DNA of 64,000 nucleotides from NCBI RefSeq assembly GCF_000315625.1, contig NW_005434664.1, positions 295,765 through 359,764 on the forward strand, written 5' to 3'. Made by a program: the position numbers and the translations under genes. Shown here one piece after another: positions 1 to 64,000 of the stretch. Every line of letters begins with the position of its first letter. Position 1 is the first letter of the stretch. Source of the stretch: Guillardia theta CCMP2712 (taxonomy: Eukaryota; Protista; Cryptophyta). Below the pieces are notes generated by a model. The model was not told the DNA's origin and did no database searches. It worked only from the letters and a program-made list of their open reading frames with translations.

Positions 1-203
1 GAAATTCCATCTGTCATGTGACTTAAATATTTCCCCCCATGCTCCTTCCTTGTGCTCTTCACACTTGGACCAACCGTCCTGTCCTTCTCATCTTTCCTTC
101 CCGCCCTCCGTCCCTGTCGTGTCCACTTTCCCCTTCCTCCCTCTGACCACAAAAGCCGTTGTTGCTCCTGCGCTCAGAGGATCGCAATATCCCCGGCCAA
201 CGA

Positions 204-1799
204 TCAGTCGTCATCAATCGTCTGCACTTTCTCAACGATAATGTCTTCCAGGTCCTGCACAGCCTGCAATCATCGCATGCTAGATTGCGTGACGACGACC
301 TGGAAGGTGAAGAGTCCGTTGGTATTCTTGAAGTAGATCATGTCATTGACTTGCGCATCCGACCATTCTTCTCCCACCTCCTGCTCCCAACATCATCCAT
401 CATCGTCCTTCATCTCCCCTTTTCTCGCCCTTCTCACCTTGACGGCTGACCGCAGGTCGTTCGCTGACAGGTAGCCGTCCCCATCCTGATCCCATCTCTG
501 AAGCACGGATGTCATCCTCTCGCAGCAAGAACGAGTATCTGATAAGTTCCTCGAAGATGCGATGCAGAGTCGCCCGACTGACCTCTACCTGTCACTCTCC
601 TTCATCACCCACCGCGAACACCAACTCCTCCTCAACCTCCTCAACCAGCACCTTCTCTGCTTCCTCCTGCACCCCCCCCCCCCCCCCCTCCCCTCGTCCT
701 CCTCGTCCTCCTCTACCGGTTTCTTGAGCGCAAACCCGAGAAGGCGAGAGAGCATGCAGACAAATTCAGGGAAGTCCAGCACCTGGGGACGAGCGGGCAG
801 GCGTCACCATTGAGATGAAGCTGCGACAAAGGGCCATCACTCCGTTGGGATGGGCCGACTCTTCGTTGATGAACTCCTCCACCTCCTGCACGACCTGTGA
901 CCTCGCTACCAGCCTCCAGCTCCACCGACCTCGAGCGAGAAATGGGCTCCGAACGTCCCGAGGAACTGAGAGCGGGAGGGTGAGGGACTACAGGAGGAGG
1001 CAGGAGGGAGGCGTTTACCTTCTGAATGTCAACAGCGTCAACTCTGCCGTCCCCGTCCCCTGCATTGGAGTAAGAAAAGAGATGCACTTGTGCGTTTGGG
1101 GTAGGTCTCTTCACCATCCAAGAGTGTGAAAGATCTGCGGGAAGATATGATGTCAGTGCGATGAATTCAATTAGGACAGGAAGGAAATACAACGACAGAG
1201 GGTGGAAAGCTGCAATGCATTCAATCAGCATGCTCAGCACACAAGATAGCATTCAGACTGTATATTGCTGCAAACCTCTCCCATCCGATGTTCATCCCAT
1301 CATTTCACCTTCTTATCTCGCATATCACATGTTCATCCCATCATTTCACGTTCCTATCTCGCATATCACATCTTCATGAAATCATTTCACGTTCTTATCT
1401 CATACATCACATGTTCATCCCATCATTTCATGTTGTCTTTGCTCACGTTCTCAGTTGTTTCAGCTGCTCCTCCTCTAGCCGATCCACCATGGCGCCTCTA
1501 ACCTGAACCAAACTAAATTACCCCACCCCCATGTCATCAACCCACCCTCATATTTAGCTATATGTACCCACCCTTATAACACCTTTTGTCCTACCCCTAC
1601 CACAACGAGATGGAGAACCGTTTGCTATCACTTTGTACCTGGTTAAAACTGCTCTACCATCAGGGTCCTTACTTAACGACATAAATCACCAAAGGACTAA
1701 TATAATCAGTTTATTTTCAAAGTTTAACATGATATTTCAACTCACGATAGAGTTGTTGGATTGTTGAAAGTTCCCCCCATTCTGCATTTCAGCGGCCAT
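204..1799 (-). CDS. Calmodulin-like EF-hand protein (multi-exon)
   Basis: Manual splicing gives MAAEMQNGG...MVDRLEEEQLKQLRTSFTLLDGDGDGRVDAVDIQK...VEEFINE...LDFPEFVCMLSR...WDQDGDGYLSANDLRSAVKEVGEEWSDAQVNDMI...DDD*. This is colinear with calmodulin (LTEEQIAE, IDFPEFLTMMAR, LGEKLTDEEVDEMI). EF1 and EF3 loops are canonical; EF2 and EF4 are degenerate. Confidence 0.8.
1288..1430. repeat. 41-bp intronic minisatellite, about 3.5 copies
   Basis: Unit ATGTTCATCCCATCATTTCACSTTCYTATCTCGCATATCAC starts at 1288, 1329, 1370 and 1411. Confidence 0.9.
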
Positions 1800-2178
1800 G
1801 GCGACCGCACGAGGGAGACGTAACGAGCAGGAGCATGATGAGAAGGAGGAGGAGAAGGAGGAGGAGGACGATGAGGAGGAGTGATAGGATGATAACAATG
1901 GGGATGACAATGGAGAGGTGGGGATGAAGGGGAGTACGATAGTGTCATTGCATCGAGATGAGGAGAGCAACATGTTGAGCGGTGTGTGCAGAACAAGGCA
2001 TGAAAGCAAATCTCAAGAAAGTTTTGGGGGAGATGGGCAGAGACATAGACAGAGAAAAGCGAAGAGAAAGAGGGAGAACGCAAGGAGATAAGCAGAAGAA
2101 AAAGACGATGAATATTTGATCACAAGGTGGTTTGAGATGCTTACACTGATCTGCATCGCAGGATTTCTGTGAGCGAAG

Positions 2179-3514
2179 ATGTTCAATGTCCGGCAGCTGA
2201 GGTTCTTTGCGTTGGCGCTGCTGCTCCAATGGACAAGACGGGCGCACTCGTTCTCGTCTCCTGCTCTCTTCTCATTTACACGACCCTCTCATCCCAAAAC
2301 TTGCAGGGCGACGGGTATCACGCTGGCACGATGCACCTTGCCTCCTCCTCCCCCGCCCCCTCCTCCTCGCAAACAGGAGAGAGAGACGCGCGGTTTTCCT
2401 TCTGTGAGGAAACCGAAGATTGAGGAACCCCAGGCAGGAGCATGGCGAGATGATCTGGACCTCGGATTGAAGAGGCTGAGAACGACGCGAGGAGGGGGGA
2501 ACGAGATGGGCAAGAGACAGGCAGCATCGTTGGAGAAGGCTAAGAAGAACAACCGCGCTCCTCCTCCCATGCTCACAAGGGCAGAATGGATCGCCGCCTT
2601 CGAGATCCATGGAGCGAAGGACGCGAGGGAGCTAGGAGAGCAGTTCATCATGGCGAAGCAGGGAGAGTTTGTAGATTTGGAGCTGCGCTGGAGAACCCGA
2701 GGCGCCAGCAATGCTGAGGTTAAGAAACGGCTAGGACAGGCAAACAAGGTGAAGAGGAGGAGGAGGAGGAGGAGGAACAGCAGCAGATAGGGTAGCTGGA
2801 GTGGCAGATGATAAGGGGTCTAGAGGGGAGGAAAGGGGAATTTGGAAGGGCTGCAGCTGGGGTATCTGCAGCAGCTGAACTGACACGGAATGCAAGGTTC
2901 GCAAAGATGCAGAATATCAGGAGAAGCTGGCTGCCAACCCTGCCACGCATTCCTCCTCATGGGCAAGCGGGAAGAAGATTCCGAAGCCTCCCGCAGGGCT
3001 CATGTTCAGGTGAGGGGGAGGAAGTGGTCAAGGAGTTGGTAGCACTGTGGGAATGAGGCGAGGTGAAAAAATGGAACGAGGATGATGGTGGAATGATTTA
3101 GCGGGGTTGGTGGTGCTGTGGGCAGGGAAAGAAGGTGGATGACGATGCGGACAGATATTTAGAGCGAGCCAAGGAGGATGGGCAAGTCCTTCCGATGTCT
3201 CAACCCCTCCGAACAGGGGTAACCCTCTCTCTCTCTCTTTGCGTCCCTATCTAGTTCGTCCTTTTCTCCTGTCCTCTTCGCCCCCCCCCCCCCTCTCAGT
3301 CTCTTCTCCCCTCTCCTCGCTGTCTCTCCTCGCGTTTTTGACAGGTGCGAGTCAGGTCCGCGAGGAATTCTTCGATCCGGACAGGGTGGAGAGGAAGCTT
3401 ATCAGCGCCTCCAAGGTGACTCGCGTGCCCGCGAAGGGCCTGCGCTGACAGGATGAGCAGGGTGGGAGCAACAACCAGAGGCTGCTGGGTGCCGCCAAGA
3501 AGAAGTCCAAGTAG
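2179..3514 (+). CDS. Hypothetical protein with bipartite (signal peptide + Phe-initiated transit) plastid leader
   Basis: MFNVRQLRFFALALLLQWTRRAHS|FSSPALFSF... is a hydrophobic signal followed by Phe and a Ser/Arg/Pro-rich segment. Downstream exons VREEFFDPDRVERKLISASK and DEQGG...KKKSK* join through GT-AG introns. Confidence 0.6.
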
Positions 3515-3676
3515 AACTTGTCATCATCACTCTTGTAAGATAAGAAAGAACCATGCCGAGTCAGGACGTCGCATCTCCTGCTCCTCGCTGAAAAACGTGT
3601 AACAGCCCAGCCCAGCTGAGATGGGAACATGTCCCTTTGATCACAGCTCGGCTATCGTCCACCTCCTAGGACGACC

Positions 3677-4090
3677 TCACGCGTTGAGTCTTGATCCCTC
3701 TGTCGATGAGAATCTCTTGCGCCTGGTAACATTGAGCAGCGAGCTCCCCTGCATTCCGGCACTGTCCCTCAGTGTGCTCGTGGTGTTGAGGGAGGCGGAT
3801 CCTTCCACCCCTGTGCTCAGAGATCCTTTCGTCCTGTTCCTGAAGTGTGCTGTTAGGACACATTGTCGAGAGGAAACCGAGGCAAAACAAAATTCTACCT
3901 TAAACGAAGCATACGAGAAGAGGTGGAGGAGGAAAGGGAGTCAGCATTCAGCCTCCTTGAACCGTCCTCTGACGATGTCGTGCCGTCTTCCCTTGACTTC
4001 CTGCTGTAACCAGACCGGCTGCGGAAGCCTCTGCCACTGCTGCCACTGCTACTGCTCTCACTGTTGCTGCTGCTGCCACTGGCACCGTTG

Positions 4091-4131
<41 letters not shown>

Positions 4132-5978
4132 ACCTCCCAAGAAGCTGGAGAACAATCCTCCAAGAAAGTTGCCAGCCGAGGAGGAGGAGGAGGATTTCTT
4201 TCCTCCCTCGTCAGTCCGAGTGGAGTTCTTGTCTTGCATGTTAACGGGGAAGTTACGGAAGAGCTTTGAGCGGTAAGAACCAAGCATGCCTCCTGCTTCT
4301 GTGCTCGTGGTCGTCTGGGTGGAGTTGCTCGTAAACCTCTTGCGCGTGCTGCTTTGGAAAATTTCACGGAATAGATCTTTCTGCTGCTTGGCCTCTTCCT
4401 GCGAGAAATCTTAGTGAAATAGTCTCACCAAAGATGGCAGAGACGACGGACAAGAGGGAAAGATGACGGATAAATTACCTTGGTGATCTTGCCAGACTCA
4501 TCCTTATCAAAGATCTTGAATCTCTTAAGGAACCACTTCTTGGGATCAGCAGAAGCTTGCGCTCGGAGGGCAAGAGATGGTCGAATGTGTTTGGTGAACT
4601 CATCAATGTCGATTGAACCATCCTTGTCATCATCAACCTGTATCCATGTCAGCATAGACAGCAAGCCAAGCCGACACAGCGTGCCCACCATAGCAAAGAT
4701 CACGCTTGTGCTCTTCCTCGGGACAAGGGTAGACGTCGTGGTGGCATCCTGCCCAGAGCTAGTGGTCGAAGGAGTTTCGGACTGCATTCCTCCGTCACAA
4801 AAACTCTCATGACTTTCTTCGCATGTCTCACAGTCCCAGTCGATCTTGCCTCAGAGAATCCTTCACGTGCAGCAACTTTCTCGATGTCGGATGGGCTGAC
4901 CCCAGCTGCAAGAAGTTTCCCCTCCAGCCGTCTCAACCTGATTCGCCTGTCATCGGAACCGAAGGAAACAGATTGTGATTTACATCTCGTCGCTAGCTCT
5001 TTTCTGCTTCGTCAACTCTGTGTTTGGCACGAAGTCAGGAGCCTTTTCGATCATTTCTGGGAGATGAACCTTGAATCACAGCAGATTTCTGCTTCAAGTC
5101 CTTATTCAGATCCTTGATAAGGCCCTCAATCTCCTCCTGAGAATTACAAGCAAGCAGTCAATGGCTCCACGTGAACGTTGACAAGAACCTGGCGAGGCTT
5201 GTTTGAATCTTGAGCCTTGAGGTTGGAGAGCTCCTTCTTGAGAGAAATGTATTTCTAGAATTGAAGAGTCAAGTCAAAATCTAGAAGAAGACGAAGAAGA
5301 CGAAGAACAGAAAGTATCCGATACAAGTTTGGAACGGTTGACTCACATCTTTCTCCTGCCTGAAGGTTGAGACAGAGACTTGCTTCTGCTTTTCGATTTC
5401 AGCAAGGGCAGCCTTGGTCTCTGAGAGCTTGCTAGTGATCTACAGAGCGAATCAACATGATATGAGATACTAGCATGAATATTGACAATCACCTTTGAAA
5501 CTTGTGTCTGAAGCTCTGAACTTTTCTGCTTCTCGTCTTGCAACTCCAACCTCGTCTTCTTCAATGCCTCACTCTTTCTCAGCTTCTCGTCATCAACATC
5601 GGTCGCCCACTTGTCGCATCGAGCACGATTCTTCCTGGCCTTGATGAGGTTGGCATTGCAAACCATCAACTCTTCCTTGCGCAGTTTCAACTCTGAGATG
5701 GCCTGCTTCAGCCGAGCGTTCTCCGTCGCAACCTTCCCAAGGGTGGTTTTGAGGAGGCTAATCTGCTGTTGCAACGCCAAGCCCTTGCCGATCTCGTCTA
5801 TCCCCTCTGCAAGGCCAAAAAGTTCAGCTGAGGAAAGGAGACTAGCTATGGACTTACTGGCTATATCCTGCGAGGAAGCTGCGCTCGATCGCGATCGATC
5901 CATCCTCTGGTAGAAGAACGCTACAGCTGCAAGGAGTGCAACCATGGCGATAACGAGCGAAACCTTTGCAGCCGACAT
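3677..5978 (-). CDS. Signal-anchored coiled-coil / EF-hand-pair protein with Ser-rich tail
   Basis: N-terminal TM VSLVIAMVALLAAVAFFY, then a coiled coil, EF loops DDDKDGSIDIDEF and DKDESGKITK|EE, poly-Ser and several NxS/T sequons. The last-exon frame is uncertain. Confidence 0.7.
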
Positions 5979-8363
5979 ACTTGCTATCGAGTCGAATTAT
6001 CCACTAACGAGCTTTACTTCACCTACACGGAAGTTAGCAGTATGCCAGAATGCACAGAGCATAACAAAGACATTAATATCGATATGATACAAACAGGTAC
6101 AACATCAGGATTCACCTGCAAGATTGTATTCCCTCCAATTTAATGCATAGAAGGTTCGCCACAAGCCGAAAACGAATCCTGACACCGCAAGGGTTAAAAT
6201 TCACCTTGAAGTGTGTCGACAAGGAGATCAAGCAATCGTCTCTTCTCGTTCCTGGTGATACCTATCGATATTACAAGGCTTCGCCTCAGCCTGATCCTTT
6301 CTTTTCCTCGCTTGTGAACCAAATCTTACTCCGCTCTTATCATGGCTGAAACTGACCGACAGGCCAACCTCCAATCCTTATCGTCTATACACGTCTTTCT
6401 CCCTTCTTCTACAGGAATGCTTTTATCTGCTGCAAGTTAGACATCCACCATTCAATGCCTGCATCCCTGAAATGTCTCTTTCTCCTCCTCTGCTCCGGCC
6501 AACCCCGAAATCAGTTACTGAGCCCTCGATTCCTCCTGCCTGAAGGTAACTTCCACTATCATGTCTTCCTTCTCCCTTCACATCTTTAGTCTGATCATTT
6601 CCACAATTCTACGCCTCCCCATCACCTCGCCCTGTCCTACGTTCCCTCCATTCCCTGGTCCCCCTGCCTGCTATCCGCCATGAACGGTGCGCGGCTACGT
6701 GGCTCGAGTAGAACAAGGGCAAAGACTGGAGGTGGGGGTACATATGCAGGGGTGGGTTCTTGATACGTTGGATAAGTCATGGTGGGGTCGTGATATTTGT
6801 CAATTTTTCTCCATGGGGTCATCAAATCATCCATGATCACGGGTTATTTTTCCAAGATATTCAAGGGTAGAGGAACAGGTACTGGCAAAAAGGTATGGTG
6901 GGGTAGTAGACTAGTCCTTGACATTGTGAGGGGTTGTAATTTTCATGGGTAGGGGTCATACAGACCACCAGTGGCAGGGCTTCCTATGGAGGGTTTCAGG
7001 TGGGCGAGGTTCTCTACGTCTGCGGGTGGGGGTAGTCGTTTATGAGTTGATGGGTGGAATGAAGGACATGGGGTACCTACCCCACCCCATGAAATATAAG
7101 AAAACTTCTGTCTGAGAGGGGTACTTGATTCACTACCCACCCATGTCATTGGTGAATCTATTAACTTTTCACCCCTACTTATTTGCTTGCACCCGTCAGT
7201 GGAGCCGAAAAGTACCCACCCTTGAAACAGAGATACCACCCCTACAAAAATTATCACCCACCTGATCCTGATGATTAGTAGGGTAAGGCCGGCGGCGTGG
7301 GCCCGGCTGCACTGAAGTCCCGGCGACCGTACGATCGGCCCGCCCGGCGCCGGGCTCGGCGCCCCGGGCCCCGGGCGCGGCCGCCGCGGCCCGGCCGGCC
7401 CCCGGGCCCCGGATCATTGCATGATCATCGGATCGGACACTGTCAGTGACGCCGGCCGGGCCGTGTCGGGCCATCGTAGTTAACTCAGACGGTCACTGGC
7501 CGACGGTTACCGGGCCGGGCGCGGCCGCGGGCCAGGCGGCCGGGCCGCCGGTGAGGTAAATGAGGCTAGCCTCAGGCTCCGAGTGCCTTAGTCACGGTCT
7601 TGCCGAGTCCGATCAGTCGGACCGGTGACCGTGTCAACGGTGATGAGTCGCAGTTGAACTTGAACGGTCAAGTTCACGGTTGGCCCGGTTCGGAAGTTCT
7701 GAGTCGGACACTCGCCCCGGATGCCAGCCTGAGAGTACCGGGTCGGACCGTGACTGGCACTCAGCGCCTTTGGAGGCTGAGGCTTGCCGCTGGGCCTGTC
7801 ACCGTGTGTCAGCCTGTGGCGGCGCAACTTGCCAGGATCATCGGATGCGGCAGGAAAGGACACTGTGACAGGGAGGCCTGACAGTGAACTTCGGAAGCTG
7901 ACGAAGATCCTGGACCGTCCCGGATGCAAAATCAGTTTACAAGTCGGACGGTAGGAACACCTGCCACATCTTGCGAGGCCAAGAGACCATCCGGGGCCAG
8001 CGCTACGGTTGAAACGGAGCTGGGGTTGGAGAATCAACCGTCTGGGGATTCGCAGATATTCCGAGTCTCGGAGTCTATCCTGCTGCAAACTTCCAAGCAG
8101 CTGTTGCAGGCAGCACATGTTCACACCCACCAATACTTTTTGCGTGGAATCCTATCGCAATGCAATTGGAAATTGCTCCAACTGGGCTAAATCAGCGTTG
8201 AGATCATCCAGCGAGAGAAATCTTGCGGGGCAAAGAGACCATCTACTCGCCTCTTTGAAGTTGAAGCCTCGGAATGATTGCTCTTCTGGTAACTCACTCC
8301 GGTAAAACACTTTACTAAATTACAAGCGGAATCATCAGGTAAATCGTTTTTTACCTGTCAACA

Positions 8364-8675
8364 TCATGATATACTGTCTACAAACAATCTTTCGTTGTCC
8401 TCCCCTACAATGTTCCCTCCTCGCGTCATCGACGGTCCCCACGGGCTCCTCTCCTTCATCCTCAGCCTGCTGTACCCGCCGTCCTCGGCGAAGTCTCCTC
8501 GGCGATCGATGGAAGGGCGCATGCAGCAGGGGACTGGAGACGGGGCACGAGAAGGCGCACAGGGCGAAGCCTTGAGGGAGCTTGAGTCGTCGACAATAAT
8601 TCTTGCATCGTGATGATGCCACGAAGTTGGATTCTGGCGGCAAGAAAAAGAAGGTAACATGATCGCGCTGCACAT
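8364..8675 (-). CDS. Microprotein of SIDxxG-repeat family, copy A (103 aa, Met-Cys start)
   Basis: Intronless ORF MCSAIM...RPSIDRRGDFAEDGGYSRLRMKERSPWGPSMTRGGNI; aligns without gaps to paralogs in the same 4 kb. Confidence 0.6.
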   Translation of the reverse strand: MCSAIMLPSFSCRQNPTSWHHHDARIIVDDSSSLKASPCAPSRAPSPVPCCMRPSIDRRGDFAEDGGYSRLRMKERSPWGPSMTRGGNIVGEDNERLFVDSIS

Positions 8676-9309
8676 TTTCTAGAGGGAGATGGATACTCGA
8701 TGAATGGTGAGAAAGTACGGCAGATAGCAGGGCGAACAGGCAGACTGGGGGGATGGAGCGTGCACGTTGGCTGCAGGGAGGAGGCAGGGCTTACTAAAGA
8801 CTGAAAAGGGCGCCCCCAGTCAGCAGGGATTCGGAGACGATCTCCGGAGAATATGGGACGAATTGTTTGCCTTGCTTACAGGCCAAGAGGGCTGACTGGT
8901 CAGCATATTTGCAAAACTTCTTCTTTCAATGACGCAGTTTTTGTGTCACGTTACCACCTGAGGCCGGTGCCATTGCAAATTCTTGAAAACCCTCTTTTTC
9001 ATCGTACATCCCGCTAAACCTCGTCCCATACTGTATCCAGTTATTCAGATCACGTTACTTGTCAAAGGATACGCACCGCTTCTAAAGATCGATGACATTG
9101 TATCATTCCTTGAGTAATAACGCCCTACAACGAACTTGTGCATCACGATCCCCTGTACTTTTTCAAGTGAGAATTTCAAAAAAGAGACCCAACTATCCTC
9201 AAAGAATGCATTTTTGCTGGATTTGAAGATGTCGTATGCAATGGTTTAGACATGAAATGTAGATCCACATTGGTCATCATGTTGCTCTCCCGACACAACT
9301 GCAGATTTT

Positions 9310-9510
9310 TTGTCGGTGCTTCCCCATCACAACACCCGGCCCACACGCCCTGCAAACATCCCCTCATGTGCAAGGCCCTCGATCCATCTGCAAGGACGGA
9401 TACTACAAGGCGGGGGATGCCCATGGCTGGTGCTGTCTAAGCAGAGCCTGAGCAGCTTGAGAAGCTGCAAGGGAGGGCGATGGATAGGAGGAGGATATAA
9501 CAAGGACTAA
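9310..9510 (+). pseudogene. Degenerate copy B of SIDxxG-repeat microprotein
   Basis: Near-identical inverted DNA match to 12225-12378. It has no in-frame ATG, D>H and GGY>GGC changes, and a 24-nt deletion removing the second SIDxxG motif. Confidence 0.55.
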
Positions 9511-9600
9511 AGAAAAGAATGAATAAAGAAGTTTGACGAGCGATGGATAGGAGGAGGATATAACAAGGACTAAAGAAAAGAATGAATAAAGAAGTTTGAC
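9477..9600. repeat. 63-bp tandem duplication
   Basis: GCGATGGATAGGAGGAGGATATAACAAGGACTAAAGAAAAGAATGAATAAAGAAGTTTGAC occurs at 9477 and 9540. Confidence 0.9.
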
Positions 9601-9999
9601 CGAGCTGTGCGTAGCTTTGAAGCTTTCAGCAGTAGGAGAAGAGATTTTTGATTGGCCAGGGGCCAGTGGCGGGGTGGATGCATTGGACAGAACGCGGCTG
9701 GAATGCTGACGAAGCAGCACTGTCTGTCAGGTATGAAAGACTTGTAGACGACTAGGCCAGGTACATTCTTCGTTTCTCCTTCTCAAATTCACATGGTTTG
9801 TGTTGGATACTGGTTGTAACAGAAAACAGCATTCAATACGGTATCAATCAATGACAATGACAAGACTGACGTAAATACTTTGAAGTACATGGATGAGTAG
9901 CAAAAATGCTATAACACGTAGGATACATGCAAGATATATTCGACTGCAGGATATGATACAATTTATATACAATCGTTACACTACACCTAGTTTTGCACC

Positions 10000-10290
10000 T
10001 TACAGCCATCTTTTGTTGTCCTCCCCTACAATGTTCCCTCCTCGCGTCATCGACGGTCCCCACGGGCTCCTCTCCTTCATCATCAGCCTGCTGTACCCGC
10101 CGTCCTCGGCGAAGTCTCCTCGGCGATCGATGGAAGGGCGCATGCAGCAGGGGACTGGAGACGGGGCACGAGAAGGCGCACGGGGCGAAGCCTTGAGGGA
10201 GCTTGAGTCGTCGACGATAATCTCTGACTGAGAGCACTGTCCAGTGGATGGAGAGGAGGGACGAGTGATGATGTAAGCAGGGATGCACAT
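10000..10290 (-). CDS. Microprotein of SIDxxG-repeat family, copy A' (96 aa, Met-Cys start)
   Basis: MCIPAY...RPSIDRRGDFAEDGGYSRLMMKERSPWGPSMTRGGNI. About 210 bp are near-identical to copy A, and a TATA-like TATATAG lies about 65 bp upstream. Confidence 0.6.
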   Translation of the reverse strand: MCIPAYIITRPSSPSTGQCSQSEIIVDDSSSLKASPRAPSRAPSPVPCCMRPSIDRRGDFAEDGGYSRLMMKERSPWGPSMTRGGNIVGEDNKRWL

Positions 10291-10349
10291 TGTTTCCAGA
10301 GAGTGGGGAGCAGCGGCAGGCGAATAGGATGGAGAGAATTCTTCGAATG

Positions 10350-10670
10350 CCTCTATATAGGGTGGAGGGGAGTCTTTATTAAGGGAAGAACGTCAGCAGG
10401 TGTCACAGGTGTCTTCACGTTATACGAAATACCGTGATATCAAGAATTTCTTCTCATAGTTACTCACGGGTGCCACTGGCTGACGTCAGCATTTCCTTTA
10501 AACTGCCTCCTTCCGAAGATCGGTCTTAGCGTTAAGACCGTTAAACATCGAGTACGCCCACCCCCCACCCCTCAAAAGGAAGGAATTTGACCCCGTGATA
10601 CTTCGGCCGGAAGAGCGTACCGAGACTGCACGGAACAGCACGGCTCAGCACGGCTAAATTTTACAGTGAT
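10350..10670. promoter_or_regulatory. Probable bidirectional promoter between microprotein copies A' and C
   Basis: CTATATAG (10353-10360), a perfect CRE-type palindrome TGACGTCA (10481-10488), an imperfect palindrome GGTCTTAGCGTTAAGACC (about 10522-10539) and GCACGG x3 at 10-bp spacing (10628-10653). Confidence 0.35.
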
Positions 10671-10905
10671 GCCATGGTCCGCGTGACGCATGTAGTAAAA
10701 CATCATGTGTCCATGTGACTTGTCGACGCACCCAAAGACGATCCTACCTCGTGCCTCCCAGGAGTCTTATCGCCCCTCCTTGCTCTTCTTTACCCGCCGC
10801 CCCCTTCCCTCCCTGCAAGCTGACAGACGTCTCGCCTCCTGCTCCTCCCTTTGCTTCTTCGAGCACTCTAAGCTTTCTGGGTCCTTCGAGCTTTAAGCAA
10901 GTCTC

Positions 10906-11421
10906 ATGGCTATAGAAGCCGAGGAGGTGTCACATAGGCGCTGTATGATGGCACGCGGAGCTCAAGCCTTTCGTTCTCTGCGCATCCATCAAGACAAGAA
11001 ATGTAAGGGCTTGACACGGGACAGAGCATTCTCCGCCACATTCACATGCATCAGTATGACTGACAGAGATATGAGTAGAAATCTTTTGTTGCCGTTTCAA
11101 GCCCGGTCATCGTGGCCGGCTGCAAGCCACTACCCACATATGCGATCCATCGATACAAAAGGAAACTTTGTGGCAGGAGGAGGATACAGCAAATTTGGGA
11201 GGACAGCACAGGTACCACTCGGCCTATCGATAGGACGAGAAGGAAACTTCATAGCAGCCCCCAAGGTTCCATCACGAACGAGGAGGAGAAGCTGGGGCAG
11301 CGACTTGCGCGAGATGCAAGATGTTTTCAAAGACATCAGAATTGTGCGCGGCAACATGTGCGGAGACGGGAGGTTTGTTTCGGAGTGGAGTGCCTTGTCA
11401 GGGGTGTACTTCCTAGAATAG
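10906..11421 (+). CDS. Microprotein of SIDxxG-repeat family, divergent copy C
   Basis: RSIDTKGNFVAGGGYSKFGRTAQVPLGLSIGREGNF aligns gaplessly to copies A and B' with synonymous codon differences. The start codon is uncertain. Confidence 0.55.
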   Translation: MAIEAEEVSHRRCMMARGAQAFRSLRIHQDKKCKGLTRDRAFSATFTCISMTDRDMSRNLLLPFQARSSWPAASHYPHMRSIDTKGNFVAGGGYSKFGRTAQVPLGLSIGREGNFIAAPKVPSRTRRRSWGSDLREMQDVFKDIRIVRGNMCGDGRFVSEWSALSGVYFLE

Positions 11422-12196
11422 GTGGGGCAAGTTATTTGTTGGTTGTAAATTTTGAGTCATGAATGAAATTTATTCGGCAATGTCTATAGAAGAAGATACT
11501 GCCATTGCATTGTATGATATTCGTCATCAAGTTAGAGTAGAGAGAAATTTGCAGTGCTCATTTCAACCCAGTGCAGTATGATCGATGATTCAACTATTTA
11601 ACCCAGTGCTCTATGATCGAATGATTGAACTATCTCTCCAACGATTGTGAATTTGAATGTCTCATAGAATGGATGTTTGTGGATTGGTCCTGTACTTTGC
11701 TTTGCAGAAGCAAATCGACCTTGCAAATTCTATATTCTCTCGGATCTTTCTCAAGTGGGATTCACACGTCATCTCCCATGCGCCCTGGCTTCTTGTCGTT
11801 TCTTGCCATGCCGCTTTGAAACAAGTAGACCACAATTTTCTTCATTGCAAAGAGAAATTGTGTTTTGTAATAAGGGTGAACTGCATCTCATCATCCAATG
11901 TTATGAAGCAGTCAAATACTGACAGCTTCAAACTTGTGGTCTGCCCCAAGCAACGAGGAAACTGAACGAGTCTCTTAGCGTCGACTGTCGTGTGCTTGCA
12001 GCTTCCTTGCAATCGATGCCCATAGCCATCACCATGTCTCGAAGGTACATCGTTCGAGACGGGCCGAGAAATAGAGCAGTTTGGACATTTGCTTTCCCCT
12101 TCATCGTCAAAAGCAAAGAGCTCGAAGAAGCATCATACCGTACATTGTTTTATTTTCCCGAGCTTTCATCCTAGCTCCTCTCTCTATCTCCTTCTG

Positions 12197-12541
12197 TCAA
12201 TCTCCCGCCAGATCTATTCTCAGCCATCGCCCTCCCTCGCAGCTTCTCAAGCTCCCTTGCTGGTCGATGGATGGTGAGCTCGGGCTCTGCTTAGACAGCA
12301 CCAGCCATGGGTATCCTCCGCCTTGTAGTATCCGTCCTTGCAGATCGATCGAGGGCCTTGCACATGAGGTGATGTTTGTGGATGAGCACGGATGAACGTC
12401 TGCATGCGACGAGTTTTGCAATCCAGCAGAAGCGAAGTATGATCTATCCGAACGTGACGCCTCGTTGCCTTCGCAGCTAGCGTGAACACCAGGGTGACGA
12501 GATTCTGAGCAGTGGCAGACCTGAGTCATTGAGCTGCACAT
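12197..12541 (-). CDS. Microprotein of SIDxxG-repeat family, copy B' (114 aa, Met-Cys start)
   Basis: MCSSMTQ...RPSIDLQGRILQGGGYPWLVLSKQSPSSPSIDQQGSL; intronless. Confidence 0.6.
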   Translation of the reverse strand: MCSSMTQVCHCSESRHPGVHASCEGNEASRSDRSYFASAGLQNSSHADVHPCSSTNITSCARPSIDLQGRILQGGGYPWLVLSKQSPSSPSIDQQGSLRSCEGGRWLRIDLAGD

Positions 12542-12847
12542 ATGTGATGCAAGGATGAAGGAGTCTATCGGGCTCCGATCAGCCTGCAGCGCCTCCCCTG
12601 CTGCCCCCTACCTCATTGCGCGCACAAAGCAGGTGGCGATGTCTAATCATGTCTGTGGTCAAAAGTTCAGATGCTGAGGGTGGGGTGGTTGGTTTGTAGC
12701 TACAGTGTGGGGTATATTAGGTACATTTGAAGGCTATGTACACGGGTAGTGAACTCCTCTGCCGTTCATTGTGCGCTAAATGTGGGGTGGGGCTGAAGGG
12801 GGTTATGTCAGCAAGCAAAACACACCTCGTAGTTATTGTGATCCACT

Positions 12848-12968
12848 TTTACTCAAAGTTAAGTTAAAGATCAGTACGAGGACAATGACGAGAAGAGAAA
12901 AGACAGCAAGAACCAAACCTAATCCAGCCAACTGCTGTCCCCCAAACTTAACTGATACCTTCACTCAA
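12848..12968 (-). mobile_element. Dispersed short element, copy 1 (both ends present, internally shortened)
   Basis: The minus strand reads TTGAGTGAAGGTATCAGTTAAGTTTGGGGGACAGCAG...GGTTCTTGCTGTCTTTTCTCTTCTCG...TTGTCCTCGTACTGATCTTTAACTTAACTTTGAGTAAA and matches 45524-45719 and 58597-58775. Mobility is inferred from dispersal only. Confidence 0.65.
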
Positions 12969-13082
12969 CCTGAGTAAGGTCGCTCTTCACAGACAGGCTC
13001 TAATAATCATCGTGTAATAACATCGTAGATAGAATATCATGTACATGTCAAGCGGCATCATTGTGAAGACTCTGCTGTCTTG

Positions 13083-16000
13083 CTAGACAAAAGTCCCTTC
13101 CTCCAGGCGAAGTCGCCTCATGGCCTCCTCCTTTACCTTACTATTCCCAGTAGCCTTTGCTTCCCCGCCGCTCCGAGCAGCAGCCGGGCTGCCTGCAATG
13201 TCGACCCATCAGCTGGATGAAACTTTGAGGAGGAGGTCAAAGACCGTGAAGCAACTCAGCCCTTGTATCGGTGAAGCTGAGACCGAGCTGAAGGGAGCAG
13301 CATGCGTCACCCGAAGGACCGGAACGTGCGGAGACAGCGGGAGGAAGAGGAGGAGTCACCTCGGACAAGGCGGGTGCGGGCAGGTGAATTGTGTCGAGCT
13401 GGCTCTTTCATGCTGAACGACCCAGCGGTGAGACATCAGCGTCGAGCAGTAGCTACCGTCTCACCACTCGTGCATGCAGGCGAGGATGGCGGCATGGCTC
13501 TGCTTGAACTTGTGCTCGCGTTCCAGTCGCCCCCTCTCAGCCTCCATCAGGCCGGTGGCCTAGCAAGAGACAATGAGGTCTGAGTGAAGCTTTGCTCCTC
13601 GACTTGCCTGCTTCTGTAGGCATGCCAACTCCTTGTTCGCTTCCTCAAGCTTCTGCTCGGTAAGTCTGACAAAGCATGAGTGCATGGAGGGCGATAGGAA
13701 GAACTCGGTACTTGTAGAGCTCCTCCTCCTCTCTCAGCTGATTCTCCTTAGCCTGAGAAGAGTCAGCACAAGCAAACATGCTGTTGGCAAGGAAAGTACC
13801 TTCCGTTGTGCTTCCAGCTCTCTCCGAGCTACCTTGAGCTGCTCCACTCTCTCGCTCTCTCGCTTCTTCTCTCTGCATGGAGGACTGAGTTTGCTAGACG
13901 TGGGCAAGGCTGTGACCTGAACAGCTCCGCGTCCAACGCTCTCTCCCTCTCTAGTGCTCTGCCAAAGTAGAATCTGGTCAAGGAGGGGAGGGAGCAGGGA
14001 GACGAGAAGGATACGGGGACAAGGCAAAGGTGATATGCAACTGGAGGGGACGGATAGAGATTGAAAGAGAGGGAAATGGAGAATGAAAGAGGACGAGGAC
14101 GAGGACGAGGGCGAGGATGAGGGCGAGGACGAAGTGATCACTTCAGCTTGTCCATCTCCGTCTCTTTTAACTTCTGCTGAGCCTGCAAGATTTTCTGCCG
14201 TCACTCTCTGCCTTCAAGAGCATGTCGACCTCACATCTTCTCTTGCCCCCCGCGCCAGGGAAAGCTCGGCTTCTACTTTCGAGAGCTGGGCAACGTGATA
14301 GTGAGGAGGAGAAGAGGAAGGGGGTGGTAAGAAGAGCAGAACCTGATCTCCTATCACTTGCATCCTCTCTTTCAGCGCCTGCAAGACGGTCAGAGGAGAG
14401 ACACAGCGATGCAATATAGGGGCAACCTGAGCCAGCTCGTCTTCTGTCTCAAGAAGTTTCTGGAGTTTCAAGATTGTCAGCACGAACAGGCAGACAGGCA
14501 GGCTGGCAGGCTGAAGGGCTGGCAAGCGAGCGAACATAACACAAGAGATTCGAGTCCTCTTCAGCGGCAGCTCAGACTGGTTGCTTACTTGCACTCTGGC
14601 ATTCTCAGACTCCAGATGCGCGAGTGTGTCTTCAAGTTGCCTGCCCCATTTCAACTTAATATCAGAAACATCGGAGCCACTGCTCGACCTCTCCCTCTGG
14701 ACGGCCTCTTGCTGCGTCATCAACGCGTAAGGAAGCAGCCACAACAACGAGCAAGGCTGAGGAACCTTCAGCACGTCAGCCTCCTTTCCGATCCGCTCCA
14801 TCTGTAGCAGCAGCTCCTGCTCCCTCTGGATGCCGAGGCGTCAGCAGCGACCGGAACGGGGGAAGCAGACAGTGACGATGGGGACTCACAGCCTTGTACT
14901 GCAACTCGTCGGCCTCGTGGGCCCTGCCGACGGTCTCAGCACAGGAGGAGGCAACAGGAAAGCGTCACTTCTGCTCCTTGTGGAGCTTCTCCTCCCAGGC
15001 CTTCTGCTCTGCTCTGATCCTCTGCCATCCAGCATCAGCTGTGCTGCCGCCCAGCTGGGCCTGCGGCACCTCCTTGAGAGTCTCGAGATGTTGTTGCCGG
15101 CCCTCGCTTTCCCCCTCCAACTCGCTCAGCTGCCTCTGGAGCTGCTCTAGCGCGTAAAAGAAACTATCAAGAGCTCCCTTGTGGCCGTCACCTCAGTGTT
15201 CTTGTCTCGCAGCTCATGCAGGACTTGCTCGCTGTCTTGGTATGACTGCTCCGCCTGCCGCAAGACGCTCGGAGGACATCAGGGAGGGGCAAGGCTCGGA
15301 CCTCAGCGACAGATTGCATCAGCTGCTCGTTTTCAGCCTGCACACTCGAGTCAGAGCAGAGCTCAGGGGCTCGACTGCCTTGCCTCCAGGTTCCGAAGCT
15401 GCTCCTCCGCCACTTGCTTCCTCGTCATGACTGCCAGGGAAACTGAGTGACACGGCCTCGCCCTCTGGTGCTGAGCGACCTTCTTGGTTCTTCGCCTGCA
15501 GCTCCCGCTCGGACTTCTACCATGGCCATCGAACGTCAACAGACGGCACAGGGGGCAGGAGCTGGAAAGCACCTCCTCCTGCTTCAGCTCTTCCTCCAGC
15601 TGCTGTCTCCGCATCTACCGGTCAGGAAGTCAGACACGAAGGAGGGGAGGGGGGGGGTTGTATGACCTCGAGGCTTCTGATGCTGAGCTCCTCCTCCTCC
15701 TTCGACTTCTGGTGATCCTCAAGTCTCTGAGAAGGAGAGGGTTGAGAAGACCTGAGACCAACACAGAGGAGGAGAGAACGGAAGCAACAGGAGCAGGGCA
15801 GGGCAGGGCAGGGGCAGAGGCAAAAGAGTGTCAGGACCTGCTCGATGAGACGAAGAAGCTCTGCCTCCTCTGCCTCAGCAGCAGATCGTTCTAACTGTGT
15901 CCTCCCGCATCAGCGGGAACCAGAAGCAAGGAGGCGGGGGGGCGGGGGCGTACCACGAGGGCTTGCAAGCGAATTTCAAGCTCGCCTTTCTGACCTTGTG

Positions 16001-18400
16001 TCCTCTGGGATCAACATCAGCCAATTCGACCTCTCCTCCTCCATGTCAAGGTCGCCATGAGCTGAAGAAGCGACTTCTACACCATCGAGGTACATGGGGG
16101 TATATGCTGTCGTCCTCACCTGGAGCGACTCTTCTGCCGACCTCAGCTTGTCTTGCGCCTGGCTCAGGAGCATCTCCAATCTCTTGGCTTCCTGTGGACC
16201 TGCGTCAACATCGACAGCGTCCCTCGCTGTTATCTCACTTCTTCGTCCTGCTGCTGCTGCACTTGTTCCTGGCATGAACCTCAGTCACGATGCTCGAGCC
16301 GAGGGTTCACACACCCTCCTCAACTTGATCTCCAACTGCTTCCTCTCCTCCTCCTCCTCTGACAGAGAGTTCTGCAAAAACCTCTTCAGCACCGCCCCCA
16401 TCATTCACAGTAGACAAAGCTGCATCCGGCCCACGAGCCCTTCGCTGAAAAGGAGGAGCCAAACTGACCGTGAGGATTCTGAGTTGCTCTTCTGCACTCG
16501 CCACCAACGACCTCATCCGCTGGTGTCAAACGAGTGTCAGCAACCATAACGGGACGAGGCAGCATGTCACTTTGACTTCTTCTCCCTCTTTGTTGGCCTG
16601 ACAATACAGTCAAAATCCCAACTCCTTCTCCTCTTACCAGCTCGCTCCCACCAGACTCTCAGTGGCCTGAAGCTTCTGGCGTAGCCCGGACAGCTCTTGC
16701 TCCGCTTGCACCTGCCGAGCGCCTCACTCCTCCTCGCAGTCGTCGGCAGCAAGGAGCTTCAGCACAGAGCATGCAAGCTCACAAGCGAGGATCTTAGCTG
16801 CTCTGCATCTTTCTGGATTTGTGCTTTCGCCTGCAGGCAGGTCAAACTCGAGAACTGGCGGAGGGTCCGCAGCAGCTACCTGCAGCTGGTTGAAGAACTC
16901 CTGGTTGGCCCTCATCAGGGAGATCTGCTGATCGTCAGCTACGAGCAGTAGATCCCAGCACCCAGCTAGCACCCAGCACCTCGTAGAAGGCGACCTGACC
17001 CTCACCGTCCTCTCGCCGGAACCCCAACTTGACAAACGTACCAACCTGCACGCCCGTCAGCCTCGACCGCTGCAGCGCCAGCCGGGTCAGCAAGAGCTAC
17101 CTCTCCTATGATGAGCGAGCGCAGGAGGTGAATCGCCGAGCCTGGAACCCGCTGCTCATTCACGCTCTTGTGATTCAAATCAGACTTCGACGTACAGGGC
17201 AGCAAGTAGCCCTACCACGAGGAAGTCTCCGATCTTTACTGTCCCTTCTCGGTCCGCTGAGCTTCCCTGCCGTTCATGGTCACCTTACACGTTTCGCCTC
17301 TCACTCTCCGCGGGAGCCATATGGGAAGCCACACTCCCGGTTTGAAGGAACGGGGCTGAAAGAACAACTAACACTTCAATACCGGGATGATCGACTTGAC
17401 AAAGATCTTGTCCAAGTCTGCCACAAGGTCCTCAGTGCTTCATCTCAACACACGGCAGTTCGAACCCTCCGGCGTTTGCTGGAAGTAGATACCAACTCCA
17501 GCTTGACTTGGATCAGATTCAGAAACCTAATCGTCCCATTAGTCTATATTGCACTCAGTTTGTTCCCCTTACCCCTGTCATCGTTGTGGTGGCAGCAGTC
17601 TGACGGAAGAGCTACGATCTCTGTGAGAAGATTCTACGAGGGACTGAGACGTTGCCTGTGGCGAAGAGGACCTATGCCCTCGAGATGGTGAGAAATTTGA
17701 GTTGTACGCTACAGGCGATGATTGCTGGCACAAATCGTCAAGGAAGTCAACGGACACGCTGGCATGATTGAAGGGTCGTATCAAGACCCTGAGCAGGTTC
17801 CAATTCCGACAAGTTCGCGACATTTCACGGACAGCAGCGTTTCCTTCACACGTCCAAGAGCAGGGAAAGGAAAGTGCAGGTACCTGCATCGCCTTTGTTG
17901 GGGAGGGAGACATGTTGGGGGACATGGGTGACGGAGAAGCCATCATCCTCGTAGCTGGAGACCGATACTGCTCAAACAGTGTCAGATGCAGTGAGCTCAG
18001 AAATAAGGGGAGGAGAGCAAGCATGCGCTGTGAAAAATGGGCGAGGGTCCTCCTACTGACTGATCCGTTCTCTCCTGTAAGCTGAGATGGACTTGCCTGG
18101 ACAAATCCTTGCGATGCAGCAGGGATGCTCGAAGACATCGGAACGTGCGCAGTGGTCAGAAGAGGAGGGCCTTGTTGCTGCATCGAAGTCAGGAGGAAGA
18201 TTGATCTGAGCATGTGCATGGGTGGAGAGCAGACGACAGGGACGTAGGTAACAGAACATGGCAACACTGACGGGCAGACGTAAGAGAAGAGGAGACGAGA
18301 TAGGAGATGATCGGAAGATGACTGAGAGCAAGTGAAGAAGGAGGAAGGGCATGTCAATCCGCCGGCATGATCCCTGGCTTGCTCCGCGCGGGTACGACAT
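13083..18400 (-). CDS. PDZ-domain, long coiled-coil protein (many introns)
   Basis: Spliced exons at about 17000-17510 give AGVGIYFQQ...IFVKSIIP|GSSADREGTVKIGDFLV|SVNEQRV...LRSLIIGE|VGTFVKLGFRR, a PDZ signature. They are preceded by Ser/Pro-rich exons and followed by E/K/Q/R heptad exons ending EEGTFV*. Confidence 0.7.
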
Positions 18401-18645
18401 AGCCTACCGACCTGCATGGGCTCTTATCGGGAAGTCCCTTGAAAGGGAGGGGTACTATTTCTCAAGTAAGAATGAGGGGTAGTGGAACTTAAGTTTGGTT
18501 GAGCCCGTAAGTTGCGTAAGGCCGCGGCTGCTGCCGGCCCGGACGCCCGGAGCCCGGCCCGGCCCAGGCCGGGCCGGCCGACTCAGTGAGTGACTACGCA
18601 ACTTTACTAGTTGAACTTCCGAAGGCGACTGTGAGTCAGGGTGGT

Positions 18646-18688
18646 TGATTGTCCTCGTACTGATTTTTAACTTAACTTTGAGTAAAGA
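18646..18688 (+). mobile_element. Dispersed short element, copy 2 (right end only)
   Basis: TGATTGTCCTCGTACTGATTTTTAACTTAACTTTGAGTAAAGA; a possible left-end remnant TTAAGTTTGG lies at 18489-18498. Confidence 0.6.
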
Positions 18689-18843
18689 ACACAACCTGCA
18701 GCTTTAGAATGCGGCTAGTCGACATAGGGGAAGGGGAGGGGATAGAGTGAGGAGGAGAGGAGGAGGAAGAGGGGGGAGGGAGGCGTCGAGCTGCTTCCTT
18801 ACCCAAAGATGCTCTTCACAGCTCTCATGCTGCAGCCTTGCTC

Positions 18844-21128
18844 ATGGTAGACAGGGTTGAAAGCGCTGCCGGGAACCGCGGGGACCAGCAGGTGCAGATG
18901 CGAAGACAAGGACAAGTGACACTTCTCCTCCTCCACATCCTCCTCCTGTCATGGCCCGAGACCAGCTTCACGACATGCGGGAACGCGAGGCAGGTGGTGG
19001 CAGAGGACAAGGACGCCCTGAGGAGGCTTCAGAGAGTGACCATGGTGCTGAGAGACGCGCATGGGAGCATGAGGAGCATCCTCCCCGCCTCGTTCCTCAA
19101 CGAGGTGGCAGACAGGAGCCACGACATGCCTCCATGGATGAACGTAAGTGATCGGCCGGAGCAGGGGGTCGATCGGGGGGCCGCCAACTGCAGCTCGAGG
19201 AGCCTCCTGGTGAAGGAGTTCCGGGCGAGTGACTTTGTGGGAGGAGTCAGCATGCAGGACCAGGGCCCGTCGAGGAGGTATCAGCTCAAGACGCTGCTTG
19301 CCCTCGTCAAGGCACAGATCCCTCCCCTGGCTGTCGACGACTCCACCAGATCTCTGCAGTACGGGGCAGGAGCAAGAGACTCGCTGGCAAACGTCCAAGA
19401 TCCAGGGAGAGCATGCTCCCGTCCCTTTTGGATCCCACACCTCGTTGACGTCCCGATGCGCACAGTGTTCCAGAGGCTGGTGAGACATTGTTGTTGCTTC
19501 TCTTCCACAGCAGTGAGACAGGAGCTGTAGAGAACTTGTGCCTCGGCGAAGCCCGAGCTCGAGCAGCAGATCGAGGAGGCCAACAACAAGATTGCCGGCA
19601 TGACGGAGGAGGATCGCCACAGTGCTCGAGCGTTGGCGAAACGTCTGTGCTGTCTGTACCTTGACCTTGCAGGCGTGTAGAAGGCAGCTTCTCTGATGCT
19701 CCCGCTCATGCCCTCCTGCAGGAATCTGTGAGCTCGTGGGATCCTGGAAGGTTCATGTCGTCCGAGGGGAAGGGGTGGCGCAGCAGTCCTGGGCAAGAGA
19801 GGCTCAGTTCTGCTATCAGGCTGCAGCGAAGATCGCAGAGGAATACAGGTGGAGAGGAGTGTGTAGAGGAATGAAGAGGAGGATGTGAGTGTTGGTTCAA
19901 GGCGGTGGTTGCGAAGGAGAGCAGTAATGAAGAATATGGTAGTCATTAAGATTCTATACTGTAGGAAGGAGAAGAGCAAGGATGGGAAGATGGGAAGATG
20001 GGAAGATGGGAGGATGACAGAGGAGCCTATGAGAATGAGGGAGAAAGTGTGGATGTAGGGGATTGTTGTGCCCACGTTGGCGTTACAAGTGGAGGTGAAG
20101 ATTTTCCTATCTGACCAGTTCGCTGCCCAGGTTCTCCGACCTGTACAAACTTTCCACCTGCCTCAAGTCTCAGCTTGCCTGCTTCATCGCAGCTCAGGTA
20201 CCCCCGAGAGCCTCCGCTGCTGGAGTTGTGAGAGCCCTGCAGTTCGGGGGAGAGGGGCCGGGATGGCTGTCGGGCCCAACGGAGCTCAAACTCGAGCATG
20301 TAAGAAGGCTGCGATGAGATATCAGTGCAGCAGCAAGGTAACTTGACCAACAGGATCTGAACGAAGTGAAGAGTTCAACGGGTTCGGGCCTCCAGCCTCT
20401 CAGTGACGGGAGCTGCGACCGGAAGGACCAGTCCCCTCCAAAGTTACTGTGTTACGACCGTTTGACGGTCACGGGAAAGACGCTGACCAAGAGTGCGAGA
20501 GCGGAACCGACGGCAAGCCCGAGGTCAGGGCTGCCTTGCTGTGCGAAGGGAATCTGAACGTGTGCGGAGGGAAAGAGTCTCAAGAGCAAGACGACGATCT
20601 GTGAAGGGCGGGAACGAGACGTCGTTGGAGCAGTCGGGGTGCAGGGAGATCTCCCCGACGACTTTCGTCCGACATGTCTTTTCGGTGTATCAGGAGCATC
20701 AAACGAGTGAGATGTACAGCAAGAGAGCGGACAGGCTGGACCTGGACGAGAAGGAGGAGGAGGAGGAGGAGGAGGGGGAGGAGGAGGAGGCCGAAGATGA
20801 GTTTCATGGGTATGAACTGAAGGAGGCCATCGGGGCAGGAGCGTACGGAGAGGTCTGGCTTGCTACACATGAGGAATGGGAGGGAGAGAAGGGGGAAGAA
20901 GGGGAGGAGGATGGAGGAGGGGAGGAATTTCCCCATGCAGATCAGTTCGTGCTGAAGAGATTGTACGTTGAGAAAGGGCAGGTGAGAGAGGAGCTGGGGT
21001 CGAAGTTGTGATATGACGACTGGCTACTGCTGCAGGAGATACGACTGAGCGGGATGAGGGAGGTAGGCAAGAGGGAGGAGATAATGGTTGGATGAAAACG
21101 TTGATGACAATGACAATGATCATGTTGA

Positions 21129-21173
<45 letters not shown>

Positions 21174-21553
21174 CGGAAGAGGGATAGCGAGGAGAGCAAG
21201 GGGAGGGGAGGGCTAGAGGAGGGAGACGAGTAGGAGAGAAAGAAACGATGAGCTCAAACTTCCTCAGGTGCATTTTGGACTTCAATTGGCCGGGATACCG
21301 CACGTCTGCAGATTCATCGAGTCCTTCGAAGAGCATGCAAACGAAAATGTGACGGAGCTTTGGTTGGTGAGTGACGATGAGAGATAAGATGAGTGTGGAT
21401 GTGGCTGAGGTGGTAGAGGAGGTGATGGGTATGATGCGGGGGGAGGGGGCGGACGAAGACCAGCGAGCAGGAGTGGACAAGGAGCAGGAGTGGACAAGGA
21501 GCAGGAGCAGAGAAGAGGAGCAGGAGCAGAGAGGAGGAGCAGGAGCATAGAGG

Positions 21554-21595
<42 letters not shown>

Positions 21596-23920
21596 GGATG
21601 TGATGTTGGCAGAGGTGTTCTATTCCAATCTCCTTTCATCCAGGTGTTCAAGTTCGAAGGTCAATCTCTCCGGCAATATCTCTATGAGACCTCCGTCGAA
21701 GGATCTCTTGTAATCCTCCAATCTCTCGAGCGCTCACCCTCTTTTCCCTCTCCTTGCTCCCCTTCGCTCCTGCCAACTCCACCTCTGCCTCCTTCCCTGC
21801 CTCTACCTCCTCCTCCTCCTCCTCCTCTACCTCCTCCTCCTCCTCCTCCTCCTCCTCCTCCTCCTCCTCCTCCTCCTCCTCCTCCTCCTCCTCCTCCTCG
21901 CTTTCCTCCGATCATTCTCATTTTCTCTCTTGCCTATCCTCTCGCGTTCTCAACTTTCTCCTCTCACTTTCTTGCTTTTGCTATTCAGATCCATTTCCAG
22001 ACATCTCAATTCTGGCGGGACCTCCGGCAGTCCTCGCATGGTCCAAGAATGATTAAGTCCTCTCCTATGGCAAACCCTCAACCTCTTGACTTGATTGTTT
22101 CAGGGAAGTCATGCGCCAGATCTTACAGGGAGTCTCTTTCTGCCATACCAAGAACGTCACTCATAGAGATCTGAAGGTCCTCCTCCTCCTCCTCCTCCTC
22201 CTCCTCTTCATCCTCCTCCTCCTCCTCCTCCTCCTCCCCCTCCTCCTCCTCCTCCTCCTCCTCCTCCTCCTGCTCCTTTTCCTCCTCCTCCGTGCTGCTT
22301 CCGGCTCATCATGCTCACTTCTTCCATGTTCCTTCAGCCCGATAACTTGATCGTTCACGTCCAACTTCCTTCGTGCGGTCCCGTGCAGTCCTTGGAAGAA
22401 GAGAGGTTCAGCATCGTGCTGAAACTTGCTGACTTTGGGAGGTGACGTGAGGAGGGCGGGGAACAAAAGGGAGAGGAGGAAAGGACAGGAAGAGCAGAGC
22501 AGAGCAGAGCAGAGCAGAGCAGAGCAGAGCAGAGGAGGACAGGAGCAACATGGAGAGGAAGGAAGAGAAGTAGTTCAAAGTCTAACGGAGAGTTGCTGTT
22601 GCTCACAGTTGTGCCTTTAGTGCAGTCGATGCTTATTCCGTCGAGCATCTCTACGGGAACAACGGGCCGAGTCAAGAGGCAAGTGGCAGAGGAAGGAAAA
22701 CGGTTGTATGGGAGGGGAGAAATTGTAACGGGGGATGGGAGAGAGGAGGGAGGAGGAGAAGGATGCAGCAGGAGCAGGAGCAGGAGTCAAAGGGAGGAGG
22801 GAGGAGGAGCAGGAGGAGTGACAATGATCATGGTAGGAGGAGACGCTTGACTACGCTCCTCCTGAAGTTCTGTTCGGGGATGGCGTCCCCTGTGCGGCCA
22901 TGCGACCACATTCATACGATCTGGTTTGAAAAAGCAGAGGAGAGGAAGGGGGAGGGAGGAAGAGAGGAAGAGAGTGGTCGGGATGGGGATGTGTGTGTGG
23001 AGGGTGGGGGGGGGGAGTCGGGGCGGCATCGGCAAGAGGAAGGAGGAAGGAGTTGATTGCTGCTGCAGTGGTCTGTCGGGGTGATTTTCCTAGAGATGCT
23101 ACTGGGAACAAGCAAGGTGAACTGAACAAAATGAAAGCAGAGAGGGGAGGAGGGAGGGAGAGGGTGTCGAAGGATGAGTAGGATGGATATGATGATAATG
23201 TCGAGGAGGAGGAGGAGGAAGGTAAAAGTCCTACAGGTGTTTCAGATCGACGGGAGGACGAGAGCTTTCATGACAGTCAAGATGCCCAACGCTCCTTCCA
23301 AGATGATCGAGCAGGTCAAGAGCTATCGGCCAGTCAACCCCCTTACCCATGGCAGGCGTGTCTGCTAAAAGCCTTGATGGAGTACCGCATCTATCCTCCT
23401 CCTCCTCCTCCTCCCTCCTCCTCTCAGGATGCAAGGAGCATCCAAGGTGCCAGCTCTGCCAGCAACGATGAAAATTCTCCATCCTCGCTTGCGGGGGCGC
23501 TCTCCCAATTCGCAAAACAACAGAGTTCTCGGCAAGACGCCATGGAGAAGGAGGAGGAGGAGGAGGAGGAGGAGGAGGAGGCAAGCAACGCATTGCAGGA
23601 AGCGCTGCTGAAGCGGGACCCTCTTGGTATTGGACTGCCCGATAGACAAGCTGTGAGTCGTTCTCCTGCACGAAAACCTGTCTCCACGAACTCCTCCCCC
23701 CCCTTCTCCTCTGCCTCCACCACCACCACCACCACCACCTCCTCCTCCTCCTCCTCCTCCTCCTCCTCCTCCTCCTCCTCCTGCCACCTTGCTCCCCTTC
23801 TTTTCCACTGTCTTAAGTTGCCAGCAGGTCAACCTCCTGCGTAGTCTGCTGCGGTGGAACGCAGAGGAGAGGATCTCAGCAGAAGCTGCCTTGAAGCATC
23901 CCTACTTCGTGGGAAGCTAG
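18844..23920 (+). CDS. Ser/Thr protein kinase resembling plant At3g63330/At3g63340-type kinases, with N-terminal hydrophobic leader
   Basis: Spliced motifs: IGAGAYGEVW, FVLKRLYVEKGQ|EIRLSGMRE|VHFG, LWLV|FKFEG, HRDLK|PDN, LADFG|SAVD, GPSQE|EETLDYAPPEV, YDLW|SVGVIFLEMLLG, RDPLGIG, ERISAEAALKHPYF. Linkage of the 18.8-20.5 kb exons to the kinase is less certain than the kinase itself. Confidence 0.8.
21132..22533. repeat. Intronic microsatellite blocks in the kinase gene
   Basis: (GAT)n 21132-21173, (GAGCAG)n about 21470-21594, (CCT)n 21805-21899 and 22177-22290, (AGAGC)n 22491-22533. Confidence 0.9.
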
Positions 23921-24244
23921 AACTTCAGTCGGGGGGGAAGAAGTGAGAAGGAGTGGAAGCCGGAGGAAGAAATTTCAAGAGTCTTCGTGCATTTCTTACA
24001 AGCCTCTACCAAATCGATTCCCTAAACCACCAGGAAAGAAATAGAGAGGGAGGAGGAAAATCAATTCCCAATCCCTACTCTGCAAGGTCCGTTAACACAG
24101 CCGAAAGAATATGTCTCCTCCTCCTCCTCCTCCTCCTCCTCCTCCTCCTCTTGCTCCTCTTGCTCCTGCTCCTCCTCTCTGCTCATCCTGCACCTGGATC
24201 CCTCGCTGCTCTCACCCGCCACACATGTACAATCTTCATCCTCC

Positions 24245-26602
24245 TCACCACACGTCGCATCGCTCAGCGGGCGCCATGGGCGATCCTCGAGGGCACTGGA
24301 ACACCTCAGCAAAGGGGGCGAACTGGCTGAGGGCGCCGAGGACGCGGAACTTATTGGGGGCATGCGGGTCAGTGAGGACCTGGTTCAGTACTCCCTTCTT
24401 CCTCTCCACTGTACACCAAGTCTGTGCGAAGGCCGTGAAGAACACGCGCTTCTCCTCAGGCTGCCTCTCCTTCGCCGCCATGAACGCCTGGTAGGAGAAC
24501 TTGAGTCCCCCGGCGTCCGCCATGTCCTCCCCCAGCGTCAGGTTCCCGTTCACGTGCCGGTACGCGACGGAGTAGGAGTCGAACAGCCGGGCGACGCAGC
24601 TGCTCCTCTCCTTGAACTTCTCCACCGTCTCCTTGTCCCACCAGTCATGCAGCGATCCCCTCTCGTCGTACTCCCTCCCGCTGTCGTCGAACCCGTGCGT
24701 CATCTCATGCCCTAGCACGCTCCCGATGCTCCCGTAGTTCCTGGCGTCCGGGTTGGAGGCGTCAAAGAAGGGCGCCTGCAGGATCCCAGCAGGGATCCAG
24801 AGCCCGTTGTTGTTGGGCCCGTAAAAGGCGTTGACCTCGGTCGGAGTGCTTCCACCCCAGCTCCTCCTCTTGGGCGCCTCGTTCATCTTGCGGAAGTCAC
24901 GATCCACCGCCTTGCGGTTCACCAGCAGGTAGTTGGAGAAGTAGTCCGACCCCAGCAGGCCATCCAGGTCCCTGCTCTCCACCGGCCAGTCTGCCTTCCC
25001 GTCCTTGTCCGTGGGCCAGGCCACCTGGAAGAACATCTTCTCTAGCTTCGACTGCGCCGCCAGCCGGTCGTCGGGCGACATCCACCCTTCCTTTTTCAGG
25101 CTCTCCAGGAAGCGACTCCGGATGCCCTCCAGCATCTCCAGCGCCGCCTGCCTGTTGGCAACGTGGAACACCTTGTCCACATACAGCTTCGCTGCCGGCC
25201 AGGCTACGTCCGAGGTGGTGCTGTAGTAGCACTTGCGGGGGCGAGGGTTCTTCTGCTGGATGCCGTAGAGGTCCTTGCTGTACTCCACCATGACGTCGAT
25301 GAAGTCGGCGGAGAGGTAGACCGCTGCCCCCTTGATCACGTTCCATCGCAGCTTCGCCTTGATCGCCTCTAATGAAGTATCCTTGAGCATCTGCTCCAGC
25401 CCGTCGAAGTACTTCTCGTCGCGCAACAGGAGCACGAGGCCCTTGTCAGTCCCGACCTCCAGCAGGCTCGGGTAGTCTGACTCGCACACCTTTGCGCTGC
25501 CGTCAGGTGGGCTGGTGCAGGAGGAGAGCTTTTGCAGCCATGTCCGCCACGGCCATGATGGCGTCTGCTGCTCCAACACCTCAACAGTGATGGGCTTGCC
25601 ATGGTCATGCCGCTCCTTGTCTCGGTCGGTCGAGTACTTGGCGATCCTCGTCTCGAGGTCCAGCACCATCTTGGCCTCTTTCTCCGCGTCCTCGCGGCCC
25701 ACAAGCTTGAAGAACTTGGCTGCAACCTCCACCAGCTTCTTTCTGTGCCCCTCCATCTCATCCGAGTCCTCAGTGTAGTACGTCTTGTCGGGGAGGGAGT
25801 AAGAGCCGGGACCAACGTTGAACGACTTGGTGCTGGAGTCTCTGGGGTTGGACGAGATGTACCACGAGAACAGCACGTCGATGTCTTGCTTGTTCAGCTC
25901 CGTCACGACATGAACCAGGGACGACACGTCCTTGACGGAGTCGATCAGGTTCAGCCATGGCGCCAGCGGCTTCGCTCCCAGGGAGTTAACACGATCCTCA
26001 TCCATGCACGAGCGGAAGTAGAGGCCGGCAGGCCCGGGGTCCGTCTTGAACAGCTCCGTCTCCGACTCCCGGACCATCTTGTCGGCATAATCCCAGCTGA
26101 GGCTCTTGGAGGACTTGAACTTCGGGATATCTTGGTGCGTGGCATCGTAGTTGCCGCATGCAAACTCATAGAAGTCGTCGCAGGGATCAACATCCGCGTT
26201 GATCGCGTCCCTCATGTCCTGCGGGAAGCCAGAGATCTGGAGACGAGTGGCTACGCTCTCCGCTCCCTGGGAGATCTTCTTGCTTCCTATCTGATCCTCC
26301 ACGAACCAGATGTCCTGGAGGCGCTTGATGAAGTTGATGCTTCCATCTCCATCCACCATGGCCTTCTCGAACCCTCGCTTCAGCGCATCTTGGTCTTCCT
26401 GCGGCCCTTTCTTGGAGGGATCGACGTTCGCATCATCTTTCCAGAGCTTCTGGCTTTTCTCCAGCAGCATTGAGCCAACTTTACCCATGAGCGATGAGCT
26501 CTTATCCCCTTCTCCCATTCTCTCTCCTTCTCTTCCTCCCACGCTCAGCATCACGAGCGCCGCCAAGGCGACAGCAGAAGCTATTCCCACTGCCCACCGC
26601 AT
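24245..26602 (-). CDS. M13 family zinc metallopeptidase (neprilysin/ECE-like), type II membrane, intronless
   Basis: N-terminal TM, VDPCDDFYEFACG, VNAFY, HEMTH zinc motif, GEDMAD third ligand, DPHAP and C-terminal CDVW*. First ATG at 26602. Confidence 0.95.
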   Translation of the reverse strand: MRWAVGIASAVALAALVMLSVGGREGERMGEGDKSSSLMGKVGSMLLEKSQKLWKDDANVDPSKKGPQEDQDALKRGFEKAMVDGDGSINFIKRLQDIWFVEDQIGSKKISQGAESVATRLQISGFPQDMRDAINADVDPCDDFYEFACGNYDATHQDIPKFKSSKSLSWDYADKMVRESETELFKTDPGPAGLYFRSCMDEDRVNSLGAKPLAPWLNLIDSVKDVSSLVHVVTELNKQDIDVLFSWYISSNPRDSSTKSFNVGPGSYSLPDKTYYTEDSDEMEGHRKKLVEVAAKFFKLVGREDAEKEAKMVLDLETRIAKYSTDRDKERHDHGKPITVEVLEQQTPSWPWRTWLQKLSSCTSPPDGSAKVCESDYPSLLEVGTDKGLVLLLRDEKYFDGLEQMLKDTSLEAIKAKLRWNVIKGAAVYLSADFIDVMVEYSKDLYGIQQKNPRPRKCYYSTTSDVAWPAAKLYVDKVFHVANRQAALEMLEGIRSRFLESLKKEGWMSPDDRLAAQSKLEKMFFQVAWPTDKDGKADWPVESRDLDGLLGSDYFSNYLLVNRKAVDRDFRKMNEAPKRRSWGGSTPTEVNAFYGPNNNGLWIPAGILQAPFFDASNPDARNYGSIGSVLGHEMTHGFDDSGREYDERGSLHDWWDKETVEKFKERSSCVARLFDSYSVAYRHVNGNLTLGEDMADAGGLKFSYQAFMAAKERQPEEKRVFFTAFAQTWCTVERKKGVLNQVLTDPHAPNKFRVLGALSQFAPFAEVFQCPRGSPMAPAERCDVW

Positions 26603-27536
26603 TTTCGCCCGAAACAATCCCAGCGGACCCCTACAACATGAACCCTTACCCAGTATTCATCATTACCCCACCCCATGAATACAGATAAATGTCTGTCCCA
26701 AGAACCGGTAATATTGTCCATGACCCACCCTTCTTTTACCCACTACCCCGTCCGAGCTCCTGCTCTATTTCGGCTGAGGAAAGCGGTTACGGGGAGTAAA
26801 GATACGTTACATAATACATGGTTGCATTCGCAACGGCTATAACTGTTCCGAACCGTTCTTGAAGAGACGGCTGCCTCTTCGCACCGCGGGGAATGAGGCG
26901 GAGGGAAACTTGAGCACGATGGCAGAGGAGGGGTGGGAAGATGGAAGAGAGGAGACGGGAAGGGGGAGGGCAGGAAGGCAGGAAATGGTGGGCAAGCAGC
27001 GGGAAGCAGCGGGAAGCAGGCAGAAGAACGGCAGAAGGACGGGGATGGTAACCATGATGCACGGGAACGGCATGTGCTGGAGAGTAGGAAAGAAGCAGTT
27101 GAATGCTCCTGTACGGAAGAAGCAGATTACGGAGACCATGATGAAAAAAAAGAATCGAGCACAGAGGGAGGTAATTCGAGGAGCGAGTCGAACAGAGAGA
27201 AGAAATGGCAAAAGCATCTGTTAAGATGAAGCCGGTGCCGCTGCCAATCGTTGTCAAATAGTAGTATTCGATAAGATGTGTCTTCGGTTCTAGATCAGGA
27301 GGGAGTGAGTCTTGGTTCACAGCAAGATAGAAAGTTACGATGTTGTTGAAATTCAGGTTTTTTCCTTGAGAACAATCACATTTTGACACTCGATAAGAAC
27401 TAGCAACTCTAGGAGAACTAGCAACTTGTTAGTGTGGTGCCTTGTGCGATGAATGAGTGTGGGAGGTGGCCTTCAAACGCTCAGCGATATCGAGCTTGTC
27501 GAACCAACTTGTTCTGATGTGTTTCTAAACAGGACA

Positions 27537-27967
27537 ATGATTCTTCAGTCCCTTCTCTTCACCAAGCTCGGTGCTCCTTTTGAGACTCCCTCTGGAGGCG
27601 CTTGGGATGACCAGATCACCTACAACTTCACCACTGATCCCGAGTACACCGACAACGGCTACGTCAAGCACTACACTGACCTGTGAGAATATTTCCCGTC
27701 CTCCCTCTCCTCTCCTGGTTCCTTCTCACCCTGTTGTCCGTTCCCTAAATCATGGTCTCCTTCTCCTTCTTCACTATTACACATCTTCCTCCCTCCATCC
27801 CTGTTCATGTCATTCGCTCACTTCCATTCAGCTGGAGCCCGGCATGGCAGCACATGGACAACCTCGACCACATCCGCCCCTCCATGGGAGTTCCTTCCTG
27901 GGACGCTCCTTCCCAGTGGAACCTCCCCGGACGCGCGTTCCCTGGCCCTGCCGCTGACAAGTTGTAA
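27537..27967 (+). CDS. Small Trp/Pro/Asp-rich protein (93 aa, 2 coding exons)
   Basis: Exons 27537-27682 and 27832-27967 join in frame across a GT-AG intron: MILQSLLFTKLGAPFETPSGGAWDDQITYNF...WSPAWQHMDNLDHIRPSMGVPSWDAPSQWNLPGRAFPGPAADKL*. Strong C-ending codon bias. Confidence 0.75.
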
Positions 27968-28121
27968 GTTTGGTTGGAGACTTGCGATTTTTTGAGAATT
28001 TTAAAGATTGAGATCTTGTGATATCATTCAAGGGTGGGGGGGGGGGGGGGGAGGATTGTACAAAGAATATCGAGGATGATGAGGGACGAGAGGAAGAAGG
28101 AGAGGAGACGGATGGCGAAGG

Positions 28122-31094
28122 TCAAGATCGTTGCCCAAGACTCTCCTGGTCTTGGCTCTGCAACTGCATGAGGATCTCGTGCAGTCGCTGGTTCGTTGCG
28201 CTGTGCTCGCGCTCGCTGGTCCAGAAGTGTCACCACCATCACCATCCTCCTGTCCTCCCTGCCTCTCGCTACCTGATCTCACTCTCAGCCTCGTGGAGCA
28301 TCTGGCTGTACTGCTTCGCAAGGTCCTCCAGCTCTCTCGAGTGAGTGAGCATCCCCTCCTCTAGCACAGTGTTCTCCATCTCCCTCAGGGTGGTGGTCTG
28401 CCGCAGCATCAGGACGAGAGAAGATGCTGCATTTAGTCGCACCTCGAACATGGTGATGATGTCACTCAGGACGTCGCCGAACTCAATCTGGACGTCGATG
28501 AGCTCCTGGAGGTGCGTGAGGAGCGGAGAGCAGCGACAAGTCCACTCACTCTCAGCATGGCGGAGATGAGGACGCGCTGGTCCCCCTTGATCTTCTCCTG
28601 CTCTCTTGTGAGCAAGCACTAGGGCAGCGAGATGGCAGACCTCCTTCTCTATCCTCGTAAGCATCCCTCGGTTGCGACTCGCGATCCTCTGAATCTCCTG
28701 CAGGCATGCAAGGTTAGGAGGGAGGGGGAGATCGTGAAGATGGGGAAGTGACAGCAGCGAAGGAGGAGGAAGAATGTTGTGGGAGGTGGAAGAAGGGGAA
28801 GGGAGGGAAGAGGGAGAAGAGGAGGACGGTTGATTCAAGCAAGGCAGAGACGACAAGACCTGTTCGTGTATCTCTTCGAGCATGATGAGCCGCTCCTGCA
28901 TCTCCTCCACCCTGCCATGCCATCACAAGGAGCAGGATCGGACGAGCTCATGCTCTTGCCGGACTAGAGGAACGCTGACGTTCTTGAGGCCCTTGAGCTC
29001 TGCTGTGATGACCCTCAGGTTCTCTTGAGCAACGCTCTGCTCGAGGTCTTCGATCTTCCTCTCCAGCAGCTCCTCCCTGGCCTGAGCTTGTGCGCTGGTG
29101 GAGCGTCAGAGAGAGGAGCGCGAGGTCTGCGAGGCCTCACAGGGCGTTCTGAAGGTTCGTGACGTGATGCTCGTGTCGGTTCTTGAGCTCGAGGATCTGC
29201 TTGTTGAAAGCTTCCTTCTCAGCTGAAGTCTTGCTGTTCATGTACTTGAGCATCGCCTTCCGCTCCTGCAAGCTTTGTCAGGCAGCAGCATCACTCGCAG
29301 CTGCTCTCCACATTCTCCATCTTGTACAAGCGGTTGTATAAAGTCTGAGCCTCCCGGGCGATCTGTGTTTTTGCTGTCGACAGCCAAGTCAGAGAAAGCC
29401 GAAGAGAGTCTTGGGAGAGGTCAGGAGGCACAAGGCAGACCTGAGGCAACTTTTTCTATCTGGTTGCTGTGGAGGGTGGCAGCGAACTGAAGGGACTTTG
29501 ACGCTTCTTGGAAACCTGCTTTCAACCTGCGGGCCATCAGAACCACTTCTAATGTTCGCAAGAACAAACCAACCTCTCCATGTCATTCGAAGTTCTTTCA
29601 AGATCAGCCTTCAGCTTGTCGATGACCTGGTTCCTCGATGATATTTGGAGCTGCAAATGAATGTCAGCAAGATTGAAAACCAAGATGTCAAACACCTCAA
29701 GCTCTTTGTTTTGACTTGTCAACTTGTCTCTTTCGAGGGTTCTCAGCGCAAAGTCATGCTTGAGGTTGTTGAGGTCTTGTTCGATGACGTGCAGGTTGCC
29801 GTTAGATTGCTTCTTCTCAATCTCCAAATCGAGCTCGAGACGCCTGATCACCGACTGATATTCCGCATTCGTGCTTGTTAGCTGGGAGATCTTTTCTTTG
29901 TAGTTGGTCAGGTTCTGATCTGCATTCAACACCATCTGATCCAGTTTGTGGTTGCTCGACTTTAGAGTCTCAATGTTCTTCATCAGCTCTTCGACCTCCC
30001 TCTGGTGTCTCAACCTCTCCTCCTCCAGCTGATGTTGTAACGTCGGCGATATGTCGCGGCCTCGCTCATCCAGCTGCATCTGAGTGACGCTCTGCCGGGA
30101 CAGAGAGGGGAGTTTTACATCCTCCTTGAGCAATCGTGTGTTTTCTTTCCGCAGGTTCCGGTCCGTGGCGAGGATGTGCTCGATGTGGTACTGGAGGTCA
30201 ACCAGCCGATGCTCACAGAGGGAGACAGTCTGGTCCAGCCGTGAAAGTTGCTCCGGCAACATGCTGCCCGGTTGAGCTGCAGAGCCCTCACTGCTCACAT
30301 CTGCCGTCTCATGCAAGGCCTCCTCGACATCCAGCAGAAGGACTCTCCTTCCTTCTTGCTGCTTTGAACTGGAAGCCTTGGCTGAAGGCAAATTTGACGT
30401 GGAAGAAGCTTCTCTCTGAGCATTCTGAACGCTTTGATGATTGACGAGCTCATGGCTGAGTTGCTCTTTCTGCATCAGCAGTATCGAGTTCATCGTCAAG
30501 ATCTTATCGTGCTCCAGCTCCATCTCCATGAGCTTGTGAGATTCTTTCTTCCTGATCTCTAGCTCTTCTTCCAGAGTCATCAGTTTACTCTGCAGGAGAG
30601 ACTTCTCATAGGACAGCTTGTGGAGCTGCTGCATGTAATCCTCGTTCAACCTTGCGCAATCATCGAGAGATTTGTTTGAACTCTCGAGTTGCATACTGAG
30701 GCCCCTTATCGATCTATCCAGTCCATCTATCACCTTGTCTTTCTCGCTCAATTTTGAGTTCACAAACGAGAGTTCTCTCTTCAGCTGGCTCGTATTTGAC
30801 ATCTCCCACTCAAGCTGGTTCTGTAGAGATCTACATCTCTCCATCAGCTTTGCCACCTCCCCCTCCGCCATCGCCGCCCTGCTCCTTGGCTCCTTCGACA
30901 TTGCTTCCTGCATCGCAAAACAGTCCTGTTTAGTTTGCTGTATCAATCTGATATCAAACTGTCATGTTGACGCCTCCCTCTTGGGAATTCACACCTCTCC
31001 TATTCAACAAAGACGAATCTTCTAATTTGAGTCACAAAATCGACAAAGACGGTGGGGTACATGTGACTCACTTCCAGCTACTCATCTCCACCAT
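28122..31094 (-). CDS. Long coiled-coil protein (multi-exon)
   Basis: Heptad-rich ORFs of 465 aa and 213 aa plus linking exons. Likely first exon MVEMSSWK|gtgagt; last exon SEREHSATNQRLHEILMQLQSQDQESLGQRS*. Confidence 0.65.
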
Positions 31095-31540
31095 GGCGCA
31101 TGTAAATGCATCCTGTCTCATCCACACATCTCCGTTCCTGCATGGCGCCTGCTGCTTTCTGCTTCCTCGATGCTCCTCGCGCTCCCATCAGCAACAAAGC
31201 ATGTCCCTCTTCCGGGCGCAGCGATGCTGTAACGGCTGTTACGTTTTAAAAAAACGTTTTACAGACTCTCTTACTAGGCTGAAGGACAAAACCGCCGGCC
31301 CGGACTCTACTACACTGTGACACTACTAGTAGGCTGGCCCGACCGCCGCGCAGGCGGCTCCGAGCACGGGCCGGGCCGGCCGGTATGGCACTGCCGCAGT
31401 CACCATCTCGTACCATCACGGTGCCGGACGGTGGCAACTGCACTCACTGCGGGCGGCAGCGCATGACTTGGCATACCGTACTAGCTACGGTGAATGACTC
31501 ATGAGACTCATCATTGCGTAATAATCAATCAGTAACCGGG

Positions 31541-34500
31541 TTACATTACATTACAACTTTTGTCTACAGAAGTTCTTTCACTTTCGCGATCAGAACCTTG
31601 GCACCTTGTGCTTCTTCCAGTCTCTTGCGAAGGCATCAAAAACTCTCTCCTCTGAGCAACGATGCTAGGGTTTTGTCGCATTTCTTCTAATAGTTCTTCA
31701 GAGTCGTCCACAGGGCCTTCTACCAAACTCAATGCCCCATCGATCAGATCAGGGTGCAATGGAGGCAGCAGGCAGTGGAGTGGATCCTCTCCGTCACTTT
31801 CCTGAATGCTTTCCGATGAAATGCTGATAGAGTCGGGTACATATTCCGAATCCGACTCGTCCCGATAAACAGCATCCCCCGAAAGAAATTCAGTAAAGAA
31901 ACGACAAGAGTCGCTATCACAACTGTAGGACGAATCGCTGAAAGACAAAACAAACAATCAATATTCAAATGCCATGAACAGTCGAAGCACCTGGACTGAG
32001 ACAAATTGCTGCTTGCACTGTCTTGGCCACTATCGAATGGAGTTTGAGGACACTCATCTGCAACGTAATAAGTGTGTTCATTACAGACATAGGCAAAGGG
32101 CCAAAAAGGTACCTTCAGATGCATGCCTGACGAGTGCATCAGACTTTTGAAACACTTTCTCGAGATGAGATAGTCCATCCTTTACAATGCTCCCCTCCAT
32201 GGAATCTGCAGCGATCGCTCTAAAAGACTCATGCCCTCTATCTGCTGCAATATGCAAATTGACCCTGTCCTCCGATTGAACCTTCTCCTGGTCATTTCCT
32301 CCCTGATTGTTTCCATCCTCTATCTCCGATCCAAGAACGAAAACGGCACTAGACTGAGATTGTGATTCAGGGTCAGCCAGGTGCTGGAAACAATCTACAG
32401 CTGCAACTTCAAATTCATCCCCAGCCTCTGCTTCCCTACTGACCAGCCCTTCCTCCTGAGCTTTGCAATCCTCAGCCTCTGAATCGATCTCAGACCAAGC
32501 CTCTTCACCAAACAACAAGCCCGTCACGTCACCACTGTAGCTAAAAGTCTTACACTGAGCTTCTGCAAATTCGATTCCCCCAGGTGCCTCGCTTCCGTCG
32601 TCAGCCTTGTCGTGAGCGTACTCCTTGCAAGCTTGTGGGTCTCCTTGCCTCTGGCTGTCATCCTCCTTAGCTCCCTTAGCCCTCTCAGCCCCGTCCTCGA
32701 GCTTTCCGATGCAGACAAAGCTTGACTCGGCCCTGTCAGCCTCCTCGTCGGCCTCTGCTTCTCGTCTGACCAGCCCTTCCTCCTGCGCTTTGCCATCCTC
32801 AGCCTCTGGCCTAGCCTCAGACTCGCCGACCCCCCCAGGTGCCTCGCTTCCGTCGTCAGCCTTGTCGTGAGCGTACTCCTTGCAAGCTTGTGGGTCTCCT
32901 TGCCTCTGGCTGTCATCCTCCTTAGCTCCCTTAGCCCTCTCAGCCTCGTCCTCGAGCTTTCCGATGCAGACAAAGCTTGACTCGGCCCTGTCAGCCTCCT
33001 CGTCGGCCTCTGCTTCTCGTCTGACCAGCCCTTCCTCCTGCGCTTTGCCATCCTCAGCCTCTGGCCTAGCCTCAGACTCGCCGACCCCCCCAGGTGCCTC
33101 GCTTCCGTCGTCAGCCTTGTCGTGAGCGTACTCCTTGCAAGCTTGTGGGTCTCCTTGCCTCTGGCTGTCATCCTCCTTAGCTCCCTTAGCCCTCTCAGCC
33201 CCGTCCTCGAGCTTTCCGATGCAGACAAAGCTTGACTCGGCCCTGTCAGCCTCCTCGTCGGCCTCTGCTTCTCGTCTGACCAGCCCTTTCCTCCTGCGCT
33301 TGCCATCCTCAGCCTCTGGCCTAGCCTCAGACTCGCCGACCCCCCCAGGTGCCTCGCTTCCGTCGTCAGCCTTGTCGTGAGCGTACTCCTTGCAAGCTTG
33401 TGGGTCTCCTTGCCTCTGGCTGTCATCCTCCTTAGCTCCCTTAGCCCTCTCAGCCTCGTCCTCGAGCTTTCCGATGCAGACAAAGCTTGACTCGGCCCTG
33501 TCAGCCTCCTCGTCGGCCTCTGCTTCTCGTCTGACCAGCCCTTCCTCCTGCGCTTTGCCATCCTCAGCCTCTGGCCTAGCCTCAGACTCGCCGACCCCCC
33601 CAGGTGCCTCGCTTCCGTCGTCAGCCTTGTCGTGAGCGTACTCCTTGCAAGCTTGTGGGTCTCCTTGCCTCTGGCTGTCATCCTCCTTAGCTCCCTTAGC
33701 CCTCTCAGCCTCGTCCTCGAGCTTTCCGATGCAGACAAAGCTTGACTCGGCCCTGTCAGCCTCCTCGTCGGCCTCTGCTTCTCGTCTGACCAGCCCTTCC
33801 TCCTGCGCTTTGCCATCCTCAGCCTCTGGCCTAGCCTCAGACTCGCCGACCCCCCCAGGTGCCTCGCTTCCGTCGTCAGCCTTGTCGTGAGCGTACTCCT
33901 TGCAAGCTTGTGGGTCTCCTTGCCTCTGGCTGTCATCCTCCTTAGCTCCCTTAGCCCTCTCAGCCTCGTCCTCGAGCTTTCCGATGCAGACAAAGCTTGA
34001 CTCGGCCCTGTCAGCCTCCTCATCGGCCTCTGCTTCTCGTCTGACCAGCCCTTCCTCCTGCGCTTTGCCATCCTCAGCCTCTGGCCTAGCCTTAGGCTCG
34101 GCGCCTTGTTGACGCGACAAGCCTGTCATTTCACGGCTGTTGCTGCCAGTCGTACACTCAGTTTCTGGCTCGTATCTAGAGTCAGGGGTTTGCTCATTAA
34201 TTTTGCTGGAAGCACAGCAAGAGTTGTATTTTTGGTCTTCATTTCCGCTGCTAGCATCAGTTAGCCATTGGCTACTATTTTCCTCAGTCATCTTGTTCTT
34301 TGCTTTGATAAAATTCACAAAGCCTGACCAAACTGAACAGTGCTGTTTTGTCTTCCTCTTGGGTTCAACCTGAGCAGGACTTACGCGCTTTCTGTTGTTT
34401 TGGGCCTCTTGCTCACTCTGAAAGTGTGGTTGAACCCTCCAATCATCAACACCCTTGGCATTCCAGCTACCCTTGTCCTGATGTTCCGGCTGTCTCTTTG

Positions 34501-36580
34501 CTTTGTTCTCTCCGTCGTTATCATCGTCACGCGCACAAAACTTTTCGGACCATACTCCGTCTCTGCAAGTCGTGCTTAACCCCAATTCGCAATCTGCCTT
34601 CGTCCTAGATACTTGTCCATTTTCCTTCACTGGAATGCGAGCTTTGTTTTGGGATCCATGCTCGCCATGATCAATACTGGAGCTGGTTTGAGCCAGATCA
34701 CTCTTTTCAGATTCTGAGTTTTGCTTAGGCTCTTCAGAAGCCGCTCTGTCATACTCAGGGTCAGGTGTATCCACACGTGTGGAGTACATCGTAGCACAAC
34801 TGTCAGTCTTGGATTTTGCTTCTCCTTTAACTTCAGCCTCATTTTGAGAATCGGATCTGTAATCACACTTGGAGCCTGTAGCAGCACCAAGGTTCCCGTC
34901 GCCAGCCTTTACTTCTAGCTTCTGCACAGCTTTTGATGATGTATTGGATTGAGTTTGATATTGGAGCTCGTCAGCACATGAAAGGACTGTCGAAGTTTCA
35001 ACCAGAAAGATTTGCTGGCTGGATGAGCTGTCCGTCGATGTCCAGCTGTTTTTGACTGACTCATCATCCTCCCATTTTCGTTCCTGATGATCGACATTTA
35101 TCGGATCGTGAATGTCCTCCTGAAATTTCTCTGCAAGCAGATTTCGTCCAGACTCTTGCTCTTGGTTTGGCATGAATTCAGATTTGACATCGCATTCTTT
35201 CAGATTGCTTGGTTGGATCGAACATTTCTTGTCAGCTGGAAATAGAATTTGCTGTCGCCCATATCTTTTCACGCGCTTGATTGTATTCAAGATATGGAGA
35301 TCTGCAATGTTTTCCGTGTCATCTGGAGAGACAGTACCGTGCAAATTATTACCTTCAGTCTCTTGGTGATATATTGCAGTATTTTTGCCGTCTTTCGTAC
35401 AACTGTTCGTCATCGTGCACCGACTTTCTGTCTGGTTTAATTTAGATGTCGACATTTTACATGTTCCGGATTTTGCTTGCGCAGATTGTGTGATTCCATA
35501 TTCATGCTCTTTACCTCCATCGTTTACTTGCTCACCGTGAGGAGGAGCTTCATGACTGTAAGCATCTGTATGTTGTCGATGCACAGGCGTCAATTGAGCA
35601 TCATCAAAGCTGAACATGAATTTCGGAAACGGCCTTGCAAATGGTTGAATAGCCGAAACTATTTGAGGCGATTCAAATGAAAAAGGTAATTCGACTGCCT
35701 TCTCCGTTTCATATCGTTTTGATGGTTGGTCGTCTATTGTCTCTGCAAGTACTGATATCCCATGCAATTCGGTTCGAGGATCGCCTTTATTCAAACCATC
35801 GCTTTCTTGTCTCATTTGAACTTTTTTGTTTGTTCTTGTGTCATATTCAGTGCTCTGATGTGGAGGCAATTTTCCCGATGATGAGGAAATCGTACAAAAG
35901 CGATCTTCGGTGTTCAGGGATTCTTGGCTTGTATTTCTGATTTTGGAACATTCAGGATTCATCTCTTTAGAGGATGACATCGGAGTCAAAACAGAGTGAT
36001 TGGCTGGCATCAACGAGTTTGGTCTGACATTTGATTGTGTTGGATCGACATGAATCTCACAGCCAATGAGTTTGTTTTTTTTTTCCACTGGAACTGAGAA
36101 AGCACCCTGTTTCAACCGTGAACAATCAGGAATCTGTGTAGTCTCCGACAGCCTTTTAGGTCGAATTTTGTCCACGTCAGGTTTCGATCGATAGTTAGAA
36201 GAAAATGCAAATGCCGATCTACTTCGCTTCCTCAACTCTTCAACATTGCCGGTACCGAATTTGAGTTTTCGTTTGCTAAGAGTAGGCAGTGATTTCTTTT
36301 CTTCAACTTGTACAAATGAAATATCATTTTTGTTGTCTGAAGTTTTTGAAAGTTTCTTGTCAGGTTCTCTCATAGATGTCTTGCGCTTCTTGTATTCGGC
36401 TAGCACAAGATTACCTGTACCTTCGACTCGTCGAACGCATCTGGTTGGTCCATGTGAATTGTTCTCACTTCTTGTCGCTGGCATTGCAACTAGACTTGTT
36501 GATGTCTTCTGTGATCGACTATCTTCCACAGCGATGTGCCAGGCGTTCAGCATGAGTCTCGCAAGCTCCGCCGCCGACAT
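31541..36580 (-). CDS. Very large low-complexity protein with six 85-aa acidic tandem repeats
   Basis: A 4.5-kb single open exon (32.1-36.6 kb) is spliced through two short GT-AG introns to an acidic last exon ending at 31541. The start could be an ATG further upstream (about 36694). Confidence 0.7.
32577..34092. repeat. 255-bp coding tandem array, about 5.9 near-identical copies
   Basis: Identical register at 32625, 32880, 33135, 33390, 33645 and 33900; a degenerate partial copy lies at about 32420-32480. Confidence 0.97.
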
Positions 36581-36779
36581 GATCGAATGACTTTGGCGGG
36601 AACCAAGAGTTTGTGGCCTATCTATGAGGTGGTTCCCTACTCCCCACGCAAGCCCATCGGAAAACTGGCAAGTGGGCAAGGTGCTGCTCATCATCAGTGA
36701 AAAGATGAAATGGAAACACAATTAGCTCACCGCATTTAGCCTCCATCCCCTCAACTACCTCAGGTTCGAGGCTTTCCTA

Positions 36780-39480
36780 GCACCTTCCTAGACTGGGTCA
36801 TAGTGAGGTCTGTGGAGCATAAGGAAGTGGGTGCATCTGACCCTCATCCCCTCATCCGATCGCTATAGGAATGCCATAGGATCCTTAGGTCAGATAGAAC
36901 CTAGGTCGTACGTAGTCAACAACATCATTGATCGTAACGGATGGTGTCCGTTGAGGGTCCATAACCCCACCCCTTCGATGTATCACCCCCACCCAAGTTT
37001 TGTGAGTCCCGTTCCTTCCCCACAAGTGACACATCTTCTTCCCGACCCCGGTACCACCCCCTTGTTTCCCTGGAAAGTACCTATCGTGACCCAGCAAGTA
37101 AACCAGAACGCCCCACCCCCAGCTTTGAGCAGCGGCCTCCCACATATGCTGACAGCACCCGCCACCCCTCAGAGCGCAAAGGGTGCCTAAAACCTTTTTT
37201 TGAGCCTCATCCACCCCAGGATTGTAGGCCAACTTAACGTAGGAAGAAGGGGTACGCAGTTGGTACGGCGGGCACCTGCATTCAAGCACCGTGCACAGGG
37301 GTGATAGACAATTCTATAAAAGGAAAACGTACCACCCCCGCGGATGAAGCCTCGTGACCCAATTTTGCAGCCCAGCCTACCCCTCGTTGAAAGATCACTA
37401 CCCCCTCGAGATACCAATGCTTTACAAACCATTCTCAACGACCAGACCACCCAACCCCTATCCTGACCAAGAAGCCCTACAGCGCGTTACCTAAGTGGTC
37501 ATACTCTTTTCTTATACAGGTATCCCCGTAATAGGACCAAGGGTACACTTCTCAATCACGATACGGTGTAAGACACCCCCGCCGACAAAAGACAAGCAAT
37601 CCCCACCCCCCACCTACCCCAGAAATGCACTCCCCAATTTTACAACACTCTCCAATACGACCTTCTCGCATATGAGAAGGGGGGGTAGTACTAGTGGATT
37701 GTGAGTACCCTACCCTGAAGAAGAGAACGTGTCAAATCCCTGCCCTGTCCTCTTCTATATCTGTTGTATAACAGACACCCTACCCCTTGAACTACGAGTT
37801 TTCTCAAATCTACTCCCTTCAGCAAGCACCCCCACCACCCAAGCTTTCTACACCCCTTCTCCTCTGCAGAATCATCCTAGCATTCCCCTCTTCCACTAGG
37901 CGTTGCAGGGGAAGGATGCTAGATTTAGGGGTGGTACCAAGGTTGTAGCAGCGAGGGTTAAAACGTGATCGAGCTGATGGGGTACGAAAAATTGAAAAAT
38001 AATTGTGGTAGGGTGGAAATGGTTGAGAATCATGGGTAGGGTTGAATCGATTTAAGCATGGTAAAGGGGTACTCGTCAGGGGGGTAGGTATTTTGTTGAG
38101 GCGGAGGGTGGCGTACTCAGCTGCAACAGAATTCAAAAAAAGATGGTGGAGTATGGGGAAAGGGGGGGTACTACCTGGATCTTCGGGCAACAAAGAAGTT
38201 GATACATTTTAGAGGTGGGGTGCTCCACGAAAAGGAGGTACTGGGTAGGGTTGTAGGTTAGTCTTTGGATAGATACTACAAGGGGTCGACTATGAAACAG
38301 AGTCGGAGGGAGGGTGGTCTTCAGAGGGTACCTGCCAATAGAATGGGGGTACGAGCTGTAGGCGGTGGGGTACACAACAGTCGCAATGTTGGAGTGAGAC
38401 CCAGGTGGGGTACTGGAGCAATTGTTAAATGGGGAGAAGGGGTACTACCACAGTCACGAGGATTAATGAAGGAAACGACGGGCAGGTCGTTGAAGGTCCA
38501 ACTCCCCAAGAAGGGGGGGTATTGACTGGATTAGGTGGGGTGGGTCGACAGGTCGGGGGAATGTGACTAAAAGAGGCCATGAGGCGGGGGTTGGTGGTAT
38601 CCTTTGACGTTGTTTCGATCACAAATATGTATGGTACTCTTCAAAAGGAGGGGGTACATGGAGTACCCTAACAAAGTAAGCAGTGCAATCTATAGGAGGA
38701 CCATCTGAAAACAAGGGGTACATTTACCAGGGCAATCCAATTACATACTGGACATGGGGTACTGGTTATTGTTGTTCAATTTGAGGGTAGGGTGGTTTGG
38801 AATGGTGGACAATCTGTGTGGGATTAAAAACACTGAAATACGAAAAGCTCTATTTTCAAAATTGAGGGATTGAAGCAACGAAAAGTTTTCTTATCTCATC
38901 GTTTGAAACGAAACGATGAGATATTTGTACGGGAGAGGATTTTTTTTACAGTACCCACCCCCATTCACAGCTTCTAGAAATGTGATGCATGTATCCTTAC
39001 CCACCCTTGTGCTGCCCCGACGATCAATGACCCGTCGGAAAAGACCCAACGGCCCTGATGACCCCTGAACCGACAGAATTCTATTGATGAGAATCGAGAT
39101 ACCCGTAGTTTTGACCTAAATTGCATTATCGAACGACGGGTGAATGATGTATCAGTAGCGGCTGTCCGGAAAGAAGAACGGGTGGGGTAGTAGAATTGAC
39201 CCAATTGACGTCCAGGGTGGGTGGTAAACATCGGATGAAGTGATTTTTAAAATTCCATGGGGGTGGGTAATCGGGGGAGTTGGGCCGGGGTGGGTAAGAT
39301 GGATGGGTCAGACTGGCTTGAAGGATACAGGGTGGTACCCTGTATTTGGGGTAGTAAAGAGGGCAAAAGTGGGGTATTCGCAAGGGACGGAAGGGGTCAC
39401 AGGAGGGGGGTGACAAAAGTCAGGGCAGAGGTTGTAGGGTGGAGCGGTGACGAGGTGGGGGGTGGGGTGGGAGGACTAAA
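36780..39480. other. GGGGTAC/GTACCCC-rich intergenic block between divergent genes
   Basis: Many G3-6TA(C)/(G)TACC3-4 motifs in both orientations (e.g. 37249, 37979, 38066, 38345, 38367, 38407, 38439, 38651, 38715, 38756); no credible ORF. Confidence 0.7.
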
Positions 39481-39864
39481 GGAAAACCTTCGCCTCCCGA
39501 TCCCGCTAGCTGCCATCCTCCCCCTTTGTTGATCTCTTGCGGAAGCGTTCTTCTCGCCCCCGCCCCCGCCCTTCAAGTTTCAGAGTGCTTGTATTCTCTT
39601 GATTCGAGACTCTCTCTCTCCTCTCTCCTCTTGACTGCCTTCTCCCAAACTTTCTCGCCCGCTCCTAGCACCAACCTTGCTTTCGTACGAAAGTTTCGTA
39701 CTAGCCTGCTGCAGGGTCATCGTCCGTGCTTGTGCAGCTTTCTTGCGAGTGATCGCTTGAATTTCTTCGTTTCGAACTGAAACACCAAGGTTTTTGCTCA
39801 TTGCTACAGATTTGACTGGCGAAACAAGAGGATCCTATCCTTCCGGTCAAAATACCATCTAAGC

Positions 39865-40728
39865 ATGTCACCTATGAGCCCTGTTGCCAGCGACGATACA
39901 ATCGTCAGGAGTACTTCTCCGCTCAATGTCACAAAGTCGCCCATCCACAAGAAAAGAGATGAGCATGCAAAATCTATGAATCAGCTCAGAAACAAGCTTC
40001 GTAGATCTCATGATCCTACAGTCGTTGAATTGCCAAACCAGGGCGCTGAGAACGAGAACATGGATGATCTGAATGTGGATAACTCCTGGTTCAACGGAGC
40101 ACATTCATCAGAAGAAGAATGCTCGGATGAGGAGCACAATCCTTCACATGTGGACGAGAACCATGAAGGAATGAGCAATATGTCAAGTGGAGTGTTCGAT
40201 GCGGATTCTATGGATGGCTATGAACAGGAGCATGATCATGCCGTAGATGAGGCTGCGGATGAGAACAACCACGCTGAGGAACAAGAAGAGGATTACGAAG
40301 ATGACCAGGAACAGCAAGTCGCCCCTGATCAGACCCAGCCCGAGTACCATGGCCAAGAGATTATCGAGGAGGAGGAGGAGGATGCTTTTGAAGCCGGTCC
40401 CGAGGAGCAGGTAGAAGAAGGCTTCAATATCGATGATGTGGAGAACTACAATGCAAACATGATCGATGGAGAGGCCGAAGTGGACCAAGAAAGGGAGGAG
40501 TACGTGGATGCCAACTTTCACCCCGAGGTCTCAGTCGATGAGCTGTGTGAAGACCAGCACGAGGGGGTGTCGTTGGACTGGATCGAGGACGAAGACCGTG
40601 GTGCCCATGCTGGTTTTGATCATCATGCGACGTCTGTGGGAAACGAGTTTGCCCACGATAATCAGGGACAAATCGATTGCTTCGACAGCAGCGTTGCAGC
40701 TCCTCCGCCGGCTGATGATGATTTGTAG
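39865..40728 (+). CDS. Highly acidic, likely disordered hypothetical protein (287 aa)
   Basis: Single ATG-initiated ORF with a basic N-terminal patch (KSPIHKKR) followed by an E/D/H/N-rich body. Confidence 0.7.
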   Translation: MSPMSPVASDDTIVRSTSPLNVTKSPIHKKRDEHAKSMNQLRNKLRRSHDPTVVELPNQGAENENMDDLNVDNSWFNGAHSSEEECSDEEHNPSHVDENHEGMSNMSSGVFDADSMDGYEQEHDHAVDEAADENNHAEEQEEDYEDDQEQQVAPDQTQPEYHGQEIIEEEEEDAFEAGPEEQVEEGFNIDDVENYNANMIDGEAEVDQEREEYVDANFHPEVSVDELCEDQHEGVSLDWIEDEDRGAHAGFDHHATSVGNEFAHDNQGQIDCFDSSVAAPPPADDDL

Positions 40729-40892
40729 GATTGTAGATAGTCCCGCCTGGCATGTCTCTATACAATAAATTGTGATAGCTTTGATGGGACTTGTGATCGA
40801 TGAAAGAAGGTGAAGGCTCCGGTTTTCACTTGAGTGTTAAAATGTATTTACAAGCGATCTGTACATCTACGATGGGGAGAGTGGGGCGTGTT

Positions 40893-43800
40893 TCACTCCC
40901 TTCTGCCCCGTCCGTGGGGTGCAAGCACGTTGCTGCCTGTGAGCGGTGAAGATTAAACGACAAAACGAGAGCAAGAGGAAAACCTGTGTTGTGCCAGGTA
41001 CTTGAACCCCATCCTCCTCTGCTGAGTTTCTCTCCTTGAATTCAGTCAGAGTAGGATCAAGGAACGATCCGCACTCCGCTACCTGACGCTTTTGCTGGAG
41101 CTCGCGACAGGATTTCTAGCGCCTCCTGGAGCTCTTGCCCATCCTTCTTATACAACATATGCTTGACTTCACCCCACTCCTCCCTAGTCTTGGGCTCTCC
41201 GAGGACAGCACTCCTGCAAGACCTCAGCGTCATGAGAGAAGGGGAGGGGAAAGGAGGGGAGAGAGGAGGAGACGAGGGGGAAGATGGGAAAGGAGGAGGA
41301 GAGGAGGAGGGGAGAGAGGAGAGGAGGAGGAGAGGAGGAGGGGAGAGAGTAGGGGAGAGAGGAGATGGAGTGTCACCTCCAGCCGGAACCCAGCGAGTCG
41401 GTGCACACTAAAAGTTTTCTTCGTGCATCCTCAGCCCATCGCTCGACCTTGGCTATGGAGGATTGAAGCCGCCGGACCGAAGGATCGATCTGCGGAGGCA
41501 GGAGGAAGCAACCTCCTATCAGTCGCCCATGTCGACCAGCATGCTCGTCGCAACCTTCAGTCTTGCCGCATCTCTCGCCTTCTTCGCTTCCTCGTAGCGT
41601 TCCCTCAGCCCAGGGACCACCAGCTCTTCATCCTCCATGACAGCTGCTGCTTTCTCGTGCAGCTTCTTGGCAGACTCCACCTTCCACTCCCATGCCTTTC
41701 AAGACGAGTCACCACAACGTGACTTCATGGAAAGAGCTTGCCTGCGTCTGGTTCTCGTGGAGAGCAACCTGTTGATCGAACTGCAGCACATTCACCGTCT
41801 TGTCATTCGAGCATGCCTCCCTCCTCCTCGTCTTCCTCCTTCTTGCTACTCAACCCTCCCTCCGTTCCACTTGCTGTCTCCCTTCTCTCGAAGTTCCTTC
41901 CCTGGTCTGTTGCTGACTTCTCCTCTCTATGTTGGTCCAGCATCGTCACCTGCTCCAACTCTTCTTGCAGCGCTTGACGATCGTGATCGATGTAGCTGAT
42001 CAGATTCTACAAACAAGAACTCTGGTCAAGGCAGATCTTTGGCAAGATCCGAGGGAAAGAGAAAACGAGCGCACGAGGAGGAGGAGACAGCGGAGCTCTA
42101 GCAACCTGCAGGATCGTCTCCAGCCTCCCCTTCTTGGAACTCAAGGAGCTGTAAAGACCCGACGTGAGGGCCGCAAGCTCACTGCTGAAAGGAAGTTTCT
42201 TTGTTTCCAGCTCCTTCGCCACAGCTCGAGCTTGACTGGTCTGCAAACAAAGCCGATTACCAACTCATCCCAACCATCCTCCTCTCTCTTCCCCCTCCCC
42301 CAGCTCTCTTCCTGGTCTCGTGTCCTCTCGATCACTCCCTGACCCAACTCCCTCGCAGATTCCCTCAGACTCTCCTCCCTCCCACATCGCCATTTCTCAC
42401 CTTAGCCTGTGAGATCATGACGCCGATCTGCTCAACCATATCCCGCTCAGCATCCAGCTCCTGAACTTGTGCGTGAGCGCCTTCCACCAGCCATCGGCAG
42501 AGCTGCTACATTCATCTCCTCCTCCACCCTTGCATGCTCGTTGGCCTGCTTGATGACGAGCAGCGCCGTTGTCTTCCTGCTCACTTCCAGCTGCTCCCCG
42601 TCACTCGCTGCTCAGCTGCAGCAACGCAGGCGAACCTTCTTCACCAGCTCCTCCAGCAGGCTGCCAGACTCCTCCTTCTGCTCATCACCTTTAGAACCAT
42701 AGAACCATTCGAGCCATCCCAAAACCATCATCCTGCCCCTCTCCCACATTTCCCTGCATCTTACCCCCCCGCCCCCCCCGCCACATCCCCACCCCACGTA
42801 TCCCTCCTGTCTTGCAAAATCTTCCATCCTCTACGAAAGATTGCAACCTTTCTCTCCACCCACCTGCCATGAGCTGAGCCGAAAGTGCGCTTCAGCGGCC
42901 AACAACTTCTTCTCTGCCTCCTGCGTGCTCTCCATCATTCTACATGCCTCTGCCACATGAACCCACCTCCACGTCCTCCTCCTCGTGTCTCGTCAAGTTC
43001 TGTTGCGCCTTCAGCTTGTCCTCCAGCTCGGACAACAATCGTTTCATCTCTCGCCACCCCTGCCGCTCCTTCACGCAAGGATCCACAAGCGCTGCAAGCT
43101 GCTCTGCATCCTTGTCCTCCTGCTTGGCTACTGCCTGCACGTCTCGCTGCAACGGCAACGAGCGTCAGATCAAGGAGGAATCAGGACAGTGTCAAGGCCA
43201 ACAGCAGCAGTAGAAGGGCAGCCTCAAGTCTCACAACTGTCAAACATGCTTACGTCATCGGAGCTGACTGTCTCGTTGATAAACATTTTGTTCTTGTCCA
43301 AGTATCTCTGTCGCCGGGACTTGATCAGTGCCAGGCTCAACTACATCCTCCACAACTCACTTGCACCGTGGAGTCAAGGCTGGCAATGCGACCTGATAAC
43401 GAGCAACAGACCTCACTATCGTCCCAACGCTAGTCAAGGACAGAGCTTACCCATTGACGTGGCATCATCAGCCTGCAAGTCCTCCCCCTTCTCCTTCAGA
43501 TGCTCCACTTGTTGTCTCAACGACGCCACCATCTTCGCGTTCAACTTCTTCACTTCCTGCACATCACCACATATAAGCCAGTCTCATCATCTTCTTTCTG
43601 CACTAGCAGAGCAACACCATCACTGACAAGTCTTACCTGCAGCTTTTCCTCTTCCTTCTCCACTTCTCGCAAGACTCCAGAGCTCCTTACTCGCAAGTTC
43701 TTTGGAAGCCTGCAAAATTCTTCAGCAACACAACTCGAGGCGATGAACGTCTTTACCCTTGCAGAATCTCTTTCACCTCAACCTTGTTGATGTCCTTCAA

Positions 43801-44778
43801 AACGTGTTAAGCAGAAGCATCGTAAAGGCAGATGACAGTACCTTGACCGCTACTCGACCGAAAGTCTGCGATAATTCTCCCATCCTTCCTCTGACCTTGT
43901 CTGCGTTCCTGCAGGTAGGATCAAGACAAGGGAAGAGGCAGCAGATGGCACGAATAAGAAATAAACGCGACAGGACTCATTCTCCGCCATTGTCCTCACC
44001 TCGCATAGTTCCGGGAGATACTCTCCGCCTCCTCGAGAAGTTGCTTCATCCTACACTGCCGGTGAGTTCCAACGGCAGCAACACAAACCTGTCACCTGCT
44101 CCTCGACTTCGAAACACTGTGAAACAGCCGCGCAATCTTCGCCGCCTGCTCCTCCTCCTCGCCCGCGGCCTGTCTGGCCAGCATCTCCGACTTGGACTTG
44201 ATCTTCGATAGATCCCGAAGGATCGAGCTCTTAGCAAAAGATCCATTCCAGTCTGCTGCCATTCTCTCCCTCCTAGTTCCCCTGAGGATCAAGATAGCGT
44301 CGCTCGCCGCATGCTTCAAGGTGCCATTGGGAGCAAACGCCTCTTGCAGGCTGTGCATAGTCCGCCACAGCCCCTCCTGCACGGTTGAATTGGACGAGTA
44401 GTTGCTCTTCCAATCTCGGACGATGTGCTGCATGGTGGACTGGGCCTCGTTCATGGCGTTGGCGACATGCTGAGGGCTCCATGCCAAGTAGCCGACGAAC
44501 CTGTCGTCGTCGTTGTCATCGTCGTCGATCATTTCATCGAGCTCGCCGAGCTCCGCATGAACCTGACCCTGGCCCTGGCCATGGAGCCAGCAGGCGATCC
44601 CGAGGAGGAAGAGGAGGAGGAGGAGGAGGAGGAGGAGGGTCTTATGTGCCCTCGCCTTATCGGTAGCCATCATCCTCTTGCCGTGAGACTTATTCCCTCC
44701 ATCTGACAACAGGCAAGAGCCGATTCGCTCTCATGCTCGACCGTCCTCACACTCCATTCTTTGCCGGTGAGGTCTCAT
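40893..44778 (-). CDS. Signal-anchored coiled-coil protein (multi-exon)
   Basis: Basic N-terminus, poly-Leu TM (LLLLLLLLLFLLGIACW), NxS/T sequons and many heptad-rich exons. Both ends are approximate. Confidence 0.55.
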
Positions 44779-44914
44779 ATTGAATCTTCCTCGTCTCCTT
44801 CTCTCCACTCTCTGCTTCCCTACCCTTGCTTGACATGCATGCCGAAATAGCTCAATGGCAATGAATGTGTGGGCCTGCCTCGGCCACCCTGGCTGCCACC
44901 CGCCGCACAGCGGC

Positions 44915-45510
44915 ACCGTCGCCGCCGACTCGCCCGGCCCGCCCGGGCCGCTGCTGGGCCCGGGGCTAGCCTAGCCTAGTACTGAGGGCCCGGCCGGCTG
45001 CTCAGCGGCCCGGCCCGGGGCGGGCCAGGGCCCGGCGGCAGCATTAGGCTCAGTGACCGGATCATAGCTAAACTTCCGTCACGTTAGCCACTGGCCGCGG
45101 CGGCACTGCTGCTGAGTCACCCGTCAATCAGTCACGCCCCGTGCCAACTTGGGCCAAGTTGCCTACTGAGCTTTTCCGATGATCCGCCGTCATGATCGGC
45201 GGCCCAGATGCGGCGCCGGGCACTACAGTCGCACCGTGGCACTCAGTCACTGACCGCGGCGCCGGTCACGGTCGGAACAAGCCGCCTTCGATTGAGAAGG
45301 GCCGCACATGCCATGACAGACTCGGATAGATCATGCAAGTTGTATTCTACCCGGTGAGAATCTCCGCTCCCGGGGATGTAAAACTTGACTCGCTTAGGCG
45401 GGGGCTCGACTCGTGACGTCACTTTTCGGAGCCCCGGCCCCCGCGGGCCTGACCGTACGCCGCCGCCGGGCCGTCCGTCGCCGCCGCCGGGCTGCACGGC
45501 GCGGCCGCCG
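44915..45510. promoter_or_regulatory. GC-rich CCGG/GGCC palindrome-dense block upstream of a gene start
   Basis: Dense GGCCGG/CCCGGG/ACTCAGT/TCACGG words. The same composition occurs at 7290-7920, 18520-18600, 31290-31500 and 62010-62360. Confidence 0.45.
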
Positions 45511-45523
45511 AGGTATCTTTACT

Positions 45524-45719
45524 GGTATCAGTTAAGTTTGGGCCCGGGGGGACAGCACTGTTGGCAGGATGGGTTTTGGTTCTCGCTGTCTTTTCTCTTC
45601 TCGCCGTTTGCCCGGCAGTGTGCGACAGAGTGTCAGGGTCAGGTCAAGGCTCCTCGACTCTCCTGATTGTCCTCGTACTGATTGTTAACTTGACTGTCCT
45701 CGTACTGATTGTTAACTTG
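45524..45719 (+). mobile_element. Dispersed short element, copy 3 (27-bp internal duplication, right terminus lost)
   Basis: GGTATCAGTTAAGTTTGG...GGTTCTCGCTGTCTTTTCTCTTCTCGCCGTTTG...TCTCCTGATTGTCCTCGTACTGATT; the unit TGTCCTCGTACTGATTGTTAACTTG occurs at 45668 and 45695. Confidence 0.65.
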
Positions 45720-45804
45720 CCTACACAATGAGCGGCCGTGGCAGCCTCCGACCGGATGGACTTGGGCCGAGGAGCTTGCCAGGAGGAGACTGACTCGGAA
45801 AGGC

Positions 45805-47683
45805 TCAGTGGGCCAGTCGCTCTCGTCCATGGGACTTGGCTGCCGCCCTGCTTCCTGCATGAGCAACGGTGAGTGCGACACCGTTATGGTGACCAAGATC
45901 AGAGCCGCAGGATGAAGGGAGTAGATCAGGTCACTCATGGGGAGAGAAGGGGAGAGAGAGTAAGCTGGAGAGAGGAGAGCATACCCATCCTTGCAATGTC
46001 TCTCACAGTCGGCTTGTGCTCTGGCTCCGCACGTTTGGATCGTCGTTGCCCATCTCGCCTCCTCTTGCTCTTGTCCTCCACCTTCTCTGACACCCTGCCC
46101 TCCAACGAGGGCTGAGCCTCCTCCGATGGCCCGCTGCCATCGCCTCCCTGCCTCTCTCCCCCCTCCTCCTCAACATGGGCGCCCCTGCCGTCCGCCCCTT
46201 CGTGATCCGGCATGAACTTCTCGAGCTTGGTCGTCTCCTCCACTTCTCGTCTTGACACAAACCTCATCGGGATCGGCTCCTGCACTCGAGGGCGCACGAA
46301 GTCGGCGCTCAGCCCTGGCTCTTCAGGCTTGGACAGCAGAGATCAGATCACGGGAACGAGCGAGATGCATTCACCTTCTTCCCCGCCCGGCCGTCAAGTT
46401 TCTCCTTGATGGGCTGTGGAACCACCTGAATCAAAGTCAGCATGCACAGTCTGAGATCGACTCTTCCTCTTCCTCCTCCTCACCTTCCTCTCCCGCATGA
46501 CTTGTATCACTGACGACAGAGCGATCGCCTGTTCAGTCGCATGATGCACTCCTCCCCCCCCCTCCTCCCTCTCACCTTCACCCAGTCCTCCACCGTCTCT
46601 GGCAGATCTGCCGTATACACAATCTCATTCACCAGGACCCTCGTGCTGGTAATGCTGAAAAGACCTCCTGTTCGTACAACGAAAGTGTCCGGACTATCTG
46701 TGACCCACCGAAGGTCCTCAGTCAGACTCCACCTCCTCCACCTCCTCCACCTCCTCCACCTCCACCACCTCTACCACCACCACAACCACCTCCTATTCCA
46801 TCACGACCGTACCTTTTGGGCGGAAGCACACGCATCCTTCCAAGGAGATCTTGTCGGCGAGGACGAACTGATTGTATCTCTCTGCGAACTCGTACATGTA
46901 GTTCTCATGCAGCGCACACCATCGCTCCCTCCTCCTCTTCGTGGCCTTGTCGATGCAGCTCATCCAACCATGGATGATCGCTTCATCGTAGAGGCGGTCG
47001 GCAAGACTCTCTACGAAGGGCACGGTAGTGAACGGGATGAGACCAGGCATCCTCCCTGGAGGAATCTCCCCCCCCCTCATCAGGGCCATGCCTGCTTCCA
47101 CGTCATGGCCGTCTTGTCTGCTTAGGATGCTTTCTCGTTCTGGTGGCTCCGTTTTCCCAATGTTGACGGCAACTTTATCGTGCCTGTTCCTTTGTTGGGG
47201 GTTGTTGACGTTTGCAGCATGTTTCTCCTTGTTGAATTGTGTCCCCTGCTTCACTTTATCAAGCTTGCTGCCTTCAAATTCTGGCTTTTCTGGTTTCTTC
47301 GCCATATCATCATATTGTTCTTTCGCATTCTCCTCCTCTTGCTCCTCCTCGTCCTCCTCGTCCTCCTCGTCCTCCTCGTCCTCCTCGTCCTCCTCGTCCC
47401 CGTCCTCGCCGTCGTCATCGTCATCGTCATCGTCTTCGTCTTCGTCTTCGTCATAATCTTCGTCCTCATCATCGTCATCCTCATCTTGTCCACCTTCATT
47501 GTGCGCATTCGTACCATCGTCACTCTTGTGTTCCTTCTCTCGGTCTCCACCTGATCCCTTTCCTAGTTTCTTTGTCCCGTTGCTGTCTCCTCTTCTCTTC
47601 CCCTCCTTCTCCTCCTCTTGCTCGCCCTCCTTCTTCTCCCCCTCCTCCTTCCCTTCCTCTTTCCTGCTGTTGGACTGTCCCAT
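45805..47683 (-). CDS. PH-domain protein with N-myristoylation motif and acidic tract
   Basis: MGQSNS (MGxxxS), a D/E run, then IIHGWMSCIDKATKRRRERWCALHENYMYEF...KISLEGCVC...TFVVRT...YTADLPETVEDWVK|AIA, a PH-fold pattern. The 3' end is approximate. Confidence 0.75.
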
Positions 47684-48106
47684 GGCAGGCTCGACGCCCG
47701 ACAGCAAAAGTTTCACTCAACTTTTAGGGAATATTCTACGAAAATAACCCATATTATAGTTAAATTGCTCACTTTTTAACCCAGAAGTGAGCTAATATGC
47801 TCCATGCCGTCGGCCGGGCCGGGCAGCAAACTAACCCTCTTTACTATCGCCCATGGCAGCCAGAGCACTTCCCAGCAACTCCGTCGAATAGCTCGCAAAT
47901 CAGCTAACATGTCTGGGCACTGAAACTTCAACAAATATGCCGGCGAGAGACGGGACTCGGGAGAGACCTGGTCGAGTCAAACGGTAAACACTTCATGGCA
48001 TGACATCTATCACGGAACTCCCAACCGCTTCTGCACCACTACAAGAGCCACAGTTTAATCCTATATTGCTTGTGTTAAGTACCCACACGAGAGAAAAATA
48101 ACGCCT

Positions 48107-50580
48107 TTATCGGCACCCTAGGTTTTCTAGGGCGCCGGCAGCGTTTATTGTGACTTCTTGGTTTCCGGAGGACAGGAGGACAACCTGCAACCGCATTTCA
48201 ACAAGCAGGTCAGAAACAGAAGAGGACGATCGAACCAGGTGGGGGATCGCTCCTGATTTCTCGAATTCAGGGCGTGTGAAGCTCGACATGGTGAGGCAGC
48301 GGATGGCACCCGAAGCCTTCGACTGACAGTCCAAGTGGTTCGACTGAGACCAAAGTCATCGACAAGATCACGGTCAACTCAACAACACACCTGGATCATA
48401 CGGATCAGAGGAGGGATACCACCGGCCTCCATGATCCGCTTCCTGTTGTCCTCACGCCCCGCAATACTCCAGATTGTTGCAGCAGCCTTGGCCTGAAAGC
48501 ATGCGCGTCAAACGTTCCAACAAGTGACCGCCTGCATGTCTTTGAAGCACCTGTAGATCTGGCGACCCATTCTGCATCAGAGACACAAGGGGCGGAATGG
48601 CCCCAGCCATAGCGACTGCCTCCTGTGCATCCTCGTCGTTGACTGCCAAGTTATGCAGCGCGCCAGCTGCGTTGCTCTGAACTTCAGCAGTCCTCGACGA
48701 GAGCAACTTGGTGATGAGGGGGATGGCGCCAAGACTCTTGATTTTCTTTTGATTCTCTTCGTCAACCGCAAGGGACTGCAAAGCTCCAGCGGCCTTGGCC
48801 TTCACGTGCCTATCCTTGTCCGAGAGCAGCATCATCAACGCTTCAATGCCACCAGCGGCCGCAACAGTCTTCTTGTTCGCAGCATTTACACACAAGTTCT
48901 GCAATGCTCCAGCAGCGCTCAACTGTGCCTCGCGGACATCTGAGTACAGCATCGCAACTAGCGGTTGGATCGCACCAGCTTGTGCAATTGCAAATTTGTT
49001 CTGTTCATTTGCAGCAAGATTCCACAACGCACCAGCAGCACTGGCTTGCACCATTGGGTCTCCGGGTTGAAGTAGCTTCACCAACGGTCCAATAGCTCCA
49101 TTTTGTGCCATCAGCACTTGTGATCTAGAATCCAAAGCCATTGTCTGCAATTCCATGGCCGCATAAGCTTTTTGATCTGCGTCACCGGTCTCAATCTGGT
49201 TCATGAGTTCCTTGAACTGGTCCGACGAAAAGTCGAGGATTTGAGGAGATTGCATCACGGGCTTCTGCGCTTGCTGCTGCTGCTGCTGCTGCTGCTGCTG
49301 AGTAGATGAAACACTGGGGTGCTCATGACCATCATGTGACTCATCAACGGAGAAGTTGTGTGAAGCGTCGTGCTTGTCATCCTTTGAGTCGTCCAATTTG
49401 CCTGTACCACCCGAAGAAGGTGGTTTCTTCCAGTTGACGCGAGAATGTACTGATGCAAACGAACTCCTATCAACCATGCCAACAGTGTGCACAGTTGAAA
49501 CTGCTTCTGTGGCCGGTAGAAGGATCCCAAGTTTCGTCTTCGGCATAGGAGGCGGGGCATTTTGAGCTGCTTGTTGCCACATCTTCCTCACGTCTGAAAC
49601 GTTGGCACTGCTAGTATCGATACTCTTTGGATCAACGGTTGCCGTGGATGATACCACATCTGCTTGCTTTGGCTTCGACTTGGCGATCGGGTCAGCCCAC
49701 TTTTTGGGTTTGTCCGTGCCAGAGGAGCTGGGTGATCCAATTGAAGTATTGCTGAATTGTTGAGATAATCTCGAGACAGACTCGTTAGAAACTGGCTGCT
49801 GATATGCAGATTCAGAGGTGGGTGGGGAGATTGAATCACTTTGGGTCTGATTGCTGTCTACCTGTAATTGATCAATTCCTGCAGAATCCATTTGAAGATC
49901 AAGTGGCGCTGTTTGAGAGTCGCCATTCGCAGAGAAATCCAACCCATAAGAAGGAAGTTCGCTCCCATATGCCTTGGTAGGATCTTGAACAGCTGGAGCT
50001 GGAGCTAGGCCATCATTGCCGTAATAGCTCGTGTAACCCTGGTTCACGCTTTGTGGCACGTACTCTGCTCCATAGGTATTGAAGGAAGCTGTCGTATCAG
50101 GCACTCTGCCATATTGAGCATCTGATCCATACACAGTCAACCAGTTACCACATCGCCCACCTCTTTCGATGCTAGTTTCATAACAAAATATGGACAGATT
50201 TCAAAACCCCAATATTCAAAATCAATATCGAATGAATCCAGAGCAAGAATTCAAACAAACACATGATTGTACACGGCACGAAAACTGAGATCAATCATGC
50301 GGCCAATGTAACATGCTTGTAGCTTACCCATGCCATACTGAGGTGCACCGTACGCTCCGTAAGTTTGACCCGCAGGGAACTCACCATATGGCTGGCCGGC
50401 TCCTGCGCAGAACAAGAATGTCAGGGGGGCGATTTCTTTATCTGAAAAAATCACCATATTCTGCACCATAACCCCCCGTGCTACCATAGCCATAGCTGGG
50501 GAAGCTAGAGTGAAATGTCAGCGAAACGTTGTTATGGGTCAACATTCAAATTCCAGGTTTCTGAGAGCTGCTCACCTCAT
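48107..50580 (-). CDS. Armadillo-repeat protein (Vac8-like repeats) with Tyr/Gly-rich and poly-Q N-terminal region
   Basis: Repeated GAI.PLV.LL...Q..AAGAL.NLA units. Short 5' exons MS|FPSYGYGSTG|GAGQPYG...QYGM| join the 562-aa ORF; the protein ends AAGALENLGCR*. Confidence 0.85.
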
Positions 50581-52453
50581 ACTTTCGGCGACGTTTTGTT
50601 ACAGTCCAAGAGCTGTGCCAAGGGGTGATCCAAGTCCAGAATGATGGAAACAGGGATAGGAACAAATGGAAGCCTGGAATTATATCAATATTTTAGCTGT
50701 GGGACCATAGACATAAAACTGGCCACAGGGTGTTCGCTAGACACCATCGGCAAGCTTCATCACGCAAGACAAAACAAAACTACAATCTAAGTCTTGTGCA
50801 ACACAATGTGTAACAGAAGGTAAAAGGAGATAAGCGCAAAACAACTCTTGCACTAGGCTGAAAAATTCAAAATCTTCTTAGGCATTTCATAGGTAATGTG
50901 AAGGTACAAGCCACTGCTCATTTTCTAGTTACGGATCTGATGTCACAAAGAAGGGATGATATCAAATAGCATCAGCTTATACAAACTCACAAACTCTACA
51001 AAGACACATCTGTCCTGTCTCCGTCGATCCGATCTCACAAAGGGCAACGTCAAAATCCCCTCATCACACACTACCCCTGCAGACACGGAAGCATGCCGTC
51101 CAGAGTCAGCCTATCTCTTCTACAGCAGCTCGCTATGGACATCTCAGCATTGCACTTTTGCCTGCAGCTATGAAGGCGACTTGCGAGAGCGCTTCGTTGC
51201 CCATAGCTGCATAGGGCGCGGGCGCGGAGGAAGGGGTACCCTACAAAGGTCCTAGCTCTTAGCCTACTAAGACCAGCGCTATAGGAAGCGCATAACACGC
51301 TAGCACCACGCTATAGTCCGACGTAGGGGTGTGCTAGGAGTAGGTGCTGCACCTGTTCACCCCCTCAGATGTGTTGCATAAGGAGGGTAGGGTCCATTTA
51401 GAATAATCTGTTGGGGTGGGGGTAAGAGGAAACAGGGGTAGTCAAGGGAAGATTTGAGATTTGGGTGGGTCATTCAATTAAAGATGTGGGGGTGGGCAAG
51501 GAAAAATACTCATGGGGTAGGGTGGGGTCATGTTGAATGTGGGGTCTCCCCATTCAGGATTTGAATTCAGCCATCGATCAAGGGCCCATAATTCACTGAA
51601 ACTTGGGGGTGAGGGGTACTCTTTGGGAAAAATTACCACTTGGGTATCCAAAATTTTCCAGTCAGTGGGGGTTCTAAAAATGGCATATGGAGGGGTCCAC
51701 AAGGAAAAAGGGGGGTATATTGAAAAGAGGGTGGGTGTGTGGTAGCGGGGTACAAGGGCTTCGCTGGTGGTCATAATAGTTGTTGGACTACGACGAAAGT
51801 ATGTTGAAAGGTGGGTGGGGTGCATATTGAGTGGGTGGGGGTACATGACGAGGGGTACAGTTGGTGACATGGGGTAGTGGTATGGTTATCAACAACTCGA
51901 GCTAGGCGATGGTACGGCTCAATCAGGGGGTAGGGGTATACAAACAAATTGACAATGGTGTCATCAACTCAACTATTTCAATTGGCTCTCTAATTGATTT
52001 GTTTATGCCCTCCCTCTTGATGACCCCCGTGCAACCTGTTTGATTCACCCTCAACACATCTCGTACCCACCCCCATTATTGTCGGACCCCCACAGTGACC
52101 CCTACTCCGGAGTGTTCCGATCCCGACCAAAGTACCACAGTTGTCGTCCCTACCCCTGGCCCCCACCCCCTTCCTCAGCACTTGACGCTAGAACGTTCCA
52201 TAGCGGGCCGGGCTTCACTCCCCGGGTCACGGTCTACCCCGGAGTAACATCGGCGGGCCTGGCCCGTAGGTCGGCACCGTGCTAGGAGGCGGTGTGCTAT
52301 AAAAATCACATTTATTGGATAGTATATCATTGAATTTTACAGTGATATCAACAGTAAACTACAAATAATTTCCTTACTGCGTACAATAAACTATAGAATA
52401 CAATTGAGTTTCCCACAGGCAGGCAAGGGGAAAAAAGTTGCCAGGATCTCGCT

Positions 52454-53590
52454 ATGGCCTGCGCCGCTTTCTCGGCCTCGCTCTCCTCCCCCTCGCTGTC
52501 TCGCAACCTCCTAGCCCCTTCCTCGTGGCTGACTCGTCACTCCGTCCATCCTCTGCCCGCATCCCGCCGCCAAAGTCTTCAACAGCCGCTCGCCATGGCG
52601 GATCCCCGGGAGGGAAAGCACGTCAACTCCATGAACAGGTTTCTCCTCCTCCCCGGGTCTTCACGATGATGACGGCGTGTACTGTTGTGCAGATACATGA
52701 GCATCGGACCATCTGATGTCCGCGCAGTGCAAGATCGAGCCGATGGCGTGGCAACATCGTTGGAGTGGAAGAGGACGAAGGTTTGCTGTGTGGCCTTGAT
52801 ATACGATCTGAAGGGCGTGCAACAAGGACGCCTTGCTGAAGCTCATCACGAAGAGGACGAGGGAGAGGCTGCGGACCGATGCTGTTGAGGCCACGCGGGT
52901 AGAGGAAGGGGAGGAAGCGTGTGGAGGGTGAGATGGCGGCCAGGAACATCTCGAGCAGCTGCAGCTCGACATTTCGAGACTGTCGGTCATACACGTTGCG
53001 GGAACAAAAGGTGAGGAGCCGGGGTCGAGGAGGAAACCTTGCTCTGCATCATAGTAGAAGGGGGTGTTCAACGTGCGACACAGGCAAGGGATCGACATGC
53101 AGCATGGTCGAATCCATCTTGAGGTCCAAGGTCAGCCTCCTGCTCCTCCTGTTCCTCCACCCCGCCCCCCCCCCCCTCACCCCCCCAACCCATTCCCCCT
53201 CCCACACGCCCCCGTCACGCTGCACCGCAGGGCTACAGGACTGGCTTGTACACGTCGCCCCATCTCATTGACGTGGGTCCAGGCTGAGCATGCTCGAATA
53301 TGCCATGAGCTGAGAGCAGGTGCGCGAGAGAGTTCGAATCAACGGGGACCCCCTCCCGCATGCGGAGTTCTGCCGGTCAGATAGCGAGGGGTGCATGCTC
53401 GCATGCCAGCTGTGACGTGCTCTTGGGTGCGAAGGTACTTCTGGGAAGTGCACGATGCGCTCAAGATGTTCTCCGACGACGAGCAGAACGAAAGTCAGAT
53501 GCCGGGATACTTCAGGTGCGCGATAAGAGGAGGGAGCGAGGGAGCGAGGCAGGCAGGGATTGAGGGAGGGTGCGGGGGTGCGAGAGAGCA

Positions 53591-53634
<44 letters not shown>

Positions 53635-53650
53635 AGGCAGGCAGGCAGGA

Positions 53651-53683
<33 letters not shown>

Positions 53684-54706
53684 GAGGGATGATGAGCAAA
53701 CAGGTTCCTCACGGTCCTCGCATTCAAGATTTTCCTGACTGAACCCATCGATGTTGCCATCGTTGAAGTTGGTTTGGGGTAAGGAGAACTACATTCACCT
53801 TCTCCTCCTCCTCTTCTTTCTCCTCCCCTTCCTCCTCCTCCTCCTCCTCCTCCTCCTCCTCTGTCCCCTCCCCTCCCCACCACCACCTCCTCCTCCTGCT
53901 TACCATTCCCCTACTACCATTCTTGACTCCTCCTCCGACACCCTCTCCCTGCATTTCTTGCTGAATCTGTTGTTTCTCAAAGTGGGCGGTTTGATGCTAC
54001 CAACATTGTCGCTCCTGTAGCCTGCGGAGTGAGTCTACTCCTCCTTCTCCTTTCGCCTCCTCCTTCTCCACTGCCCTGTCCTCTACTGCACCGTCTCCCC
54101 TCCTCCTCCTCCTCCTCCTCCTCCTCCTCCTCCTCCTCCTCTACCGTGATCGTCATTGACCTCTCTTACTCGATCATATGACTTTGGAATTGCCAAGATA
54201 ACATCCCTGGGCTTTGATCACACCAACGTGCTGGGAAACACGATCGAAGAAATTGCATTTCAGAAAGCAGGTGAGCAAAATTCTCAAACTCCTCCTCCTC
54301 CTGTTCCTCCTTTCCATCCTCCTCCAGCTCCATCCTCCTCCTCTCCATTATCATCATCCTCCTCCTCCTCTCCTGCTCCTCCCCTCCAGCTTTTCATCCT
54401 CCTCTCCATCCTCCTTCTCTCCATCCTCATCCTCCTCAATCAGTGTCGCTGCCAGCGTTTGTTCTGGACCCCAAGCCTGACTCCTTTTTCCTCCCTCCTC
54501 TTCCTCCCTCCTCCTCGAATGTTCGTGAGCTCATTCCTACAGGGATCCTCAAGGTGGAATGTCGCAGTCATTGACGTGCTTTTGACTTGTTTGTCGTCCG
54601 CTGAGCAGCCAGGAGTGCTCAGCTTCACATCTCCGCAACGGCCGAACGCCATGAGGGTCCTGGAGCAGGAGGCGCAGAAGGTTAGCAGAGAGCAGGAGCG
54701 GGAGCG

Positions 54707-54783
<77 letters not shown>

Positions 54784-56371
54784 GGGAGCGGGAGGGTAGG
54801 AGAAGGGGAGGAAAGGAAAGCTGAGCTGCCTTTAGGTGGGATGCCCTCTGCTGGAAGTTCCTCCCATGTCCAAGTTTACTCGAGGGAATGAGGCGAATGC
54901 CCTGGACATCGGGCTCAAGGGAGAAGTGCAGGACATTAACGCCGGGCTGGCCGTTGCTCTTTCTAACGCGTGGTAACCCTCTCTCACCTCATCCTCCTCG
55001 TCCCCTCGCTCCACCTCCTCGTTCTCCTTCTCCATCTCCTCCTCACGCCGAACATGTTTGAGTCGCAGCCTTGGTCGTGTCCTTCAGCTCTAGCCTCTTT
55101 CCTGTTCTCAATGCCGTTACAGGCTGGCGAGGAACCAGGCGAAGCCTCCGCGAAGAGAGGATCTCTTTGTCGTGTCCGAGGGTTTCAGGTTGAGGAGGAG
55201 GAGGAGGAGGAGGAGGAGGAGGAGGAGGAGGGGGAGGAGGAGAAGGAGAATGAAGGAGCTGAGACTCGGTCGGCGTGTAGGGAAGGGCTGAGGGGCGTGA
55301 GGATGCTCGGAAGGTGTCAACGGCTCGTCTTCGCTCCTCGCTCGGGCCCCGTGTCGGGCAACGTCGAGGTCTCTTACTACCTGGACGGAGCTCACACGTT
55401 GGAGAGCGTCGAGTGTGGTGAGACCTCCATGTCATCCTTGCTCAATCATCTCCCCCAATGGCTTCCGCTCCTCCTCTCTAGACCTCTCTGCTCCTCCGTC
55501 ATGAAAGCGCTTCCCATTCGTTCCCTCCTCGTACGAACATCTCCTCCCTCCTTCCCTCCTCTACAGAAAACCTTCTCCTCCCTCCTTCCCTCCTCGTTGG
55601 AGTGCTCCTTTCTTCTCCTCCTCAACGCTTCCTCTCCCTCCTCATCTTCCTCCTGTCAGACTTCCATGCAGGAGCGCACTGGTACGAGTCCAACGTGGGC
55701 TCTGCGCAGCGCAGCGACGTCCAACAAGCTGCCAACATCCTCGTCTTCTACTGCAGCGGCGACCGCGACTACAAGTCGCTCCTCGAGCCCCTCATCCAGC
55801 TCAACAAGCACCACCCCTTCTCCAAGGCTCTTACCCGTCCGCTCAGCCTGCAGGAGGGGTAACACTACCGCAGGTCCTCTTCTGCCCCAACAATGAGGCC
55901 ATGGACACTAAGGGCATGACCCTCTCGTCGTGGACCCGCCTCATCGCAGCTCACTGGGAGGTGAGGGCGTACTGGGACGAGCGCAAGTGACGGGCCGGCA
56001 GGAGATGACGGGGAGAACGGCCGACATCCTCGACGACGTGACGGGAGGGTTGCGAGCTCTGCTGCTGCCCTCACCCTTCCTGGCAGGTCACGTCCCTCGT
56101 CGACCGCATCTCGTCCGAGGCGAACGACGAGTTTGGCCTCGCAGCGGACAGCAGCTGGGACCTGCGGGCCAACGGTGATCAGCTCTTCGCCCAGCAGCAA
56201 AGGGGCGAGGCGAGCGGGTGCAGCGGCAGCGGGTTAGCAGGCAGGAGGAGGGAGTACAGCGTGTACATCACCGGCTCGCTGCTGCTCTGCGGAGATACGC
56301 TTGAGGAGCTGCTGAGCAGGACAAGTGACCCTGTACAGGCCAAGGAGTGGATCCTCAAGTTCAGCCAGTAG
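52454..56371 (+). CDS. FPGS: Folylpolyglutamate synthase (multi-exon)
   Basis: Spliced motifs: VIHVAGTK|GKGSTCSMVESILR, TGLYTSPHLIDV, YFWEV, MPGYFR|FLTVLAFKIF, VAIVEVGLG|GRFDATN, ITSLGFDHTNVLGNTIEEIAFQKAG, GRCQ, YYLDGAHT, VYITGSLLLCGD. Confidence 0.92.
53591..54794. repeat. Intronic microsatellite blocks in FPGS
   Basis: (GGCA)n 53591-53681; (CCT)n about 53800-53900, 54100-54142 and 54290-54440; (GAGCAG)n 54688-54794. Confidence 0.9.
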
Positions 56372-56497
56372 GGACGGGGCGGCGCCCTGACAAGCTGTAG
56401 GCTGGTAGAGGGCCGAGCACTGACCCGGCGAGTTCACAGCAGTGCATTTACTTGAACAAATCGATGAATATCAGCTGTTGAATGCCTTAGAGGCTCC

Positions 56498-58155
56498 TCA
56501 CACATACTCCTGGTTCATGGTGGTTCCGGTCTCAAGGATGCCGTGGGCGGACATCACCATGAAGCCGAAGATCGCCTTGGATGCGATGTCGAGGATGGAG
56601 TAGGCGCAAACCTCGAAAGAGACCGAGAAGGATGCGAAACCGTCTGAGAAGAGCCAGACAACTCTGCGATGATCGTGTTAGTGACTGCAAGATTGTGCAT
56701 AGATTTGGCTCACGGGTAGAAGATCCATGACACGATGGTCAGCCATGCCAGACGCCCGTAGACATCAGCGCGGTCGTTTCCTTTCTGAAGAGCAGAATCT
56801 CTGAAGTTGACGGCGAGAGCGTAGAGCACCTGTCTCAACTGTCAAACACAAACCTCCGAGTCTTCCTCATGCTCATTACCACAACAAAGAGAGCCATGGA
56901 GATGACAAACCAAAACCACTTGACTGTTGTCACGATCGAGACCGTGCCCAGATAACCTCCCACAATCATGATAACTGCCGCAGGTGTTACATACACCTCT
57001 GCCTTTCCTCTACCTCTCTCTCACCGTCTGCTCCCATCACACCTCCAATAAGCGCAGGCTCAGCTCCAGCAATCAATCCGAGCTCGAGAATGATCAGGGC
57101 GGTAGTGATCGTCCAGTCGACATATCGTGCGTAGAAAAACTGCCTGCAGCCAGCAACTGCCGTCCACCCCTGGCCAGACAACATGGCAAAGTAGGACATG
57201 GTGGCAAGGCCACAGATGAAGACATTGCAGTAGTAGTACACTTTCTGGGAGGTGGCGGGACCAACACGCGTGATGAAGATGATTGTTGAAACAGCCAGGA
57301 TCAAGAAGGTGATAGTGAGAGCACCGACACCAGTAGAGCCGACCTCCTCAATGGTCGTGCATGCAGTAGGAGCCAGGCTCTGTGCAGCAAGCTGCTGGAG
57401 CACCTGCCATAGGATCAGGCTGCTGAAATATACAGGAATCCGTGCTGAACATGCACAGAATCCCACAAATCGAGCTTCTCATACACAGATACACAGCAAG
57501 ATACACATCAAAACACATGTAAACATTCTCCTTGCACAACCTCCAGCACATTACACATTATGGTTTGGATATGATCAACCCCCGCCCGCCCCTCCAGAGC
57601 TTTTGGATGAGGCGAGAACAGCTAACAAAATTCACAATCGAGACCCTGCTGTCCAGATAACCTCCCAACAAAACTCTCTACATTTCAATGCAGGATCTCG
57701 TTCTCTGAACAAGGATTCCACAAATCGCTTCTGTTGCTCTGCTACATCCTCGAACGTTCATAGCACGCGATAAACGCTAAAAATCCATAATTCTTCCTTG
57801 GACAACGGTATACAAGGTTGAAACGACAACATCTGAATCGCTCAGAATTCCATTCGTCACAAAGAAACACCAACTAAAGCTGCTTCAAAAAAGGAGGGTG
57901 TATATTTCAATGGCGATCAGGCAAGAAAATCAGATGTCATGATACAGCTTCGAAGGAAACCATTATCATACAATTCTACACTTGATGCAAGCGCAAGGTC
58001 ATCAAGAGATTGGATGTTTGAGCGATCAAGTCAAGAAAAAACTCACAACGTTGCATTGCAAACTTCATTTCTACCGTCATCGTAACATATCACATCGCAA
58101 CATGATGCATGCAGAGCAAGAGCTCAGCGGTATCAGAGTTCAGGGAGCATACCAT
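56498..58155 (-). CDS. Type-1 (microbial) rhodopsin, bacteriorhodopsin-like cryptophyte clade, DTE motif
   Basis: Spliced protein: ...TMSYFAMLSGQGW...CRQFFYARYVDWTITTALIILELG...GAD|VIMIVGG...KWFWF...SWIFYP|VVWLFSDG...FEVCAYSILDIASKAIFG...EYV*. It has 7 TM segments and the DxxxK retinal lysine. The body (56498-57403) is firm; the ATG-only first exon at 58153-58155 is inferred. Confidence 0.93.
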
Positions 58156-58596
58156 CGTGAGCGGCGTGACTCTTCGCAAAGACGCTTCGGGAAAAAAAAC
58201 CTAAGGGGGGTGGGGTTGATGCGTAGGGTAGGGTGATGGAAAGTACCGGGTACTATGAGGGGATGTTTTATGGTAGGACATAGGGCAACGAGGTCCTGTA
58301 CCCCTCAAAACGTTATCAGAGTGGGTTTTTTAGGTGGTCACTCGGAGGGGTAGGGGTACTCTTGCCAGTACCAGGTACTTCAACGGGTAGAAACACAATG
58401 AGGGAGGGTAGGGGACCCTCTCCCTGCCCCTGTATTAGTGGTAAGGGGAGGGGGTGGTAACTAGCTGGCTGTCTGCCATCGGGTCCCCGGGTCCTGAGCT
58501 CGCCGGGCTGAGTGAACAGGCTGGAAAGGTAGGGGTAGTCTCGTACGGAGATAAGGAAAAGTTTAGTACCGACTCCGAGTCTAGCCTGTTTATTTA

Positions 58597-58775
58597 TTGA
58601 GTGAAGGTATCAGTTAAGTTTGGAGGACAGCAGTCACGGCGGCAGGATTGGGACCCTTTGGTTCTCGCTGTCTTTTCTCTTCTCGCCGTTTGGCCTGTGC
58701 GACAGTGTCAGGCTCAAGCCTCCTCGTCTCTCCTGATTGTCCTCGTACTGATTTTTAACTTAATTTTGAGTAAAG
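58597..58775 (+). mobile_element. Dispersed short element, copy 4 (both ends present, about 180 bp)
   Basis: TTGAGTGAAGGTATCAGTTAAGTTTGGAGGACAGCAG...CTGATTGTCCTCGTACTGATTTTTAACTTAATTTTGAGTAAAG. Confidence 0.7.
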
Positions 58776-58833
58776 AGACTGAAAAAGATTCTGAGAAGGG
58801 CAAACCGGAGCAAGTTACGCTGCCAGGCCCCGG

Positions 58834-58864
58834 TTTACTCAAAGTTAAGTTAAAAATCAGTACT
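58834..58864 (-). mobile_element. Dispersed short element, copy 5 (right end only, inverted)
   Basis: TTTACTCAAAGTTAAGTTAAAAATCAGTAC is the reverse complement of the element right end. Confidence 0.6.
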
Positions 58865-58984
58865 GGGTTGTCAAAAAAGTTTGGGGATGAGGGCATCTCA
58901 AGTTTGCTGTGGGCATGGTGGTTCTGGTTGGATGGGGAGCATGCCGGAGCCGGAGGCGGAGGAAGAGGAGGAGAGGAGGAGAGG

Positions 58985-61958
58985 ATGGATCTGATGCATG
59001 GATGGGTTGAATCTGCAACGATCAGGACAAAGACGATGAGCGCGGCTGCAGGGTCCCTAGATCTGGCCATTTTGTTCCAAGACGCCACAGGGCTGCTGTA
59101 CACAAATGGCGGCAAGGAAGCGCGAAGAAAGATGGAGGAACAGAGGAGTGAAGCGAGACAGCAGGAGAGAACCATGCTCCTGCAACGGCTAAAGAAAGCT
59201 GTTCAGGGAGTGTTCGCTCTTGTCATCAAAGCAGAGGATGATGATGTTGAAGCAGACGCAAGGGGAAGACGAGAAGTGGGGTCAAAGACACGTTTGCTCT
59301 ACTCAGCTACTCGGGAGGTAGTGTGGTCTGTCTACAATATATTCATGCATGGTTTGATCAAGACAGGATTCAACGAGGATCCGGTATGGTCTCTCCTAAA
59401 ACAGATTGTGGCAGCAGTCCCTAGCATTCAGTTGAATCTGCTCATGCTACAGAATCAGCCTTCTATCAAGACTCAGCGGGGCAAGGCTTGCGCCTTCTTG
59501 CATATGGCGATTGCAGACAAGTCTCTAGAGGAAATTATCGAATTCTGTGATATTCTGGGGCTCAAGGAGGACCGGTATGAAGAGTGGTCCTTCATGCGGG
59601 ACCTCGAGACCCACAACACGCTGCCAACCCTCATTGTGGGTCTGGCACAAGTGGACTTGTCGTTTGACTGGATGGTGACGGACGAATATGCTACTGAGCT
59701 GAAGAGGAAGGAGCCCTGCTCTGTCTGGGGTCATGGAGGACTCGCACCTATACCTGAAGAAGACGAGCACCTTGTTCAACGAAGGGTACAAGTGCGGCCG
59801 GTTCGTACCAAGGCCAAGAGCAAGGTGAAATTTACTGTGGTGCCGTGGCGTGCTGTGATGTGCTTGGCAGGTGGTCAGCATCGACAAGATGGACGAGAGT
59901 GATGGACATCTCTCGCCAGTAGATGTGAGCAAGTTGATCGATTCCATCAACCTCTCAGTGGACGTCTCGGAGGCCCTTGGGCACATCCCAGAGATGCATG
60001 AAGACGAGCAGAGCAGCAGCTTCCAGTGCGATGACAACTGTCCGATGGTAGGCGATTGGAACAGCACCTTCGAGGTCCCGATGACCACGGAACCTCCGCT
60101 GGACGACAACAGGACTGTTGATTTCAACGTTTCTCCTGTACTGCAGGAGCTGGACAGGAGTGAGAACGACTGTGACCATTATCTAAATCTGGAGTCTCCG
60201 CTGACCGGGAGGATCCAGCTGGGGCAGCATGTGAGTTCGCTCGTCTCTGACTCTTTGTTCAGCTCACCTGCTCCTGCGAACCGCGACAACGGAGCAGGTT
60301 CAGAGATAGTTAACGATCGCACTGTACATAAGGATGAGATTGAGGAGAACCATGAATCGAGCGATTATTCTTGGGAACCAAATGCTTCTCAGCTTCTAGC
60401 AGCAGGAGATGGGACTGCTGGAATGTTTGAAACTCCTGCTGATCGCCGGCCTCACCTGGAGGTTTCACAAGATTTCAAGGAGCTCGACACAGGAGCCGTA
60501 TTCTCCATGCGCGTCAAGTCAAAGCAAGAGCAAGTGGGTCTGAATGGTGGTGTGTGTACTGCAACACCTGACACGTGGGAGGAGGAGGATGGGGTTTGCG
60601 ATAGAAATCAAACATATCATGGGTCTCAGGGCCAGTTGGAGTCTTCTGCTGCCCAGCACAATAGCTCTTCCATGGATAGATCGTGGGGGGAATCATCAAT
60701 TGCGTCAACGAGGGATTTATCAGACCGAGAAGTTAGCGCTGCTGCAAGAGAACCCGATGTTCATCGTAGCAGAGATAGCGGGTCGGCCGAGAGCAGCACT
60801 CGCTCTCTCCGTTTTCTTGACGAGCAACCGGCGTTTGAACCAGGTCTGATCACGACAGAGGAAGCGGCTAGTAGCAGGCTCTTCCCAGCTTCCAACGTCT
60901 GCGCTGCTTGCGGGGACAAGGTGCCACAGAGTTCTGATGTGCGGGGAGGGTCTGAAGGGGTTTCAACAGGTTGGCACCGGATTCCTGGGCAACGCGAGGT
61001 TCTGCAACTACACGAGGACGTACTTCTGTCCTCGGTGCCACGTCAACGAGAAAAGTGTCATCATTTCCAAGGTCCTTAAACGATGGGACTTCACTCCTCG
61101 AAATGTCTCCAGCGCAGCCAAGGCATACCTGCAAGGTACTGCCGCTAGTAAGGCTCCCCCGCGTCCGATGTGACTGGTCCCCAGGGATCTACGAGCAGCC
61201 TCTCTTTAGCGCAGCAATGGACATCCCTCCATCTCTCCAGCAGAGGGTGAAACAGCTAGAGCAGATCAGAGACTTGAGGAGGAAAGCGAAGATACTGCGC
61301 GAGTGAGGCTTCCTTCCCCTGCCTCCCCATCCGCCTCTCCTCCTCTTCTCCCTCCCCTCATCTCCCATCTCCTCCATCAAGGAACGCTGATCAGCTGTGC
61401 CCAGTTACGTGGTGCAATGCTCAAACTTTCCCAACTCGCGCTGCCAGCAGGAAGACAGGATTGCGGCTGTGCACCTGCATGACAGGGACTACCTCGTTGC
61501 TGATGACGACTCGCTCTCCCTGCGGGACCTAGAGGAGGTAACCGTTCCTTCCCCGCTGCTGGGTGTTGATGCATGCCCCGTCTCCCAAGATCAACAACGG
61601 CATACTCAAGACGTTCCTGGAGTCGACGATCGAGCCATGGATGGAGCATGTGACGAGGCGCTGCTTGCTCTGCAGGGAGAAGGGATACGTCTGCGAGGTC
61701 GGAGGGCCCCCGGCAGGAGGAAGATTCTTTCTCTGATCCTTGTGCAGATTTGCAACTCCAAGGAAATCATCTTCCCCTTCGAGCTGGAGAAGGTCTCAAA
61801 GTGCGAACGTTGCGGCGCCATCTGCCACACCGCCTGCTCCACAAGATCGACGCGCTGCATGTAGGAATCGAGCGAGGGCCCGGGCTGGTCGATGACAATG
61901 GTGCAGGAGGTGCTTGCGGATCGAAAAGATCAAGCAGAAGAAACAGCAGACAAAGTGA
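58985..61958 (+). CDS. RUN-domain + Rubicon-homology (zinc-binding) protein, Rubicon/PLEKHM1/DEF8-like
   Basis: RUN: IFMHGL...WSLL...IKTQRGKACAFLHMAI...L...YEEWSFMRD. RH: CAACG...RFCNYTRTYFCPRCH...KVLKRWDF...HVTRRCLLCREKGYVCE|ICNSKEIIFPFE...CERCGAICHTAC. Confidence 0.85.
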
Positions 61959-62672
61959 TCGTGCGGCAGGGCCCAAGTTCGCAGTGCCCGCCGGGTCAGC
62001 TCAACTTGTGACGGCCGGCCGGCGGGCCTGCCAGGAACTTCACGTGTGACTTGACCGTACACTGTACGGTCTGTCACAGTGCCGCGAACCGTGACGGTGG
62101 CATCGTGGCTGATAAACTAAGTGAAATGCTTCCGATTGTCCCGATCACGCTCCGGCGAGAGCCTCGGAGCCTTGCTGCACTCAGCGGCAGTCGTGCGGCA
62201 CTGGCGGCGGGCGGCACTGACTGCGCGGCGCCGCCCAGCCGGTCACCACCGTAGCATCGCCGCCGACCGTACGGACGGTCCCGCCCCCGGCCGATACCGT
62301 GTGACGGTCGGCGGCGGGCCGGGCCCGGCCGGCCCGGCAGCGCGGCCCGGCGCTACCGCTTTCAGGTTTAGCTCTTAGGATCTCTTTTGTTTGCTGTGAT
62401 TTTAAAAGTGGGGTGAGCTTTTGGGGGTACTGGTTCTCATCATACCACTGTGCTCTGTCAAATGGGGGGTAAGGGTAGTTTAGCTCTCGTGACAGGATTA
62501 ACTAAAAGGTAGCGGCCGCAAAGGACTTTCCGCGACACCACCAACAAATTTCAAACCTCACATTAAATTTCATAAATACATATTGAAATTTTGAATATCC
62601 ACATTGAAATGATGAAATTGTGTCTAATTCAACCCCTCAGGTAAATATTCACGTGGATTTCACGGGGCGGCC

Positions 62673-64000
62673 ATGGCTTGGCGGGTTGGGTTGGTGGCGA
62701 TCATGGCTGGCGGGGCCCTCGCAGGCTCTGCCTCCTCCTCCCCTCCCCTCGACCTCTCCTCATCAAAAATCTCTCCTTCTCCTCTCCCTCTTCTACAGCG
62801 TTCGCCTCTTCTCCTCAAACAGGCCTCCGGATCCCTACCAGCCGGCTGTGGGATCCAGCCCTTGGGGAGGCTGTATGGCGGAGGCGGCGGACGCAGCGCG
62901 AGCAGAGAAGGTATAACAGGACAGGGCTCGAAGAAACGAGCAGAGAGGAAAGAGAAAGAAGGTAAGCATCCTCGTCCTTGCTTTCAGAAGCCACGTTGTC
63001 CATGCTCGTGCGGCAGATTTAATCATAATTGCAGGGCAGAGGGCTATCCCGAGGATGAGCATTCGAGGCGGCAAGGAGGAGGCAACTATGGATGAAGGGA
63101 AGTCGAAGATCGATGAAGCTCTGTACAGTCGTCAGCTTTACGTGACCTGAGCCTTCTCCTCCCCACCCTCTGCTGACTGGCTTGTTCGCGTACGTCAGGT
63201 TATGGGGCACGATGCCATGCGCCGCATGCAGCAGTGTGATATTCTTTTGATCGGGTTGGGTGGGCTGGGGATTGAGATCGCAAAGGTAGACTGCTGGTCC
63301 CTCCCTCCGACCTCTTAGCCTGCGGCAGGACCTTGCCCTGGCCGGAGTCAAATCGCTGACCCTGCACGACCCCACCGAGGTCACGACGAGAGACCTGACT
63401 TCACAGTTCTACTGCACGGAAGAAGACTTAGGGAGGAACAGGATCGAGGTGAGACGCTCTCCTGCTCTGCTCTCGGCGCCAGCAGCTGATCGTTGGCGCA
63501 GGCTTCACTGGAGAAGCTCTCCTCCCTCAACCCGCACGTGAAGATTGACGTGCTTGAGGGGCCGATCAACGGCACTGTCATCTCCAAGTACAGCCTTGTG
63601 ATCTGCTGCGAGAACTGCTTCGGGGAGTGCGTGAAGGTGAACGACGCCTGCCGCCACCATGGCGTCAAGTTCATGATGGCGCAAACCCGCGGGCTGGCCG
63701 GCAACATCTTTGTGGATCTGGGCAAGGACTTTGAGGTCTGGCCGCATGCTCGAGATGCTGCGGTGCATGAGACGTGCTGACACTCGCTGCCCTTCCCAGG
63801 TGACTGACACCAATGGGGAGAATCCTGTTCAGTTCATGGTCGGCTCCATAACGCAGGAGGAGGTTGGCGTCGTCATGACTCTGGACGAGCAGAGGCACGG
63901 GCTAGAGGACGGAGATCTGGTGACCTTCTCGGATGTGCAGGGCATGACGGAGCTCAACGGCATCGAGCCAGTGCCTATCAAGGTTCTGGGTCCTTACACC
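62673..64000 (+). CDS. UBA1: Ubiquitin-activating enzyme E1 with N-terminal bipartite leader (3' truncated by window)
   Basis: [11 protein letters not shown]|[10 protein letters not shown]...[15 protein letters not shown]|[14 protein letters not shown]...SQFY...LNPHV...IFVDLG...DTNGE...[22 protein letters not shown]. The upstream exon 62673-62961 splices in frame. Confidence 0.93.

Follow-up and report, generated by a model that had tools for sequence, protein, structure and literature searches.

We found that five ORFs at positions 8364-12541 of the window, the whole 64,000-nt stretch of the Guillardia theta genome that we analysed, share a core of 36-37 residues with two S-I-[DG]-x-x-G motifs placed 27 residues apart. 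Our preferred reading, to which we assign a probability of about 70%, is that they belong to a lineage-restricted, intron-free family of small proteins that amplifies in tandem and would act through motif-based binding, with core-only short forms as competitors. We refer to it as the SID-GNF family. Of the copies in the window, A', C and B' are transcribed; A is silent, and B has become a pseudogene. The cluster would then comprise C as its one canonical gene, A' and B' as strongly transcribed short forms, and A and B as inactive duplicates.

An earlier note on this DNA had described five family copies on alternating strands, and all five ORFs were found at the positions it gave. On the minus strand lie A (ORF 8364-8675, 103 aa; core 8406-8516), A' (transcript 9945-10323; ORF 10000-10290, 96 aa; core 10027-10137) and B' (transcript 12138-12622; ORF 12197-12541, 114 aa; core 12245-12355). 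On the plus strand lie B (9256-9510, with an ORF at 9310-9510 and a residual core at ~9376-9462) and C (transcript 10757-11423; ORF 10906-11421, 171 aa; core 11143-11253). The ungapped alignment, the 27-residue motif spacing and the use of differing synonymous codons were also as described. The count of five had to be revised, as the independent sequence types number three: A/A', B/B' and C alone. Calling the products microproteins does not suit C, a protein of 171 aa. In a six-frame motif scan of the 64 kb window, S-[ILVM]-D-x-x-G...G-G-Y was confined to the loci of the five ORFs.

A and A' are 98% identical over a sharply bounded 218-nt segment (8387-8600 in A), with one synonymous and three non-synonymous changes among their four substitutions, and A retains an intact ORF. 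Because several frames are open across this GC-rich segment, the length of an ORF is by itself a weak argument here. B and B' are approximately 95% identical over 155 nt, separated by six substitutions (one synonymous, five non-synonymous) and a 24-nt in-frame deletion in B. While B' keeps two full S-I-D-x-x-G motifs, B is a decayed copy of it: its frame has no ATG, the deletion cost it the second motif, and its core carries D>H and Y>C substitutions, the latter giving G-G-C where the others read G-G-Y. Between the divergent A' and C lies a 433-bp spacer (10324-10756), bounded by the transcript ends at 10323 and 10757, which is probably a bidirectional promoter region common to both genes. Near 10825 there is an apparent splice acceptor, and the 30-nt sequence found upstream of it is absent from the window and from the other loci that were fetched.

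To compare the copies with the wider family, we used an HMM built solely from members outside the window and run against 3038 six-frame ORF pieces. It recovered C (E = 7e-16), B' (2.8e-6), A (1.7e-4) and A' (2.8e-4), gave no further significant match in the window, and did not reach significance for B. Because this profile recovers four copies, their similarity, on profile evidence, exceeds chance. A reverse profile made from the A and B types only matched the outside copies at 1.8e-7 to 4e-3. The extended core pattern S-I-D-x-x-G-N-[LF]-x-x-G-G-[GA]-Y ... S-I-x-x-x-G-N-F, with its 27-residue spacing, was present in C, B', A and A'.

C belongs with G. theta paralogues that GenBank lists as hypothetical proteins (GUITHDRAFT_99283, _110529 and _110531) and with a set of Hanusia phi proteins in EukProt (P0002, P0004, P0007, P0009 and P0010). 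P0002 is an end-to-end orthologue of C at 46% identity, from the M-A-I start through the F-L-E end. When 1.84 billion representatives were searched exhaustively with a profile, only G. theta and H. phi proteins and one Logan contig matched, and a word search with the family profile added two further H. phi members; judging from these searches, the family is restricted to the Guillardia/Hanusia lineage. No contig encoding C or its H. phi orthologue was on record. A degenerate two-motif DNA pattern gave one match over metagenome contigs, which we took as chance, as the ORFs there are unlike the family. The earlier note had called the family undescribed; it corresponds to no known family, but some of its members already stand in databases as these unnamed proteins.

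Canonical members, about 170 aa long, carry conserved modules on both sides of the core. The N-terminal module contains H-R-R-C, S-R-S-F, a basic R-R-x-S-W site and F-S-x-S-C, with A-F-R-S-L and F-S-x-S-F accepted as variants; the core reads S-I-D-x-x-G-N-[LF], G-G-[GA]-Y-x-x-L-G-[KR]-x-A-R and then S-I-x-x-D-G-N-F; and the proteins end exactly at L-S-G-x-[YF]-[YF]-L-E. The G. theta and Hanusia proteins share core, N-terminal module and L-S-G-x-Y-F-L-E tail with C, which has H-R-R-C, A-F-R-S-L and A-F-S-A-T-F, R-R-R-S-W on the C-terminal side of the core, and the tail L-S-G-V-Y-F-L-E. Unlike these proteins, A' and B' keep the core only, together with a Met-Cys start and an R-W-L end of their own. 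The N-terminal module is missing from A, A' and B', and in place of the L-S-G tail A' ends in R-W-L and B' in R-W-L plus eight residues. Two other G. theta clusters, L001 and L003, hold three tandem copies each (in L001, two full-length and one partial). The four copies there with a defined ATG-to-stop ORF are all uninterrupted (unspliced), and intron-free genes in local multi-copy clusters are thus common to these loci and to the window.

Transcription was assessed from RNA-like contigs and raw reads. A' is represented by contigs of 368-386 nt in three runs, with raw-read depth up to 92, and a loose poly(T) end before 9945 corresponds to the poly(A) tail of a minus-strand RNA. B' is represented by contigs of 446-484 nt in three runs, at depths up to 270. 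For C, contigs from three studies are gapless and its raw reads fall on the plus strand. Both short forms out-transcribe C in one run. All three copies yield discrete transcripts whose contigs are colinear with the genome and hence unspliced, in agreement with the absence of introns reported earlier. No RNA contig covers A. A fraction of exactly 0.24 of its words is present in each of 11 RNA-like runs from six studies, and these are taken to be the words in common with A'. The core of B has no transcript, a single 93-nt contig at 9508-9600 being the only one at this copy. The earlier note had named missing transcripts, a TE fragment and a known domain among its grounds for refutation. All three came out in favour of the family, the RNA check being positive for three of the five ORFs.

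These transcripts could also be read as relics, such that A' and B' are expressed pseudogenes or non-coding RNAs and C is the sole working protein gene. We consider this unlikely, although it is the alternative with the most in its favour. Neither short form has the conserved terminal modules, each scores only 18-24 bits against the family core, and A- and B-type orthologues were not found outside G. theta. A word-index protein search with A' alone also gave no match. The lack of orthologues is weak evidence, because A' falls below the 100-aa cutoff usual among transcriptome ORF callers. The earlier note expected gene predictors to overlook such genes, and indeed a collection of 15 billion proteins contains none of A', B', A and B. 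Against the relic reading, the first ATG of the A' transcript opens an intact family frame, as it does in C, and the first substantial ATG does so in B'. Furthermore, despite an identity of just 31%, A' and B' have in common the Met-Cys start, the core and an R-W-L placed ten residues past the second motif. The only clearly decaying copy, B, is also the one whose core is not transcribed.

Rates of substitution bear on the same question. Between clusters L001 and L003, dN/dS is 0.16-0.23, which indicates that the canonical paralogues are under purifying selection; within clusters it is 0.6-0.8. The recent duplicates (A/A' and B/B') look neutral from their substitutions, a point in favour of relics. 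In every pair, however, conservation is lowest at third codon positions, which argues against relics and agrees with the protein-level selection proposed in the earlier note. Its description of the family as fast-evolving fits the A and B types, but not the canonical paralogues. At least three SID-GNF subfamilies are common to two genera and under purifying selection, so the family is established, unlike recent de novo orphan ORFs. Like orphan families of small disordered proteins, it is confined to one small clade, yields models that are disordered or of low confidence, amplifies in tandem and diverges rapidly.

Searches for a known domain were negative, as the earlier note had anticipated. 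Pfam returned no significant family for any member (best E-values 0.03-0.2, inconsistent across members) and no match for eight flanking ORFs, the best PDB sequence match had E = 0.62, and two ESM Atlas queries gave no usable match. Literature searches by locus tag, accession and topic found no paper on the family, which is without a name or domain entry. The short D-x-x-G-[NR]-[LF] turns resemble RHS/YD repeats and EF-hand-type D-x-[DN]-G loops; membership in either was rejected, since Pfam gave no such match at E-values up to 10 and neither consensus agrees with the spacing and residues seen here. Two AlphaFold models predict a core of turn, helix and turn within an otherwise disordered chain; the two beta-turn-like motifs are consistent with the turns on disordered arms proposed in the earlier note. 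Core pLDDT reaches ~78 in the first model and 59-66 in the second, and this structural reading is tentative given a mean pLDDT of 50-55 in both.

Small products from a multi-copy, lineage-specific family, with R-R-R sites as possible points of cleavage, might suggest precursors of secreted or processed signalling peptides. We regard this as improbable. No N-terminus, judged by eye, is hydrophobic enough for a signal peptide, and conservation extends through the whole of C, including its extreme C-terminus.

Another possibility is that the common block is a dispersed DNA repeat, such as a transposon or MITE fragment, in which the ORFs are incidental. The A/A' and B/B' segments, with their sharp edges and unrelated flanks, have the appearance of such a repeat. 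In contrast, blastn detected no similarity at the DNA level among the A, B and C types, which are alike in protein only. The window and 40 kb of paralogous loci yielded no further copies, and DNA-level copies amounted to two local pairs across the window and the fetched loci. A repeat search reported no inverted repeats flanking the copies, Pfam matched no transposase or other TE family, and a second genus has a full-length protein orthologue. These observations largely refute a TE or MITE origin and make it very improbable. Members outside the window keep the same amino acids while their DNA differs, and the overall pattern of conservation indicates a real family constrained at the protein level, rather than a DNA repeat. 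A structured non-coding RNA or DNA regulatory element is barely credible: the transcripts are short and abundant, and S-I-D encoded as TCN-ATC-GAT creates two ATCGAT-like palindromes 81 nt apart, but codon positions govern the conservation pattern, outside members share residues and not DNA, and Rfam over 7500-13500 at E-values up to 1 returned only noise (best sR53, 19 bits against a gathering score of 49, E = 0.41).

Returning to the SID-GNF family as a set of working small proteins, we considered how its members might act. The short forms most likely arose from a C-like neighbour through tandem duplication and truncation. The proteins would be cytosolic and largely disordered, acting via short motifs, and the two S-I-x-x-x-G-N-F turns with the short helix between them would form a small unit for binding or self-association. 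Further docking points could come from phosphosites of the basic-kinase type and from the conserved C-terminal tail. We infer a motif-based regulatory role for the family, in which A' and B' may compete with the canonical proteins for a common partner and so modulate them. There is precedent for such an arrangement in plant microProteins, e.g., LITTLE ZIPPER, which are truncated paralogues that keep one interaction domain and titrate full-length proteins. A' and B' are likewise core-only short paralogues, adjoining a full-length C. The likeness would be one of mechanism and not of membership, and interaction partners here are hypothetical.

A more specific version of this proposal holds that A' and B' are translated core-only microProteins competing for the partner of the canonical proteins, that the N-degron pathway, in its cysteine branch, might accept them as substrates because of their Met-Cys start, and that the family constitutes a new cryptophyte-specific, motif-based signalling module. 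We view this version as a long shot. If its N-degron component were true, oxygen, NO or redox state would influence the levels of A' and B'.

The wider significance of these results is modest while the family has no assigned function. Nevertheless, the cryptophyte proteome is poorly annotated, and they add to it a family that is verified, expressed and conserved. Having full-length and core-only paralogues in one cluster could provide a simple test system for whether truncated paralogues regulate their relatives beyond plants and animals. Besides A' and B', which no protein set contains, gaps in annotation extend to the family's other clusters: in one paralogous cluster two of the three copies are unannotated, and two annotated paralogues begin at an internal Met.

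All five of the small open reading frames (ORFs) that an earlier note had grouped by a shared motif were present at the coordinates it gave: A (8364-8675, minus strand), B (9310-9510, plus), A' (10000-10290, minus), C (10906-11421, plus; 171 aa) and B' (12197-12541, minus). Scanning all six frames of the window gave S-[ILVM]-D-x-x-G followed by G-G-Y at these five loci and nowhere else. However, the proposed five-member cluster comprises only three independent DNA sequence types (A/A', B/B' and C). A and A' have in common a 218-nt segment with sharp boundaries and 4 substitutions, 1 synonymous and 3 non-synonymous. B and B' have 155 nt in common with 6 substitutions (1 synonymous, 5 non-synonymous), and B carries a 24-nt in-frame deletion relative to B' through which the second motif is lost. 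No DNA similarity among the A, B and C types was found with blastn, and the window holds no further DNA copies of any of them.

A protein search with C returned a single relative, a 173-aa protein of Hanusia phi that is 46% identical over an alignment spanning the M-A-I start to the F-L-E end. A profile of C and this protein, searched exhaustively with HMMER against 1.84 billion representatives, yielded seven proteins at E up to 0.001. One came from a Logan contig, and the named proteins were solely from G. theta CCMP2712 (the hypothetical proteins GUITHDRAFT_99283, _110529 and _110531) or H. phi; a word-index profile search added two H. phi members. Canonical members are approximately 170 aa long and have three parts: an N-terminal module (H-R-R-C, S-R-S-F, R-R-x-S-W, F-S-x-S-C), a core (S-I-D-x-x-G-N-[LF], then G-G-[GA]-Y-x-x-L-G-[KR]-x-A-R, then S-I-x-x-D-G-N-F) and a tail with the exact end L-S-G-x-[YF]-[YF]-L-E. 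Paralogues of the window's ORFs were located on assembly GCA_000315625.1, where the loci L001 and L003 carry three tandem copies apiece. Of these, the four with a defined ATG-to-stop ORF are all unspliced. This is a real family of small proteins encoded by intron-free genes and restricted to Guillardia and Hanusia. Two of the three L003 copies (8603-9109 and 11538-12047) lack annotation in the G. theta reference. In L001, GUITHDRAFT_110529 and _110531 (9845-10354 and 13278-13787) are annotated from an internal methionine and thereby lose the conserved N-terminal module, and a GDPD gene model takes in a partial third copy (5530-5844) at its start.

The earlier note had recognised no known family, which our searches bore out by returning no curated match. 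All Pfam matches had E above 0.03 and varied between members, the best match among PDB sequences had E=0.62, and the ESM Atlas gave no usable match. Its model of GUITHDRAFT_99283 had a pLDDT of 0.37. AlphaFold, run twice on an alignment of 13 sequences, reached a mean pLDDT of 54.5 in the first run and 50.4 in the second. In both models each S-I-x-x-x-G-N-F motif forms a turn, and G-Y-x-x-L-G-x-x-A-R a short helix. Core pLDDT rose to about 78 in the first model and was 59-66 in the second, with the remainder disordered. We found no paper naming the family's proteins. The note's observation is confirmed and its interpretation supported in part: the finding is an uncharacterised clade-specific protein family and not a new system with a known mechanism.

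We next considered whether the A and B types belong to this family. A core HMM built solely from members outside the window was searched against 3038 six-frame ORF pieces from the window and L001. It scored C (E=7e-16), B' (2.8e-6), A (1.7e-4) and A' (2.8e-4); B fell below significance and nothing else scored in the window. The reverse profile, built from A and B types alone, matched outside copies at E of 1.8e-7 to 4e-3, with C-like subfamilies as its best matches. Third codon positions were the least conserved in all pairwise comparisons of the 37-codon core. Together, these results imply similarity at the protein level and beyond chance, and we reject a transposable element or DNA repeat as its source.

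For expression over 7800-13300 we used the raw reads of one RNA-seq run together with RNA-like contigs from three other studies. These data contained three discrete transcripts colinear with the genome: A' (9945-10323, minus strand, as the loose poly(T) end preceding 9945 shows), which had the greatest depth, C (10757-11423, plus) and B' (12138-12622). Each encloses its ORF, and its first substantial ATG opens the family frame. The absence of transcripts, which the note had held to count against its claim, is thus contradicted for A', C and B'. No transcript over A or over the B core was found in the same data; a lone 93-nt contig from one run (9508-9600) reaches the B ORF only in its final 3 nt. 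When runs were searched again with the A stretch itself, all 11 RNA-like runs that matched, from six studies, carried exactly 0.24 of A's words, which we take to be those common to A and A', implying that A is silent in these data. The B frame has no ATG and its core residues are altered, making it a pseudogene. Of the five copies in the window, one is a canonical gene, two (A' and B') are expressed core-only paralogues and two are dead. A 61-nt unit in perfect tandem duplication (period 63; 9477-9600) overlaps pseudogene B at its end and extends slightly beyond it.

The canonical family is constrained, given dN/dS of 0.16-0.23 between the L001 and L003 clusters at a near-saturated dS of 1.5-2.1; within G. 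theta clusters dN/dS was 0.6-0.7. The recent pairs A/A' and B/B' reveal little about selection, and comparisons between A', B' and C are saturated. The main rival explanation is that A' (96 aa) and B' (114 aa) are transcribed, untranslated relics, which we consider unlikely. A' and B' share just 31% identity and their DNA does not align, yet both begin with Met-Cys (ATGTGCA), keep the core and place R-W-L exactly ten residues past the glycine of the second motif. Selection would explain this common truncated layout more easily than decay. ATGTGCA opens A, A' and B' (8673-8675, 10288-10290 and 12539-12541), and their remaining N-terminal regions are not alignable.

By eye, no N-terminus resembles a signal peptide, and the family proteins are presumably cytosolic. 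They would be largely disordered and act via short motifs. By analogy with the microProteins of plants, the short forms A' and B' may compete with the canonical members for a partner. More speculatively, their conserved Met-Cys start might serve as an N-degron.

At ~10800-10827, RNA contigs of three runs depart from the genome immediately before a polypyrimidine tract, CTGAC and AG, possibly a 3' splice site within the 5' leader of C. Upstream of this divergence the contigs carry a 30-nt sequence that is absent from the window and fetched loci and could be an upstream exon, a paralogue or part of a chimeric contig. Many abundant RNA-like contigs (depth up to about 470) contain the ~40-nt element at 12849-12888 and run into differing sequences on both sides of it; the element resembles a short repeat scattered over transcripts. 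Finally, a 52-nt intron at 13192-13243 (CT..AC as read on the plus strand and hence GT..AG on the minus; three runs) belongs to a transcribed gene neighbouring the cluster.
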